DNA of 64,000 nt. It comes from Candidatus Omnitrophota bacterium (GTDB lineage: Bacteria > Omnitrophota > Gorgyraeia > Gygaellales > Profunditerraquicolaceae). The stretch covers positions 22,429 to 86,428 of the forward strand of contig JACQXK010000071.1 of assembly GCA_016208765.1 (NCBI GenBank), in the 5' to 3' direction. The position numbers were made by a program, and so were the translations under genes. Position 1 is the first letter of the stretch; every line of letters begins with the position of its first letter. Below are positions 1 through 64,000 of this stretch, one piece after another. The notes beneath the pieces are model-generated. The model was not told the DNA's origin and made no database searches. It was given only the letters and a program-made list of their open reading frames with translations.

Positions 1-706
1 GTAAGGCCACAAGTTTTGTTTTAAATCTTATTAAATCATCCGTGATCAGGTTAGCGGCGATAAAATCAAACTTTATTTTTGGGTTAAATTTGGCAAAATC
101 AATTGCCTTTAGATAAGCCGGCTTAATAGAATTAAGGCAGAAATTATTCTTTGCGGTCTTAATCGCCTGTCTGTCAAAATCAATGGCATATATCAGGCCT
201 GCTCCGCAACAAGCAGCAATTACTGAAAGAATGCCTGAGCCTGTCCCGATATCAAGAAAACTCAGGAACCTACCTTGTTTCTTGGCGATTAACTGTGCTA
301 CCATCTGAGTTGTCGGGTGCGTGCCTGTTCCGAAAGCAACAACTGTATCAATATAGATTCTTTTGAGCGTTTTATTTTTAGAGAAATCTCTTCTGCCTAC
401 AGGAATAACCCTAATCTTCTTTGTAATATTAAAAGGCTTGAAATATTTCTTCCAGCGAGTCTTCCAGTCGGAATCTTTTAAAAGTATCCTTTTAAGATTG
501 ACCCCCTTTAAGCCTGAAAGTGAAATTCTTCTTTGTAAACCCACAGCTTCTTTATGTGTTTTTGGAAAAACCGACAGAGAAACCTTATCCTTCTGTTTCT
601 TCTCAACAATCTCATCCTGTTTAATTCCACAATTTAAAAGTATAGAATTCAACAGTTCAAGAGCGCCTGAAGCATTCTTCCTTAAACTAAGCCTTAATTC
701 TATCAT
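1..706 (-). CDS. prmA: ribosomal protein L11 methyltransferase PrmA (C-terminus runs off window start)
   Basis: Minus-strand translation gives MIELRLSL...THPTTQMVAQ...LDIGTGSGILSVIAA...IYAIDFD (SAM-binding motif); ATG at 706; the overlapping plus ORF 363-1181 is antisense and spurious. Confidence 0.8.
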   Translation of the reverse strand, partial: MIELRLSLRKNASGALELLNSILLNCGIKQDEIVEKKQKDKVSLSVFPKTHKEAVGLQRRISLSGLKGVNLKRILLKDSDWKTRWKKYFKPFNITKKIRVIPVGRRDFSKNKTLKRIYIDTVVAFGTGTHPTTQMVAQLIAKKQGRFLSFLDIGTGSGILSVIAACCGAGLIYAIDFDRQAIKTAKNNFCLNSIKPAYLKAIDFAKFNPKIKFDFIAANLITDDLIRFKTKLVAL

Positions 707-709
707 CTA

Positions 710-2668
710 CTATTCGTATCTTAACGCCTCAATAGGATCAAGCCTGGATGCCTGCTTTGCCGGCCAGAGCCCAAACACAACACCAACAATTAATGAAAAC
801 ACCGTCGCAAGAATCACAGAAGATGCTGAAACAATCATGCTCCAACCGGCAATAAAAGTAACCAAAGCCGACACGCCTGCACCTAATAAAATTCCTCCCA
901 GCCCCCCAAAAACTGACATTAAAACAGCCTCAATCAAAAACTGCACCAGAATATCCCGGTTATTTGCCCCGATTGCCTTACGCAGGCCGATCTCGCGCGT
1001 GCGCTCGGTAACAGACACAAGCATAATGTTCATAATGCCAATTCCACCGACAAAAAGAGAAATTGCAGCAATAGCACCCAGCAATAAAGACATAGTTTTA
1101 GTCGTGGCCTCTAAAGTTTTTTTGATATCAGCCATATTCCTGACTTCAAAAGAATCCTCGTTGTCTTTTCTCAAACGATGAAGCTTTATGATCATTGTGG
1201 AGATTGACTCTGAAAGGGCGTCCATTGCCTGCGGGTCGCGGCATTCAATAAAAATATAGTCAACATACTGTTTTCCAAATAAACGATACATTGCGGTTGT
1301 CACCGGGATAAGAATAACATCATCCTGGTCGCGAAAAGTAGAGGCCCCCTTTTCAGGCAATACTCCGATTACCTGAAAATTAATTAAATTAATTTTAATT
1401 ACTTCCCCTATCGGATTGGCTTCTCCAAAAAGTTCTCTTGCCACAGTTGTGCCTAATAATGCCACTTTTTCACGCATCCTTACTTCTGATGCGTTAAAAA
1501 ACCTGCCGGCTTCCGGAGTAAATGAACGCATATATTCATAATCAACATCAACACCTTCAACCTGAGTATTCCAGTTTTTGTTGGAATAAACAATTTGTCC
1601 GCGCCCGGATACCGATGGGCTAACCCGGACAATTTCATCTGATAAATTACGCAAGGCATCCACATCCTGAAAAGTAAAACGGGTAACTGTGCCGGATTCA
1701 AGCGCTACTCCGTGTAATTTGGGAGAACCGGCCCTTAAAACCAAAAGGTTTGAGCCAAGCCCTGCTAACTGTTTCTCAATTGCCGCCTTAGCTCCTTGCC
1801 CCAAAGCAAGCATGGCAATCACCGCGCCTACTCCAATTAATATACCTAATATAGACAAAAATGACCTTAGTTTATGCGACCATATCGCAAAACAGGCTTC
1901 TCGCAGATAATCAACAAACTTTGCTCCTGTTGATGCTGCGGATTTTTTATCAAACTCTACGCTATCTGAAACAACCGGATTTGCTATAAACGCCTTACCG
2001 CTATTTGCCTCATCAGAAACAATCTGCCCGTCACGCATAAAAATAATTCTTTTCGCATGCTCGGCAATTTCTCTTTCATGAGTAACAATAATTACAGTTT
2101 TACCTTCCTGGTTGAGCTGTTTTAAAATATTTAAAATTTCTTCTTTGCTTTTAGAATCAAGGTTTCCAGTTGGTTCATCAGCAAGGATAATCGGAGGGTC
2201 ATTAACCAATGCCCTGGCAATAGCAACACGCTGCTGCTGGCCTCCGGAAAGCTCATTCGGACGGTGTGATATGCGATCTTTTAACCCGACAAGCTCAATT
2301 TTCTGACGAGCTTTTTCCCTGAGGTGCCTTTTCCCGGCGTAAATTAAAGGCAACTCCGCGTTATCAAGCGCTGTCAGCCGGGACAATAAATGAAACTGCT
2401 GAAAAACAAAACCAATTAACTGATTTCTGATAACAGCGAGCTTCTCATCGCTCAGGCCTTTAATCTCTTTATTGTCTAAAACATAAGTCCCTGCGTCCGG
2501 CCGGTCCAATAAACCAAGCACATGCATTAATGTAGATTTGCCGGAACCCGACGGGCCCATGATCGCCACAAACTCACCCGCAGAAATCTTCAGCGAAACA
2601 TTATTAAGGGCGCGCACTTCAGTATCACCCATCTTGTATGTCTTATGTATATTCTTAAAATCAATCAT
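710..2668 (-). CDS. macB: MacB-type ABC transporter (fused ATPase + FtsX-like permease)
   Basis: Walker [10 protein letters not shown], signature [15 protein letters not shown], Walker [13 protein letters not shown]-terminal 4-TM permease with large periplasmic loop; likely start [11 protein letters not shown] (ATG 2668) rather than ORF-track start 2782. Confidence 0.85.
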
Positions 2669-2669
2669 A

Positions 2670-3560
2670 TCAATTTTTTTGTTTATCTTCCTTTTTCTTT
2701 GCGCCAAACGGAGTAAACGGGCTTGAAGCAGAACTGCCCTTAGGAAGAGAATATTTTTTCTCCTTAACCAAAACAATATCATCAGTATTTATTCCGTATA
2801 TAACCTGAATATTCTTTTCGTCAGAAATACCCGTCTCTATTAAACGTTTTGTTGGTGCGTTCCCGGTAGCATCTTTAATAAACACATACTCCTTGCCATT
2901 CTCTTTAATTACCGCTTCGCCAGGGACAAGCAACGCTCCGTCAACTGACTTATTAACAAAATAAATGGTAGCATTCATCCCTGAACGAAAGAACGCAGGG
3001 GTCTCTTCCGGGAGCAAATCAACCTCATAAGTAGTAACGTTATTTACTGTTTTTGACTCATAATAAATATGGTCCACAACAGCCTTTATTTTTTCAAGCG
3101 GGTAAGCATCAAGGCTTAAAACCACCTCCTGACCAAGCTTTACTTTTCCGATATCAGTTTCATCAACCTGCGCCCTGACAATCAACTTATCCGAAAGGAC
3201 AATCACTGCATCGCTGGTAGTTACAGTTTGACCCGGCTGCGTCTTTGAAACGATCACTTCACCGTCTATCGGAGAAATTAGAGGGATAGCTTTATACACA
3301 TCTTTCCAGTATTCTAAAGATTTCTCTCCCTGGCCGCGAGCCGCATCCAACAGGGCCGCGCGCTCAGTAGAACTCATCCAGGCTAAAGTTTCTCCTGTTT
3401 TTACTTTTTGGCCTTCTTTAACCAGGATTTCTTCAACCCTTCCTCCTACCGGAGGCTTGATCTCCAGCCTGTTTTTAGGCAGCACCGAGCCAACAGTAGA
3501 AAATGTGCTCTGGACACTGCCGGAAAAAGGCAATCCAGCCTGCCTCAGCCAAAAGCGCAT
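2670..3560 (-). CDS. HlyD/MacA-family periplasmic adaptor (membrane fusion protein); N-terminus/start uncertain
   Basis: Lipoyl-like half motifs (VGGRVEEILVKEGQKVKTGETLA ... ISPIDGEVIV), beta-barrel/MP-domain-like C-terminus; ORF frame overlaps upstream OMF gene and no clear TM anchor found. Confidence 0.6.
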   Translation of the reverse strand: MRFWLRQAGLPFSGSVQSTFSTVGSVLPKNRLEIKPPVGGRVEEILVKEGQKVKTGETLAWMSSTERAALLDAARGQGEKSLEYWKDVYKAIPLISPIDGEVIVSKTQPGQTVTTSDAVIVLSDKLIVRAQVDETDIGKVKLGQEVVLSLDAYPLEKIKAVVDHIYYESKTVNNVTTYEVDLLPEETPAFFRSGMNATIYFVNKSVDGALLVPGEAVIKENGKEYVFIKDATGNAPTKRLIETGISDEKNIQVIYGINTDDIVLVKEKKYSLPKGSSASSPFTPFGAKKKEDKQKN

Positions 3561-4797
3561 CTGACTGAGCCAGTAAATAATTCTTTTTTGCCTTAACCAA
3601 GTCATCTTCAATAATAATCCAGTTATCAAATGAAATAAATCCGATTGAATATTGCGCCTCGGCAATCCTTGAGCGTTCTTCTGTAGCATTTAGTATTTGT
3701 TTCTGCACATTAACAAATTCTAAAGTATCCTGCAGTAAAACCCAAGACTGTTCAAGGCTTACAACAGCCGTATCCCTGACGCTTCTTTCGTTTTCACCTG
3801 CCTGCCTGAGTTCTGATTTTGCCTGTGACACCTGCGCAACCCTTAGGCCGCCTTCAAATATGGGCACGCTTAAACCCAAACCTGCATTCCATTGGTTGGT
3901 TGCCGGCGGCCAACTGGAACCAGCCTTGTCCACAGATGCTGAACCGATTAACTGAGGGCTGAAATTTCCATAAGCCGACCTGACATTGTAAAAAGCAGCC
4001 GCTTTTTTGGCAGCAGCCTCCAGGACTGAAGGGTTATTCTTTACTATCACTTCAAAGTCAGGTTTTATTTTTGCTGTATCGCGCACGACAAAATTCCCGC
4101 TGACAAGTATCGGCATGAACTCCTTACGGCCCATTTCTTTGGTTAACTGGCGCTGAAAAAATTCAACATTCCTCTTTGCCTGGGCAAGCTCATAATTCGC
4201 CTGGCTAAGGTTCGCCTGAGCAGTCAGCAATGCGCCTTTGTGTTCAAGACCGGAATAATAACGCATAGTAATCAATTCCAGATTATCCCGCCGTATCTTG
4301 ATAATCCCTTCCACGACCTTAACCAGTTCCTGGGCTTCCAGTAATTTTACAAAAGCATTACGCAGGCTTAGCCTTATTTCAGAAGAAGCAAAACGATAAC
4401 TTTGTTTAGCCGTCTCAATATTTTGTTTTGCCGTGTTAACTTCATTAAGTGTTTTAAAACCGTCAAAAATTAATTGTGAGCCGGTTGCCCCATAAGAATA
4501 CGAATCACCCGATGTGGCAGATGACAGGTTTTGCGAAGAAGATTTACCTGTTTTGGATGTAGAGGCGTTAAGATCTGCGTTAATTTGGGGATAAAGCGAG
4601 CTTGCCGTAATTGTCTTGGCTGATTTCTGCTGGCTGATGTTTTCAACAGCAGAAATTAAATCCGGATTATTAACCCTGGCTTCAACCAAACAACCCTTCC
4701 AGTCAAGCGCTTCTTCGGCACAAAGCCCCTGCGTTTGTTGAAACAATATGCTTAAGCTAAAAATAACTGTTACAAAAAGATTAAATATTATTTTCAT
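3475..4797 (-). CDS. TolC/OprM-family outer membrane efflux factor
   Basis: N-terminal signal peptide; two-repeat OMF architecture with coiled-coil-rich segments; C-terminal ...LLAEAGW resembles the OMF C-terminal LGGGW-type ending. Confidence 0.8.
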   Translation of the reverse strand: MKIIFNLFVTVIFSLSILFQQTQGLCAEEALDWKGCLVEARVNNPDLISAVENISQQKSAKTITASSLYPQINADLNASTSKTGKSSSQNLSSATSGDSYSYGATGSQLIFDGFKTLNEVNTAKQNIETAKQSYRFASSEIRLSLRNAFVKLLEAQELVKVVEGIIKIRRDNLELITMRYYSGLEHKGALLTAQANLSQANYELAQAKRNVEFFQRQLTKEMGRKEFMPILVSGNFVVRDTAKIKPDFEVIVKNNPSVLEAAAKKAAAFYNVRSAYGNFSPQLIGSASVDKAGSSWPPATNQWNAGLGLSVPIFEGGLRVAQVSQAKSELRQAGENERSVRDTAVVSLEQSWVLLQDTLEFVNVQKQILNATEERSRIAEAQYSIGFISFDNWIIIEDDLVKAKKNYLLAQSDALLAEAGWIAFFRQCPEHIFYCWLGAA

Positions 4798-4806
4798 CGT
4801 TACAGG

Positions 4807-5037
4807 TTAAGATATTTTCTGTTTTATTTTGGTCAACATTTCAGTGGCGTGCTCTAAAAATTGCGTGAACTGCTCAGCAGGGATCAAGCCAATCGGCCCG
4901 CCTGGCTTTGCAAAAACTACGAGTTTGTCTCCTGTCTTAATTTCAAACTGCTTACGGATTTCAGAAGGAATAACCACCTGCCCTCTTTCTCCTACGGTTA
5001 CAGCGCCATACATCTTTGGCATGGGGAACTTTTTCAT
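4807..5037 (-). CDS. AbrB/MazE/SpoVT-family DNA-binding protein
   Basis: 76 aa; GAVTVGERGQVVIPSEIRKQFEIKTGDKLVV matches the swapped-hairpin AbrB/SpoVT domain. Confidence 0.7.
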   Translation of the reverse strand: MKKFPMPKMYGAVTVGERGQVVIPSEIRKQFEIKTGDKLVVFAKPGGPIGLIPAEQFTQFLEHATEMLTKIKQKIS

Positions 5038-5069
5038 TCTTGCCTCCTTGGAATAAAGTATGATTTGTG

Positions 5070-5106
5070 TGATTTGTATGATAAGTCTATCATATCATAC
5101 AAATCA
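5070..5106. promoter_or_regulatory. perfect 14-bp inverted repeat (tgatttgtatgata N9 tatcatacaaatca), candidate operator in divergent promoter region
   Basis: Arms 5070-5083 and 5093-5106 are exact reverse complements; extra half-site tgatttgt at 5061-5068; sits between AbrB-like gene and dedA. Confidence 0.4.
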
Positions 5107-5167
5107 TGTCAAGATAAAAATTATAGACAAACAGCAAACGACTGATATAATACCGCTAATATAAATT

Positions 5168-5803
5168 GTGAATAAAATGAAAACCAAAATCCTTCAATTC
5201 ATAAAATCACCGCTGTGGCTTTTAAGAAAAATGTACAACTGGACCTTGCATTGGGCAAAGACCAAGCAGGCGCCTTACGCGCTTTTTTGGCTGGCCTTTT
5301 GCGAAAGCTCATTTTTTCCAATACCTCCTGATGTTTTGCTTATTGCCATGGTCATGGCGGAAAGAAAAAAATGGGCATTCTATGCCATGATCTGCACTAT
5401 CGGCTCTGTCTGCGGGGCGCTGCTTGGTTATTTTATAGGCTTGGGGCTTTATGAAACAATAGGAAAAGTTATTATCAATACTTACCATCTAAACGCAACC
5501 GTGGAATTAGTAGGAAGAAAATTTGCAGAGAATTCCTTTATCACGATATTTACAGCCGCTTTTACCCCTATACCTTATAAGGTAATTACAATCGCCGCAG
5601 GTATTTTTAATATTTCTTTGGCGGTAGTGGTCATTGCCTCAATATTCGGAAGGGCAGGAAGGTTCTTTTTAGTAGCGCTTGGCCTTCGCGTATTCGGAAA
5701 GAAGATCGCCGACTCTATTGAAAAATACTTTGATATACTCTCAATTATATTTGTTCTATTGCTGGTGGGCGGGTTCTGGATAATCAAACATTTCGCTAAG
5801 TAG
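5168..5803 (+). CDS. DedA/YqaA-family membrane protein
   Basis: 211 aa multi-TM; FFPIPPDVLLIAMV and re-entrant-loop region typical of YqaA/DedA. Confidence 0.75.
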   Translation: MNKMKTKILQFIKSPLWLLRKMYNWTLHWAKTKQAPYALFWLAFCESSFFPIPPDVLLIAMVMAERKKWAFYAMICTIGSVCGALLGYFIGLGLYETIGKVIINTYHLNATVELVGRKFAENSFITIFTAAFTPIPYKVITIAAGIFNISLAVVVIASIFGRAGRFFLVALGLRVFGKKIADSIEKYFDILSIIFVLLLVGGFWIIKHFAK

Positions 5804-5838
5804 TTTTTAATAGCGGCCTTAAATTCAATTTAATACCC

Positions 5839-6759
5839 CTAAAGGCCTTGATAATAGTTATACGTAAGTAACGTTACTTCAGATATAAATTTCTTAGTAG
5901 ACTGAGCAAGCTTATCTTCGTGCCTGACCAAAACACAAATCAAAAAATCACCTTTATCAGTAAATACAATCCCCGCATCATGACAAATATGATTTTCTAA
6001 ACCTGTCTTGTGAACGACGAAGGTCCCCCTGGGAAGTTTTCTTGGAATACGATCGTTAATCTTCTGCTGGCCCAGTAATTCCAAACATCTTTCAGAAATA
6101 TCTTTATTCAGGAATTTCTTATAATAAATCCGCTTTAATAGATAAGCCATTTCTTGAGCCGTCGTATAATTCTCAGTTCCTTCCCTTCTTTCTGCAAAAT
6201 CCATCATCTTGCGGGAAATATTGGTATTTTTAAGGCCAATTTTATTGAAATATGCATTTAACAAATCAAATCCTAAGCGGTCTATCAACATATTAGCAGC
6301 AGTATTGTCACTTTGGGTGATCATAGGATTTAATAATTCTTCCAGTGTAAAAACAGAGCCAGATGGCTTGTCACCCAATACTTTTGACCCGGCCACCCTT
6401 ACAGAAGACCTGAGAATAACAGTATCTTCCAGGTTTATCTTTTTATCCTGTGCGGCATAAAAACAAGAAAGCATAATGGGGACTTTTACCAAGCTTGCAG
6501 AAGGCAGGAGCTTGTCCTGATTAAAAGCGATCTTCTGCCCGGTATCAAGATCTTCAACGACTAAACCAACTGCGCCTTTAAAATGCTTGACCTTGCTTAC
6601 TAAGGCCCTGCTTAAATGCAGCCACCCTGCCTTTCTCTTCTCCAATAGAATCTGTTTTCTTATGTTATTCTGATACCCTTGATATGCCTTGACTGCAAGA
6701 AATGCAGCTATCAAAAAGAAAATAAATAAAACTGAAATAAATTTTATTTTTGCTTTCAT
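5839..6759 (-). CDS. class A beta-lactamase-like serine hydrolase (secreted)
   Basis: Signal peptide; SxxK (SASLVK), SDN (QSDNTAANM) and KTG (HKTGL) motifs in class-A spacing. Confidence 0.7.
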   Translation of the reverse strand: MKAKIKFISVLFIFFLIAAFLAVKAYQGYQNNIRKQILLEKRKAGWLHLSRALVSKVKHFKGAVGLVVEDLDTGQKIAFNQDKLLPSASLVKVPIMLSCFYAAQDKKINLEDTVILRSSVRVAGSKVLGDKPSGSVFTLEELLNPMITQSDNTAANMLIDRLGFDLLNAYFNKIGLKNTNISRKMMDFAERREGTENYTTAQEMAYLLKRIYYKKFLNKDISERCLELLGQQKINDRIPRKLPRGTFVVHKTGLENHICHDAGIVFTDKGDFLICVLVRHEDKLAQSTKKFISEVTLLTYNYYQGL

Positions 6760-6783
6760 ATTTTTGATTTACTTCTGCCCAAA

Positions 6784-7200
6784 CTACTTGAAATGTTTCT
6801 TTCTGTTACGATCAGAAGATAAGCTTCCCTCCTGTTTTCGCAATTCAATCTCAGTATGAAGTTGCTTAGAAATAATCCGCTCAGTTTCTACCTTTATATT
6901 AGCGATCCTGATCAATTCTTCTTGTAACTTTATTCGTTCAGCGGTTTCTTTTTTTAACTCAAACCATCTATGCCAGGCAAAAAAAGCTAAACCTAAGCTC
7001 AAAGCTAAAAGTCCCGTAACAACTTCATCAACATAAATTATATTTTGAGGATGTTTCTCAAGGAAATTTACAATAAAAACAAATGCATCAAAGAAATACG
7101 AGAGAATAAATACAAAAATAGAAATAACAACAACTATAATCAAATCCTTAGAAGCAGCTGAAGCCTTAGACTTGGCATTATTATGTTTGTTTTCTGACAT
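6784..7200 (-). CDS. hypothetical membrane protein (2 TM + C-terminal coiled coil)
   Basis: ORF with hydrophobic helices and charged helical tail; no recognisable family. Confidence 0.4.
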   Translation of the reverse strand: MSENKHNNAKSKASAASKDLIIVVVISIFVFILSYFFDAFVFIVNFLEKHPQNIIYVDEVVTGLLALSLGLAFFAWHRWFELKKETAERIKLQEELIRIANIKVETERIISKQLHTEIELRKQEGSLSSDRNRKKHFK

Positions 7201-7234
7201 GTTAAGTATTATTTTACCTCATTTGTTTAATTAT

Positions 7235-7699
7235 TTACTGGGCAAACATTATTTTATCTTCAGGAGTCAGTCCACCCGCATATAACCACACGGAAAAAGA
7301 ACCGACTTCATCAACAATCTTTATAAGAGAACCGGTTGTTTCTATCTTCTGCCCCTTGACAAACTGCTCAACCTTGTTTTTATCTTTGAAGAAAATCAGT
7401 ATTCCATAAGGGATCCCGGCCTTGCTCATCTGCGGCTCTGTCACTACTTTGTAGAAATGTTCACCCTTATCAGTTCTTTCATCAAAAGTTGCCCAGTCTA
7501 TTACGTCTTTTATTGTAACGTTTGAGGATATTTCCTTATATCTGTACGTATCTTCAATCTGCCCTCTCTCTATTTCAGTTGCCTTGCTATATTGCCCGAT
7601 CAAATCGTCAACATTCATAGTTTGGCAAAAAGAAAAAACGGGCAAAAGAAACAAAAATGAGACCGCGACAAAAATCCTGGCTGCCATAGCCTTACGCAT
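7235..7699 (-). CDS. hypothetical secreted protein
   Basis: N-terminal signal peptide (AARIFVAVSFLFLLPVFSFC). Confidence 0.4.
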   Translation of the reverse strand: MRKAMAARIFVAVSFLFLLPVFSFCQTMNVDDLIGQYSKATEIERGQIEDTYRYKEISSNVTIKDVIDWATFDERTDKGEHFYKVVTEPQMSKAGIPYGILIFFKDKNKVEQFVKGQKIETTGSLIKIVDEVGSFSVWLYAGGLTPEDKIMFAQ

Positions 7700-7763
7700 C
7701 TGTTTTCTCCTTTCTTAAACACCCTATTTTAGTTTTTATTTTACTTCAAAAAAACAAACCCGA

Positions 7764-8858
7764 TTATTTTAATTCAGCGCTTATATCAATAACGCTCTGA
7801 CGCACATCATCAATCGCAATTGAGCGTTCTAAGGCTCCGGGCATCAGGTCAAAACGCTTCAAATCAACTTTCTTTAACGCAGTATTTTCGTAAGTCTTAT
7901 AGTAAAGAACTTTATTAGTCAAATCCTTGATCACCACCCACTGCGCATAGCCCTCAAGCGTAATTAAAAGAGCTGGATTTTCTTTAATTACTCCTTTGGG
8001 AATATCCACAATATTCAAAATATGCTGCGCCAGATTGATTGCTTCCTCTGAATTCGCCGAAGGCAAGGCTTCGTCAACGCTTAGCGCCAAACGCACAAAA
8101 CGAGAAGGCGGCGTCCAATCTCCCGGCAAGCCAAGCATCCCGCTACCCACACCCGTCGGCTCAATCTTAATTCCACGGATCACCTTGTCTTTCTTGTCAT
8201 GCGCATCCAGATTGATATAATTCCGCAGGTTATTCAACTGATATGAAAATTCCGGGCGGTTAGTCATCACCCCCAACGGGTTATCATAAACCTTCACTTC
8301 TCCATCTATAAACTCAATAACCAGGTTCTTTCCGACAGCATCGTGCAACGCAATATGCAAATACAATTCACCATTTGCTTCTTTTAATTTGATGCCTGCG
8401 ACATTGATTTTAGGTAAAGCCTCTTTTACCTCATCAACATTCGCGAAATTACCCATAACCCAGGAACCAAAATCACTGATAGTTACGAATTTACCGGCAA
8501 TTGCTGGCTGATACTTGGCTCCGGTAAACATCAACGCATCAAAAGCAAGGCCTTTTTCATTAAAACCTTCCACATAGGAATTCTTGACATTAAAAGCGTC
8601 AATACCCAGAAAACCGTATTTATTAGTCCAACTGATACCTTTTACCCCCTTGTCATTAACGCTGGTAAACTGCCTATCCCGAGGAACAACTACTACATGA
8701 GAATGAAGATCAACGGCAAATTCCATAGAACGACCGATTATAATACTGCTATCTTTTGCTTTAATCTGAAAATCACTGCAGGCAAAAACTGCGTTAACCG
8801 ACAAAGCTAAAAATAAAATCAATGCTAACCAGAACTTTGTTGCAAGCTTATTCAACAT
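7764..8858 (-). CDS. Ntn-hydrolase, choloylglycine hydrolase / penicillin V acylase (linear amide C-N hydrolase) family
   Basis: Signal peptide followed by the nucleophile Cys (…AVFA|CSDF…), then GRSMEF (cf. GRNxD[FW]) and family-typical spacing. Confidence 0.6.
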   Translation of the reverse strand: MLNKLATKFWLALILFLALSVNAVFACSDFQIKAKDSSIIIGRSMEFAVDLHSHVVVVPRDRQFTSVNDKGVKGISWTNKYGFLGIDAFNVKNSYVEGFNEKGLAFDALMFTGAKYQPAIAGKFVTISDFGSWVMGNFANVDEVKEALPKINVAGIKLKEANGELYLHIALHDAVGKNLVIEFIDGEVKVYDNPLGVMTNRPEFSYQLNNLRNYINLDAHDKKDKVIRGIKIEPTGVGSGMLGLPGDWTPPSRFVRLALSVDEALPSANSEEAINLAQHILNIVDIPKGVIKENPALLITLEGYAQWVVIKDLTNKVLYYKTYENTALKKVDLKRFDLMPGALERSIAIDDVRQSVIDISAELK

Positions 8859-8944
8859 TGTTACCTCCTAGATCTTTTTTACAAACGCTTCAGATACAAC
8901 ATTGAAAACATCCCTATTTTGTGCGAAAAAACACTTGAATTATG

Positions 8945-9277
8945 TTAATGGTTCTTACGAGACGCAAAAATGAAATTGAAAAAATACTTTCTGAGAGACT
9001 CATCTGTAAATTTAAACTGGTTATCTCCTGTAAAATAACCCACGATTGCTTCTCGTAAACGGGCAATTTCTTTTAGGCGGGCAAAATTCTTTGTGCTATC
9101 TAAAGTCAAATCTATCAATTCAAGAGCGCGCTCAAAAGCCTGCTGCGCATATTCGGAATTGTTTTTTGACTGCCAGTTAAGGGCACGCTCAACCTCACTG
9201 CCGATATTTGCCATCTGCTCAATAAAAGACAGCTGATCCCAGCGTCCTGCTGCAAGGTTTTTATGCTGATAACTCAT
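8945..9277 (-). CDS. hypothetical small helical protein
   Basis: 110 aa; 4-nt start/stop overlap with upstream small gene (translational coupling). Confidence 0.4.
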   Translation of the reverse strand: MSYQHKNLAAGRWDQLSFIEQMANIGSEVERALNWQSKNNSEYAQQAFERALELIDLTLDSTKNFARLKEIARLREAIVGYFTGDNQFKFTDESLRKYFFNFIFASRKNH

Positions 9278-9615
9278 CTTTTAATCCATTTATTGACTAC
9301 GTTTACTATCTTGTTCCGGATAATCTCATTTTCAACGCCCCTGCTCTTATTCCCACGAGACGGACGCAAATTAATCATAGAGTCAAATTCAATAAACTCA
9401 TCGCCTTGCAATTCCGGATAAAAGTTGGTCCCCCAAAGACTATGTTGTTTTGAGCCATTTTCTAAAAGCAACGCCTCTAAATCTGGGTGCAGTTCAGCGT
9501 CAAGAGCAACAAGCTCCCTGTCCACATCCACAACTGCCTTTACAAGATTTCCAAAAGTATCCGTAGCCAATTGCTTAAGTTCATTAAGCGAAATAATCTC
9601 AATAATTATTTTCAT
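9274..9615 (-). CDS. DUF5674-like small protein
   Basis: ISLNELKQLA..FGNLVKAVVDV..ELHPDLEALLLENGS..LWGTNFYPE..EFDSMINLRP..N(K)SRGVEN pattern recalls DUF5674 family (from memory). Confidence 0.4.
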   Translation of the reverse strand: MKIIIEIISLNELKQLATDTFGNLVKAVVDVDRELVALDAELHPDLEALLLENGSKQHSLWGTNFYPELQGDEFIEFDSMINLRPSRGNKSRGVENEIIRNKIVNVVNKWIKR

Positions 9616-9711
9616 ACGCTGAATTATATCTCAAACAAAAGCTGCCTGCAACCAAATTTTACAAAAATTCGTTTGACTGAGTAGCTATTTAAGGTAAAAT
9701 ATTTAAACTAT

Positions 9712-9981
9712 TCCCCCTTAGCTCAGTCGGTAGAGCGAGTGGCTGTCAAATTGGCAGCTTCCGTGGGAAACCACGGTTGAAACTGCAGGAGAATTGCTGG
9801 AAGTCCTTACGGGATAATCAGCAGCCGAGCCCGCCGTTAAATTTTCGGCGAGGAAGGTTCAGAGACTATGCACCTGCTGCCTAAAGCGCAAGCTACGGTA
9901 AAGATATAGTCCACTTCCGAAAGTAATTTCGGGTTAAGTGTAACCACCAGGTCCGAGGTTCGAGTCCTCGAGGGGGAGCCA
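9712..9981 (+). tRNA. tRNA-Asn(GUU) gene interrupted by a group I intron in the anticodon loop (exons 9712-9746 and 9941-9981, CCA encoded)
   Basis: Exons fold into a cloverleaf: acceptor tccccct/aggggga, D-arm gctc-agtcggta-gagc, anticodon arm agtgg-ctGTTaa-ccacc (G34U35 from the 5' exon, U36 from the 3' exon), variable loop aggtc, T-arm cgagg-ttcgagt-cctcg, discriminator G + CCA. Confidence 0.8.
9747..9940 (+). ncRNA. group I self-splicing intron (194 nt, cyanobacterial tRNA-Leu-intron-like core)
   Basis: Exact R element GTTCAGAGACTA (9858-9869) and S element AAGATATAGTCC (9901-9912); P-like AATTGCTGGAAG and Q-like AATCAGCAGCC; P1 gctgt|c pairs with IGS ggcagc giving U·G at the 5' splice site; intron ends in G (9940). 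Confidence 0.8.
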
Positions 9982-9983
9982 TA

Positions 9984-10028
9984 AATAATACCCAGCTGAT
10001 TATTTATCAGCTGGGTATTATTATTTAA
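9984..10028 (+). terminator. rho-independent terminator after tRNA
   Basis: Perfect 15-bp stem aataatacccagctgat / atcagctgggtattatt with loop tattt, followed by a T-rich tract. Confidence 0.6.
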
Positions 10029-10128
10029 ACAGCACCAAACTAATCCTAATACAAAATCTTTCTCTTGCCTGCAAAAGGCTTTATGTTAAAATGAAACAAA
10101 TACGATTATTTCCGTAAAAAGGAGCAAT

Positions 10129-11100
10129 ATGTACGAAACATTTCTTTATACCTCGCAAAAGGAATTAAAAACAAACCTTACCCCTGATGAAATTCGCGAA
10201 GCCTTAAAAGACGAAAATAATCTCCTCTGGGTAGATATGAAGGACATTGACGATGCTGATATTGATATCCTCACTGAAATCTTTTGTTTGCATCCCTTGA
10301 CCATTGAAGATTTCATCATGGTAAACGCCCGCCCGAAAATAGAAAAATTTAAAGATTATATTTTCCTCGTCGCCTTCTCTATGGAGTCGCATGATAAAGC
10401 AAAAGGAAGAATCAACACCTTGGAGCTTGATTGCTGTTTAGGCAAAAACTTTCTTATTACCACACACAGCGATACCATGAATTCCCTTGCTGTAAGCAAG
10501 GAAAGGATCAAAAAATTATCCCCGATTATTATGAATGGAGCAGATTTTCTTCTTTATTCCCTTATTGAATGCATTGTGGACAGCTACTTCCCGATCATTA
10601 ACGAATTTGATAATATGGTTGACGAGATGAGTGACGAACTATTCAAAGACCCTTCAAATGAGACTCTCAAGAAAATATACAGCCTGAAGAATGAAATCAT
10701 GTACCTGCGCCGTACGATCGGCCCACAGGCAGATGTAATCGGCCTGGTTGCCCGAGGAGATTTTCCTCTTGTTAGCGCGTCTAATATGATTTATTTCAGG
10801 AATATTCATGACAATCTGATAAGGCTAAACGATATCGTTGGAACTTCGCGGGATATTGTAACAGGGGCAATGGAGGCTTATGTTTCTGTTGTCTCAAACC
10901 GTTTAAACGAAATCATGAAAACCCTTACCGTGATTGCCACGATCATGATGCCTTTAACGCTTATTGCAAGTATCTATGGCATGAATTTTAAACACATGCC
11001 TGAACTTAACAGCAAATTAGGATATCCGACAGTAATTGGCTTTATGGTTATCTCAATTATTGCAATGCTTGCTTATTTCAAACGTAAAAAGTGGATTTAA
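10129..11100 (+). CDS. corA: CorA magnesium/cobalt transporter
   Basis: 323 aa; C-terminal 2 TM with the YGMNF signature (IYGMNFKHMPE). Confidence 0.9.
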   Translation: MYETFLYTSQKELKTNLTPDEIREALKDENNLLWVDMKDIDDADIDILTEIFCLHPLTIEDFIMVNARPKIEKFKDYIFLVAFSMESHDKAKGRINTLELDCCLGKNFLITTHSDTMNSLAVSKERIKKLSPIIMNGADFLLYSLIECIVDSYFPIINEFDNMVDEMSDELFKDPSNETLKKIYSLKNEIMYLRRTIGPQADVIGLVARGDFPLVSASNMIYFRNIHDNLIRLNDIVGTSRDIVTGAMEAYVSVVSNRLNEIMKTLTVIATIMMPLTLIASIYGMNFKHMPELNSKLGYPTVIGFMVISIIAMLAYFKRKKWI

Positions 11101-11112
11101 AAAACCTTAGGC

Positions 11113-13041
11113 CTAAATCATCCGCCCTTCAAGCTCAATAATCTTCTTACCTATTTCAATAAGGATCTTTTCTATTTCTTTCATGCGCCTGCCGTAATCG
11201 CGGGCAGTTTCTTCGTCGCGGAAAATCTTGGGGTCTGAAAGGGCGCGCGCCTTGGCATAACTCTCAAGCTGCAAGCCTTCTCTTTCTTTCTCTAATTTTG
11301 TAATCTCAGTGCGGATAGTAGAATTACTGGCTTTACGCTTCTTCTCTTCATCTTTAATCTTTCTTTCTTCTTCTCTTTTCCTGTGTCTTTCTTCTTCTAT
11401 TCTTAACTTTACAGGGTCAGCTTTTGGTTTTGAACGGAGAGAGACAGCTTCCTGCCTGTCTCTTGCCTCAAGGTAATAATCAAATGCCCCGGGAAACTTG
11501 CGCACATTGCCGCTTTTAACCTCATAAACAACATTTGCCACCTGGCGCACAAAATAAATATCATGGCTGATAAAAACAACTGTCCCCTCATATTCATTCA
11601 AGGCCCTAACTAAGGCCTCAACCGCATCCACATCAAGATGTGTTGTCGGTTCATCCAATAATAAGAAATTCGGGGGATTAATCAAAAGCTTTGCCAAAAT
11701 TAAACGGCTTTTCTCACCGCCGGATAATACCTTGACCTTTTTATCTGCATCATCTCCGGTAAATAAAAACGCCCCTAAAACTGTGCGGATAGTTTCTTCA
11801 GACATATAACCAGGTGCAGCAGAGTATGCCTCGCGTAAAACCGTATTTTCAGGGCTTAACACATCAAGCCGTGTCTGTGAAAAATATCCTGTATCAACAT
11901 TGTGCCCGGCAATGCGGTTACCGCAATCAATATCCACCACGCCTGCCATAATCTTTAAAAGCGTAGATTTACCGGCGCCGTTTTCTCCGGCTAAAACCGC
12001 TTTCTCACCCTGAGTAATCTCAAAATCAAAATCCTTATAAACCTGGATCTCGCCGTAACTTTTAGAAATTTTCTCAAGCTGCATCACTCTGTGCCCGCTT
12101 CTTCTTGTCGGAGGAAAATGAAAACTTTTAATGCTTTCCCGCGTATCCGGCGGAAGTTCCACTGCCTCTTTCTCAAGCCGCTCAAGGGCTGTGCGCTTGG
12201 AGCGCACCGCAGCAGACTTATTTGGCTGGGCGTGAAAACGCGCTACAAACTCTTCAAGTTGCTCTCTCTTTTTTTCCTGCTCTTTAAACTGTTTTTCTAA
12301 GTGAATACGCCTTTCTTGCTTGACTTCTTCATAATGTTCGTAATTACCCCGCACTTTAAAGATCTTACCGTGCTCAAGGATCAAAGTATAATTAGTAACT
12401 TCTGTCAAATAAGCCTTGTCATGGGAAATCATGATAAATGTGCCGTCAAAAGAAGCCAGATAATCCTTAAGCCACAATGCTGCATTAAGGTCCAAGTAGT
12501 TTGTTGGCTCATCTAAAAGAAGCAAATCATACTGAAATGTCAAAAGCTTTGCCAACAAAGTGCGCATCTGCCATCCGCCGCTTAGCTGGGTAATCGGGCG
12601 GTTAAAATCTTTTTCCTTAAAGCCAAGCCCGGCAAGAATCTTTTTTGCTTTGTGTTCAAGCTCAAAGAATCCCAATATTTCCAGCTCATGTAAAGCCTCG
12701 CCATACCTGTGGCTTGCCGCCTCATTTTTCTCTTCAAGTTTCTCTTTTTCCTGCTTAAGGCGCAATATCCTCTCATCTCCTTCGGTCAACTCCGAGAGCA
12801 CCGTGCGCTCTGAGTGGAATTTTGACTCCTGGGCGAGATAACCGATATGCGTATTTTTATTTATTTTAATTTCTCCAGAGGATGGCTCAAGTTCGCCAAG
12901 GATCAAAGAAAATAAAGTACTCTTGCCAGACCCGTTAGGGCCGATCAAGCCAATTTTTTCTCCTTGATTAATACTCAGCGATATTCCTTCAAAGAGGGTT
13001 TTCTTACCGTAATTTTTTGAAACATTAGATATACTGATCAT
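11113..13041 (-). CDS. ABC-F family ATPase (tandem ABC domains, no TMD; Uup/YheS/EttA-like)
   Basis: Two Walker A motifs (GPNGSGKST, GENGAGKST), two LSGG signatures, charged coiled-coil linker and C-terminal coiled-coil tail. Confidence 0.85.
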   Translation of the reverse strand: MISISNVSKNYGKKTLFEGISLSINQGEKIGLIGPNGSGKSTLFSLILGELEPSSGEIKINKNTHIGYLAQESKFHSERTVLSELTEGDERILRLKQEKEKLEEKNEAASHRYGEALHELEILGFFELEHKAKKILAGLGFKEKDFNRPITQLSGGWQMRTLLAKLLTFQYDLLLLDEPTNYLDLNAALWLKDYLASFDGTFIMISHDKAYLTEVTNYTLILEHGKIFKVRGNYEHYEEVKQERRIHLEKQFKEQEKKREQLEEFVARFHAQPNKSAAVRSKRTALERLEKEAVELPPDTRESIKSFHFPPTRRSGHRVMQLEKISKSYGEIQVYKDFDFEITQGEKAVLAGENGAGKSTLLKIMAGVVDIDCGNRIAGHNVDTGYFSQTRLDVLSPENTVLREAYSAAPGYMSEETIRTVLGAFLFTGDDADKKVKVLSGGEKSRLILAKLLINPPNFLLLDEPTTHLDVDAVEALVRALNEYEGTVVFISHDIYFVRQVANVVYEVKSGNVRKFPGAFDYYLEARDRQEAVSLRSKPKADPVKLRIEEERHRKREEERKIKDEEKKRKASNSTIRTEITKLEKEREGLQLESYAKARALSDPKIFRDEETARDYGRRMKEIEKILIEIGKKIIELEGRMI

Positions 13042-13044
13042 AGA

Positions 13045-13644
13045 TTATAGCGCTCGGCGGGCTTCAAGAGACTTAGAGAGAGTCGTGGAATCTGCGTACT
13101 CAAGATTAGAGCCAACCGGTATCCCAAGGCCAATGCGGCTCAAAGACACTCCGGTCGGTTTAATAAGCTTTGTTAAATAGATTGCTGTGGTTTCGCCCTC
13201 AGTGTCCGCGTCGGTAGCGATGATAATTTCTTTAATATTATTTTGTTTGATCCTGTTCATCAGCCCGTCAATCTTTAAATCACCCGGGCCCTTTCCCTCT
13301 AATGGAGAAATTGACCCTAACAACACATGATACACCCCATGATATGTCCCTGCTTTCTCAATGGCGGCAACATCACTTGTTTTCTCAACTATACAAACAA
13401 CATCTTTATTCCGTCGGATATCAGAGCAGATCCTGCAGGTTTCTTCCTCGCTTAAATTATTGCAGATTGAGCAAAAACGCACATTTTCTTTTACGCGCGC
13501 AATTGACTCAGACAAATCCTTAGCTTCCTGATTTGAAGCTCCTAAAATATGGTTCACAATCCGCTCGGCACTGCGCCTTCCAATACCCGGAAGCCTTACA
13601 AGGCATTCAATTAATTTCTCTATGGATTCAGTATAATTTGCCAT
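13045..13644 (-). CDS. recR: recombination protein RecR
   Basis: HhH (LPGIGRRSAERI), C4 zinc finger (CSICNNLSEEETCRICS), Toprim domain. Confidence 0.9.
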   Translation of the reverse strand: MANYTESIEKLIECLVRLPGIGRRSAERIVNHILGASNQEAKDLSESIARVKENVRFCSICNNLSEEETCRICSDIRRNKDVVCIVEKTSDVAAIEKAGTYHGVYHVLLGSISPLEGKGPGDLKIDGLMNRIKQNNIKEIIIATDADTEGETTAIYLTKLIKPTGVSLSRIGLGIPVGSNLEYADSTTLSKSLEARRAL

Positions 13645-15269
13645 TACCTGTCTTCTTTCACCACTCTGCCATTAAACATATCAAGGGCGGATTTAACAAA
13701 AGGATGATTCAACCCTTCTTCTTCCTGCACTACCTCGTCGGAAAGATTAAAATTAACGCGCAGCCTGGACTTTAAAATATCAAAAAGCGCCTTTTCAATT
13801 ATAGCGCGGTTATCTTTTGATTCAAGCGCCTCTTTATGCAAGGAGCAGTTCATCGGGAAGCTCACAGTTAAGGTTGCTCCCTTTAATTTCATTGGCTGCC
13901 CCTCATCTAAATAAGTCGCCACTGACATTTTTATAGTACTAAGCCCTGATACAATACTTTTCCAACCCGCCCTTATTTCTTCAAGGGTTATATTTACATC
14001 AGCATCAGCCGCAGAGTCTTCTATAGGAGCATCTTTCCGGGGCTTGATAGCAGTGGATTCTTTTTGCGGAAGAACAACATTTCTTTTATCTATATGCTGT
14101 TTTTCTGATTTCTCCGCAGGCGGCTGCATGGGACGCTCTGTGTTTTTTTGCAACACAGGAGCAGCAATATTAGCTTGTGGCTTTTTTTCACAGCTCAAAC
14201 GGACCAGGTTTACCTCCAACCCGATACGTAGGGAATCAAAACGCCTCGCCATGTCCTGAGTATTAGCTAAAATATTAAACGCGCTAAATATCTCATCCAG
14301 GCTAAGAGCCCGGCTTTGCTCTAAAAGTTTTACACATATATCTTCAGGTAAATCAATAAGTTTTGCATCAGCCTTACTAACCTTGGCAATCATAAGGTTG
14401 CGAAAATGCTCAATTAAATTCGTCAAAAAAACATTTATATCTTTTCCCTCGTCAATTAATTTATTTAATAACGCTAACGCTGCCTGCGGGTCATGTTTAA
14501 TGATCCGTTCTGTAATCTCAAAGAGAACTTCCTGCTCAACCAACCCCAGCACGGAAATTACGTCTTTTAAAGAAATTTTCTGCTGGGAAAATGAAACCAG
14601 CTGGTCCAAAACTGACTCAGCATCCCTTAAAGAGCCGTCGCTAGATTTAGCAATGGCGAATAAAACCTCTTTATCCACATTTATTTTCTCAGCCGTAACA
14701 ATACGCTCAAGCTGAGACGCTATTTCACGGGCAGTGATCCTGCGAAAATCAAAACGCTGGCAACGCGAAAGTATTGTCGGAAGGACCTTGTTTGGATTAG
14801 TGGTGGCAAAAATAAATTTAACAAACTCCGGCGGCTCCTCAAGTGTCTTTAAAAGCGCGTTAAATGCCTCTGTTGTAAGCATATGCACTTCATCAATAAT
14901 ATAGATCTTGAACTTACCCGAGGTAGGAGCAAATTTAACATTTTCCCGCAAGACCCTGATTTCATCAATCCCGCGGTTTGAAGCGCCGTCAATTTCAATC
15001 ACATCAAGGCTGCGGCCTTCACTGATTTCCTTACAGGATGCGCATTGCTGACAAGGATTTGCTAATAGGCCGTCCTTGCAATTAAGCGATTTAGCCAGTA
15101 TCCTGGCGCAGGAAGTCTTGCCCACTCCGCGCGGCCCGGCAAACAGGTAGGCATGCGCCAAGCGGTTCTTCTGGATGGCATTTTTTAAAACACCGGTGAC
15201 ATGAATTTGCCCGACAACTTCATCAAAGTTTTTCGGGCGCCATTTTAAGGCAAAAACTGTATAAGACAT
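13644..15269 (-). CDS. dnaX: DNA polymerase III subunit gamma/tau
   Basis: AAA+ clamp-loader motifs GPRGVGKTS, zinc module CxxC, box VII SRC (SRCQRF). Confidence 0.9.
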   Translation of the reverse strand: MSYTVFALKWRPKNFDEVVGQIHVTGVLKNAIQKNRLAHAYLFAGPRGVGKTSCARILAKSLNCKDGLLANPCQQCASCKEISEGRSLDVIEIDGASNRGIDEIRVLRENVKFAPTSGKFKIYIIDEVHMLTTEAFNALLKTLEEPPEFVKFIFATTNPNKVLPTILSRCQRFDFRRITAREIASQLERIVTAEKINVDKEVLFAIAKSSDGSLRDAESVLDQLVSFSQQKISLKDVISVLGLVEQEVLFEITERIIKHDPQAALALLNKLIDEGKDINVFLTNLIEHFRNLMIAKVSKADAKLIDLPEDICVKLLEQSRALSLDEIFSAFNILANTQDMARRFDSLRIGLEVNLVRLSCEKKPQANIAAPVLQKNTERPMQPPAEKSEKQHIDKRNVVLPQKESTAIKPRKDAPIEDSAADADVNITLEEIRAGWKSIVSGLSTIKMSVATYLDEGQPMKLKGATLTVSFPMNCSLHKEALESKDNRAIIEKALFDILKSRLRVNFNLSDEVVQEEEGLNHPFVKSALDMFNGRVVKEDR

Positions 15270-15336
15270 AGCTTAATTATAACAGAGTTGAGGCTAAAAA
15301 GTAAGGTATTTTTAGGCGGCACGCGCCTGATTTATA

Positions 15337-15717
15337 TCACCTTATTTTAATTTCCACCTCAGGATTATTTTTAATAGTATTATGCACAGGGCAATTCTTT
15401 ACAAATTCATGCAGGGCCTTTAACCTACGCTCATCAAGCACTACGCCATTTAAGTCCACCTGAATATTAATCTTCCTGAAACAAACCGGCGCTTCTTTGC
15501 TTAAATCTGCCTCTACGCTGATAATAAACTTACCAAGATTAAGCTTTGCTCCCTCGGCGTATTTACGCACATAAACCCCGATACAAGTCCCTAAACTTGC
15601 AAGAAACGCATCAGGAGGCGTTACGCCTTTTCCGTTTACATCTACAACAAATTCATAATCTTTTGATTTCACATTAAATAAATAATCACTATTGCTGGTT
15701 ATGTCTACCTGGTACAT
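15337..15717 (-). CDS. OsmC/Ohr-family peroxiredoxin-like protein
   Basis: 126 aa; conserved Cys pair regions (LGTCIGVY … KNCPVHNTI). Confidence 0.75.
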   Translation of the reverse strand: MYQVDITSNSDYLFNVKSKDYEFVVDVNGKGVTPPDAFLASLGTCIGVYVRKYAEGAKLNLGKFIISVEADLSKEAPVCFRKINIQVDLNGVVLDERRLKALHEFVKNCPVHNTIKNNPEVEIKIR

Positions 15718-15735
15718 TTTGTCTCCTTTTAGTTT

Positions 15736-18588
15736 TTACCTGCACAAATAAAAAAACGGGCAATGGCGGCAGTAACGGGGATTAGTTTCATCCGCCTTAA
15801 AACAAACCTCCGGATTAATAATCTCACTCAACACAGCATCCATTGCCTTAAGGTAAATCTCCATTATTTTCTCCCTGCTTGAAAACTGTTCTTCTTTTCT
15901 AAAAAGCCTTTCAAGGGTCAAATTCTTTAAAGAATACAACCCTGCATTAAGCTTCGCTTCCTGAAAACGCTTATCGCAGGAAACCAGATAAAGATACAAA
16001 GGAAGCTGAAATGATTTCAAAGTATTCTTCAATTTTTCTCTTGTAAATCCAGCTTTTTCAATTTTCTCCGCATCAAGAGGAAGGACTTCACGGGTATACC
16101 CGGTTTTATAATCAAGTATCAAAAAACTTTTCTCGCTTAAGCGGTCAATACGGTCAACCTTGGCTGTAAATTTGTAATCACGGCCCGACAGGTTTATCTG
16201 GGCGTCAAAACGCTCTTCAACACAAATCAATTCCTCAACATCACGCTCCTCTTCATTCTTGATAAATTTATCCATCCGGTAATCAAGCACTGCCTTAATT
16301 AAAAACGAATCAGATTTCATTTTACGCGTAAAATCAGTTTCAAATTTTTCATTGAGGCTGTTAAAGAAATTATCCCTAAATCTTTTGTCAAAACTTGGCT
16401 TTTTGTTTAAAAACTGGCTAAAAGTTTCTTCCAATAGGTCATGCAGAAAGTTGCCGATATCCACTGCCTCCGGCTCATCAGACAATTCATCTTTTTCTTC
16501 TAATCCTAAACAATAGTGATAATAAAATTTAAGAGGGCAAGCAAGGTATGTATTAAGGCTTGAAGCAGAATAACGCAGACCCTTTAGATGGCTAATAATT
16601 TTTGAGTCTTTCTTTATCTCCAATGTTTTCGGCAAAACCTCAACCTTAAAACTTGCCTGCGGGATTGAAACAACCTCAAGGGAATTTTTATTCTTCTGCT
16701 CCTGCCAGATCAGCTCTTCAATAAAACGGCTCTTTTCTTTATCCGGCCGCTTCTGATAAATTAAATGCACTGTCTTTGCCCCGGAAATCAGCCGCCTAAA
16801 CTGATAACGCTGGATCTCTTCTTCCTTTTCAAGGCGGTTTATCCCTAAACCAATCATTACCTCGCGCGGAATAAGCGGCTCATATATTTTCATGCTGGGA
16901 AGCACTGCTTCATTAACATCCAGGATTATTACATTTTCAAAACTTAAAACCCTGGTTTCAAATAAACCGAGGACTTGCAAGCCCTTTAAAGGAGACCCTG
17001 AGAAAGAAATCAACTCGGCATCTATTTTATTATCAAAAATCTTAAAGATTTCCTCCTTGCTAAATGGCTCGCGGTTAAAACCGGAATTAAACAATTCCTC
17101 TTTAATCTCAAATATCTTCTCGGCCATTTTAAGGTTCAATGGATACGCTGCCAAATGGCTTTTTTCAACCAAGCACTTCATAAACTCTTCCAAGCTTAAA
17201 GAAAATTCGTAAAAATTACCGAGATTCTCCCATAAACCGAATAATAACCCGTGTAATTTTTCTACGGTGCTTTTTAGCTCATCAAAGGTAACCTCAATCT
17301 CCATGCTTTTCATGGTAACAAGCGCCAAATCATAAAGCTCGCGCAGTTTTTCAATCTCAGAAAGTTTTACAAACAAGCTCCCGCCTAAAGAAGTCTTTTC
17401 TGCCCCAATAAGCACTTCTTCTATTTTATGCACCAAAACCCTGGTAACAGAAGCCTCTCCAAACAGACGCAAATTTTTCACCAGAGGATGCGCCAATAAT
17501 TTCAGGTAATCTTTTGTATAATACTGCCCATCTTTTTTAGTTTCCTGCGCATTAAAAACACACTCAAACAGCGAATACAAAGCGCTTCTTTTTAGAGGAT
17601 ACCCCATAGAAACATTAAAATTATCCGTATATGATGCCACTTCAGATAACAAAGGGATTAAATTGTCAGGCTGAGGCAATACAATTACCGTATCATCCAA
17701 ATTATTAATTTTCTTCAGCGCCTCGCGGGCAAGGCCAACCTCAGAATGCACGTCAAAACCGGTTTGAATAGAAATCTTTGGAGCGTGGCTTTTAGTGTGC
17801 TGCGCCTGATCTGCAGAACTCAAGCTGACAGGAAGAGCAATCTCTTTATACAAATTTTCCAGGACCGGCCACTCGCTGCTATCCCCCTGAAAAAAACAAG
17901 TAGCTTTCCCGGCATCCAACAGGGCCTTAACAATTGCTTTCTCGGTTTTATGCAAATAAAAGAATCCACAGAAACAAATCCGGTCAAACTCCGCAAAATC
18001 AACTTCAGAGATATATTTTGAAGCTAATAAATAGCTTAATCCGCGTGAGTATAATTTCTTTTCAATCTGCCGGGCGTGAAATTCCTGCCTAATAGCAATA
18101 ATGCTTTCTAACAAGCAGTTAATATTTTCCGGCACATCAAACCCGATTGCAGCTTTAAATTCTACGTTTTTAAGCGGCTGATAAGGGATATTTTCCAGGT
18201 CAAGTTGTTCAATAAAAGAAAGCACCTCTCTCGCCCACGGCAGAAACCGCGCAAAGCTTTCCCTCTCTTTTAAAATATCCGGGGCAATTTCCTGCGCAAG
18301 TTTATAAATCATAAAGGCAGCCTCTAAATCAGAGATCTTACCGCAGGCAGATTTTTTCTCCAAAATGTACTGCACAAATTCATCAATAGAAAAAAATGCC
18401 GGTGAAATAAAACCTTTATTAAAAACCTGCCCTAACTGCCTTTTTAAAAAAAGCCCCGGCCGCCTGCCGCCGAAAACAAAACAAACCCTTGAGATATCCC
18501 TGCCCTTGCCGATAAAGTTCTCCTTGGCAAAGCCGCAAAGCTTTTCTATAAAATTATCTGATAGCTTATAAGTAATTATTTTGTCCAC
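15736..18588 (-). CDS. addB: AddB/RexB-like helicase-nuclease subunit B (degenerate ATPase, RecB-family nuclease with Fe-S Cys cluster)
   Basis: 950 aa; degenerate Walker A; C-terminal PD-(D/E)XK with LDYKTG and Cys pattern C-x10-C-x2-C-x5-C (CFKADETNPRYCRHCPFFYLC). Confidence 0.7.
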   Translation of the reverse strand: MDKIITYKLSDNFIEKLCGFAKENFIGKGRDISRVCFVFGGRRPGLFLKRQLGQVFNKGFISPAFFSIDEFVQYILEKKSACGKISDLEAAFMIYKLAQEIAPDILKERESFARFLPWAREVLSFIEQLDLENIPYQPLKNVEFKAAIGFDVPENINCLLESIIAIRQEFHARQIEKKLYSRGLSYLLASKYISEVDFAEFDRICFCGFFYLHKTEKAIVKALLDAGKATCFFQGDSSEWPVLENLYKEIALPVSLSSADQAQHTKSHAPKISIQTGFDVHSEVGLAREALKKINNLDDTVIVLPQPDNLIPLLSEVASYTDNFNVSMGYPLKRSALYSLFECVFNAQETKKDGQYYTKDYLKLLAHPLVKNLRLFGEASVTRVLVHKIEEVLIGAEKTSLGGSLFVKLSEIEKLRELYDLALVTMKSMEIEVTFDELKSTVEKLHGLLFGLWENLGNFYEFSLSLEEFMKCLVEKSHLAAYPLNLKMAEKIFEIKEELFNSGFNREPFSKEEIFKIFDNKIDAELISFSGSPLKGLQVLGLFETRVLSFENVIILDVNEAVLPSMKIYEPLIPREVMIGLGINRLEKEEEIQRYQFRRLISGAKTVHLIYQKRPDKEKSRFIEELIWQEQKNKNSLEVVSIPQASFKVEVLPKTLEIKKDSKIISHLKGLRYSASSLNTYLACPLKFYYHYCLGLEEKDELSDEPEAVDIGNFLHDLLEETFSQFLNKKPSFDKRFRDNFFNSLNEKFETDFTRKMKSDSFLIKAVLDYRMDKFIKNEEERDVEELICVEERFDAQINLSGRDYKFTAKVDRIDRLSEKSFLILDYKTGYTREVLPLDAEKIEKAGFTREKLKNTLKSFQLPLYLYLVSCDKRFQEAKLNAGLYSLKNLTLERLFRKEEQFSSREKIMEIYLKAMDAVLSEIINPEVCFKADETNPRYCRHCPFFYLCR

Positions 18589-21500
18589 TTAAACTCCGAC
18601 CTCAATTTTAGTTAAATCATCAAGATAAATCAAAATTCCCTTTACTTCTGACTTAGGATAAATTTCCTTGATAATGCCGACATACTCTTTTACCTGTTTC
18701 TGATAGGTATCATCCGCAACTTTTGCGCTCTTATAATCAATAATGACCACCTCATCTTTTTTTACGATCAGCCGGTCTATTCTTTTTGTCTGGCCTTGCC
18801 GGGAAACAATCTCTTTTTCCTGATAAACTTCTGCATCTTTAAGGTAAAAATATTCCGAAAAGGCTTTATCTTTCAATAAACTACGTGCAGTTTTTTCGCA
18901 AGCGGAAAAATCAGTAAAATGAGGGAATCTTTTCCTTGCCTGTTTGAAAGCATTATTAATCACCAAGTCCTCATCCTGATTATGAAGATTCCCGATATTT
19001 GACAACACAAAATGCAAGACATCCCCTTTTAATATCTTCTCTCTTTGCACAAGGACAGTTTCATCAATAAACTCATCATGCAGAAAATGTATCCAGTCCT
19101 TATAAGCGCAAACCGGTATTTCAAAATTAGACAGATCTTTAAGCTTGCCTTTTTTGATAGAACTTAACTTTTCTCCTATCTCAAAATCGTTTTGCTCAAA
19201 GATCAAACTTGCAAAATTCAGTTTATTCCCTATCCGGGGAGAAACATAAATATATAACTCATCACGAGAGCGGGTAAGAGCCACATAAACACTGTTTAAT
19301 TCATCAATAAAAGACTTTAGGTATTCTTTTCTTATAATTTCCCTGAGGCCATCAGAAAAATCCCCGAATCTCTGTTTAACATAAAGCAGTTTTAGCTCGC
19401 CGTCATCAGAATCCACTATATCCGAATCAAGCTTAATATCCATTTCAAGAAAAGGTATTACCACCGCAGAAAACTCAAGGCCCTTTGATTTATGGATTGT
19501 CATCACCCTTACTGATTCTTCACTGGTGACATTAACAAACAAGTCTTCGTCTCTGGCATTATCAAAAAACCCAAGAAAATCAGAAACACCCGGATTTTCC
19601 TCCTCCTGTTCCTTGATTAATTCCAGAAAACGCATAAAAAACCCCTGATAAGAGGGAAAATTACCAAGAATTGAAAACTTACCGTAAATAGTAACCACAA
19701 ATTCATAAAGAGGGACAAACCCCGCTTTGCGAAAGAAATCTTTAAAAAGGTTATCCCAGGCTTCAGGAAATTCCTTCTGAAATTTACGGTAAAGATAACT
19801 CTTATCTTCTGCGTCATGATTGAGCTCAAAGATAAAGTCTCGGATTTTATCCTGCGATATTCCTGAAGCACGGCAAAAAATATCCCCCATAATAAAAGAG
19901 GCAAACGAAAGATCGTCAATCGGAGAATTAAGAAACTTTAAAAAAGACACCAGCTCTTTGATGTAAGAATTCTCGCGGATATTAAGCGTCTTTTCAGATT
20001 CAACTGGGATATTTTTCTCCAGAAGCCAGGACGTTACTAATTGCACATCATCATTGGTGCGAGTTAAAATGCCGATATCTTTAGCAGGAAATCTTTCTCT
20101 TAAATCCTGGATCTGGAAAAGCAGCTTCTCTTTAAGCGCGCCATTTCTCTCGTCTTCATTCTTATAATTAAGAAATTCAGACTTAATGTAGCCGCCGGAT
20201 TTATGAATAACAACCTCTTGTTTAGCGCCCTTAAAAATACGCATTATTTCTTCTGCACAAGATTCGGATAATTCTTTTTTAATTTCTTCTTTACTTAAAA
20301 AACGCGATAAATTCTCCTCTGAAAACACTGCATTGTTAAATTCAACAATATTTCCTGCACTGCGGAAGTTTTTTTGCAAAACATCGCTAATTATTAGATA
20401 CCCTTTAAACTGCTCTTTTACAGTATCAATTAAAGAGACCTCTCCTCCTCTAAACCGGTAAATAGCCTGTTTCTTGTCACCGACATAAAAAAGCGATCCT
20501 GCTCCGGCAAGCGCCTCATCAACCATCGTCTTCAGATTCTCCCATTGCAACAGGCTCGTATCCTGAAATTCATCCAGCAAGAAATGCCTGAAGCGCGTGG
20601 CAAGGCGAAGATAAAGCTCAGGAAGTTCCAGCGATTTCTCATCAAATAAAATACGCGCCTTTTTATTTAATTCCTCCAGGAATAAAACATCGTCCTTAGA
20701 AGACTTTATCTTTAAATCATCAAGCACGCGGTTAAAGATATCAATATAATAATTAAATTTAAACAAAGCCTCCAATTCACAAAGCTGTTTTAATCCTGTT
20801 CTTATCCGGTTCCAAAGCAATTCAATTTCCTCAGAAAGGCTATATCCTTTATTCAAAGGAAATGACTCCCGGTTAAAATAATTAGACAGCTTTGTGATAT
20901 CAAATTTTTCTTTGTCTTCATTTGGAAAATCCGACAGGTAACCAGCAAACCTCTTATCTGCGCCTTCCGGAACATTTTGGCTAAGTCTTACAATTAATTC
21001 AATTACCTCGTTTCTTCGCATGATAAAATCTTTGATTTCAATGTTGCTGCGGATAAATTTACCGTGGTATTTATTGCTGCGGGAATATAAGCCGGCAATA
21101 ATAGTAGCAATGTCTTTCTTGGGAAACCAGCCTTCTTTATTTTCAATATAAAGATATTGTTTCAAAAACCCCCGGAATAATTCCAAGGCATCTTTATCAG
21201 AACCTGCTTTATCAATCAATTTATCAAGGCTGTACTCCAGATATTCCTTATACTCGGTTTGCGTCTTAAAGCCGGCGGATAAATCAAGTTTAAAGGCGCA
21301 TCCGGATAATATGGCATTAATAAAACTATCAATAGTCTGAACCTGAAAAAACTGATAGTTAGACAAGAGTGTATCCATGATCCGGAAAGCTTTTTTGCAC
21401 GCGGCATCCTCGGGCACGCCCAGGAATTCAATTACTTCATTTTTCTCTTCAAGGCTTTTAAATTTATCAAGGGCGATTTTTTTTAAGAAATCAAGGATCC

Positions 21501-21699
21501 TCTCCTTCATTTCAAGGGCGGCTTTATTGGTAAAGGTAATGGCAAGGATTGTCTCAAGGGGGATTTCCTGCGCAGCTAAAGAAGGATTAATTAAAAGCTT
21601 GATATACCTTTTAGCTAAGGCATACGTCTTTCCGCTTCCTGCAGATGCCTCGGTGACATAAATACAAGGGAGAGTTTCTTTTGATGCTTTTTGAACCAT
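18589..21699 (-). CDS. addA: AddA/RexA-like UvrD-family helicase with C-terminal RecB-type nuclease
   Basis: Walker A ASAGSGKTYALAKRY, motif Ia ITFTNKAALEMKERI, C-terminal nuclease motifs (GDVLHFVLS … IIDYKSAK). Confidence 0.8.
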   Translation of the reverse strand: MVQKASKETLPCIYVTEASAGSGKTYALAKRYIKLLINPSLAAQEIPLETILAITFTNKAALEMKERILDFLKKIALDKFKSLEEKNEVIEFLGVPEDAACKKAFRIMDTLLSNYQFFQVQTIDSFINAILSGCAFKLDLSAGFKTQTEYKEYLEYSLDKLIDKAGSDKDALELFRGFLKQYLYIENKEGWFPKKDIATIIAGLYSRSNKYHGKFIRSNIEIKDFIMRRNEVIELIVRLSQNVPEGADKRFAGYLSDFPNEDKEKFDITKLSNYFNRESFPLNKGYSLSEEIELLWNRIRTGLKQLCELEALFKFNYYIDIFNRVLDDLKIKSSKDDVLFLEELNKKARILFDEKSLELPELYLRLATRFRHFLLDEFQDTSLLQWENLKTMVDEALAGAGSLFYVGDKKQAIYRFRGGEVSLIDTVKEQFKGYLIISDVLQKNFRSAGNIVEFNNAVFSEENLSRFLSKEEIKKELSESCAEEIMRIFKGAKQEVVIHKSGGYIKSEFLNYKNEDERNGALKEKLLFQIQDLRERFPAKDIGILTRTNDDVQLVTSWLLEKNIPVESEKTLNIRENSYIKELVSFLKFLNSPIDDLSFASFIMGDIFCRASGISQDKIRDFIFELNHDAEDKSYLYRKFQKEFPEAWDNLFKDFFRKAGFVPLYEFVVTIYGKFSILGNFPSYQGFFMRFLELIKEQEEENPGVSDFLGFFDNARDEDLFVNVTSEESVRVMTIHKSKGLEFSAVVIPFLEMDIKLDSDIVDSDDGELKLLYVKQRFGDFSDGLREIIRKEYLKSFIDELNSVYVALTRSRDELYIYVSPRIGNKLNFASLIFEQNDFEIGEKLSSIKKGKLKDLSNFEIPVCAYKDWIHFLHDEFIDETVLVQREKILKGDVLHFVLSNIGNLHNQDEDLVINNAFKQARKRFPHFTDFSACEKTARSLLKDKAFSEYFYLKDAEVYQEKEIVSRQGQTKRIDRLIVKKDEVVIIDYKSAKVADDTYQKQVKEYVGIIKEIYPKSEVKGILIYLDDLTKIEVGV

Positions 21700-21916
21700 G
21701 ATAGAAAACCTATAAAATTACAAACAATCTATCTAAACTAATTAGATGTCCCGCTAAAAACAATAAAATAAATTGTTACAACGATTACGATTAACGCCGC
21801 CACAATATGATAAAAATATTTATGCTTAAGGATCTTGTCTAACATATACACGCTTCCTTTCTGCTTTAAACAACGGCATAAACCAAGGCCAAAGATTAAA
21901 CAATCGCTGAACTGTG

Positions 21917-23128
21917 TTATAAATACACAATATCTTCCGCATGATACAACGAAAGAAACAAAAGCATATAATCGCGCAGGTGCCGCGTAATCAAAAAGTT
22001 ATTTCTTATGTGCTCTCTGCCATTTTCTCCCAGTTTCTTTGCATATTCAGGGCTAGTTAGAAGCTGCTTGATTGCAAAGCTTGCCCCTTCAACAGAATGA
22101 CAAAGCAATCCTGAATATTTATGTTTTATCTGTAACGGTATTCCTCCAACATTTGAAGCCACAACCGGCTTTGCCTTCCATAAAGCTTCTGCCACCGTCA
22201 AGCCAAAACCTTCCTTAAGAGACTTTTGCACAACCACATCTGAGGCCCTTTGCAACGCATTCACCGCTATATCATCATGAGGCAATAAAAGAATATGAAT
22301 ATCCGGATCATTATTTGCACTTTCTTTAACCTCAGACAACACTTTAAACCCCTCAGGGTCATCTTCTGCAGTTCCGCCTGCCAATATTAATTGACAGTTA
22401 ATATATCTTTTTACCTGCTTATACGCTTCAACCACCCCCACAGGATCCTTTAAACGGTCAAAGCGCGATATCTGGGTAATAATCGGCTTGTCCTTTTTGA
22501 TATTATTCTTTCGCAAAACAGAATCTATCATTTCCTGCGGCAATTCCTTGTTCTTATCGCTTAAAGGGTCAATGGAGGGAGGGATCAAAAACTGCCTGAT
22601 TGGCAGCTTCCTTGAAAAACTTGGAGCAGAAAATACCGCGGAATCATATTTAATTATAAAATCCAAAAGAAAATCCCAGACTTTTTCATTGGGATTAGAA
22701 ACATCAATATGGCACCGCCAGAGCCATTTGTTATTGCTTCTTTTCTTCACCAATGCTATTGGCTGCGGGTCATGGATAAAAACTATGTCCCCATAGGTAT
22801 CAAGGTTTTTAATATTTTCTTCACTTGTCTCTAAAAATATATCAAAATCGTTTTTAGTAACCTCACCGGAACGGCCATGCAGAACATTATGAAATTTCTT
22901 TGTAACATCAAAAAAACTCTCACCGCCTTTTATTACATCCCATTTTGTATCTACGCCCAGGTCCTTTAATAGAGGAACCATACGGTTCAATATTTCAGCA
23001 ACACCCCCTCCCATGGGAGTAGAATTTATATGTTGAATAACCTTGCCTTTTAATCTCTCTCCCAGAAGCCTTAAATCATCAATAACAGACTGGCCGACTA
23101 ACGGGATATAATCTTCTATATTTACCAT
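21917..23128 (-). CDS. treT: GT4 glycosyltransferase, TreT-like trehalose glycosyltransferring synthase
   Basis: Strong resemblance (recalled from memory) to archaeal TreT blocks: INSTPMGGGVAEIL…WLWRCHID…PPSIDPL…KPIITQISRFD…HDDPEG…QRASDVVVQKSLKEGFGLTVAEALWKAKPVV. Confidence 0.7.
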   Translation of the reverse strand: MVNIEDYIPLVGQSVIDDLRLLGERLKGKVIQHINSTPMGGGVAEILNRMVPLLKDLGVDTKWDVIKGGESFFDVTKKFHNVLHGRSGEVTKNDFDIFLETSEENIKNLDTYGDIVFIHDPQPIALVKKRSNNKWLWRCHIDVSNPNEKVWDFLLDFIIKYDSAVFSAPSFSRKLPIRQFLIPPSIDPLSDKNKELPQEMIDSVLRKNNIKKDKPIITQISRFDRLKDPVGVVEAYKQVKRYINCQLILAGGTAEDDPEGFKVLSEVKESANNDPDIHILLLPHDDIAVNALQRASDVVVQKSLKEGFGLTVAEALWKAKPVVASNVGGIPLQIKHKYSGLLCHSVEGASFAIKQLLTSPEYAKKLGENGREHIRNNFLITRHLRDYMLLFLSLYHAEDIVYL

Positions 23129-23800
23129 CTATTCTGATATCCTCTCTTCAATTATTTCTATAATAGTTTCCCTTAAATCTTCTAATGTGCGCGTGTAAGG
23201 GTCAAAGTTGGAGATATTATCCGCCAGTTCCTTATCATGCAAGGAACTTCCTATCCACAATGAAAAGTCATTCGTTGGTTTCTCAAGCCTTAGGCGCGCT
23301 TCAAAGAAATGAAAATAAATTGAATCCATGGTTATTTTCTTAAGCACATTCACGAACTCACTTAAGTCATAAGCAACATACGATGTCGGCAAGACAAAAC
23401 TAACTGATTTAATAAAATAGAATTCTTCTCCTAAGCGGGCAAACTTGAGCTTTGCAAAAGCGCTTTCATCAAGATATTTTTCAATGGTTTGAGCAATTTT
23501 CTCACGTAAACTGCGTATCGTAGAAAACTGCATAGTATCAATACTCGCCAGCTTTTCCCCAAGTTCATCTTCTCCGAGCACGTCAGTAACCCAATAAGCA
23601 AAATCATTTGGCGGCTCAGGGGAAAGAAATTGATGCTGCTGCAGGAACCTGTGGGTATGATGATAAATACATGAACCGGGAACTTCTTTGATAAGCGCCA
23701 AAAACTGCCCCAAAGTGCTGGCCCTTAGCCCGGTCAACTCAGACAAGTGCAGCCTTGTGCAAAATCTAAACGGTTCGCTTGCTCTCTTAATAGTTGGCAT
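23129..23800 (-). CDS. conserved hypothetical protein embedded in trehalose cluster
   Basis: 223 aa soluble ORF abutting treT start and 7 nt from otsB stop; no recognisable motif. Confidence 0.4.
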   Translation of the reverse strand: MPTIKRASEPFRFCTRLHLSELTGLRASTLGQFLALIKEVPGSCIYHHTHRFLQQHQFLSPEPPNDFAYWVTDVLGEDELGEKLASIDTMQFSTIRSLREKIAQTIEKYLDESAFAKLKFARLGEEFYFIKSVSFVLPTSYVAYDLSEFVNVLKKITMDSIYFHFFEARLRLEKPTNDFSLWIGSSLHDKELADNISNFDPYTRTLEDLRETIIEIIEERISE

Positions 23801-23806
23801 ACTGCG

Positions 23807-24601
23807 TTACCCCTGTTGCAGTAAAATTTTCTTAAGCAGAATCGGAACTTCCCTGCTATTTAAAAGATAATAATCGGCAAAAGAGCGTTTCTTCCTGCCA
23901 ATTGCTATCGTGATGCCCTTATTTTTCAGCGCCCGGAACGCGTCTTCGTCAGTAAGGTCATCCCCTATATAAACAGGAACAACCGGTTTTCCTTTTAAAC
24001 TAAATACTTGCCTGGCCAAAAGCCATAAAACAACTTTTCCTTTATCCCAATCTACATTCGGCCTGATTTCTAAAACCTTTTTACCCGGGCTGACCTTTAT
24101 CTGCCCCTTTACATTATAAGTTATAGTTGCTTCATGAAAAATAGTTTTTATTTTTGAAACGAGTTCTTTATGAATCATCCTAAAATGCAGGCTCAATGAC
24201 AAGCCTTTGTCTTCTATCAAAACTCCCTTAAATTTAGAGAGCCTTTCTTCTAAATCACTTTTTATTTTTAATAGGAGCTTCCGATATTGCCCGGCAACCG
24301 AAAAAATGTATTTAATCTTCGGGCCCTCAATTTCTAAACCGTGATTTCCTGCGTAAATTATATTTTTGATCCCGACTCTTTTTTTTATATCCTTGAGGCT
24401 TCTTCCACTTATAACAGCTATTTTAAAATCTTTCTTTAGGGCAAGCCTGTCCAACAATTCTTTTGTCTTTTTAGCAAGCCTTGCCTTTGACGGAAGGGCA
24501 ACTATTTCAGCTAACGTACCATCAAAATCCAAAAATAAAAATATCGGCACGGACTTTATCTTTTTCAGCAACAAGCTATGTTTACTAAACACATACTCCA
24601 T
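23807..24601 (-). CDS. otsB: trehalose-6-phosphate phosphatase (HAD superfamily)
   Basis: HAD motif I FLDFDGTLA, T6PP-like cap; probable start MEYVFSK (24601) just after otsA stop. Confidence 0.8.
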   Translation of the reverse strand: MEYVFSKHSLLLKKIKSVPIFLFLDFDGTLAEIVALPSKARLAKKTKELLDRLALKKDFKIAVISGRSLKDIKKRVGIKNIIYAGNHGLEIEGPKIKYIFSVAGQYRKLLLKIKSDLEERLSKFKGVLIEDKGLSLSLHFRMIHKELVSKIKTIFHEATITYNVKGQIKVSPGKKVLEIRPNVDWDKGKVVLWLLARQVFSLKGKPVVPVYIGDDLTDEDAFRALKNKGITIAIGRKKRSFADYYLLNSREVPILLKKILLQQG

Positions 24602-24606
24602 TAACC

Positions 24607-26847
24607 CTACCCTGCTTCTTTCTTTAATGCAGACAGCTCTGTTATGATCTTCCCCGCCCAACGGTAGACATTATTTTCCTTAACGATATTTCTCATGTTC
24701 TCCATCCGCTTTCTTTTTTCTTCAACCGGCATTTCAATGGCGAATTTTATCGCATCTGAAAATTCTTCAATAGAATACGGGTTTATTTGTATTGCATCCG
24801 TTAACTCCCGAGATGCCCCTGTAAAACGGCTTAATATCAGAGTGCCGCTTAAATCGTTCTTTGATGAAACATATTCCTTTGCAACCAGGTTCATCCCGTC
24901 GTGCAAAGAGCTCACAATACACAGGTCAGCCAAGGAATAATAAGGTACGATTTCCTCCGGGGAAAAGTGGCGTTTTAAATAAACGATCGGGTTCCAGACC
25001 CCGTCAGAATACTTCCAGTTTTTCTTTTCCACTAATTCATCAATCTCTGCAATAAGTTCATGATAACGCTTAATATGCGTCCTGCTGGGAGCTGCCAATT
25101 GGACAAAAACAAATTTATTTCTATACTGGGGGTACTTCTCAAGAAACCTGTCTATTGCCATTATCCTCTCAATAATACCCTTGGTATAATCAATTCTATC
25201 AACTCCCAAAGCAACTACTTTATCTTCCAAATTGTATTCTTTGCGGATTTTTTTTATCTGTTCAGGATCAATCTTAAGAATATTCCCTCCGATATAGCCA
25301 TCAACGCTGATTGGGAAAGCCCTGACAAACGTCTCTTTATTTGCCCTGACAATACTGAATTTTTCAGTATCAACACGGCACTCAACCAGGCGATTGGCAG
25401 TATCAAGAAAATTATTGCAATGAAACTGAAGATGAAAACCGATTAAATCACAAGCCAGCATTCCTTCAAGGATCTCATGCTGGTAAGGGCAAATCGCAAA
25501 AACCTCAGGGTTAGGCCAGGGAATATGCCAAAATATGGCAACTATTGCATCAGGCCTTTTTTCCTTAATCATTTTTGCAAGAAGAGTAAAATGGTAATCC
25601 TGGATAAAAACAAAAGGGTTTTTTGCCGGCAGTTCTTCCAGAATGCTATCCGCAAATTTCTGGTTTACTTTTTTATACATCTGCCAGTCTGTTTCCCTGA
25701 AAATTGGGCGCGTATGAGTAACGTGGCAAAGAGGCCATAAGCCCTCGTTTGAAAAGCCGTAGTAATACCCATCCTCTTCTTCTTTTGTAAGCCATACTCT
25801 TTTAAGGATATAGCGGTCTTCACCCGGAGGCACACCCAATTTGTTCTTTGAATTTACAAATTGCCTGTCGGCATTTGCGCTCCCGTGGGCAACCCAAGTA
25901 CCGCCGCATGCCCGTAAAATCGGGTCTATTGCCGTAACTACTCCGCTTGCAGGGCGCACGCATTTTGGAACACCTGTATTTTCATCTATTATATGAAGAT
26001 ACGGCTCTCTGTTAGAAACAACAAAAAACGCGTTCTCCCCCAATTTTGCATGGATTAAATCACGGAGCTTCGCCTCAGTCCAAACCTCTTCTTTTTGTAT
26101 TCTAACATGCGCCTCATCTGAAACTGCTTTACGGGCCACCCTAAGCCCCAAAGCGACCTGCTCAACTTCACTAATAAGCTTCCCAAATTCTCCTTCTTCC
26201 TTAAACGGCCTCAGCTTATCCGTCTCGCCCCGCTGAAAATGGCTGAACCATTGCGTTAACCTGCGTACCGGTAAAATAAATATCTGACGCTGAATCAAAA
26301 AAGCAATTATCGTAATTAACAAAATTAAAATAATTAACGTTACACTGATCTTCTTCCATAACTCGGTTAAAGTATTAAACATATAGGAGGTATCATAAAG
26401 GACCTCCACTAACCCTAAAACATTGTTATCATCATCCAAGACTGGCTGCACATAACTATAAACAGTATATTCCCTGAAACTTTCAAGCTCTCCGCGGGGA
26501 TTCTTATTTATAAGCATGTCCTTAATATACGGCTTGTCTTTCTGGCTCCAGTCAGAGAAACGCTCTGTGATTGCCAAAATCTGCCCGTCTTTGTCATAGA
26601 TTGCACAACCCTGGAGCCTTTCTTTTCTTTGAAAGATCTCCACCAAACGATTGGCTGATTTTAGATCATTATTAACAAGGATGTATCGCGCAGACAACTC
26701 AAGGCTCTCATTAACTGTCTTGGCCTTTCTTTTTAGATCATCCATTAATTTATCCTGCGTAAAACGCACCTGGACAATACCGGATACCGTAAAAACTACC
26801 GAAATAATAATTAAAATCGGTAAAATAAATAAAAGGACTCTTTTCAT
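24607..26847 (-). CDS. otsA: trehalose-6-phosphate synthase (GT20, OtsA) fused to N-terminal TM sensor domain + HAMP-like linker
   Basis: C-terminal ~470 aa carry OtsA blocks (YYYGFSNEGLWPLCH, IQDYHF, GT-B fold); N-terminal ~280 aa = TM1, ~150-aa extracytoplasmic Cache-like domain, TM2, amphipathic HAMP-like segment. Confidence 0.8.
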   Translation of the reverse strand: MKRVLLFILPILIIISVVFTVSGIVQVRFTQDKLMDDLKRKAKTVNESLELSARYILVNNDLKSANRLVEIFQRKERLQGCAIYDKDGQILAITERFSDWSQKDKPYIKDMLINKNPRGELESFREYTVYSYVQPVLDDDNNVLGLVEVLYDTSYMFNTLTELWKKISVTLIILILLITIIAFLIQRQIFILPVRRLTQWFSHFQRGETDKLRPFKEEGEFGKLISEVEQVALGLRVARKAVSDEAHVRIQKEEVWTEAKLRDLIHAKLGENAFFVVSNREPYLHIIDENTGVPKCVRPASGVVTAIDPILRACGGTWVAHGSANADRQFVNSKNKLGVPPGEDRYILKRVWLTKEEEDGYYYGFSNEGLWPLCHVTHTRPIFRETDWQMYKKVNQKFADSILEELPAKNPFVFIQDYHFTLLAKMIKEKRPDAIVAIFWHIPWPNPEVFAICPYQHEILEGMLACDLIGFHLQFHCNNFLDTANRLVECRVDTEKFSIVRANKETFVRAFPISVDGYIGGNILKIDPEQIKKIRKEYNLEDKVVALGVDRIDYTKGIIERIMAIDRFLEKYPQYRNKFVFVQLAAPSRTHIKRYHELIAEIDELVEKKNWKYSDGVWNPIVYLKRHFSPEEIVPYYSLADLCIVSSLHDGMNLVAKEYVSSKNDLSGTLILSRFTGASRELTDAIQINPYSIEEFSDAIKFAIEMPVEEKRKRMENMRNIVKENNVYRWAGKIITELSALKKEAG

Positions 26848-26892
26848 TCTCTTTGCCTCCCTTATGCCATCTTAAAACCAAAAACCGCCAAC

Positions 26893-26930
26893 TAAATATT
26901 TAGATTGGCGGCCCGACCATCAATGTTCCC
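26893..26930 (-). terminator. rho-independent terminator (minus strand)
   Basis: Hairpin ccgccaa…ttggcgg followed by T-run on minus strand, downstream of gene 26999-27682. Confidence 0.5.
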
Positions 26931-26998
26931 TCTAGAAATGTCTTTTCATTTCCAGACCACTTATTATGCATAATTATCTTATTTCATTTTAGCGCATT

Positions 26999-27682
26999 TT
27001 ACTGATATTGCAATACCTTAATCGTCTCACCTTTTAAAATCTTCGGCAAGGGCTGCGCGTCAATGCGCAGGCCGCCATCATGCTCAATTTTAATGGTATA
27101 AAGCATTCCGGGAATAAACTTTGTTCCCGGAGCCTCTATTTGGGCGTTTTTAATTCCAAGCTTACTGGCTTCTTTAGGTTCCAAAGCATATTGCCAAAAC
27201 TTCTCCCAAAACTTATTTTCAAACCTACTTACAGGCCCTTCAATTTTATATCCAGAAGGAATACTGTTTGCTTTATTAATTTCAAACACCTCTACACTAT
27301 GATCAGAAAGCACAAATGCCTTCATAAAAATATACGCGCTTTTTCCCCTTAAAGAATCTCCCCTTTTTACATACAGATCGTCAAACCTGATTACCATTGA
27401 TTGAAACTGAATAATATTTCCTGAAAAGGTAAAATATTTGGCAGGCAGGGGATTTAATTTTGTATCATATTCCAGAAATTTAATAGTGGTATATGTTTTT
27501 TGTAACTGAGGATCAAACCTTACGTCAGTAACCAAAACCTCGGCAGCCCTTGAATCAGCGCTTAAACGCTCAATAATCTTTAACAAAACCTGTTTTTGGC
27601 GGTAAGAATTAAGAAAATACAGCACAACCAAACAACAGATAAAAGCAGTAATCAATAATTTTATATTAATTTTTGCATTCAT
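26999..27682 (-). CDS. hypothetical N-terminally membrane-anchored protein
   Basis: Probable start MNAKINIKLLITAFICCLVV (ATG 27682); ORF-track N-terminal extension to 27847 runs through a repeat/tRNA-flank and is rejected. Confidence 0.5.
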   Translation of the reverse strand: MNAKINIKLLITAFICCLVVLYFLNSYRQKQVLLKIIERLSADSRAAEVLVTDVRFDPQLQKTYTTIKFLEYDTKLNPLPAKYFTFSGNIIQFQSMVIRFDDLYVKRGDSLRGKSAYIFMKAFVLSDHSVEVFEINKANSIPSGYKIEGPVSRFENKFWEKFWQYALEPKEASKLGIKNAQIEAPGTKFIPGMLYTIKIEHDGGLRIDAQPLPKILKGETIKVLQYQ

Positions 27683-27758
27683 TATAAAATAATTAGGGAC
27701 GTTTCTAATTTCTTGTCTTGTGCCAAGAATAAATAGAAACGCCCCCTCTCTAAAGATA

Positions 27759-27924
27759 CATTGTTTTGCTGCCGTAGTTTTGCTGGATTTATCTAGCGAA
27801 GTTGAAGCAGGCACTTCGCTCGCTACAGCCCTTGTCACATAAGGCACTGGCTAAGTAAAAGCTTTTCCACGAAGGCACCAAAACACATTGTTTTGGTGCC
27901 GTAGTTTTGCTGGATTTATCCAGC
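27759..27924. repeat. 39-nt imperfect direct repeat pair (27759-27797 and 27886-27924) plus two palindromic hairpins downstream of tRNA-Ser
   Basis: cattgttttgCtgccgtagttttgctggatttatcTagc vs cattgttttgGtgccgtagttttgctggatttatcCagc; hairpins ggcaccaaaaca…tgttttggtgcc and gtagttttgctgga…tccagcaaaactac. Confidence 0.6.
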
Positions 27925-27931
27925 AAAACTA

Positions 27932-28020
27932 CGGAGAGGCTGGGATTTGAACCCAGGGACCCAGTTTCCCAGGTCAACTCATTAGCAGTGAGTTGCTTTC
28001 GACCACTCAGCCACCTCTCC
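27932..28020 (-). tRNA. tRNA-Ser(GCU)
   Basis: Minus-strand GGAGAGGTGGCTGAGTGGTCGAAAGCAACTCACTGCTAATGAGTTG + long variable arm + GGTTCAAATCC T-arm; anticodon loop ctGCTaa; no encoded CCA. Confidence 0.85.
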
Positions 28021-28133
28021 GAAAAATTTTTAATGTAAAAATTTTTTGGCACTTGAGAAACGGGTTTCATTAATGAAACCCGCGACGAAAGTGCCTAAAA
28101 TAATTTATGTCAAAATTAATTCTTCTTTCCCGC

Positions 28134-28625
28134 TCAACTATTTAATAACGGGCGGGATCCCGCACCATGAGAAAGACGCTTACGGGAAAAGAATTCCTTT
28201 AGCAAAGAGCTGCACTCATCTTTTAACACACCGCCTGAAACCTTTACACGGTGGTTAAGTTTTTTGTGATTTGCAATATTTACCACTGACCCGCAGGCGC
28301 CGGTCTTGGGGTCTTTTGCGCCATAAATAATATCTTTTACCCTTGCTAACACAAGAGCGCCAGCGCACATGCTACATGGTTCAATAGTAACATACAAAGA
28401 TGCCCCATTCAACCACTTGCAATCCAAATAATTAGCTGCAGAAGTCAAGGCCAGCATCTCAGCGTGTGCAGTCGGATCTTTAAGCCGCTCTACCTGATTA
28501 TGCCCGCGGGCAATAATCCTCCCTTCATGCACAACCACAGCCCCTACCGGCACTTCATCTTCTTCAAATGCCTTTTGCGCCTCTTTAAGCGCTTCGGACA
28601 TATATAATTGATGTTTCTTTAACAC
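28134..28625 (-). CDS. tadA: tRNA-specific adenosine deaminase
   Basis: CDA-fold zinc motifs HAEMLAL and PCSMCAGAL. Confidence 0.9.
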   Translation of the reverse strand: MLKKHQLYMSEALKEAQKAFEEDEVPVGAVVVHEGRIIARGHNQVERLKDPTAHAEMLALTSAANYLDCKWLNGASLYVTIEPCSMCAGALVLARVKDIIYGAKDPKTGACGSVVNIANHKKLNHRVKVSGGVLKDECSSLLKEFFSRKRLSHGAGSRPLLNS

Positions 28626-28653
28626 AATGCAGGCCTATTTTATTTGAAATTAA

Positions 28654-28727
28654 TGCGCCCAGCAGGAATCGAACCTGCAACAACCAGCTCCGTAGGCTGA
28701 TGCTCTATCCAATTGAGCTATGGGCGC
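28654..28727 (-). tRNA. tRNA-Arg(ACG)
   Basis: Minus-strand GCGCCCATAGCTCAATTGGATAGAGCATCAGCCTACGGAGCTGGTTGTTGCAGGTTCGATTCCTGCTGGGCGCA; anticodon loop ctACGga. Confidence 0.85.
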
Positions 28728-28804
28728 AATGATCCTTTACACAAGAGTAATAATTTTACCACAACCAGGCATGAAATAAAACTTAAATTTCTCCCTGTGA
28801 CCGG

Positions 28805-29191
28805 CTACTGTTCAGGAGAAGCTGTTTTGTCCTTATCTTTAACTAAAACAATCAACTTAGCCACACGAACACCAATGCTATTAGTTATAAAGTAAATCTT
28901 AACTTTATTATTCTGTTTTATTTCATCTATGCTGATTTGCTTATTATCTTTGCCAATTATATTCGCTCCATAATCAATCAGAAACCTGATCCTATTCCCG
29001 TTATCATCTAAAATATAAATTTCCGCCCTCAGACCCTTCCCGGTATTCCGCGGTTTCACATAGTCAACAACACCTGCATAAAAAGGAAGCGCCAGAGACG
29101 GCTCAGAACCTGAATTGTCTTGCCCTAAAACATGCTGTGTAAATAATAATCCTGCACAAAATAACATAACCAATAGCTTAATATTCTTCAT
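28805..29191 (-). CDS. hypothetical secreted protein
   Basis: Signal peptide MKNIKLLVMLFCAGLLFTQHVLG. Confidence 0.4.
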   Translation of the reverse strand: MKNIKLLVMLFCAGLLFTQHVLGQDNSGSEPSLALPFYAGVVDYVKPRNTGKGLRAEIYILDDNGNRIRFLIDYGANIIGKDNKQISIDEIKQNNKVKIYFITNSIGVRVAKLIVLVKDKDKTASPEQ

Positions 29192-29319
29192 AATATTCTC
29201 CCTCCCGCTAAATCAATTGTTTTAAGTTATTATACAATTGTTTACAGAAAATTGAAATGGTTTACAAAGGCCTCACAGATAATCACTGCTCTTCGCTCAT
29301 CCTTTGAGAAAAACCACTC

Positions 29320-29811
29320 TTAGGCACTAAAAACATCCTTGATCAATTTGGCAAGTAGTTGCGCAGATTTTTTTATTTCCTGCGATGGTTTTAGGCCAAA
29401 GGCAACGGTCTTAGGCTGAATACACAAAAGAATAACCTTGCAACCAAGGCAAGCCGTAAGATAATCTGCCATCACTTTTAGCGACATGCGGTGTGTGCCA
29501 AGATTTGTTCCGTGGATATTATCCAAATCCACAACCTCAGCATAGCCTGCTTTCTTACCAAGGTCGGCGGAATCAATAATTAAAACGTGTGTAGGGCAAA
29601 ACTGTTTAATTTCTCCGGTGAGATTTTCCGGGCTGGTGGAGCCAAAAATACTTTTAAAGCAAGGATTGTTTTTAAAAAGACGGGATAAATTTCCTGTTAC
29701 AATTAACCCTGCTGCATCATCTGCGCGCAAGTCTGAACCAACTCCCAAGAAAACTGTTTTCTTCGCGCTACGAAGATGTTTTTTTAGCGTCGCTTTTAGT
29801 TTCTGCACCAA
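29320..29811 (-). CDS. hycI: [NiFe] hydrogenase maturation endopeptidase (HycI/HyaD family)
   Basis: VFLGVGSDLRADDAAGL … HVLIIDSAD pattern of hydrogenase maturation proteases; overlaps upstream Fe-S subunit gene by ~44 nt. Confidence 0.75.
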   Translation of the reverse strand: MVQKLKATLKKHLRSAKKTVFLGVGSDLRADDAAGLIVTGNLSRLFKNNPCFKSIFGSTSPENLTGEIKQFCPTHVLIIDSADLGKKAGYAEVVDLDNIHGTNLGTHRMSLKVMADYLTACLGCKVILLCIQPKTVAFGLKPSQEIKKSAQLLAKLIKDVFSA

Positions 29812-30151
29812 AAACCACCTTTAACTTCTGCGGATCAAGCTGAGCCAATTCCACTTCTTTTGTATATTCCAGCGCTTTCTTTAAACAGGAATCCACGCAC
29901 TGCGCGCAATAAATACATTTACCCAAATCTATCGCTGCTTCAAACTGCTTCTCACCTACCTGATTTATAGTAATGGCATTTGTCGGACAGTCTTTCATGC
30001 AAAGCTTGCACCCGATGCATTTTTCAGGATGGAATTTAAGCTTGCCGCGATAATGCTCAGGAAGCTCTAATTTTTCTTTCGGGTACATTATTGTAACCGG
30101 CTTTTTCATCCCTGTGCGCAAAACCTCTCTTAACATCTTTCCCGGCCTCAT
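29768..30151 (-). CDS. 2x[4Fe-4S] ferredoxin-like subunit (NuoI/HycF/MbhN-like)
   Basis: CIGCKLCMKDCP and CIYCAQCVDSC motifs. Confidence 0.8.
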   Translation of the reverse strand: MRPGKMLREVLRTGMKKPVTIMYPKEKLELPEHYRGKLKFHPEKCIGCKLCMKDCPTNAITINQVGEKQFEAAIDLGKCIYCAQCVDSCLKKALEYTKEVELAQLDPQKLKVVFGAETKSDAKKTSS

Positions 30152-31089
30152 TTAATCATCACTCCTTTAACCGCCAAGTTTAATAAAAGCTGCATCATGG
30201 CAAGCGGCACCAGGTATTTCCAGCAAAAATTAATCATCTGGTCAATCCTCAGGCGAGCTACAATTGTGCGCGCCAAAGAAATCAAGAAAATAATAGATAG
30301 CAGTTTAACCAAGAATATTACAAAATCCAGAAAAGAATTATATGTCAAAGCAAACGGCAGAAACACCGCCGACAACAATGCAGCGCCCACAATCATTTCA
30401 ATATTTAATGTCAGCTTTAAAAACGCCAAAAGTTTACCGCTATATTCGGTAAAACCTCCGGCGACAATCTCGGTTTCTGCCTCCGGGATATCAAAAGGCG
30501 TCTTCTCTAATTTTCCCAATAGGGCAATCAACGAAATTACAAATCCTCCTAAATTCATCAACCACAACCAAGGGTGTATTACGTAAAATTCCGCGATCTT
30601 TGTCAGGCTCCATGTATTGGCAAGAAGCGCCGAGGAAAGGATCCCCATAAAAAGCGGAACCTCATAAGCAAATAACTGCGTAAGCGAGCGCACTGTCCCG
30701 ATACGCGCATACAAAGATGTTGAATACCAGCCGCCTATAAAAAATGACAGTGTGGGAATTGTTAAAAGATACAACACAACTAAAATATCACCGTTAAATG
30801 AATACAATGCCTCCGGCGTCCAGAGCGGAATATAGAAAAATGCAGTTACCACTGAAGCTGCTGCAAACAAAGGCGCCATTTTAAACATTGTAGGATTAGC
30901 CTCTGAAGGAATAATCTCCTGCTTGCCCAATAATTTTATAAAATCTGCCACCGGCTGAAACCACGGAGGGCCGACCCTGTTCTGCAAACGTGCATAGATC
31001 TTACGATCAATAAATTCTCCCAAAAAAGAAAGCACCGCTAGAAATAAAAATCCCGGGAAAATCATCATTGAAAATATCGCGCTAAACAT
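30148..31089 (-). CDS. NuoH/HycD/MbhM-like integral membrane subunit
   Basis: 313 aa, 8 TM, complex-I subunit-1 family pattern. Confidence 0.8.
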   Translation of the reverse strand: MFSAIFSMMIFPGFLFLAVLSFLGEFIDRKIYARLQNRVGPPWFQPVADFIKLLGKQEIIPSEANPTMFKMAPLFAAASVVTAFFYIPLWTPEALYSFNGDILVVLYLLTIPTLSFFIGGWYSTSLYARIGTVRSLTQLFAYEVPLFMGILSSALLANTWSLTKIAEFYVIHPWLWLMNLGGFVISLIALLGKLEKTPFDIPEAETEIVAGGFTEYSGKLLAFLKLTLNIEMIVGAALLSAVFLPFALTYNSFLDFVIFLVKLLSIIFLISLARTIVARLRIDQMINFCWKYLVPLAMMQLLLNLAVKGVMIK

Positions 31090-32330
31090 TAATACTTACT
31101 CAACCTTTCTTGCAACTTCTTATTAAGCTTTCCAAAATCAACCCCACGCTTGCTGTGCCATTTAATGCTATAATCATGCAAAGCCTGCCAGGTCATTAAA
31201 TTCTCCTGCCCCCTGTTGTCCTGCTCTAAAGACACCAACCTGTCAGTGCAGGAAAAACACGGGTCAATTGCCGCGATCACAATCGGCATATCTGCCAAAA
31301 ATCTATCCTTTAACATATGCTTTACCGCCTGAACATTTGCCAATGTAGGCGCGCGCACTTTCACTCTTTCTGGTCTCTCTGTTCCGTTAGACTTAACATA
31401 ATGCACATCTTCTCCTCGCGGAGCCTCATAACGGCTAAGCGCCTCACCAACAGGGATCTTGCGAGGAGCCCTGACTGTAATTGGCCCATCAGGCAAATTC
31501 TTCAGGCACTGACGCACAATTTTATAAGCCTCCATCAATTCCTTGAGCCGCACTATTGTCCTTGCGTAAACATCAGCACCGGTATCTGTAATCACATCAA
31601 ATGAAATTTCTCCGTAAGAAGCATAAGGATCATCCTTACGCACATCCCTTTTTACTCCGGAGGCGCGCGCAGTCGGGCCAACCGCGTCAAAATGCAAAGC
31701 ATCATCATATGACAAAACGCCTACTCCCGACAAACGTTTAATAAGCGTAGTTTCTCCAAGCCCAAGTTCAATATAATATTTGGTCCTCTCTTCTAACAAA
31801 TCCATGGCCTTAAGTGTTTCCTGGATCTGAATAGAAGAAATATCTCGCCTGACTCCTCCGATGGTATTTATCCCATAATTAACCCGGTTTCCGGTAAGCT
31901 CTGCAAGAATATCCATAACAATTTCCCGGTCGCGCCAGGTATACATAAGTAAAGTATCAAATCCAATTTCATGCCCGGCAACTCCTAACCATAAAAGATG
32001 GCTGTGAATACGCTCAAGTTCAGCTACAAGCGTGCGAATATATAAAGCGCGCCTGGGAACAGCTAAACCCGCAATCTCTTCTACCGCCTGCACAAAACAA
32101 GTAGAGTGGGAATGCGAGCAAATCCCGCAGACTCGCTCAATCAAATACATATCCTGAATATATGTCCGCTCTTCGCAGGCTTTTTCAATACCACGATGGT
32201 TATATCCTAGCCTGATTTCCACACCTAAAATCTTCTCGCCACGCAGGGCCACGCTAAAACTTTCAGGCTCTTTTAATGCCGGATGCTGCGGCCCAATGGG
32301 TATTTTAAATTCTTCTGATGAATTATGCAT
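31089..32330 (-). CDS. group 4 [NiFe] hydrogenase large subunit (NuoD/MbhL/EchE-like)
   Basis: N-terminal RVCGICSHSH and C-terminal DPCFSCTDR Ni-Fe ligand motifs; probable start MHNSSEEF (ATG 32330), 4 nt after the NuoC-like stop. Confidence 0.8.
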   Translation of the reverse strand: MHNSSEEFKIPIGPQHPALKEPESFSVALRGEKILGVEIRLGYNHRGIEKACEERTYIQDMYLIERVCGICSHSHSTCFVQAVEEIAGLAVPRRALYIRTLVAELERIHSHLLWLGVAGHEIGFDTLLMYTWRDREIVMDILAELTGNRVNYGINTIGGVRRDISSIQIQETLKAMDLLEERTKYYIELGLGETTLIKRLSGVGVLSYDDALHFDAVGPTARASGVKRDVRKDDPYASYGEISFDVITDTGADVYARTIVRLKELMEAYKIVRQCLKNLPDGPITVRAPRKIPVGEALSRYEAPRGEDVHYVKSNGTERPERVKVRAPTLANVQAVKHMLKDRFLADMPIVIAAIDPCFSCTDRLVSLEQDNRGQENLMTWQALHDYSIKWHSKRGVDFGKLNKKLQERLSKY

Positions 32331-32793
32331 TTTCACCTGCTTTCTTATCAAGCATCTCCTGTTTCCAATCCTTACGTAAAGGAAATTGTCCAACCGGCCA
32401 GTCATCAGTTAATGGATAACGGTTCCCTTGAGGCAAACCTTCAACTTTAGCCCCAAATAAATCCACCAATTCTCTCTCATAAATCTCAGCTCCTGCAAAA
32501 TAAGGAATGATGCTTTTAATCACCGGATTTTCCTTAGGAACACTGACTTTTATATTTATCAGAATTCCGCCTTCTTTGGTCAAATGATAAATAAAACTTA
32601 AATTTTCCCCCTCATCCAGCCCTGTAATAGTGCATAAGTGCGTAAAATTAAAATGCTTCATTAAATAATCCAAGACATTTGTAAATTTATCAAGCCCCAC
32701 TCTCAGAAAGATCCTTCTTTCCCGCGGCTGGGTTATATTTCCTTCAAGAAAATTAAATTCTTTAACCAAATTCTGCATAATATTCTGTTCCAT
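32323..32793 (-). CDS. NuoC/MbhK-like 30-kDa-type subunit
   Basis: 156 aa with NuoC fold motifs (…GAEIYERELVDLFG…). Confidence 0.7.
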   Translation of the reverse strand: MEQNIMQNLVKEFNFLEGNITQPRERRIFLRVGLDKFTNVLDYLMKHFNFTHLCTITGLDEGENLSFIYHLTKEGGILINIKVSVPKENPVIKSIIPYFAGAEIYERELVDLFGAKVEGLPQGNRYPLTDDWPVGQFPLRKDWKQEMLDKKAGENA

Positions 32794-32795
32794 AT

Positions 32796-33239
32796 TTATT
32801 TACCTTCTTTCTGCTCAAGGCTCTGCAGCAATTTTACCACCCCGTCCATAATTGCCTTGGGGCTTGCCGGGCAACCCGGGATATAAGCAGACACCGGGAT
32901 AACCGCATTGATCCCGCCCTTAACATTATAGCAACCCTTAAAAACTCCTCCGGTGCACGAGCAAGTGCCTACTGCCACTACAAACTTCGGCTCAGACATC
33001 TGCTCATAAATACGCACCAATCTATCCTCTATCTGCCGCGTTACAGGCCCTGAACAAAGCAGAATATCAGCATGCCGGGGAGTAGCTTTTAACAATACCC
33101 CAAAGCGCTCCAAGTCATAACGCGGGGTAAGGGAAGCAATAATTTCTATGTCGCAGGCATTGCAGGCTCCGGTATTAAAATGTAACACCCACGGAGATTT
33201 TAAACGCGACCAGTTAATGATTTTCTGCACTACACCCAT
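32796..33239 (-). CDS. hydrogenase small subunit (NuoB/MbhJ-like, [4Fe-4S])
   Basis: Cys ligands in CNACDIE … GTCSCTGG … PGCP. Confidence 0.85.
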   Translation of the reverse strand: MGVVQKIINWSRLKSPWVLHFNTGACNACDIEIIASLTPRYDLERFGVLLKATPRHADILLCSGPVTRQIEDRLVRIYEQMSEPKFVVAVGTCSCTGGVFKGCYNVKGGINAVIPVSAYIPGCPASPKAIMDGVVKLLQSLEQKEGK

Positions 33240-33241
33240 AT

Positions 33242-33580
33242 TTAATTCTGCCTCCTCAACAAAATATACAACCCGATTACTGCTCCTAAGATATAAAAAG
33301 CTGCCATGGCAAAAGTAGCTACGGTCTCCATGGGAATTGTTGTAATAATCAATGTTGCCACATGTGCTAACGTGAAAAAGAATGCATACGGAAAGAAATT
33401 GGTGTAATCCGGCTGAGCAAGAGGATTATAACCTTCTTCCCCGCAGGCATACGGCTCCCCTGCCCCCGAGGCTACCTTCTCCTTTTTAAAAGCAAGTTTT
33501 GCAAAAAGAAACGAAAGCAGCCAAAAAAATGCCAGCACAATTAGGAACGCTACCGGCGGGCTGAGTAAAATCTTATTCAT
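33242..33580 (-). CDS. small membrane subunit of hydrogenase/Mrp module (MbhI/NuoA-like?)
   Basis: 112 aa, 3 TM, in-operon position. Confidence 0.4.
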   Translation of the reverse strand: MNKILLSPPVAFLIVLAFFWLLSFLFAKLAFKKEKVASGAGEPYACGEEGYNPLAQPDYTNFFPYAFFFTLAHVATLIITTIPMETVATFAMAAFYILGAVIGLYILLRRQN

Positions 33581-33583
33581 AAA

Positions 33584-33904
33584 TTAACCTTTCAGGCTCC
33601 TGATTTTCCTGACATCCAAAGACTTATTCTGTTTGTGGATCCCTAAAACAATACCAACAGCAATAGTCATTACCACTGCCTCAATAACAATCATAGTAAT
33701 AACAAGGCTCTGGGTCAGAGCAGTGTGCCCGCTTAAATAGCCTGCAACAATGATTAACAAAGTTACCGCCTTAATCAAAATCTCAACTCCGATCAAAGCG
33801 CGAATCAAATTAAAGGTAACTAAAATACAATATAACCCGATAATAAAAAGCATAATAATAAAAATTCCGAAAATCCAGAATAAATAAACTGCGGAAGCGC
33901 TCAT
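33584..33904 (-). CDS. MnhC/NuoK-like small membrane subunit
   Basis: 106 aa, 3 TM, NuoK/MrpC-like pattern. Confidence 0.55.
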   Translation of the reverse strand: MSASAVYLFWIFGIFIIMLFIIGLYCILVTFNLIRALIGVEILIKAVTLLIIVAGYLSGHTALTQSLVITMIVIEAVVMTIAVGIVLGIHKQNKSLDVRKIRSLKG

Positions 33905-34389
33905 TTTCTTAGTCTCTCCCTGAATAATATTACCACTCCAAAAACCCCGGTAATAAGAATAATGATCTGGCCCAGCAAATCAAGCTGCCTGAGGTTCCAT
34001 AAAACTGCACGCACGTCTTTTTCAACCTCAGGCGCAGGAAGCTTAAGGTTAAACTTAAACTGAATAAAACTTAAAATTAATCCTATGGCAACCACTAAAA
34101 ACGGCAGAAACCAAAACCTGCCAAGGCGCTCTTTCATGTGTGCAAGCACCTCTTCTTTAGTTAAAGGCTGTGTAAGGCTGATAGTGCTGACAAATAGAAC
34201 CGAGATTAACCCGGCGCACACTGACAATTCAAACACGGCAGCCAAAGGCGAATTAAGCCTGAACATAATAATGGTCAATATTGCGCTTGTTGCAGCCAAG
34301 CCGATTGCCGCGCGGATTAAACTACGCGTCATTACCGTCCATAAAGCCGCCAGCACCAAAGCTACCAAAACAATATAATTTAAATGCAC
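33901..34389 (-). CDS. MnhB-like membrane subunit
   Basis: 162 aa, 4 TM, MrpB/MbhE-like. Confidence 0.55.
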   Translation of the reverse strand: MHLNYIVLVALVLAALWTVMTRSLIRAAIGLAATSAILTIIMFRLNSPLAAVFELSVCAGLISVLFVSTISLTQPLTKEEVLAHMKERLGRFWFLPFLVVAIGLILSFIQFKFNLKLPAPEVEKDVRAVLWNLRQLDLLGQIIILITGVFGVVILFRERLRK

Positions 34390-34390
34390 C

Positions 34391-35812
34391 TTAACCCCCT
34401 AAAGGCAAAATAAACCTGTTTAATATTACCGGGAAGAATATCCCTACACCTACGGTGATTGCCGCAAGAATGATCTCCGGAACAACTATCCCAAGGCCAG
34501 CCTCTTTTATATTGATAAACTCTTCACTGATCTTGCCAAAGAAAACTTTTCTTTGCATAACAAGAAAATAACCTAAAGTAATAATACTTGCCAGCACCGC
34601 AACAGCAGCATAAACAAAATGTCCGGTTGATAAAAGCGCGATAACAATTAAAAGCTTGCTCCAGAATCCAGCCAAAGGCGGAATACCTGCGCAGGATAAA
34701 CTTCCTAATACAGAGGTCAGCCCGGTTACCGGCATTCTCTGGCTCAAACCGCAAACCCTATCCATATCACGCGTTCCGGTTTGCTGCTCAACTGCCGCAG
34801 CATTAACAAATAAAAGCGACTTAAATATTGCATGGTTAAATAAATGAAAACAGGCCGCAGCAACACCAAGCGAGGTGCCGCTTCCCAATGCCAAAATAAT
34901 ATAACCGACTTGGCTTATACTTGAATACGAAAGCATCCTTTTAAAATCACTTTGTGTAATAGCAGCGATCGCCCCGGCAACAATAGTAATTGCCCCCAAT
35001 AAAAGAAACACTGCGCAGATAGATTTGTGCATCCCAAACACTGAGACAGCAACCCTGATCAAAGCATAAACTCCGACTGCCTTAGTAACAATACCGGCTA
35101 AATAAACAGAAACAGGGCTTGGGGCCTCAGAATAAGCATCCGGAAGCCACCAGTGAAAAGGCACAACTCCTGCCTTAATAAATAAACCCACCAGGAAAAG
35201 CCCGACGGCTAAAACAATAGACGGGCTAAATGCCTGCGCAGTAAGGCTTGCGTTAATCTGAGAAAAGTCCGTTGAGCCGGAGGTAATTAAAAGCAAGGCT
35301 GTGCCGCAGAGTAAAAATATACTGGCTACTGCCGAAAAAATAATATATTTAAATGCGCCTTCGTAAGCAAGAATATTCGTTTTAAAAGCGATCAGAATAA
35401 ATGAAATCACAGCTGCGATTTCCAAGAAAACATACAAAGAAAAAATATCCCGCACCAGCACTATGCCATTTAACGCTGATAGAGAAATCAATATCAGGCT
35501 TGCAAAATCAAATCTTTCTTTTCTCTCCTTTATTAAGGCTCTTCCGATAACAGCCGTAACAAAAGATACTATTCCAATACACAAAAGCATTAAAATTGCC
35601 AATTTATCCGCAACCAGATTAAATTTAAAAAATGTGCCGATGATGCCAAACTTGGTCTGCCAAAAATGACAATCAAAACACAGGACCATCAAGACCTGCA
35701 GCAAAGATAAAACAATTGCCGCCACAGGAGCAAGGCTGCGCATTACTTTTCTAATCGGCAGATTTAAAATAATCACACAGCAAAAAGGCACTAAAATTAA
35801 TAAATGGCTCAC
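34391..35812 (-). CDS. NuoN/MrpD-like proton-translocating antiporter-type subunit
   Basis: 473 aa, ~14 TM, antiporter-like core (FHLxNHAxFK). Confidence 0.75.
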   Translation of the reverse strand: MSHLLILVPFCCVIILNLPIRKVMRSLAPVAAIVLSLLQVLMVLCFDCHFWQTKFGIIGTFFKFNLVADKLAILMLLCIGIVSFVTAVIGRALIKERKERFDFASLILISLSALNGIVLVRDIFSLYVFLEIAAVISFILIAFKTNILAYEGAFKYIIFSAVASIFLLCGTALLLITSGSTDFSQINASLTAQAFSPSIVLAVGLFLVGLFIKAGVVPFHWWLPDAYSEAPSPVSVYLAGIVTKAVGVYALIRVAVSVFGMHKSICAVFLLLGAITIVAGAIAAITQSDFKRMLSYSSISQVGYIILALGSGTSLGVAAACFHLFNHAIFKSLLFVNAAAVEQQTGTRDMDRVCGLSQRMPVTGLTSVLGSLSCAGIPPLAGFWSKLLIVIALLSTGHFVYAAVAVLASIITLGYFLVMQRKVFFGKISEEFINIKEAGLGIVVPEIILAAITVGVGIFFPVILNRFILPLGG

Positions 35813-35821
35813 AACACTCTC

Positions 35822-37654
35822 CTATAATCCGGCAAAAAACAGCAAAAACACCAATGCTGCCGAAACAATTGACAAACCCAAATACAGCGAATAATTCCCG
35901 TTCTGCAAATTTCTAATCTGCATACTCAGCGCGTAAACAGTTTTAACGCTGAATTTCTCATAAACCCAATCTACCCCCCGGTCAATCTTCCAGCTAAGCG
36001 CTGAAACTAAATTAACAACTTTTAACCCGATTTCATAGGGATCAAAAAATCTCTTTTCTGCCTTGTTGTATATGCCCGATAAAATCGGAGCATAACGAAT
36101 ATAATCCAATGCTTTAAGGCCGCTGCCTTTCATTAATACGCCAAAAATATGGTTTACTATTGCAGCAACCAAAACAATAACACTTATAATTATCAATTTA
36201 ATATTACCCGGCATCCCCGCAAAATGATGCCCGTTTAATTTTGCTCCCAATATCGGCTCAATCAAATGCTTAAGAGGCAGGGAATTAAAAACACCGAAAA
36301 TAATACAACCTGCGGCAATTACAATCATCGGGACAAGCATGCCTAAGGGCGCCTCTTTAACTTGTTTGTTTTCCGAACTGGCTTTGCCAAAAAATGCGGC
36401 ATGCCCCAATTTTAAGAATGAAGCTGCGGTAAAAAATGAACCTGCGATCGCACAGAGATAAAACAGCAGCCCTCTTTCAAGCGCTGCGTCATACACAAGT
36501 TCCTTTGAGAAAAACCCATTGAACGGCCAAACGCCGGAAATAGAAGCAGCGGTAATAACAAAACAAATAAGAGTAACCGGCATCTTTATTCCCAAACCTC
36601 CGAGTTTTTCCAAATTAGTGGTTCCTGCCTGCTTTTCAACTGAGCCGCCAGTCAGGAAAAGGCAGCTCTTATACATTGCATGGTTAATCATATGAAATAA
36701 ACCGCCGATAATCCCCACAGGAATTGCCGTACCAATACCTAAGATCATATATCCAACCTGGCTAATCGCATGATACGACAAAAGCCGCTTGTAATCCTTT
36801 TGCACAAGCGCCATCATTACAGCAAGCAAAATAGTAATTACACCCACTGTCATAAGTAAAACACTCAGCCAAGATTCGTGTGTCAGCTGAAACATGTCCA
36901 AAGAAATACGCGCCAGAAAATAAATTCCCAAAAGCTTTTCTAATGCAGCAGGAATAAGCGCCATAAATGGAAGCGGGGCGTCAGTGGCTGCGTCAGGGAT
37001 CCAGGAATGAAAAGGCATGGATCCTGCCTTAGAGATCGCCCCTATCATTAAAAGGATAAAAGCTAAACTGGCGCCCAACCCAAGGGGAAGGTTAATCTTT
37101 GAAATTGTCAATGTCCCTGCAAGATGCGCAGTAAGCACAATTCCGATCATCATACACAAATCTGTAACTCCATTAATAACAAAGGCTTTAGTGGCAGTTT
37201 TAAAAGCATTTTTATTGCCAATGGCAATCATGCCAAAGAGCGACATTAACAAGCCTTCCCAGAAGAAAAGCAAAACCACCAGATTATCCGCTAAAACCGC
37301 TCCATTGATAAAAGCCAACGAGATTAAAAGATAAGCATAAAACTGGCCGAGATGTTCTTTAGCGCGCATAAAAAATAACGAATAAAGAGTAACCAAAAAT
37401 CCAAAACCAGCAGCAGCTAAAATAATAAATGCGCTAAAATGATACAACCGAAAAGAAACATCAATACCAAAACCAAGCCAGGGTAAATTAAAATTAAGGT
37501 TTTTCCCGAATAAAACAAACGCGATAAATAAATTAACTGCCGCGGCAATCAAACTTATGCCTTCAGTAAAAATCCGCTGTTTCCTGCCCAGGATACAAAG
37601 AATGCCCGCAAGAAAAGGCAATAATATAGGCAAGAATAATATTTTTATATTCAT
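35822..37654 (-). CDS. NuoL/MrpA-like antiporter-type subunit
   Basis: 610 aa with NuoL-type C-terminal extension; WxPDA motif (HSWIPDAATDAPLP). Confidence 0.75.
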   Translation of the reverse strand: MNIKILFLPILLPFLAGILCILGRKQRIFTEGISLIAAAVNLFIAFVLFGKNLNFNLPWLGFGIDVSFRLYHFSAFIILAAAGFGFLVTLYSLFFMRAKEHLGQFYAYLLISLAFINGAVLADNLVVLLFFWEGLLMSLFGMIAIGNKNAFKTATKAFVINGVTDLCMMIGIVLTAHLAGTLTISKINLPLGLGASLAFILLMIGAISKAGSMPFHSWIPDAATDAPLPFMALIPAALEKLLGIYFLARISLDMFQLTHESWLSVLLMTVGVITILLAVMMALVQKDYKRLLSYHAISQVGYMILGIGTAIPVGIIGGLFHMINHAMYKSCLFLTGGSVEKQAGTTNLEKLGGLGIKMPVTLICFVITAASISGVWPFNGFFSKELVYDAALERGLLFYLCAIAGSFFTAASFLKLGHAAFFGKASSENKQVKEAPLGMLVPMIVIAAGCIIFGVFNSLPLKHLIEPILGAKLNGHHFAGMPGNIKLIIISVIVLVAAIVNHIFGVLMKGSGLKALDYIRYAPILSGIYNKAEKRFFDPYEIGLKVVNLVSALSWKIDRGVDWVYEKFSVKTVYALSMQIRNLQNGNYSLYLGLSIVSAALVFLLFFAGL

Positions 37655-39096
37655 CGTACTAATCCCAACATTTGCACAGCAGCAGTTTTAGCGAAGAAAG
37701 AAGGATAATAAATAAACACTCCTCCTACAAAAGACAGAAAAGCTAACAATGCCACAGAAAAAATCATCAATGGCCCCTTTTCTCTTGCCAGTGGGCTTCG
37801 TCCTTCTCCAAGAAAAACCAGATTAAATACTCTGAATAAATAAATAATAGTCAGAAACGCTCCGAACAAATAAACCAGCACAATCCAAAACGGCATAGCC
37901 TTGATACTGCCGGCAAAAACCAGATATTTGCTGAAAAATCCGCCAAACGGAGGCACTCCCATTACTGAAAACGCACAAAACAAAAATGAAATTGCTGTAA
38001 TCGGCATAGTTTTTATCAAACCGCCAAGCTGAGTAATATCCTTGGTTTTTGTATTCTGCTCAACGATACCCGCACAAAGAAAAAGCCCTGCCTTTGCCAA
38101 ACCGTGCATCAGAATATATAATAATGCCCCAGTCACAGCTAATTCATTACCGACGGCAAAACCAAAGAATATAAAACCGATCTGGCTGATAGTAGAGTAA
38201 GCAATAATTCTTTTTAGATCCGTTTCAAGAAGCGCTGCACCCGCTGAAACAATCGCGCTTAGCGCAGCTATAATAACCACCAGAACCCGCAGAAAATCCG
38301 GCACAATGAATGTCACAATAAAAAGCCTGGCAAAAACATAAACACCAATCTTCACCAAAACCGCAGCGTGCAAAAGTGCGGTTACAGGAGAAGGTGCAAC
38401 GCCTGCATCAGGAAGCCAGGTCTGAAAAGGCAAAGTTGCCGACTTGGAAAATATGCCGCAAAGGATTAAAATCAGCGCCAACACGGGAATAGGGCTCGTT
38501 TTCCCCGCAAGCTTGATTGCTGATAAATCAAATGACCCTGTCTGCTGATAAATCATTAAAAAACCCAGCAACATCAGCAATGCGCCGAAAACTGTCACCA
38601 AAAATGATTTGTCCGCCTTAAGCACCTGCTGCTTCTGACGGAAGAACCCGATCAAACGCCAGCTCGTAACTCCGGTAATTTCCCAGAAAATATAAAGTAA
38701 AATCAAATTTGAAGAGAAAATCAGCCCCATCATCGCTCCCAAAAACAATGTGACCATGGAGTAATATTCGTCCTGATTTTCATAGTGGCTGATGTAATTA
38801 AAAGAATACATAATAATAATTGAACTGATTAAAGAAGAGGTGCATGCCATGAATATTGCTAATGCGTCGGCAGTAAAGCTGAGGTTAAATCCTAACGGAA
38901 GGGATTTGACAAAAATAATGGGTTTACCGGACAAGGCCTGAGGGATCAAAAGACAGGAAAAAAACAAAGCTGATAAAACAAACAACAGGCTCAGGGCATT
39001 ACGCAGGCTCTTTGAAAAGCGGCCTACGAGCGGCAAGGCCAACGCTCCCAATATAGGTAAAAATACTATACAAAAAATAAATAGTTCGTTTTTCAT
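37651..39096 (-). CDS. NuoM/MrpD-like antiporter-type subunit
   Basis: 481 aa; TWLPDAGVAPSPV motif. Confidence 0.75.
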   Translation of the reverse strand: MKNELFIFCIVFLPILGALALPLVGRFSKSLRNALSLLFVLSALFFSCLLIPQALSGKPIIFVKSLPLGFNLSFTADALAIFMACTSSLISSIIIMYSFNYISHYENQDEYYSMVTLFLGAMMGLIFSSNLILLYIFWEITGVTSWRLIGFFRQKQQVLKADKSFLVTVFGALLMLLGFLMIYQQTGSFDLSAIKLAGKTSPIPVLALILILCGIFSKSATLPFQTWLPDAGVAPSPVTALLHAAVLVKIGVYVFARLFIVTFIVPDFLRVLVVIIAALSAIVSAGAALLETDLKRIIAYSTISQIGFIFFGFAVGNELAVTGALLYILMHGLAKAGLFLCAGIVEQNTKTKDITQLGGLIKTMPITAISFLFCAFSVMGVPPFGGFFSKYLVFAGSIKAMPFWIVLVYLFGAFLTIIYLFRVFNLVFLGEGRSPLAREKGPLMIFSVALLAFLSFVGGVFIYYPSFFAKTAAVQMLGLVR

Positions 39097-39238
39097 AAGT
39101 AAAAACCACCTGTTGCTATTCCGGCTATTTCATATTATCTACGGTGATAATAATGATGCTTACGGTGGGAATTTAAAGCCTTAATTGGCTAGTATGGATG
39201 TTTATTTTAACAAAAAGCTTTACGATGTCAATACTATT

Positions 39239-40735
39239 TTATTTCAAGAAATCTAAAACCAAATCCCCTGCCTGAAGCCCGGAGATAAAACAGCCGTGCA
39301 CACCTGGCCCAGGCCAAGTCCATTCGCCTGCTAAATATAACCCTTTAATCCGTGTTTTCTGAGGCAGGCGGTTTTCTCCTGACTGCCTCACCAAAGGAGA
39401 AAAACCGTAAATCGCTCCTTGCGTTGATTGAGTAAAACGCTCAACAGTTAATGGAGTGGCAATTTCTTTTACCTCAATATATTTGCTAAACCCTGGCAAG
39501 TATTTCTCAACGCGCCTAATTAAGATTTGCGCTACCTTTTCCTTCTTAGCAATATATTCTGACTCAGCTAAATCCTCCCAATTAGTGTAAGAATCCAAAG
39601 TCATCACCAAAAGGCTTCCTTTCCCTTGAGGCACAAGCCCCGGGTCAATTTGCGCATGGTCAACCAGCTCAAGCGGGCATTCTTCATAATCACCGGTCAG
39701 GCAATATTGAAAGTTATTATCATGATCGTAAGTAGCATTAATTGAAAACACAGGCTGGTTCATCCCCAGGTTTTTTGCTGGGACACTCAGGCCCAAATAC
39801 ACCTGAAACGCTGAGACGGAGTTTTCCATATTCTTTAATTCTTGTGCATATTTCTGCTTTAAAGAATCATCGTCCAGGAATTTAGTTAAAGTATCAACGG
39901 CATTGGCATTAGAAATCACAGACCTTGCCTCAATCTCATCGCCTTTATCAGTAATTACTGACTTAGCCCTTCCTTTTTGCGTTACTATTTTAACTGCTGA
40001 GGTATTAAACTTAAATTCAACCCCTTTTCTCTTCATTTCCTGGACCATCACCTCAAACAACCTGCCAAAACCTCCTTTTACATAACAAGTGGGAGCAAAA
40101 TAATAACCCCTAAAGACCAAGAGGAAATAAAACGCAGAGGCCATTGAAGGAGGGAGCCCGATAAACCGCCATAAATCGGATAAAATACCGATAAGTTTTT
40201 CGTCTTTAATGTACTGTTTCAACAAATCCTTCAATGTGAGACGTGAAATTTTCAAAATCTCACTAAAAAAGACCGGAGAAATCGCTATTTTCAGAAAATA
40301 AGGAATCTGCCAGTGGCAGAAATTGTCAAATTGATTGTAGAATTTTCCAATCCGTAGGAATAACTTTTGGATATTTTCTGCTTCAGAAGGAAAATTGTTT
40401 ATCAAATATTCTTTAAAGTGCTCCGAAGAGAAATCAAGGACAAAATCATGTTCAGGATAGATTACGCGGGCAAAATTCTCTAAATCAATAAAGTCAATTT
40501 TGCTGGCGAACCCGGCGTCTTCAAGGAATTTGCGCATCTCCCCGTCTTTACCAAGGCTGTCCACGCAATGCAGGCTTGACTCAAAAACAAAACCTTTTCT
40601 TTTAAAAACAGTAGCGCACCCTCCGGGAACTGGCTGCTTTTCCAAAATAATGACTTTCTTGCCATTTTGTGCAAGGCTCAGCGCAGAAAATAACCCACCT
40701 ACGCCAGCACCAATTATTACACAATCATATCGCAT
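39239..40735 (-). CDS. FAD-dependent oxidoreductase, phytoene desaturase (CrtI) family
   Basis: N-terminal Rossmann YDCVIIGAGVGGLFSALSLAQNGKKVIILEK and CrtI-family C-terminus. Confidence 0.7.
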   Translation of the reverse strand: MRYDCVIIGAGVGGLFSALSLAQNGKKVIILEKQPVPGGCATVFKRKGFVFESSLHCVDSLGKDGEMRKFLEDAGFASKIDFIDLENFARVIYPEHDFVLDFSSEHFKEYLINNFPSEAENIQKLFLRIGKFYNQFDNFCHWQIPYFLKIAISPVFFSEILKISRLTLKDLLKQYIKDEKLIGILSDLWRFIGLPPSMASAFYFLLVFRGYYFAPTCYVKGGFGRLFEVMVQEMKRKGVEFKFNTSAVKIVTQKGRAKSVITDKGDEIEARSVISNANAVDTLTKFLDDDSLKQKYAQELKNMENSVSAFQVYLGLSVPAKNLGMNQPVFSINATYDHDNNFQYCLTGDYEECPLELVDHAQIDPGLVPQGKGSLLVMTLDSYTNWEDLAESEYIAKKEKVAQILIRRVEKYLPGFSKYIEVKEIATPLTVERFTQSTQGAIYGFSPLVRQSGENRLPQKTRIKGLYLAGEWTWPGPGVHGCFISGLQAGDLVLDFLK

Positions 40736-40742
40736 GTTTTAT

Positions 40743-41585
40743 TTAGGCAGAAAGCCTGTTTAAGAAATTAATAGATTCCTGAATAACTTTTTCTTTTTCC
40801 TGGTCAATGGTAATCATATGGTAGCTGTCTTCTAAAATAACCAGGTTTTTATCAGAAGACCCGATACGGGCATAAACATACTGTGAGTTCTTTAAACTGA
40901 CCATATCGTCTTCGCGGGCATGAATCAGAAGGATAGGTGTTTTAACCAAAGGGATTTCATTTTTCACCAGCTTAACAAACTGATGATGCTGATAAAGGCA
41001 GGCAAGAGGAAAATACGGGCTGCCGAATAATGCCAAATCTTTATAATCCGGATTTTTTGCCCGCGCATATTTATAAAAACGATGGATTGTTTCACGCAAA
41101 TATTTATCTTTGAGGCCATATGGCCAGCCCTCGCGGATCCCAAGCCGGTTCCTGATAAAAGGAATGCTCCAGCCAAATTCAAGCAGGATTTTTCCTTTAT
41201 TCAGGCCCCAGCCGTCATAAAACAAGGTCGGAGCCAAAGCAACAATTCCAGGAACCTGCGAAGGGAATTTATAGGCAAGATGCACAGCCATCATTGCGCC
41301 CATAGACAGCCCTGCAACAAAAACCTGCGGATATTCTTTACTTAATTCCTGAAAATCTCTCACGCAGGCCGCTTCTATCTCCTGCCAGGTCACTTTTTTT
41401 AAATCATCCTGGCTGCCGCAATGACGAGGAAGGGCATTACACATCACTGTAAAACCGGCTTTATGCATAGCCTTGCCCAAATGGTTCATTTCATTTGGGG
41501 TACCGGTTATACCGTGGATTAAAAGCACTGCCCTTGGGCCTGCTTTTAAGAAGAAATTTTTCTTTATTGAATTTTCCTGAGCCAT
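40743..41585 (-). CDS. alpha/beta-hydrolase fold esterase/lipase
   Basis: Nucleophile elbow GLSMGAMM; Asp/His triad candidates near C-terminus. Confidence 0.7.
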   Translation of the reverse strand: MAQENSIKKNFFLKAGPRAVLLIHGITGTPNEMNHLGKAMHKAGFTVMCNALPRHCGSQDDLKKVTWQEIEAACVRDFQELSKEYPQVFVAGLSMGAMMAVHLAYKFPSQVPGIVALAPTLFYDGWGLNKGKILLEFGWSIPFIRNRLGIREGWPYGLKDKYLRETIHRFYKYARAKNPDYKDLALFGSPYFPLACLYQHHQFVKLVKNEIPLVKTPILLIHAREDDMVSLKNSQYVYARIGSSDKNLVILEDSYHMITIDQEKEKVIQESINFLNRLSA

Positions 41586-41667
41586 AATAATCGCTTATTC
41601 TACCACAAAAAAAAGTATTGTAAATTTTAATGTTGTCTAAACATATATTTTTGCTATATTATTTACC

Positions 41668-42807
41668 ATGCGGGCAGAAAGCAATTTATCCTTCTTGGTT
41701 TCTCATTCAATTAAAGATATTCCCGAGGCAGACTGGAACCGTCTTTTTGGAGAAAATATCATTGAAGGTTTCGGTTATCATAAAACGCTGGAAGATTCAA
41801 ATCTAAAGGAATTCTCCCTCCGCTATCTGCTTGCAAGAAATAATGGCACCCTTGTTGCGATCATTCCCTTTTTTATCTCTGATTTTTCATTTACGACTCT
41901 TATACAGGGAAAATTACAGAAACTTATTTTTGCAATACAAAAAGTGTTCCCTCGTTTCTTAAGATTTAAACTTCTTTTTGCCGGTTCCCCAACTGGTGAA
42001 GAACTCTATGTAGGAATAGACAAAAATGAAAACTTAGAAAATATTCTTAACGGAGCAACACACATTCTTAAGCTTATCGGCAAAAAAGAAAAAACTGCCG
42101 CCACACTCTTCTTTAATCTTTCCGAAAAACACAAAGATATCACAAGGTACCTTAACAAACAATCATTTACCGGCATGAAAAGCTTCCCTAATACTGTACT
42201 TGAAATCTCGGCTGCCTCTCTTGATGATTATATTAACCAGCTGGGAAAAAGCACGCGCAAAAGCTTGAGGAAGAAACTAAGAGACACTCAGAATTCAACT
42301 CAATTAAGAACGCAGGTAACAGAAGATATTTCAGCAGTTAAAGACAGGATTTACGAATTATACCTGAACAATCTTACTGACTCTGAGGTCAGCTTTGAAA
42401 TTCTCACGCCTGAATTTTTCACAAACGTAGCTAAATATATGCCCGGAATTGCAAAGTATTTCCTCACCTGGGACAATGGGAATATTATCGCTTTTAACCT
42501 GTTGTTTATCAAAGGCGATACCGCTATTGACAAATTTATAGGTTTTGACAAAGAGCTTTCTCACAAATATAACCTTTATTATGCAACATTTTCGCATAAC
42601 TTAGATTACTGTATTAAAAACAAGATAAAATTCTACCAATTAGGAGTTACTGATTATGAACCTAAAACAAGGCTGGGAGCACAAATTATTCCGTTATATG
42701 TTTATACCAAATTCATGAATCCTTTATTGAATTTTGTTGCAAAGCCGATAATATCGCTAATTCAACCTGCCAACTTTGACCCCGTATTAAAAGCCCTTAA
42801 ATACTGA
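41668..42807 (+). CDS. DUF482/FemAB-like GNAT-fold acyltransferase family protein
   Basis: 379 aa; N-terminal region (IKDIPEADWNRLF…FGYHKTLEDSNL) resembles DUF482/FemAB-like proteins (from memory). Confidence 0.4.
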   Translation: MRAESNLSFLVSHSIKDIPEADWNRLFGENIIEGFGYHKTLEDSNLKEFSLRYLLARNNGTLVAIIPFFISDFSFTTLIQGKLQKLIFAIQKVFPRFLRFKLLFAGSPTGEELYVGIDKNENLENILNGATHILKLIGKKEKTAATLFFNLSEKHKDITRYLNKQSFTGMKSFPNTVLEISAASLDDYINQLGKSTRKSLRKKLRDTQNSTQLRTQVTEDISAVKDRIYELYLNNLTDSEVSFEILTPEFFTNVAKYMPGIAKYFLTWDNGNIIAFNLLFIKGDTAIDKFIGFDKELSHKYNLYYATFSHNLDYCIKNKIKFYQLGVTDYEPKTRLGAQIIPLYVYTKFMNPLLNFVAKPIISLIQPANFDPVLKALKY

Positions 42808-43078
42808 ACCTTTTGCAAAAATCATAATTTTCTCTGACAATAAACATCGCATCCTGCCTTTGATACATTTATAATCTTTAAGCGAGTCAATTTCACAAAA
42901 ATCGGCATTACTAAACAACTTTCTAAAACGACTTGATAGATCAAAATCCCGAACACTTTTTTCTACAAAAACCTTCCGTGAAGATAAATTTCTTTATTTA
43001 TACTTAATACATCCCGCGCATTTAGCTCTATTTTGGGTAAATTCAGGCTAACCGATTTAACAATTTCCTGCGCGAGTT

Positions 43079-43798
43079 TTAAACGCGAAGATTATTTTTG
43101 AAAGATTCGCATATAAGGTTTACAGCAGATTTTACTGCGGAGAAAATCTTTGCTTTTAATTCCGGCTCCATATCAAAATAGAACGGCTTTTCATTTATAA
43201 TATCGCTTACATAAAAAAGTGCGGCTGCCTTTAATGCGCAATGCTTAGCTGCTGCAAAAAATGCTGAGCACTCCATCTCAACCACGTCTACCTGCTCTTT
43301 TATTAATGAATCATGCATTTCTTCTTCTAATCTTAGGCTCCCCAAAGTGGCGCAAGAAACTTCCTTTACCCCTATTTCTCTACGATAAGTTAACAAAACC
43401 TTAAATAAATCAGCGTCCGGATAGAAAATATTGCTTTTTTTAAATTTGTCTTTTAACAACTCGCTAAAGCTCTCATTCTCCCAGCATTTAGAAGGCGCCA
43501 CCAAGCTGCCGATATCAAGCCCGTTATTTTTGTTAACAAGCCCGCAGGAGCCAAAAAGAATAATATTCTCGCAAACTGTCTCTTTAAGATATAAAACCGC
43601 ATCTGCTGTAAAAGCAGCTCCCATACCGGTTTGGATAACAGTGTAATCATTATGATTGCCTGAGCAAAATAATTTTCCTTTTGTTAAACTGTTTATCTTA
43701 AACTCAGCCAATATCCCTTTAGGCAATAAAGGCAATAAAATACAATTCTTCTTTATTTCAGAGGCATCCACCCCGAATAAAGCTTTAAATTTTGTCAT
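43079..43798 (-). CDS. PNP/UDP-1 family nucleosidase/phosphorylase (MTA/SAH/5'-dAdo nucleosidase- or futalosine hydrolase-like)
   Basis: GMGAAFTADAV…IILFGSCGLV…VDVVEMECSAFF blocks of the PNP_UDP_1 fold. Confidence 0.55.
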   Translation of the reverse strand: MTKFKALFGVDASEIKKNCILLPLLPKGILAEFKINSLTKGKLFCSGNHNDYTVIQTGMGAAFTADAVLYLKETVCENIILFGSCGLVNKNNGLDIGSLVAPSKCWENESFSELLKDKFKKSNIFYPDADLFKVLLTYRREIGVKEVSCATLGSLRLEEEMHDSLIKEQVDVVEMECSAFFAAAKHCALKAAALFYVSDIINEKPFYFDMEPELKAKIFSAVKSAVNLICESFKNNLRV

Positions 43799-44874
43799 AT
43801 CTGAATTAAGTTGTATTCCAAATTTCCCAAGCCGATTTGCGCAGCGTGTTTAAACATCTCTTCATGCACCGCCTTCTGAGGATGCGAGATCTTACCGTAA
43901 TCAGAAATTACATCTGAAGTCGCCTTATCAAGGCTCAAAACATCAGTAGAAAAAAATATGCCGCAGTTATCAAAAATCATTTTTGCGTTTTTATCAGACT
44001 CGCAGTCACATCCTTTGGTAATATCAAAAGCAAAATTAAAAAATAACTTCTGCTTAAATTTAGAAAGGATAAAATTAGCCACGGTATTCATGCGCTTACA
44101 GAATATTAACGGGTCTTCGTGCCAATTAATATAAACCGCGCAAGATTTGCACGCTGAAATACACTCGCCACAGCCAATACAGGTATCCTGATCAATAACA
44201 GACTTATCATCTTTTAGAGTAATCGCCTTTACAGGACAAACCACAACACAACATCCGCAACCAGTACATTTATTTTTTATAATACTTGGCTTTAAAGATG
44301 AATGCTGCACTTGTTTTGTTGCACGACTACTCATGCCCATAGCTACATTCTTAATACCTGCAGCAAAACCACTTACTATGTGCCCGGTAACATGCGAACA
44401 GACAACCAGGCTATTTAGCATCCCTATAAAAGAAGGAACTTTAATGGCTTTGATTAAATCTTCGTTCAAAACATACTCCCTGCCATCCTGGCCAAAAAGC
44501 CCGTCGGCAATAATAAAAGGGGCTTCCACGCGCGAATGGCCAAACCCCTTACTCTGCGCCAGATTCAAATGATCAACGGCATTCTGGCGCTCACCGCTAT
44601 AAATTACACAGGTATCAAATAAAAAAGGTTTTGCCCTTTTGTTTTTCAACTCCAGGACCAGTGCCTTTAAAAAAACCGGGTTCAAATTATAAACACAAGC
44701 AGAATCTCCGATAGTAAGCTTTACCGGAATAAATTCATTTTCTTCAAAAACAAAGGAAGGCGCCAGCTTGTGCAGCAATTTTTTAAACCCTTCCAGCCTT
44801 ACCTCAGCATCTTTTGAATTAATTCTTATAAAATATACATCACTTTTCATATTTGTTTTTAAAATAACCTCCAA
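43795..44874 (-). CDS. DUF362-family protein with 2x[4Fe-4S] ferredoxin insert
   Basis: CTGCGCCVVVCP and CIGCGECISAC motifs within a DUF362-like scaffold. Confidence 0.5.
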   Translation of the reverse strand: MEVILKTNMKSDVYFIRINSKDAEVRLEGFKKLLHKLAPSFVFEENEFIPVKLTIGDSACVYNLNPVFLKALVLELKNKRAKPFLFDTCVIYSGERQNAVDHLNLAQSKGFGHSRVEAPFIIADGLFGQDGREYVLNEDLIKAIKVPSFIGMLNSLVVCSHVTGHIVSGFAAGIKNVAMGMSSRATKQVQHSSLKPSIIKNKCTGCGCCVVVCPVKAITLKDDKSVIDQDTCIGCGECISACKSCAVYINWHEDPLIFCKRMNTVANFILSKFKQKLFFNFAFDITKGCDCESDKNAKMIFDNCGIFFSTDVLSLDKATSDVISDYGKISHPQKAVHEEMFKHAAQIGLGNLEYNLIQI

Positions 44875-45733
44875 AATTATGAATGTAAATATTATACCTC
44901 TTTTTGGCGGTTAACGCCGCATTTTTAATCTCTTCTTCTATATTTTTAAAAACATTAATATAAAATTCTGCGTCAGAAAGCATACGCTCATAAGGTTGCT
45001 GTAAAGAAGGCTCAACCAGGTTAATCTTATTGATGATTTCCTTAATATTAGGTAAATTAAAGTTCAAACATTCAAGTTCTATTGATTCGGCGCCTTCAAA
45101 CTTATTAAAAATATCTTTTAAGCTTGAAACAAAAGGTAAAACCGGAGAAAAATAAGGAACAACTGAAATGCCTTCGCCAATTAAAGTGTTTATTGCCTGT
45201 TCGCGCAATTTAAAATCAGGGCTCTTAGGCTCAAGCACTGCCTTAAACTTTTGTCCAAAATTATTCAGAGTAAAATAAACCTTACGGCAAAACCCTGCTT
45301 TTAATAACGGCAGATAATCCAGAATAAATGGCGAGCGGGTTAAAATCACAAAATTAACCTTATGCTTATTAAGAATATCTAAAATCTTCTCTGTAATTTT
45401 ATATTTTCTCTCTATCGGCTGAAAACACTCTGTAGTTGAGCCTAATAAAACCTGCTTGGGCTTATTCTTGATAATTTCATTTTCTAATAATTCAGGAGCA
45501 TTAACGCGGATATCCACATATTCACCCCAGGGTTTATTTTTCCTGCTCACCACCCTGTTTCCACGAACATAACAGTATAAACAACCAAATTCACAGCCCA
45601 TAAACGGGTTAATTACAAAATCCCCCAGGCCGATGGAAGTCGGATTAAGGATCCGTGATATTTTTACTTCATTAAATTCAGGCATTTTTTTCAAGCAGGT
45701 TTCCGATATAAGATTTGGTAAATTTAAAACCAT
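44840..45733 (-). CDS. radical SAM protein, SplB-like (COG1533 'DNA repair photolyase' family)
   Basis: NPFMGCEFGCLYCYVR matches the SplB-type CxxxCxxC context. Confidence 0.65.
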   Translation of the reverse strand: MVLNLPNLISETCLKKMPEFNEVKISRILNPTSIGLGDFVINPFMGCEFGCLYCYVRGNRVVSRKNKPWGEYVDIRVNAPELLENEIIKNKPKQVLLGSTTECFQPIERKYKITEKILDILNKHKVNFVILTRSPFILDYLPLLKAGFCRKVYFTLNNFGQKFKAVLEPKSPDFKLREQAINTLIGEGISVVPYFSPVLPFVSSLKDIFNKFEGAESIELECLNFNLPNIKEIINKINLVEPSLQQPYERMLSDAEFYINVFKNIEEEIKNAALTAKKRYNIYIHNFGGYFKNKYEK

Positions 45734-46985
45734 GCTCCTTGATCTTACTCATAAAGATTTCCATCCTTTGAAACGCTATTTTATTTAATTTATAGTCAGC
45801 GCCTTTATCTGCCTCGGTGCCGTCATAATAAGTAAACGGGTTGACTTGTTCAATTTTAGGAATCAATACTTTATTCTTTACGATAAAATCAAGGCTCTCC
45901 TGAAAATCGCTATCAGTCTCCCCGGGATAACCCACAATAATACTTACGCCAAAGTTTAACCCGGCGCTATTAAGCTTCTTAAAAAAAGCAATTGCTTCTT
46001 CTTTGCTAAAACCCTTCTGCATCTTTAAAAGCGTATTATTGCATCCAGATTCAAGCCCGACAAAAAGATTATAACAACCGCTTTTCTTCATCTTTAAAAA
46101 AAGCTCATCCGGCATATCGTTACGAACGGCAACCTGCGCTTCCCAATTAATAGAGCCGAAATTATTAATAATTTCACCACACAGCCTGCCAAACTTCGCT
46201 AAATCCGCATTGAGTAAAGAATCAAAGAAAACAAAATACTTTATCCCGTGCCTTTCTTTATAAAACCTGATTTCTTCTATCAAGCTTTCAATGCTTCTTG
46301 CGCGATAGCCGCGAAAAATTAGCCTCTCTGAACAAAAACGGCATTTTCTAATGCATCCTCGCGAAAACTGTAGCGGTAAAGCAACTTTTCCCGGATAATT
46401 TTCTAAGTTTAGCCCGGCATAGCGGGGAAAATTCAAATCACTCAAAGTATCCATTTGCTCAAATTCTGCCCATCTCTTAGTTTGCCTGCCTGAAACAAGA
46501 TTCAATAACGGCTTCTCTCCTTCACCAACTACAAAATAATCAGCCCATTTAGAGAATTCTTCGCCAAAATTATCCTTATTCTTGAAAAACTGCCGGCAGA
46601 TTTCCGGGCCACCAAGAATAATTTTAATTTCCTTTTTCCTGGATTTAAGCTCTTGGGTTATTTTTTGCGTCGTATAGAAATTGCTTTTATAACAGGAAAA
46701 CCCGATAATATCACAAGCAAGCATCTTCTCAATGGCAGAATCAAACTCTTTGGAATACTTACTCTTTAATATGCCAAACAAATCTTGCTCAAGCCGTATA
46801 TTACAACTCACCAGCCATTCTCTTTTAAGATCCGTATCAGCAAGGTTATAAAAATAATTATTTAGATCGTAAATTTCAGAAGGAAATCCGTTCTTATTCA
46901 GGAAGGCCTGTAAAAATCCAAGGCCCAAAGGCGGCATCTTCGGCCAAAATGGAGGAAGGATTGTTAAAAGCAGTTGTTTGGCCAT
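45678..46985 (-). CDS. B12-binding-domain radical SAM enzyme (class B)
   Basis: N-terminal cobalamin-binding-like Rossmann domain, then FSRGCIRKCRFCSE (CxxxCxxC). Confidence 0.7.
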   Translation of the reverse strand: MAKQLLLTILPPFWPKMPPLGLGFLQAFLNKNGFPSEIYDLNNYFYNLADTDLKREWLVSCNIRLEQDLFGILKSKYSKEFDSAIEKMLACDIIGFSCYKSNFYTTQKITQELKSRKKEIKIILGGPEICRQFFKNKDNFGEEFSKWADYFVVGEGEKPLLNLVSGRQTKRWAEFEQMDTLSDLNFPRYAGLNLENYPGKVALPLQFSRGCIRKCRFCSERLIFRGYRARSIESLIEEIRFYKERHGIKYFVFFDSLLNADLAKFGRLCGEIINNFGSINWEAQVAVRNDMPDELFLKMKKSGCYNLFVGLESGCNNTLLKMQKGFSKEEAIAFFKKLNSAGLNFGVSIIVGYPGETDSDFQESLDFIVKNKVLIPKIEQVNPFTYYDGTEADKGADYKLNKIAFQRMEIFMSKIKEHGFKFTKSYIGNLLEKNA

Positions 46986-47002
46986 TTTTCATAAAATATT
47001 TC

Positions 47003-47464
47003 TTATTTTTTTAACCTAATCCTGCCGATTTTCTCCTGCAGGTTTCCCATCGGACAAATTACACACCAACTTCTATGCTTAGTGGTTACCCCCAAGGCCA
47101 AGGCAATCACAGTAGTAATAATGCAAGCACTTACGAAAACTGCCCCAATAGCAAAAAAATTTCCACCTGCATTAATGATTCTTAAAGAAATTACCAGTAA
47201 AAACAACACAAAAATTAGCCAACGAAACCACTCTTTGGTAAATAAACGGGGAACCGGCTTATTCAGGCTGATTTTTGAGACTACAATATCCAGAAAAGCC
47301 CCCCGCGGGCAAAGATGCCAACACCAAAATCGTCCCTTAAAAACTGCAAGCATTAAGAAAATCGCCATCATCCCCACGACAAGGTATCCTAAAAGCGGGG
47401 AAAATAGCCCGCCAATCAGGATAAGCGGTAAAAACCAAATCATAATTAATTGCGTTTTTTTCAT
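47003..47464 (-). CDS. small membrane protein with two CxxxCP(R/M)G motifs (Fe-S/redox-membrane protein fragment-like)
   Basis: 153 aa, 4 TM; CWHLCPRG and CVICPMG. Confidence 0.4.
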   Translation of the reverse strand: MKKTQLIMIWFLPLILIGGLFSPLLGYLVVGMMAIFLMLAVFKGRFWCWHLCPRGAFLDIVVSKISLNKPVPRLFTKEWFRWLIFVLFLLVISLRIINAGGNFFAIGAVFVSACIITTVIALALGVTTKHRSWCVICPMGNLQEKIGRIRLKK

Positions 47465-47483
47465 TAAAAAAGCTCCTGTTCTT

Positions 47484-47600
47484 GTAACCGTTCAGTAAAC
47501 GGGGGTGGATATTGTCATGCCCGCTTACGCGGGAATGACTTACCCCCCACAGTAACTGACCGGTTACCTGCTCTCAACCTTTTTTACTTGCCATAAATAT
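47484..47600. promoter_or_regulatory. ~85-nt imperfect palindrome (long hairpin with nested GC hairpin) followed by T-run; candidate 5'-UTR structure/terminator
   Basis: gtaaccgttcagtaaacgggggtgg … gtcatgcccgcttacgcgggaatgac … ccccccacagtaactgaccggttac then cttttttac. Confidence 0.3.
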
Positions 47601-47639
47601 ATGTATGCTATATTATTATCTTAGAGTAGACTCTAAACA

Positions 47640-48917
47640 TTGTCAACCACCAAAAATATGTCTCCAAGAATCCTTAAGCACCCGGAAAGAAAATTAGTCT
47701 TAGAAAATTTCTTCTCTCTTACCATACTACAAGGCCTAAGTTATCTCCTGCCGCTAATTATACTCCCCTATCTTATCCGCGTAATTGGCGCAGAGCGTTT
47801 TGGCCTGATTGCATTCGCCCAGGCCTTTGTCCACTATTTTATGATCCTTACTGACTACGGCTTCAGCCTTACTGCCTCAAGAAGGATTTCCCTGCACAAA
47901 GATAAAAAACACAAAATAAAAACAATTTTCTCCTCGGTAATGACAATAAAGATCCTTCTCACCGCGTTTAGCTTTATTATTATGCTCTTACTTATCCAAA
48001 GCATCCCCCGTTTCAGGCAGGATTGGCTGGTGTATATGTTCAGCTTTGGTGCGGTAACCGGAAACATTCTCTTTCCTGTCTGGCTGTTTCAAGGGGCAGA
48101 GAGAATGAAATATGTTACAGCAATAAACGTAATCGGAGGATTAATTTATACAGCCTGTATCTTTATTTTTGTTAGAAGCACTGCAAATTATATTTATGTC
48201 CCACTGCTTAATTCTCTGCTTGCCTTAGGAACAGGCATTGCCGGGCTTATTATCGCCTTTAAAAAATTCGGCCTTGAATTTGTAGAACAACCTTTTGAGC
48301 TTATTCAGGAGGAGTTTAAAACCGGATGGAGCGTTTTTGTTTCTGTAGTAGCAATCAACGCCTACACATCAACGCGTATTTTCGCCATGGGCCTTCTAAC
48401 CAACAATATTCTTACCGGATACTATTCTATTGCCGAACGTATCGCCTATTTTGTCCAAACATTTCCCTTAGATTCATTTTCACAGGCAATCTACCCGCGG
48501 CTCAACCGTATTTTCCATAAAAATAATGAGCGTGCTTTAAAGTTAATGCGCAAAATTCAAGCCTCAACCACTCTTTCCTATGTAGTGGCCATCCCGATTA
48601 TTTTCCTTTTAGCTCCCTGGATCGTAGGAATAATCTGCGGGCAAAAGTTTGAAGCGGTAATTTTAAATTTAAGGCTGCTTTTAATTGCGGCATTTTTTGT
48701 CTGCGCGAATGCATTCAGGATCCAGTTTCTTTTAGTCTGCGGAAGACAGGACATTTATTCAAAACTGCATCTTGCAGCAGCAATGGTAGGGCTTCCCTTA
48801 ATATTTGTCTTTGTATTTCTATTTTCTTATCCGGGCGTTGCCATTTCGGCGATTACCATGGAATTCGCCATTCTTTTGGTGACTAAACACACCATCAAAA
48901 AATACAGCATATATTAG
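47640..48917 (+). CDS. Wzx-like oligosaccharide/polysaccharide flippase (MOP superfamily)
   Basis: 425 aa, ~12 TM, polysaccharide biosynthesis protein family N-terminus. Confidence 0.7.
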   Translation: MSTTKNMSPRILKHPERKLVLENFFSLTILQGLSYLLPLIILPYLIRVIGAERFGLIAFAQAFVHYFMILTDYGFSLTASRRISLHKDKKHKIKTIFSSVMTIKILLTAFSFIIMLLLIQSIPRFRQDWLVYMFSFGAVTGNILFPVWLFQGAERMKYVTAINVIGGLIYTACIFIFVRSTANYIYVPLLNSLLALGTGIAGLIIAFKKFGLEFVEQPFELIQEEFKTGWSVFVSVVAINAYTSTRIFAMGLLTNNILTGYYSIAERIAYFVQTFPLDSFSQAIYPRLNRIFHKNNERALKLMRKIQASTTLSYVVAIPIIFLLAPWIVGIICGQKFEAVILNLRLLLIAAFFVCANAFRIQFLLVCGRQDIYSKLHLAAAMVGLPLIFVFVFLFSYPGVAISAITMEFAILLVTKHTIKKYSIY

Positions 48918-49429
48918 GGAGTAAAATATTTTGGAGGCTCCCCGATTTTCTTCAATAAATTATTAATTTCTGCTTTTAATTCAATAACTCGCTGTTCCCG
49001 GCCCAACATAACTTTATTGAATTTTTCAAGCTGACCAAGCTTGTCCTGTAACCCTTCCTGCATTTTCTTAAAATCAGTTATATCAAAAGAGTATTCTATC
49101 ATATATATAAGCTTACCATTATCGTCAAAAACAGGATCCCCATGCACCTCCATAATCCGCTGATTTCCTTGTGAGTCAAAATGGACATGTTCTGTTTTAA
49201 CAGGCTGTTTTAACTTCTTTAGCTCGCTTAACGGGCAAATATGCGGGCTTGCACAAGGCGTTGATGAATGATGGGTAAGCTCATAACATTTTGAATTTTC
49301 ATTAAGCTCTCCAAAACCACATGCCTTATTGGCAAACACAACCTGATAATTATTCACATCTACAACGTAGAATGGATGCTGGACTGAATTAATAATCGAT
49401 TGTAAATATTTAATAGGGTCTTCTTTCAT
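48914..49429 (-). CDS. PAS-domain protein with Cys/His-rich insert
   Basis: PAS-like fold segments; CYELTHHSSTPCASPHICP. Confidence 0.45.
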   Translation of the reverse strand: MKEDPIKYLQSIINSVQHPFYVVDVNNYQVVFANKACGFGELNENSKCYELTHHSSTPCASPHICPLSELKKLKQPVKTEHVHFDSQGNQRIMEVHGDPVFDDNGKLIYMIEYSFDITDFKKMQEGLQDKLGQLEKFNKVMLGREQRVIELKAEINNLLKKIGEPPKYFTP

Positions 49430-49453
49430 TTTTCTCCTTTTGTTGTCGCAAAA

Positions 49454-50134
49454 CTATTTGTATATAATAGGGTCAGGAATTCCCGCTTTTTTAAACGCCT
49501 CAAGCCTTTCATTGCATGCGCCGCACTTACCGCAAGCCTTGTCTTGTCCTTTATAACAAGTCCATGTCAAAGAATAATCCACCCCTAATTGCGCTCCCTT
49601 CTTAACAATATCGCCCTTATCCAAATCCAAATAAGGAGCCTCTAACTCCACCGGTTCCCAATCTGCCAGGGAAATTGCGCGCTTCATCGCCTCAACAAAT
49701 TCCTTTCGGCAATCAGGATATACCGCATGGTCACCGGCGTGAGCTCCATAAAAAACTTTCTTCGCCCTTAAGCTTATCGCATAACCAACAGCCAGAGACA
49801 GAAAAATCATATTTCTGTTTGGCACAACAGTAAGTTTCATATTTTCTTCTTTGTAATTGCCTTCGGGGACTTGTGTATCCTCTGAAGTAAGCGCGCTGCG
49901 ATATAACAACTCCTTACCTGCTTGGATTAAATCTATAATTTTGTGTGGGATATTCAGTTTCTTACAGGTCTTCCTGGCAAACTCCAGTTCTTTAGAATGC
50001 CTCTGATTATAATTTATGCTTAAAGCGTATACTTCATAACCCTGATTTAGAATATCGTACAAAAGGGTTGTACTGTCCATGCCTCCAGAAAGAATAATCA
50101 CCGCTTTATTAGAAACCATCTGACTCTCTCTCAT
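49454..50134 (-). CDS. queC: 7-cyano-7-deazaguanine synthase
   Basis: PP-loop SGGMDSTT, C-terminal zinc motif [11 protein letters not shown]. Confidence 0.85.
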
Positions 50135-50180
50135 ATCAACATAAAGATTGCAGGAATAATTTTAGCTTATAAGAAATATT

Positions 50181-50543
50181 TTATCCTATAAATTTATTTA
50201 TTTTGCTTAATAATTCATTCGGCTCAAACGGCTTAGTTACATAATCATCTGCGCGTGCATCATTGGCTACTTTTGCAATATCCATAGCGCTTGCAGTAAA
50301 TAAAATAACAGGAATGTTTTTGTATTTTTCGTCAAGCTTCAGTTTCTTACAAAGCTCGTCACCCTGCATTCCCGGTAAAAGTAAATCCAGCAATATCAAA
50401 TCACAAACACCATTCTCCAGATACACTATTGCTTCTTCAGCATTAAATGCAGTTACAATTTCATACCCAGAATATTTTAACCTTGTTGTTGCAACATCTA
50501 TAATATCTGGTTCATCATCAACAACAAGGATCCTTTTTGCCAT
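50181..50543 (-). CDS. stand-alone response regulator receiver domain (CheY-like)
   Basis: ILVVDDEP … DLILLDLLLPGMQG … receiver motifs; start MAKRILVVDD 1 nt after HK stop. Confidence 0.8.
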   Translation of the reverse strand: MAKRILVVDDEPDIIDVATTRLKYSGYEIVTAFNAEEAIVYLENGVCDLILLDLLLPGMQGDELCKKLKLDEKYKNIPVILFTASAMDIAKVANDARADDYVTKPFEPNELLSKINKFIG

Positions 50544-50544
50544 A

Positions 50545-52839
50545 TTACACCACACCTTTTTTAATAGGTAACGTAAAATAAAAAGCTGTTCCTTTGGCTG
50601 ATTCGCTAACCTCACCAGCAGGCAGGCCCACTTCGCTGATAGACTTAGGCTCTGCCCAGATCTTCCCCTTATGCACTTCTATTATTTTCTTACAAATTGA
50701 TAGCCCAAGGCCTGCCCCTTCTCTTCCTGCATGTAATTGGGTGAATTCTTGGAATAATTTTGGCAGGCTCTCTTCTTTTATTCCTATGCCCGTATCTTTA
50801 ACCATAACCTGGACGAAATCTCCTGCCTTACTGGTAGCGATAACAACACCGCCCTTATCGGTGAACTTTAAAGCATTATTCACCAAATTAGCCAAAACTT
50901 CAATAATTTTATCATGATCACATTGAACCTGAGGAAGCTTATCATCAAGTCGCAATTCAAAAGTTAAGTTTCTTTTCTTAAACAAAGGCTCCATTGCATT
51001 TTGTATGCCCTTAATTATTTCATTTATATCATTGTTTTCTATTTTAAATTCAATTTTCCCGGATTCAAGTTTCTGGAAATCTAATATTTCAACAATCAGC
51101 CTATCCAATCTATCCACATTCTTCTTAGCTATAGTTAAGTATTTTGTTTGTTCATCATTAATATTACCTGTTATCTTATCTAAAACCAAGGATATGCCTT
51201 CCTTAATAGAGGCAAGCGGCGTTCTTAGCTCGTGAGAAACCATAGATGTAAACTGCGTCTTAACGCGCGAAGCCTCCTGTAAATCAATCATAATATGCAG
51301 CATTGCCCTCTGCATTCTGGTTAAACTCTTGCTTTGCTCTTTAAGGTCACTTTCCTTTCTTTCCAAATCGCTTATAATTGCCATAATCTGACGCATATCC
51401 CTGGCCACTCCCACAATAGCAATAATTTGGCCGTCCTTTTGCATCAGCGAACCGCTAAAATTGATTGGGATCTTCTTACCCTGCTTAGTAAGAAAGGTTA
51501 AGCCAATATTATGCATAACCCCCTCATCAGTTATTTTCTGAAAGCATTTAAGCAATACCTCCCCTTCTTCTCCTTCTTCTTGCGCAAAAATATTCTTTAT
51601 TGGCTGGCCAATAAGCTCCGCTTCCCGATAACCCAGCAAGTCACATAAAGCCCTGTTTACTCCTTTTATAGAAAAAGCAGGGCTAATTATAACCAAACAG
51701 TCCACCATTGAAGAAATAATTGAATCCGTATAATCCTTCGCTGATACAAGCTCTTCTCTGGCCTTCTTTAAATTCTTAACCATTGAGTTAAAAGACACTG
51801 ATAGTTGGCCTATTTCATCTTTTGAGCCTATCTCTACTTGAGTATTCAAGTTACCATCGCTTATTTGAGTTGCTGCCCGGCCTAATTTAATTATTGGTTG
51901 TGAAAAATAATGTGAAAAAATCAGGGTAATTAAAAACGATAAAATTACCACAAATAAAAGAAATCCCATCATCCTGTTTTTCAACTCATTTGCGGGTGCA
52001 AAAACTATCTTTGCAGGAATGGCTAAAATTACACTCCAGCTATTGCCTGTAAAATCAATAAAACCTTTCTCTGTAGCAATAACCTCAAAATATTCTTTGT
52101 GGATTTTACACTTACCAGCAATAATCTTCTCTCCGGATAAAATATTTTGGGCAATTGCATAATGCCTAAGCCTATCTTTTAATATCCCATAACGATTATG
52201 GTTGGAATAAAGCAGGAGCCCTTGTTTATCCACCAAATCAATCTTTAAGGGCTGAGCATTGTTACCTATGCCAATAGCAAGCCTGGTTATCTCGTATAAT
52301 TTAGAAGTCGCTACCCTTCCCACCAGAACACCGGTCATTTTACCTTCCAGATAGACCGGATAAGCAAAGAAAATTACAGGGATCCTTAAAGAGTATGAAT
52401 ACCCTGCCAACTGAGCTATTGAAGGCGCGCCTTTTAAGATCTCTCTCCAATATTCACTCTGAACAAATAATGAATGTTGCTCCCCTATATCAATCCCGGA
52501 TGTATCCGCTATTCTTTTACCGTCCAAGTCAAGATAGGATAAAGAAATATAATTCTTATTTTCATTTCTGTAGTTGATTAAATCTTGCCTTATTTTATCC
52601 GGGTTAGATCCGCCTAATATCATCGCAAGCCGCACCGAGAAAGATCTCAAGTCTATTTTTCTCTCATACATAAACCTATCAATGATTTCAATGATTGTTG
52701 CTGCCCTAAACGCCAATTTATCCACTATCTGACACTCAAGCATCCTGACATTTGAAAAATAAACAAGGGAAGAAAGAACAACGGCCGAAACAAAAACAAT
52801 ACTAACAACTAAAACTGTAAATTTGGCTGCAAATTTCAT
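50545..52839 (-). CDS. sensor histidine kinase (periplasmic Cache-like domain, HAMP, PAS, HisKA, HATPase_c)
   Basis: H-box HELRTPLASI, N/G boxes in C-terminus, two TM flanking ~270-aa extracytoplasmic domain. Confidence 0.85.
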   Translation of the reverse strand: MKFAAKFTVLVVSIVFVSAVVLSSLVYFSNVRMLECQIVDKLAFRAATIIEIIDRFMYERKIDLRSFSVRLAMILGGSNPDKIRQDLINYRNENKNYISLSYLDLDGKRIADTSGIDIGEQHSLFVQSEYWREILKGAPSIAQLAGYSYSLRIPVIFFAYPVYLEGKMTGVLVGRVATSKLYEITRLAIGIGNNAQPLKIDLVDKQGLLLYSNHNRYGILKDRLRHYAIAQNILSGEKIIAGKCKIHKEYFEVIATEKGFIDFTGNSWSVILAIPAKIVFAPANELKNRMMGFLLFVVILSFLITLIFSHYFSQPIIKLGRAATQISDGNLNTQVEIGSKDEIGQLSVSFNSMVKNLKKAREELVSAKDYTDSIISSMVDCLVIISPAFSIKGVNRALCDLLGYREAELIGQPIKNIFAQEEGEEGEVLLKCFQKITDEGVMHNIGLTFLTKQGKKIPINFSGSLMQKDGQIIAIVGVARDMRQIMAIISDLERKESDLKEQSKSLTRMQRAMLHIMIDLQEASRVKTQFTSMVSHELRTPLASIKEGISLVLDKITGNINDEQTKYLTIAKKNVDRLDRLIVEILDFQKLESGKIEFKIENNDINEIIKGIQNAMEPLFKKRNLTFELRLDDKLPQVQCDHDKIIEVLANLVNNALKFTDKGGVVIATSKAGDFVQVMVKDTGIGIKEESLPKLFQEFTQLHAGREGAGLGLSICKKIIEVHKGKIWAEPKSISEVGLPAGEVSESAKGTAFYFTLPIKKGVV

Positions 52840-53849
52840 TTTTCCTTAATTAATTCCTCAATAAATTCAGGCGCAATAATTTCAGCCGGCGTAAACACCT
52901 GAGACAACTGGCCTCGCTTAATATAAAATTCGGATATAAAATGCATGCTTCGAGCAATCCTTGATTCTTTTCCTGATAACCCAACCATATCCAGAAAGTT
53001 AGCTTTTAAATCAGGCTGGATAATCCCATCCAAACCGTCAATCATCGCTTCTTTTGACATCCCCTCGGCCTGGCCCATAATTTTTATAGCTTCTTCTTTG
53101 TTGCTATAAATAAAATCCCGGGCTTCAAGAAGAGATTTCACAATCGCCTTTATTTCATCAGGCCTTTGCTTTATTATATTGTCGTTAAAAGCCAGAACAT
53201 CTATTATTATATCTGGGGCCTCTTTTGCATAAGCAATTATCTTGTAACCTTTTTTAATAGCCTCGGTTTTGGTGGGATTCCATGTGTGCCCTGCGTCTAT
53301 TGAACCTTTTTCCAACTCTGCTAAAACCTGATGGCTGGGTACAAGTTTAAAATAAACATCCGCCTCCTTAATGCCCGCTTTCTCTAAAGACTCTAAAACA
53401 AAAATATGAGAAAATGAATTTACTCCTTCAAAGCTTATTGTCTTTCCTTTTAGATCTGTTAACGAATCAATCTTAGGGTTTGCAATTATCACATCCCCCG
53501 TTGTAGAATAATCAACGATATAGACAACTCTTGTCGGGATGCCCTCAGAATTCACTCTTACGATATCAGGCATAACCGAAAAAACACCATCACAGCCGCC
53601 ATCTCTATACAACTCAAGCGATTCATACTGCTCTTTTTTTAAGATTAACTCCACATCAACCCCGTTTTTCTTAAAAAACCCCTTTTCCTGGGAGATAAAA
53701 GCATGGGCGTATCCCGGCCATACACTTATACCGATCTTTATCGGCTTCTTTGGCTCTTTCTGGGAACAAAAACACCCGGACATTATCACTACGGCTATTA
53801 ATAAAAATATAATTACCTCAAATCTGCGCATTGCAATTCTCCATGTCAA
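52836..53849 (-). CDS. NMT1/THI5-like periplasmic binding protein (SsuA/TauA/NrtA family), lipoprotein
   Basis: Lipobox-type signal (…MSGCF), type-II PBP fold. Confidence 0.6.
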   Translation of the reverse strand: MTWRIAMRRFEVIIFLLIAVVIMSGCFCSQKEPKKPIKIGISVWPGYAHAFISQEKGFFKKNGVDVELILKKEQYESLELYRDGGCDGVFSVMPDIVRVNSEGIPTRVVYIVDYSTTGDVIIANPKIDSLTDLKGKTISFEGVNSFSHIFVLESLEKAGIKEADVYFKLVPSHQVLAELEKGSIDAGHTWNPTKTEAIKKGYKIIAYAKEAPDIIIDVLAFNDNIIKQRPDEIKAIVKSLLEARDFIYSNKEEAIKIMGQAEGMSKEAMIDGLDGIIQPDLKANFLDMVGLSGKESRIARSMHFISEFYIKRGQLSQVFTPAEIIAPEFIEELIKEK

Positions 53850-53851
53850 TT

Positions 53852-55528
53852 TTAAACTGCCGGCTTTAACTTCTTTTCCAGCTCCCTTATCTTCTCCTCC
53901 AGCTCTTCCATCTTTAATTCTCTGTCCACGGCAAATTTACTAAATCGCTCCAAATCCCACAACCTCTCTTTTAATTCTTGTTCAATGCGTTTACGCTCGC
54001 TAACTTCTTTATACAAATCATCATTCGCTTTGGAAAGTTCTGCGGTCCTGACCTTCACGCGCAACTCTAATTCCGAATAAGATTCCTTCAGAGCTTCTCC
54101 CAATTTCCTGCTCTCAGTAATGTCGCGGCCCTCAGGAATCATAAAAATAACCCTGCCGGATTCGTCTTTGATTGGTTTCAGGGAAAAGTCAATGTAATGC
54201 AAACTCCCGTCTTTTGCAATATGAGTAGCTTCAAAACGCACGAATTCTCCTGACGCCACCTTCTTTATAGAATCGCGCAACTTTTGCTGCAACTCCCTGG
54301 AATGCACCCACCATGGCGTCTCCCAAAAAGGCTTATTTAGAACTGCAGAAACTTCAACTCCTGCAAATTCCAGCGCAGCCCTGTTAGCTTCTATTAAAAT
54401 ACCTTCAACAGTCATTAGGCCGATGAATTGATAAGTTTGGTCAAAAACAGCACGAACTTTAAGCTGGCTATCCCGCAAAGATATCTCAATTTCTTTACTT
54501 TTGGTAATATCGCGGATGAATGCAAACATCATGCCGCCATCTACTTGCATGTAATTAACGGTTACTTCAACATCCAGAATCTTACTATCTTTACACCTAT
54601 GTTTAGTTTCAAAACGGTCACAGCCTGTTTTTTTTACCTTTCCGATATGGTTTTCAACCCCTTCAGGACATTCTACCATTTCAATATCCTGGATCTTCAT
54701 TTTCATTAATTCCGGCAAACTGTAACCTATCATCCGACAGTATGCGTCATTTACATTTAAGAAATTGCCTTTTTCATCTACAACCCAGAAACCATCCATT
54801 GTGATCTTCAGAATAGCTTCATATTGCTTCTTCAGAAACTCATGTTCTATTTCATTCCGCGACCTTTCAATTATGTCATCCCTGATTTGCTCATAAAATT
54901 CCCTGCTGACCTTGCCCTTAGCCCTCTCTATAAATTCATCAGGGGAAATATAATAAGGATTGCGGCATACTGAATGATTGACGATGATTTTTGGATGCGC
55001 GTGGATCATATCAATCAAAGTCTGCGGATCAAATTTTCTTTCGCTATATTGGCAAAGCGCGATTATTTTACTCTTCGGGAGCAAATAATTAAGCCTTACC
55101 TCATACTCCATCAGCTTTTCCATTCCCTGCTGCTTTGCAAGACACCATGTCATTTCTCCGGTTACTCTTAAACCGCCATATCCTTCTTTTAAAGCGTGTT
55201 TTTCTAGATCTTTGAGCAATGCCATCATATGATCAGGATCAAAACAACCATCTTTAAGATAAGTTTCTTCCTTAGTGAAGAACTCAAATTGTTTTGTTTG
55301 AATATGCTTTTCAATGTCTATGTCAGATCCTTTAAAGGCTTTTACAACGTCTTCCTTTGAATTATCATCAACAACATAAATACACTTTTCATTATTTTGC
55401 AGGCCAATAAACATATACGGTATTATTACCGCAAACTGCTCATCGTGATTCTTATAAAAAGAGCAAACATGCTCACCAAGCCCGAAGTGTCTCAGTTCGC
55501 TGGTTATTTTTCCAGCCGTATTTTTCAT
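53852..55528 (-). CDS. MEDS-domain + tandem PAS + coiled-coil sensor protein without output domain
   Basis: N-terminal HVCSFYKNHDEQFAVIIPYMFIGLQNNEKCIYV (MEDS-type), two PAS folds, C-terminal heptad-rich tail. Confidence 0.55.
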   Translation of the reverse strand: MKNTAGKITSELRHFGLGEHVCSFYKNHDEQFAVIIPYMFIGLQNNEKCIYVVDDNSKEDVVKAFKGSDIDIEKHIQTKQFEFFTKEETYLKDGCFDPDHMMALLKDLEKHALKEGYGGLRVTGEMTWCLAKQQGMEKLMEYEVRLNYLLPKSKIIALCQYSERKFDPQTLIDMIHAHPKIIVNHSVCRNPYYISPDEFIERAKGKVSREFYEQIRDDIIERSRNEIEHEFLKKQYEAILKITMDGFWVVDEKGNFLNVNDAYCRMIGYSLPELMKMKIQDIEMVECPEGVENHIGKVKKTGCDRFETKHRCKDSKILDVEVTVNYMQVDGGMMFAFIRDITKSKEIEISLRDSQLKVRAVFDQTYQFIGLMTVEGILIEANRAALEFAGVEVSAVLNKPFWETPWWVHSRELQQKLRDSIKKVASGEFVRFEATHIAKDGSLHYIDFSLKPIKDESGRVIFMIPEGRDITESRKLGEALKESYSELELRVKVRTAELSKANDDLYKEVSERKRIEQELKERLWDLERFSKFAVDRELKMEELEEKIRELEKKLKPAV

Positions 55529-55778
55529 CTGATTCAGCCCCTCCTAAAAGTAAAAACCCAAATATTCTGACTGCTTATGCACAAAATATTTGGGTTGATT
55601 TTAGAGAAACTTGCAAGAGTAATTAGGCTTCTTTGATTACTCATATTCATATGCCTCCCTCATCTCCACAAAAACATGGTATTTACATAAATATTATATC
55701 ACCCGCATCTTAAAATGGCTAAAAATAAAATCTTTCTCTGCTCCTTGTAAAACAGATTAGATAGGGTATACTTTAATT

Positions 55779-55880
55779 GAGGGATGGGTAGAATAAAGGT
55801 GGTTATAGTTAACCATCCTTCGCGCAAGAGCTGGGGCTGTAGAAGTTTAACAGTGAACCCTGACTCTTGCTTCTTTTTTT
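55779..55880 (+). ncRNA. candidate small RNA (~100 nt) bounded by sigma70-like promoter and intrinsic terminator
   Basis: TTGTAA(55745)-N16-TATACT(55767); internal hairpins ggatgg/ccatcc and tggtta/taacca; terminator stem gcaagag…ctcttgc then TTCTTTTTTT (55871-55880); no ORF. Confidence 0.3.
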
Positions 55881-55884
55881 ATAA

Positions 55885-56613
55885 TTATTGCGGAACTTTC
55901 TCAAAATGCTGGTAATCTTTTAAAGATTTCCAGTTTCCTCCCCAAGTCCAGCCAAAACGTTTAAAAGTTTTTACAACAGGAGAATCGCAGGTGAGTGTTC
56001 CCGGCTTGTTTGGATCGTATACTGCGCCGGCAGGCAGCACAATGTCTCCTTTAATATAGGGATTTTGCACCGGATTTATATCAACGGCAAAACCATAGGC
56101 GTGCTTTGAAAGTTTTTTTCCTCCGGTTACCAATCTATAATTAAACGCAGAAGTATTATTGGCTAACATAGACTGGTCATCTTCATTCCATATTCCATTT
56201 TTTAAAAACCGGTCATGAGCTATCGGAATTACAGAAGCAATAGGGAATTTGTTCTCTAAGGCCACACGGAATACTTCTTGGATATCTTCTACGAGCCTTT
56301 CATCTATAACAAGCTGCCCCTTATGTATTTTCTTGTCAAAAGAATAATATACTACCTCTACAAGCCTTTGCCTTTCTTTAAATTCAGGCGGGCTTTCTTT
56401 TCTCAAAGCTTCAGCCAACGACATACTGCTATCAATGATCGGATTCTCCAAATAACCGAGAGGCGATTGCGCAAGTTGCCCTGCCGGAGCGCTTGTTGGG
56501 CCGCTTAACTTTGTGGCACATCCTGATAAAATTGCAGCAAAAAACAATAAATAAAAAAATAAATATTTCTTTAGCATAATAAAAAACGCACGGGTATTAA
56601 TGCTTGTTTTCAA
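55885..56613 (-). CDS. M15-family D,D-/L,D-carboxypeptidase-like zinc peptidase (lipoprotein)
   Basis: Lipobox LSGC; zinc site HAYGFAVDINP. Confidence 0.65.
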   Translation of the reverse strand: MKTSINTRAFFIMLKKYLFFYLLFFAAILSGCATKLSGPTSAPAGQLAQSPLGYLENPIIDSSMSLAEALRKESPPEFKERQRLVEVVYYSFDKKIHKGQLVIDERLVEDIQEVFRVALENKFPIASVIPIAHDRFLKNGIWNEDDQSMLANNTSAFNYRLVTGGKKLSKHAYGFAVDINPVQNPYIKGDIVLPAGAVYDPNKPGTLTCDSPVVKTFKRFGWTWGGNWKSLKDYQHFEKVPQ

Positions 56614-57967
56614 AATGCGCCAGTAAATCTTTCTTAGTGGCGCCTAATTTCTTAAGAGCTGCTTCATTATCCAAATTGTAGGCCCGGCAAAAAGTTGACA
56701 CGTCTTTAATGTTAGTAATTTTTTTCTGGGCCATTATTTCCAAAACTTTGGCGCGCACCTTTACTTCGTTCATGATCTGCTGCGACGTAAATCCCGAAGC
56801 TGTTGCCAGGCGGTCACGGTAAACTGTGCTGGGGGATATTTCTTTTACGTAATTGTGTTCAAAATCGTATTTCCATATCTGCGACAAAAGGACCATTCTT
56901 TGTTCCATCCCGCCTGTCTCGCTTACCTCTTCAATAGAACGGGAAACCTCGCCATTTACCAGTAATTTACGGGTAATAATAAAAACATCCACCAAATTGA
57001 CCAAAACCTCAGGCACATTCATCGGCTCGTTCTGCAACCTTAAAATCGCCTCTCTGGACGTTGAGGCATGAATAGTCCCTAAACAATTCTTCCCGATGTT
57101 TACCGCAGTCATTAAATCCTTCGCCTCAGCTCCTCTTACCTCTCCAACCACCACTCTATCAGGGCGCATCCTCAGGCTGTTTTTTACCAGATCCTCCATA
57201 CTCATATCATCGTCGCTTTCAAGTCGTGAACAACTTGCTTCAAAAGAAGTATCAAGTTCCAACGTATCTTCAATAACCACAATTCGTTCTGTGCTTGGTA
57301 TAAAACTAAACAGCGCGTTCATAAGGGTGGTTTTACCGGTGCCTGGGCCGCCGGCAATAATTATATTTGCCGGCCTGATTGACAAGCCTTCAATGTACAA
57401 CCATAATTGAGCCGCCAGGTGAAAACTCAATGCCCGTCTCTCAACCAGGTCAATTATGCTTAACGGCTCAACCTTGGCCTTAGTAATAGTAATCTGTGAA
57501 CCAAAAGGAGAAGCGCAAATATTAACCCTGCCTTTAATATTATGCAGCTCAAAATTGATAATTTTCTTTAAAGAACTCCTGCCTGAAAGGATCAGCAGCT
57601 TTTTAATAAAAAGCTCCAGTTGACGCTGGTTTGAGAATTTCTTGTCGGTGCTCACCAACCCCTTGCGGCTATGGTGAATATAAATGTTATTCAGTCCGTT
57701 GATGATAATATCCTCTACTTCATTATCACTAAGCAAATCATCAATTACGCCGTAAGAGAGAAAGTTTGTAATAAAGCTCCTCTTTGCCTCCGGAGCGCTG
57801 ATTGCTTTTAATTCATTAGGGATAATCTGCTCTTTTAGTTCACCGCTAATTTCATCTACAACCGCAGAAACAATATCTTCCCGTTCGGCATCCGAAAGCA
57901 TAAGATGAATTCTTCCGGCAAGCTTATCTAAAATCTCCGCTTCCAATTCAAAAAATTTGTCTGCCAT
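56597..57967 (-). CDS. type II/IV secretion-system ATPase, CpaF/TadA/VirB11 family
   Basis: Walker A AGGPGTGKTT, Walker B VIEDTLEL, motifs VVGEVRGAEA and GTIHAS. Confidence 0.8.
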   Translation of the reverse strand: MADKFFELEAEILDKLAGRIHLMLSDAEREDIVSAVVDEISGELKEQIIPNELKAISAPEAKRSFITNFLSYGVIDDLLSDNEVEDIIINGLNNIYIHHSRKGLVSTDKKFSNQRQLELFIKKLLILSGRSSLKKIINFELHNIKGRVNICASPFGSQITITKAKVEPLSIIDLVERRALSFHLAAQLWLYIEGLSIRPANIIIAGGPGTGKTTLMNALFSFIPSTERIVVIEDTLELDTSFEASCSRLESDDDMSMEDLVKNSLRMRPDRVVVGEVRGAEAKDLMTAVNIGKNCLGTIHASTSREAILRLQNEPMNVPEVLVNLVDVFIITRKLLVNGEVSRSIEEVSETGGMEQRMVLLSQIWKYDFEHNYVKEISPSTVYRDRLATASGFTSQQIMNEVKVRAKVLEIMAQKKITNIKDVSTFCRAYNLDNEAALKKLGATKKDLLAHFENKH

Positions 57968-58000
57968 TTATTCCCCTTTCTAAGAAAGAATCTGTTCTTA

Positions 58001-58615
58001 TCATAATAAAGCAAAGAGATTAATTTTGGCGTATTCGTGATTTGCAACATGTGGCTTTTCATCCGCGAAAAAGCTCAATTCCAGTTTTTTGTCCTGGGTA
58101 ACCGCTACTCCCTGTGCGAGGATCGTCTTAACTTTTTCAGATGGATCAAAATAATTTGTCACAAAGAAATCTTTACGCGTCCAGCTGTAATCCTTTATTC
58201 TCGCATCCTCTGATAAATCCTTGTCATAGATCTGAACTGCCCTACAGGAATTTCCCTTGAGGCTAATAAGTATAGGATGTGTTCCAAAATAATCAGCACC
58301 AGTCTCTCCCCAATTAGTCACAATGTATGAGCCGACACGCTGAGCATTCTCAAGTTCAAGCGGCCGAGGATAGCCAACTGAGTCAGGGACAACAGGCGCA
58401 AAGCGATAAATAAGCTTAGAATTTTTATAGACTGCCAGATATGATTGCGGTTGATGCGTGTCTGTTTTTATCACCACGGTATAATCGGTTCTAGATCTTA
58501 AAAAATATCGTAAGCCAATCCCGACACATACCGCAGCGACGCAGATAATAATTAGAATCCTTACTCTCATCGTAATCCCTATTTTTGTCATTAATTGGCT
58601 ATGCGGAAACTTCAA
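58001..58615 (-). CDS. hypothetical membrane-anchored periplasmic protein (weak YkuD-like H…SCR motif)
   Basis: N-terminal TM; FGTHPILISLKGNSCRAV faintly recalls L,D-transpeptidase active site. Confidence 0.3.
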   Translation of the reverse strand: MKFPHSQLMTKIGITMRVRILIIICVAAVCVGIGLRYFLRSRTDYTVVIKTDTHQPQSYLAVYKNSKLIYRFAPVVPDSVGYPRPLELENAQRVGSYIVTNWGETGADYFGTHPILISLKGNSCRAVQIYDKDLSEDARIKDYSWTRKDFFVTNYFDPSEKVKTILAQGVAVTQDKKLELSFFADEKPHVANHEYAKINLFALL

Positions 58616-58684
58616 AAATTGAATCCTAATTCTGGAAACAATACTTATTTCTGATTAAATACTAAGTCCCCGGAATTCATTCCC

Positions 58685-59920
58685 TTATTTTGAGAATTTT
58701 ATGCGTAAGAGCGCTACGAAAACAAGCAACGCGCTAAAAGTTAGAGGAGAATAAAAATAGAGCTTATTTGTAAATTCTTTGCCAAAAATTGAATACATGG
58801 TGCTGATATTAAGCAAATATGAGCCAGTGAGCAGGAAAATTAAAAGCTTCTCTTTAAACCCGGTTTTGATTAAATGATAACATATTACCATGTATGGAAA
58901 CAAGAGAAATATAAAAGTGGGTTTCCACGCATTCAAATTAAATAAAACCACGCAGACTGAAAGCAATCCGTAATCAACATAATAACAAAAAGGAGTATCT
59001 TTTTTATCAGTCTTCTTACAATATTTTAGAAGCGACAATCCATAGAGTATCACCGCCAGAAAAATAAATATTAGTTTTACCTGAGCCTGATTAAGATTGA
59101 ATGACCCAAACGGCATCGGAGGTGAATCAACCCAGTATTTCTTGCATCCAGGAGTGAATGAGCGTTGGCATAAACTAAGCATTGATTGATTCCTGGAGTC
59201 AAGAATAGTAGTTTCATCCAAAATAGAGCTTTGCGTCAGAAACGGCGCCCAAGCCTTAACATATTGTAAATTACTCTTCATTCCTATAAATACCCCTGGC
59301 AGCAAGAAGTAAATACCCATAAAGCAGATAATTGCACCCGCCAGTTTAAATTTACGCCTAAGGATAAAATAAGGAAGAAATATTATTGGCGTATATTTTA
59401 TCATGATGGAAAAGGCAAAAAACGCAGCGCCTAACAGCTCCCTTTTCTTTGAAGCGTAATACAATCCGGAGATCATGCTTGCGAGCATAAGTATATTTGA
59501 CTGGCCACTGTCAAGATTATGCAGAATGAATCTAAACGTACCCAAAAGGCCAAGTGCATATAACAAAAAGGTCTCTCTAGAACTTAAGGCGGCTTCACGC
59601 ACGAGCATCTTCTTTAGCAACACGAACATAATGATACATAATATAAAATTCAGGCTAAACCAAACAGTGTCCGCCGCTGACTGGTTCAATAATGCAAGGC
59701 CCGACATTAGTAATGCTACAACAGGAGTATATCTAAATTCGGCTGTTTCTTGGTCTCGCAGAACATAAATATCCTGATGCGCCAGCATCCTTTGCCCAGT
59801 GATATAAAAACAATTAAAATCTCCGTATTTACGGGTAGAAGCGCGATATTTATGGCTAATGAATAACCCCGTGAAAAGAATAACGCAGAAAATTATAACT
59901 GCAACTTTGTATTTTGGCAT
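58685..59920 (-). CDS. polytopic membrane protein, GT-C/DUF2029-like glycosyltransferase candidate
   Basis: 411 aa, ~10 TM. Confidence 0.35.
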   Translation of the reverse strand: MPKYKVAVIIFCVILFTGLFISHKYRASTRKYGDFNCFYITGQRMLAHQDIYVLRDQETAEFRYTPVVALLMSGLALLNQSAADTVWFSLNFILCIIMFVLLKKMLVREAALSSRETFLLYALGLLGTFRFILHNLDSGQSNILMLASMISGLYYASKKRELLGAAFFAFSIMIKYTPIIFLPYFILRRKFKLAGAIICFMGIYFLLPGVFIGMKSNLQYVKAWAPFLTQSSILDETTILDSRNQSMLSLCQRSFTPGCKKYWVDSPPMPFGSFNLNQAQVKLIFIFLAVILYGLSLLKYCKKTDKKDTPFCYYVDYGLLSVCVVLFNLNAWKPTFIFLLFPYMVICYHLIKTGFKEKLLIFLLTGSYLLNISTMYSIFGKEFTNKLYFYSPLTFSALLVFVALLRIKFSK

Positions 59921-60103
59921 GATTTTATAGTGTTGCGTTGGAAGGCATTGCTAGACAAATCTGATTTTCTGTATTCAAATATTTGTTTGTAGCTATCGGG
60001 TAATTTTAGGGACACAATGCGCTGTCCCCGGAACTTCAAAACTTCATCAAAGGCCTGGCACCTTGGGGAATGTCACCGGGACCTCCTATGCCTATAATAC
60101 AAC

Positions 60104-62671
60104 TTATTGACAGATTTTTACGGCTGGAATACCTATTTTATTTTCTATTCTCTGTTTATCTTTATAATCAATATGGTGCAGAGAACAGTGATCAACAATC
60201 ATGAACTTCATAACCCTTTTTGCTGTTTCAGAAAAATCTTCTTCATGCAGTTTTTCGACTATTTTTTCAATCTGAAGATTTTTCTTGTACCACATCAGAA
60301 TTCCATGTAGCACTAAGAAAAAGGCTGGGTTATTTTCTTTTTCGCATACATTAACAGCAATTTCAGTTAACTTGTCGGAGCCCAATGAATGCACAATCTT
60401 ATAAATAATACCACATACCACAAAAATATTTGAATTCCAAAATATCTTTTTTGCTATTTTTTCAAGCTCCTCTTCACTCAGTTTCTTATTTTTTGTTTCA
60501 TTTTCTTTTATAATTTTCTTCAATCTGTCTGATATAAAAGTAATTATAGTTTTTTGTCCTTCCTTATCTTTTATTATTGCGAAGAAAGAAGATAAAATCC
60601 TTAAATGAAGTTTCATGCCTGCCTCAAAAATTTCTTCTAGTTTTGGCTTCTCTAAAGAACCAGACCGATTTTTGATAATACACCCCATTACTTCTACTGT
60701 TCTTATGGCTCGTCTTAATTCCTTACCCAATGAATCTTCTAGGTCTTCATCTCTTTGATTTTGTTCCTTTTTCGATTGTTCATGGTGGTCTTGAATCTTT
60801 AGTCTTCCATTTCTTTCCATCTCAGGAGTTACATTATCGGGTGGCAAGGCTGCCTTAATAATACTCTCGACTTCTTCATCAAAGAATTTAACTTCCTCTT
60901 TTGTTAAAGTTGCCTCTTTATATTTATCAAATAAACATAACGCATTAAGATTAATATCGTTAAGGATATTCTCATTTTTCGAATGATGTACCATAAAAAC
61001 TGCAATATAAGCATTTTCGTTAACATGTAGATTATTCATTATCTTTTCTATTTCTTTTTTATTCTCCTCAAAATGTTCTGCGATATGTTTAGCAGCAAAA
61101 AAGTAATAAAGATACGAATGTGTGAATGAATAGTTATTAAGACTACCTCTTGAAACAATCTGGATTAGATTTTTAAGTAAAGTTGCGGTTTTAATAGGAA
61201 AATTAAATTTCTTCTGATAAAATTCCATAAATTTTGCAAAATCATCAACGGATAACTCTATTTTCTTTTCTTTGTAAATATAGAAAGCGAATTCAGTTAA
61301 GAAATTAATGTAAATATCAATTTCATCATTTTTTACTCCCTGTTTCCTTAAATAAAAGAATATTAAAGCCTGATAACAGTAACCCTGAGATGTTATTTCT
61401 TGATCAAGAGGTATTGCAAATGTATCGTAAGTAACTATAGCTGACAAAATAAAAAAAGGATACGCAGGAAGAATGCCCTTATCAATATTCTTGCCTAAAA
61501 TACTATCTGTCAGCTCTACCTTTTCATCAATGCTTTTGTAGCTATCAACGGATTTTATTTCTCTATTTGCCAAGCTTGTCCATTTTTTGATTAATTCGCA
61601 TCTTAACGAAGGCTTAAATTCCTTTATCTTAAAGTGGTTAAATGCTCCAATAAGCTTTTCGTCTCTGACATTTAAACCAAAAATGTCATCCACAATAACG
61701 ATACAATGAGAATAGACAGATAAAGCCTTAATATTCTTTTCCTTGTCTTTTGCGAGATAAAAATCATCAACTATCGGCACTATCCTCTCTTTATCGATTT
61801 GATCTAAATTGATACCCTCATATTGTTGATGAAATAAATAAGTTATTTTATTTTCAATCTTTCCCTTAAATTGATTCTCGCTATCATATACATAAACTGG
61901 AACAAAATTATGTTTTCGTAGCTCTTTGAAAATCATTTTGCACAATGCTGTTTTTCCTGACTGACCATCTCCTGCTATAAGAATCCTGGGATAATCCAAA
62001 AGATTTCTAATTAGTTCCTCTGAATTCATTTCTGCTTCGTATTCTCGTAACGCATTGAACTTACCCAAAGGGGGATACACAAAAATATCATCTAAAGAAA
62101 CTATTTCCTTCTGCGAGTGTGCCTTTGTTAGCATCTCAGCATTTTGTAAAAAGCTTTCAAATTCTCCTGTAACCTTAAGTTGTCTTATCTTTGCCTCTTT
62201 TTCAATTACCGTTTTCAGCCCTTCATAAACATTCTGCCATCCTTCGTCATGGTTTTTAAAATTAGAAACGGGGTTTCCATCGGTAGGCAAAACTAATAGC
62301 TTAGAAATGTCCACATCATCTGGCCATCCACAACTTGATAGAATAATTGAAACAACAGCTATTCCTTTCTTTTTTCTAAGCTCCATTGCTTTTGCTTTTT
62401 CCTTCAAGCAATTAGAAGAATTTAAAAAATTGGCAGATACAAATAGGCATATTATATCTACATCTTCTAAATTGTTATCGATTTTGCTCTGGTAATCATC
62501 ACCCGGTATAATCTTACGATCATACCATTCAATTATTGAATCATTATTCTTAAGAGGCGCTATATGTTTCCTAAATTGCTCAATATAAGGATTCTTAGTA
62601 AGGTTATCCTCGTGCGAGTATGCGATAAAAATCTTTAGTTTTGCATTTTCTTCCATTGTACTAACCTCCAT
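60104..62671 (-). CDS. TIR-domain protein fused to STAND/NACHT-like P-loop NTPase and long helical C-terminus (antiphage-type architecture)
   Basis: TIR blocks KIFIAYSHEDN … ICLFVSANFLNSSNCLKE; Walker A ILIAGDGQSGKTA; Walker B-like CIVIVDD; ~450-aa helical C-terminus. Confidence 0.7.
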   Translation of the reverse strand: MEVSTMEENAKLKIFIAYSHEDNLTKNPYIEQFRKHIAPLKNNDSIIEWYDRKIIPGDDYQSKIDNNLEDVDIICLFVSANFLNSSNCLKEKAKAMELRKKKGIAVVSIILSSCGWPDDVDISKLLVLPTDGNPVSNFKNHDEGWQNVYEGLKTVIEKEAKIRQLKVTGEFESFLQNAEMLTKAHSQKEIVSLDDIFVYPPLGKFNALREYEAEMNSEELIRNLLDYPRILIAGDGQSGKTALCKMIFKELRKHNFVPVYVYDSENQFKGKIENKITYLFHQQYEGINLDQIDKERIVPIVDDFYLAKDKEKNIKALSVYSHCIVIVDDIFGLNVRDEKLIGAFNHFKIKEFKPSLRCELIKKWTSLANREIKSVDSYKSIDEKVELTDSILGKNIDKGILPAYPFFILSAIVTYDTFAIPLDQEITSQGYCYQALIFFYLRKQGVKNDEIDIYINFLTEFAFYIYKEKKIELSVDDFAKFMEFYQKKFNFPIKTATLLKNLIQIVSRGSLNNYSFTHSYLYYFFAAKHIAEHFEENKKEIEKIMNNLHVNENAYIAVFMVHHSKNENILNDINLNALCLFDKYKEATLTKEEVKFFDEEVESIIKAALPPDNVTPEMERNGRLKIQDHHEQSKKEQNQRDEDLEDSLGKELRRAIRTVEVMGCIIKNRSGSLEKPKLEEIFEAGMKLHLRILSSFFAIIKDKEGQKTIITFISDRLKKIIKENETKNKKLSEEELEKIAKKIFWNSNIFVVCGIIYKIVHSLGSDKLTEIAVNVCEKENNPAFFLVLHGILMWYKKNLQIEKIVEKLHEEDFSETAKRVMKFMIVDHCSLHHIDYKDKQRIENKIGIPAVKICQ

Positions 62672-62690
62672 AAAGATATTCTATAAAGTC

Positions 62691-62868
62691 TTATTTTCTG
62701 CCAACTAATTCATCAATTGAAATTTCAAAAAAATCTGCCAATTTAGAAAGCGTCCCAATAGTTGAATTTTTGCTTTACCAGATTCGATTTTAGAAATCGT
62801 ATTATAGATTACGGGGACATTCCCGAAAGGAACACTTCCCCTTATAAAAAATTGAACCACAATCTATT
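62691..62868 (-). pseudogene. degraded XRE-family HTH gene remnant
   Basis: Frame 1 encodes …TLSKLADFFEISIDELVGRK*; shifted frame upstream encodes …NTISKIESGKAKI; no ATG, internal frameshift/stops. Confidence 0.3.
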
Positions 62869-62939
62869 GATCTGTAACTAATTATAAGCGTCTAGCCCGT
62901 CAACCTGGGGAGCACCCCCGGAACCATTCTCAATTGGTT

Positions 62940-63995
62940 TCATTTTCCAGATTTGGTTCGGTTATCTTGTTTGCACAACATTTGGCAATTCACTGCAACA
63001 GTCTTTCCACTTTCATGCCAAGGCTTTATATGATCAGCTTCCATTTCTTCTATATCAAAGCGCTTCTTGCATTTTACGCATTTACCTTTTTGTCTTTCGT
63101 ATGCTTCTCTCTTTTGTTTATCTGTAAATGCCCTAATATTTAAAAATTTTTCATCTCGTGTTAAAACATATGGATAAATGCCTGATTTTTTTGTTACATC
63201 TTCATCCTGCATTAATTCTTTGATCTCGGCCTCCAGTTTGCTAGCGCTCATTTTCTTATCTTTGAATTCGTTATACAGCTCACCCCATTGCACGCTATTC
63301 ATCTCTCGGCGATAATTTATAAAAATCTTTCGCACCCAAGCAATCACATCTTGAAAATACTGCCACAATTTTTCAGCATTCTGATCATGCTGATGTTTAG
63401 CCATATAATCTTCTATCTGGCCGTCGTTGATCCAAAAAAGTGCGATTTCTAAATATTCCTGCCGGATTGGCGTACCGCTGACTAATTGGCCCCCGTCATT
63501 TGCTAACCGGTATGCCGCACAATTTGATTTGCTAAATTTTAATTTCGCGTCACTAAGCCACGGTCCGGTATAAACAGCGTTACGGATTTCCTGGTCGTTA
63601 ACTTTTTCTCCGTAGGTGTTGATAATCCTAAACCAATCTAGCCGTTCTTTGTCCGTGCCTTCGCAGAAGTAAATCATTAGTTCATAATCAAAAATTTTAT
63701 CCTGTTCCTCTTTCGTTAGATTATGAAAATATCGGTCGTTCAATGAAAAATCTCCATTAACATATTGCCCGATGCTGATGGTGCGCTGTTGGCCGTCCAG
63801 CATCTCGTAACCGCCATCTTCTCTGATCATCCAATACATCACATTCAACGGAAAGCTATTTTTGATAGTTTCTATCACGGCATTGCGCTGTTTTTCTTTG
63901 TAAACAAATTCGCGCTGATATTTCGGGCGGATATCAAGCTTGCCGTTATAAGCCATCACGCCCTCTTCGGCGCTGTCTTTATAGCCCTCAATCAC
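62940..63995 (-). CDS. DUF262 (ParB/GmrS-like NTPase-nuclease) + C-terminal HNH endonuclease; GmrSD-like type IV restriction-type protein
   Basis: DIRPKYQREFVY … LDGQQRT (DUF262 DGQQR motif); C-terminal CVKCKKRF…ADHIKPWHESGKT…NCQMLCKQDN (HNH); N-terminus abuts window end. Confidence 0.75.
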   Translation of the reverse strand: MIEGYKDSAEEGVMAYNGKLDIRPKYQREFVYKEKQRNAVIETIKNSFPLNVMYWMIREDGGYEMLDGQQRTISIGQYVNGDFSLNDRYFHNLTKEEQDKIFDYELMIYFCEGTDKERLDWFRIINTYGEKVNDQEIRNAVYTGPWLSDAKLKFSKSNCAAYRLANDGGQLVSGTPIRQEYLEIALFWINDGQIEDYMAKHQHDQNAEKLWQYFQDVIAWVRKIFINYRREMNSVQWGELYNEFKDKKMSASKLEAEIKELMQDEDVTKKSGIYPYVLTRDEKFLNIRAFTDKQKREAYERQKGKCVKCKKRFDIEEMEADHIKPWHESGKTVAVNCQMLCKQDNRTKSGK

Positions 63996-64000
63996 TTTAC

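Follow-up and report, generated by a model that had tools for sequence, protein, structure and literature searches.

The window, the 64 kb stretch of DNA that we analysed from an uncultured Omnitrophica MAG, holds near its right end a gene on the minus strand for a protein with an N-terminal TIR domain, a P-loop STAND NTPase and an all-helical C-terminus. Its neighbors are a GT87 gene, an HTH pseudogene and a restriction-modification (R-M) pair. The window contributes a defence islet, R-M pair plus TIR-STAND gene, in an Omnitrophica genome, which is mainly an annotation result. The features are as follows, with residues numbered throughout by the 855-aa frame.

60104..62656, minus strand: TIR-STAND coding sequence from the probable start M6 to the stop codon inclusive (850 aa)
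60107..60733, minus strand: C-terminal all-helical domain, putative sensor, aa 647-855 (~210 aa)
60872..61621, minus strand: helical and winged-helix STAND region, aa 351-600
61622..61999, minus strand: P-loop nucleotide-binding domain, aa 225-350
61685..61702, minus strand: IVIVDD, aa 324-329, the Walker B of the first-pass annotation
61763..61783, minus strand: IVPIVDD, aa 297-303, favored as Walker B by conservation and strand position
61949..61972, minus strand: Walker A GDGQSGKT, aa 234-241
62177..62638, minus strand: TIR domain, aa 12-165
62399..62401, minus strand: codon of E91, the putative catalytic glutamate in SSNCLKE (alignment and conservation)
62691..62860, minus strand: XRE-type HTH pseudogene, frameshifted and 5'-truncated, outside the system (HMM)
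62940..63995, minus strand: gene for a GmrSD_N (DUF262) plus HNH endonuclease, context (Pfam; PADLOC)

The open frame (60104..62671, minus strand) begins at an upstream ATG at 62671, encodes 855 aa and is intact exactly as the first-pass annotation had described it. The true start is probably the second ATG at 62656 (M6) rather than that at 62671. A GGAGG sequence at 62665-62669 lies 8 nt 5' of the ATG at 62656, homologues begin at the methionine equivalent to M6, and the NCBI copy of the protein (P0001) is 850 aa long and 100% identical. Two further assemblies of the same organism carry the identical protein. Promoter and terminator scans gave no signal beyond the shuffled expectation.

The proposed N-terminal TIR domain was borne out, with two Pfam models exceeding their gathering cutoffs over aa 14-117: TIR_2 (PF13676; 38.8 bits versus 28) and TIR (PF01582; 34.1 bits versus 21.3). 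The region has the flavodoxin-like TIR fold, and its residue E91 aligns with the plant-TIR glutamate in SSWCLDE (3jrn, 7xoz) and with its Cat1 counterpart in SDWCWDE. This catalytic-type glutamate is essentially invariant: all 40 close homologues have it, as do 81 of the 82 divergent family members of the TIR class. At the tryptophan position of the usual W-x-x-x-E motif the window protein has N87, and the family consensus is variable there. ThsB1 was the best TIR-specific PADLOC model (1.7e-30, 104 bits, aa 13-164), and Thoeris type III ThcB4 gave a weak match. ThsB, plant TIRs and Cat1 all consume NAD+.

The P-loop STAND NTPase of the first-pass annotation was also upheld, by conserved Walker A and hhhhDD motifs and by a fold like those of NOD2, NLRP3, NLRC4 and RPP1. 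The Walker A sequence GDGQSGKT is present where it had been placed, and its residues G234, G239 and K240 are 98-100% conserved family-wide (113, 113 and 111 of 113 members, with T241 in 104). Five strands are predicted in the nucleotide-binding domain (b1 229-233, b2 257-261, b3 297-301, b4 323-327 and b5 345-349). The Walker B assignment fared less well: IVIVDD exists at aa 324-329 as claimed, but it is uncertain that this is the Walker B, as IVPIVDD at aa 297-303 is the better conserved. In IVPIVDD, residue D302 is aspartate in 112 of 113 members and D303 is aspartate or asparagine in 110 of 113, whereas position 328 of IVIVDD is more varied (D 94, N 7, S 5 and T 2 of 113). In the structure model IVPIVDD occupies the third strand after the P-loop strand and IVIVDD the fourth. 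A profile search against PDB sequences gave weak RecA-like matches (FlaH, 0.004; XRCC3, 0.02), the Walker B of which aligns at IVIVDD. IVPIVDD, favored by conservation and predicted strand order, may be the Walker B, although the weak profile alignments favor IVIVDD; the latter is more probably the sensor-1 strand.

The region following the nucleotide-binding domain contains a GxP-like sequence, GILPAYPFF (P402, P405), and a near-invariant loop, EITSQGYCYQ (aa 425-434), the T427-x-x-G430-x-C432-Y433 core of which was left unplaced by AlphaFold. Two histidines, H562 and H563, are conserved family-wide (91% and 96%), and from their spacing may be equivalent to the ADP-contacting histidine of an MHD motif. 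The nucleotide-binding domain, helical domain and winged-helix module resemble solved NLRs, the top Foldseek matches being NLRC4, NOD2, RPP1, NLRP3 and Avs4 (8dgf, 1.8e-5). The first-pass annotation had named a lack of TIR or STAND NTPase HMM matches as telling against it, and matches to both were obtained. Those to the NTPase in Pfam all fell under cutoff (ATPase_2, nSTAND3, nSTAND_NTPase4, NPHP3_N and AAA_16), and neither NACHT (PF05729) nor NB-ARC (PF00931) matched at E <= 1. The nSTAND_NTPase4 (PF24406) match covers aa 472-526 (17.7 bits, E 0.004, versus a cutoff of 27); the same model is passed by seven of the 10 divergent chassis relatives scanned (28-45 bits), and most 58-86%-identical homologues have a precomputed PF24406 match.

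A charged, poorly conserved linker (aa 601-646) precedes the C-terminal domain. The claim of a long helical, sensor-like C-terminus stands insofar as these ~210 residues are all-helical, whereas the C-terminal repeats mentioned with it are unsupported, no recognisable repeats being found there. Structure was predicted in one run on database homologues, and a search for a specific structural relative of the putative sensor returned none. The putative sensor is conserved as strongly as the rest of the protein, an evenness unlike that usually seen in sensors engaged in an arms race.

By sequence, the protein is a member of the nSTAND4 / DS-8 / PDC-S60 chassis family. The NCBIfam model DS8_antiphage (NF053861) aligned its positions 300-994 of 994 with aa 157-848 (E 5.9e-129), the score of 431.5 bits lying far under the equivalog cutoff of 790. 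DS-8 (DefensePredictor system 8) is a single protein that protected E. coli from phages, as reported in 2026, and defence was abolished in metallophosphatase and NTPase mutants (PMC13092281). The NTPase and whole C-terminal region of DS-8 are homologous to the window protein and the single-protein layout is the same, but DS-8 begins with an SMPDL3A-like metallophosphatase of ~300 aa where the window protein has a TIR of ~155 aa, and thus the output chemistry differs. The PADLOC HMM PDC-S60 aligned its positions 168-889 of 906 with aa 146-849 (2.4e-62). PDC-S60 and the window protein share one chassis. The TIR finds no counterpart in the first ~167 positions of the model, which was thus probably derived from members carrying a different N-terminal domain. 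PDC-S60 itself has no more than candidate status, and our literature search found no paper describing it.

The chassis family comprises 2307 clusters at E <= 1e-3, and its N-termini have been exchanged. The TIR of the window protein is shared by 90 of 122 representative N-termini; the others on the chassis are NTase-conflict, Metallophos (in members such as P0204), PGAP1-like hydrolase, PNP_UDP_1, Mrr_cat, SIR2_2, Trypsin_2 and HD-CE. Many bacterial and archaeal phyla contain full-length TIR homologues, at 38-86% identity; culturable hosts among them include Desulfospira joergensenii (L026) and Methanobacterium ferruginis (L060), and a further homologue is on the Lactococcus plasmid pUCCL641D. 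The TIR class is the majority form of the family surveyed, whereas experiments have dealt with the minority metallophosphatase form alone: the literature searched contains no experiment on a TIR-bearing chassis member. The window protein adds a well-supported TIR-bearing member to the DS-8 / PDC-S60 / nSTAND4 chassis family.

The domain order had been said to match antiviral STAND proteins, and this is supported by homology to the DS-8 chassis, but the protein is not a member of a named Avs family. PADLOC-DB 2.0.0 includes AVAST models, and none was among the PADLOC matches at E <= 1. The protein shares with Avs proteins the layout of effector, STAND NTPase and C-terminal sensor in a single gene, swappable effectors and a defence-island context, and Avs proteins with TIR effectors have been reported (PMC11350192). 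In most Avs proteins, however, the sensor is a large TPR-like array, whereas that of the window protein is small and not TPR-like. The 2026 STAND survey restricted its clustering to sensors of 400 aa or longer (10.64898/2026.01.04.697583). The likeness to plant TIR-NLRs (RPP1, RPS4) and animal NLRs (NOD2, NLRC4, NLRP3) is one of architecture and fold, not of family membership, as identity to the window protein is only 9-15% and the window protein lacks both LRRs and a NACHT/NB-ARC match. Among defence HMMs the TIR is closest to ThsB1 of Thoeris. Thoeris, however, consists of two genes with a separate effector that reads the TIR-made signal, whereas in the window protein TIR and STAND sensor form one polypeptide and no partner gene is conserved. 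A Thoeris-like two-gene system was considered and rejected, as neither a ThsA-like gene nor another conserved partner turned up within ~10 kb in this organism or within three ORFs in 52 homologue loci; no Ths effector gene adjoins the window gene.

The neighborhood had been described as a type-IV-restriction-like nuclease and a decayed HTH gene. The nuclease does adjoin the gene, and the strongest defence-database match of 62940..63995 is REase_II (E 4.4e-125). In a contig of the same organism that extends past the window end (L007), the same endonuclease gene encodes 363 aa and has an EcoRI-methylase-family gene directly upstream. Its start is probably outside the window, and the methylase gene lies just beyond the window end. 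Given this methylase partner, the GmrSD_N plus HNH protein probably serves as the restriction enzyme of a type II R-M pair rather than as a type IV enzyme. The HTH gene was confirmed as a pseudogene remnant: corrected for one frameshift, its peptide scored 26.6 bits with HTH_3 (cutoff 23; profile positions 24-55 of 55) and 25.2 bits with HTH_26, the match being confined in both cases to the C-terminal half of the model. It is, however, a local bystander unrelated to the system. A role as system regulator was rejected, the remnant being found only in this organism's contigs and absent beside homologues elsewhere.

In this organism the TIR-STAND gene follows the methylase and DUF262-HNH pair, and homologues elsewhere are often within or beside R-M operons. 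In 52 loci inspected out to three ORFs, no partner gene proved to be conserved. HsdS-type genes lie within that distance in 10 of the 52, and HsdM, an HsdR-like protein, other R-M methylases, McrB-like AAA_5, RhuM and HEPN genes also occur nearby. Conserved non-defence contexts were another finding that the first-pass annotation had held to count against it; among 280 neighboring ORFs 226 were singletons and only R-M components recurred.

That the region is AT-richer than its surroundings had been judged by eye, and measurement agreed beyond chance. The GC content of the gene is 0.314 versus a window mean of 0.393 (sd 0.023), or about -3.4 sd, and is clearly below that of the flanks; no non-overlapping 2568-nt segment of the 64 kb has a GC content below it. 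GC3 is 0.27 in the gene and 0.35-0.44 in neighboring genes. Elsewhere the pattern is the same, gene copies having a GC content of 0.27-0.32 in host flanks of 0.38-0.54; homologue genes are always AT-rich, and loci were detected across many bacterial and archaeal phyla. From this contrast with the flanks and the spread over phyla, the gene is of horizontally transferred character. Other copies are visibly decaying; the one in L029, for instance, is split by an insertion of ~1.15 kb.

The gene is a credible and fairly ordinary defence gene that encodes an intact single-gene NLR-like immune protein, with a TIR as its enzyme, a STAND ATPase as its switch and a small helical domain as its sensor. 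We think it likely that the protein acts as a single-protein NLR-like antiviral STAND, in which infection-triggered oligomerisation would activate a TIR NADase and lead to abortive infection. At rest, the NTPase module would keep the protein as an inactive monomer. An infection cue would then be recognised, probably via the C-terminal helical domain and the conserved helical/winged-helix region, and would permit nucleotide-dependent (ATP-dependent) oligomerisation. The oligomer would juxtapose the N-terminal TIRs to form composite NADase active sites using E91, and consumption of NAD+ would leave the infected cell no longer able to support virus replication. The trigger, oligomerisation, NADase chemistry and abortive outcome would be by analogy to TIR-NLRs and Avs proteins, whereas the domain identities, catalytic-type residues, DS-8 chassis homology, effector swapping, solo gene, R-M association and transferred character were established here.

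Several observations were counted on the other side of the ledger. The window protein scores under the cutoffs of DS8_antiphage, nSTAND_NTPase4, ATPase_2 and nSTAND3. Its TIR resembles signal-producing ThsB above any other PADLOC model, and N87 replaces the tryptophan of W-x-x-x-E. The sensor is small, is conserved and has no specific structural relative, Pfam gives no NACHT or NB-ARC match, and no promoter or terminator signal exceeded the shuffled expectation.

The ThsB1 and ThcB4 matches would be expected of a signalling TIR, the activation of which yields a ThsB-like messenger of the cADPR or His-ADPR type that switches on an effector encoded elsewhere. We consider this quite unlikely, given the lack of a ThsA-like or conserved partner within three ORFs in 52 loci or within ~10 kb here. 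Moreover, where the window protein has its TIR, other chassis members carry domains that can kill on their own (Mrr nuclease, SIR2, protease, lipase-like), which argues that the N-terminal slot houses a terminal effector. A Thoeris survey likewise set aside the TIRs of Avs and standalone proteins as likely NAD+-depleting effectors (10.64898/2025.12.03.692087). About as improbable is a TIR that functions without NAD+ depletion, by nucleic-acid cleavage, by 2',3'-cNMP synthesis or as an oligomerisation scaffold only. Some plant TIRs make 2',3'-cNMPs, and the tryptophan position is not conserved; however, the essentially invariant glutamate suggests catalysis rather than a scaffold, and the nearest characterised TIRs (ThsB, plant, Cat1) use NAD+.

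The low GC3 (far under that of the host), the lack of promoter or terminator signals above shuffled sequence, the interrupted L029 copy and the adjacent pseudogene would fit an AT-rich gene that was acquired recently and lacks functional expression signals, such that this copy is silent or non-functional. This we regard as very improbable in view of the full-length ORF with all conserved motifs intact, the good Shine-Dalgarno sequence and the identical protein in two further assemblies of the organism. The least probable explanation is a non-immune gene, either a STAND-type regulator or selfish addiction-like cargo carried with R-M modules. Lee et al. did not class 391 of 589 STAND clades as defence-associated (10.64898/2026.01.04.697583), and composition and distribution indicate mobility, which by itself is no proof of defence. 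Nevertheless, the full-length chassis is homologous to phage-protective DS-8, the N-terminal repertoire is one of typical immune effectors, a DNA-binding output domain is absent, and the recurrent neighbors are R-M genes.

It is possible, though we hold it doubtful, that the chassis is not an Avs-type receptor for phage-protein patterns and instead reads a cue common to infections in both domains of life. Instead of one specific fold of a viral protein, that cue may be a small molecule, some feature of nucleic acids or a host factor that is conserved universally. This would fit a small, repeat-free and well-conserved sensor, the near-invariant loop and the spread over both domains, the protein recurring at 50-60% identity in bacteria and in archaea, with DPANN and CPR lineages among its hosts. 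The chassis spreads between the two domains while its sequence stays unusually well conserved. With at least nine effector types on one chassis and a compact sensor, the family is convenient for study, and it suits the questions of how one sensor drives different effectors and which cue is read.

As a candidate for the terminal inverted repeats of a mobile cassette, we considered a 16-nt, 88% inverted match (60063-60078 / 62812-62827) that flanks the gene and is unique within the window. It was judged marginal: local alignment of the flanks gave E = 0.054, and the right arm falls in the HTH pseudogene. No match was found among 50,697 phage records, and IMG/VR gave one matching contig only. Plasmids carry distant relatives of 25-31% identity, and a distant homologue carried by a conjugative plasmid of Lactococcus likewise lies beside a type II R-M system.

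The TIR-STAND gene occupies an open frame of 855 codons (60104..62671, minus strand), the single ORF described in the first-pass annotation. Two in-frame ATGs lie five codons apart at its 5' end. The true product is most likely the 850-residue protein starting at the second ATG (62656), because a GGAGG lies 8 nt 5' of that codon, homologues start at the equivalent methionine, and the identical protein at NCBI (P0001, 'MAG: Candidatus Omnitrophica bacterium, TIR domain-containing protein') has 850 residues. Residue numbers given here are those of the 855-codon frame.

The NTPase and C-terminal part of the protein, here called the chassis, is already represented in NCBIfam, PADLOC and Pfam. Residues 157-848 aligned with positions 300-994 of the 994-position NCBIfam model DS8_antiphage (E = 5.9e-129), and residues 146-849 matched PADLOC PDC-S60 (E = 2.4e-62). 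DS-8, a validated system of the DefensePredictor study, is one protein in which an SMPDL3A-like metallophosphatase is joined to a NACHT-type NTPase; it confers protection on E. coli, and mutation of the catalytic phosphatase residues or of an NTPase residue abolishes defence (PMC13092281). The window protein is homologous to DS-8 in the NTPase and C-terminal part but differs at the N-terminus, and thus scored 431 bits on DS8_antiphage, where the equivalog cutoff is 790. Pfam nSTAND_NTPase4 was passed by 7 of 10 chassis representatives; the window protein scored 17.7 bits (cutoff 27).

An exhaustive HMMER search with residues 150-855 returned 2307 clusters at 50% identity, 1002 of them with E <= 1e-30, and the N-terminal extensions of these relatives fell into distinct length classes. 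When 122 representative N-termini were clustered along with the TIR of the window protein, that TIR and 90 representatives formed a single BLAST cluster, the TIR class of the 90 resting on this clustering plus a glutamate at the E91 position in 81 of 82 scorable representatives. Representatives of other classes carried NTase-conflict, Metallophos, PGAP1-like hydrolase, PNP_UDP_1, Mrr_cat, SIR2_2, Trypsin_2 or HD-CE domains, and one further class, about 190 residues long, stands apart from these. Immune STANDs are characterised by just this pattern, one fixed sensor-switch chassis bearing many exchangeable enzymatic heads. The antiviral STAND architecture proposed on first reading is upheld by this effector swapping, by the homology to DS-8, whose defence requires the NTPase, and by the defence neighbourhood.

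By phmmer against solved TIRs, SSNCLKE of the window protein pairs with the plant TIR sequence SSWCLDE and with SDWCWDE of Cat1, a CRISPR-associated TIR, which places E91 at the position of the catalytic glutamate. All 40 close homologues keep E91, and the family alignment has glutamate there in all but one of 82 divergent TIR-bearing members. The NTPase has these motifs:

Residues 234-241, minus strand: Walker A, GDGQSGKT
61763-61783, minus strand, residues 297-303: IVPIVDD; D302 is aspartate in 112 of 113 family members
61685-61702, minus strand, residues 324-329: IVIVDD; D328 is aspartate in 94 of 113, and N, S or T otherwise

The Walker A motif is as first annotated. IVIVDD, which had been read as Walker B, exists, but the better conserved D302 of IVPIVDD is favoured. 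In the structure model the P-loop strand is followed by strands 257-261, 297-301, 323-327 and 345-349, and the usual order of a P-loop core is 5-1-4-3-2; this would assign Walker B to 297-301 and sensor 1 to 323-327. Weak profile alignments of the RecA-like proteins FlaH and XRCC3 set their Walker B on IVIVDD instead. We favour D302/D303 as the putative Walker B, and the choice of a Walker B mutant depends on which of the two motifs (D302 or D328) is taken. The most conserved segment of the protein, and of the whole family, is residues 401-475 (about 61247-61471). Family-wide invariants of the helical and winged-helix region are P402 and P405 (a GxP-like motif) and H562/H563, and G430, C432 and Y433 within EITSQGYCYQ are near-invariant. 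Residues 417-431 have AlphaFold pLDDT < 50 despite lying in this most conserved segment.

The upstream neighbours, including those on L007, a contig of the same organism that extends beyond the window end, are:

62691-62860, minus strand: XRE-type HTH pseudogene with one frameshift between ...ISKIESGKAK and NSTIGTLSKLADFFEISIDELVGRK*, its N-terminal half missing
62940-63995, minus strand: GmrSD_N+HNH gene, running off the window end (363 residues in L007)
Within L007 3-2151, a stretch holding both this gene and the GmrSD_N+HNH gene: EcoRI-methylase-family gene (351 residues)

In L007 the methylase gene precedes the GmrSD_N+HNH gene, which is followed directly by the TIR-STAND gene. As the top defence-model match of the nuclease is REase_II (4e-125) and a methylase gene precedes it, this DUF262-HNH protein looks like the endonuclease of a type II restriction-modification (R-M) pair, rather than the solitary type IV-like enzyme first suggested. 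The decayed HTH gene is real in that the frameshift-corrected remnant exceeds the cutoffs of both HTH_3 and HTH_26, the match covering just the C-terminal half of the profile. It was found only in contigs of this organism and not beside homologues in other organisms, and hence is read from the sequences as a bystander. We surveyed 52 loci by calling ORFs and taking three genes on each side. Of the neighbouring ORFs, 226 of 280 were restricted to one locus, and the only recurrent clusters were HsdS-type specificity subunits (10 loci), a large DEAH-box HsdR-like protein (7) and HsdM (4). Homologues thus had no conserved non-defence context. Top PADLOC and Pfam models among the 146 immediate neighbours were type I specificity and methylase, Eco57I/MmeI-type methylases, HSDR_N, N6_N4_Mtase, AAA_5 (McrB-like), RhuM and ResIII; HEPN, Fic and resolvases were also present, and HEPN/MNT and HicAB pairs surround other loci.

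The analysis shows the anatomy, the conservation of catalytic-type residues, the homology to DS-8, effector swapping, the solo gene and the defence neighbourhood. We consider it likely that the protein works by the standard TIR-NLR-type mechanism. By analogy with such proteins we infer the trigger, assembly and chemistry: the C-terminal and helical part would sense a cue, the NTPase would drive oligomerisation, and the clustered TIR domains would become an active NADase via E91, the loss of NAD+ aborting infection. The main alternative is a ThsB-like signalling role, suggested by the match of the TIR to ThsB1. This alternative is weakened because no conserved partner gene was found at the 52 loci and because self-sufficient killing domains occupy the same chassis slot. 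The putative sensor is short and moves between bacteria and archaea, and its conservation equals that of the enzymatic part (all domains have a mean pairwise identity of 0.64-0.71). It fits the Avs picture less well, and these properties leave room for a cue other than a specific phage protein.

Antiviral STANDs with TIR effectors have been reported, their mechanism being described as unknown in 2024 (PMC11350192). TIRs of Avs and standalone proteins are usually taken to be effectors that deplete NAD+ (10.64898/2025.12.03.692087), and a 2026 survey counted 198 defence-associated STAND clades (10.64898/2026.01.04.697583). Our literature search turned up no publication in which a TIR-bearing member of the DS-8/PDC-S60/nSTAND4 chassis is tested. 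Given these precedents, the gene is a sound defence-gene annotation of modest surprise value.

The AT-richness noted by eye was borne out: at GC 0.314 the gene is the lowest of the non-overlapping 2568-nt stretches of the 64 kb (mean 0.393, sd 0.023), and its third-position GC is 0.27 versus 0.35-0.44 in five neighbouring genes. Since the boundaries of the dip are those of the gene itself, the islet is essentially one gene. In every host examined (five loci) homologues had GC 0.27-0.32 and third-position GC 0.19-0.29, with flanks of 0.38 to 0.54, the latter at a gammaproteobacterial locus. A 16-nt inverted match brackets the gene (60063-60078, plus strand; 62812-62827, minus strand), with the core GGGAATGTC[A/C]CCG, found nowhere else in the window, and CTATAATAC after each arm; the flank-to-flank alignment around it reached only E = 0.054.

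Full-length TIR-bearing homologues (58-86% identity) occur in Omnitrophica, Kryptonia, Nitrospirota, Atribacteria, Petrotoga and Methanosarcinales/Methanoperedens. When each species was represented by a single genome, a scan gave 80 loci out of 87 confirmed matches (38-68% identity), a lower bound because the scan works by peptide patterns; the bacterial hosts span many phyla, CPR lineages among them, and the archaeal ones are methanogens, Thermoplasmatales and DPANN archaea. Signs of mobility and decay include plasmid carriage, a shared cassette and an interrupted copy. Plasmids carry distant relatives, and the copy on a conjugative Lactococcus plasmid again adjoins a type II R-M system. Phage records gave no match, and only one IMG/VR contig matched (IMGVR_UViG_2523231085_000001, 8001-10580). 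As that gene lies at the extreme end of a predicted viral region 57 kb long, it may sit beside a prophage, not within it. Two contigs (L001 and L002) are identical over positions 1-4300, which hold a 152-aa ORF, the TIR-STAND gene and two small ORFs, with unrelated sequence beyond, and hence show one cassette in two genomic contexts. A Nitrospirota MAG has the gene divided over two contig ends (L080 and L081; residues 11-422 and 421-855), probably by an assembly break. In L029 (10167-11318) a homologue from an uncultured deltaproteobacterium is split between residues 722 and 731 by an insertion of ~1.15 kb, whose opposite-strand ORFs look, by eye, like a split IS630/Tc1-type transposase.
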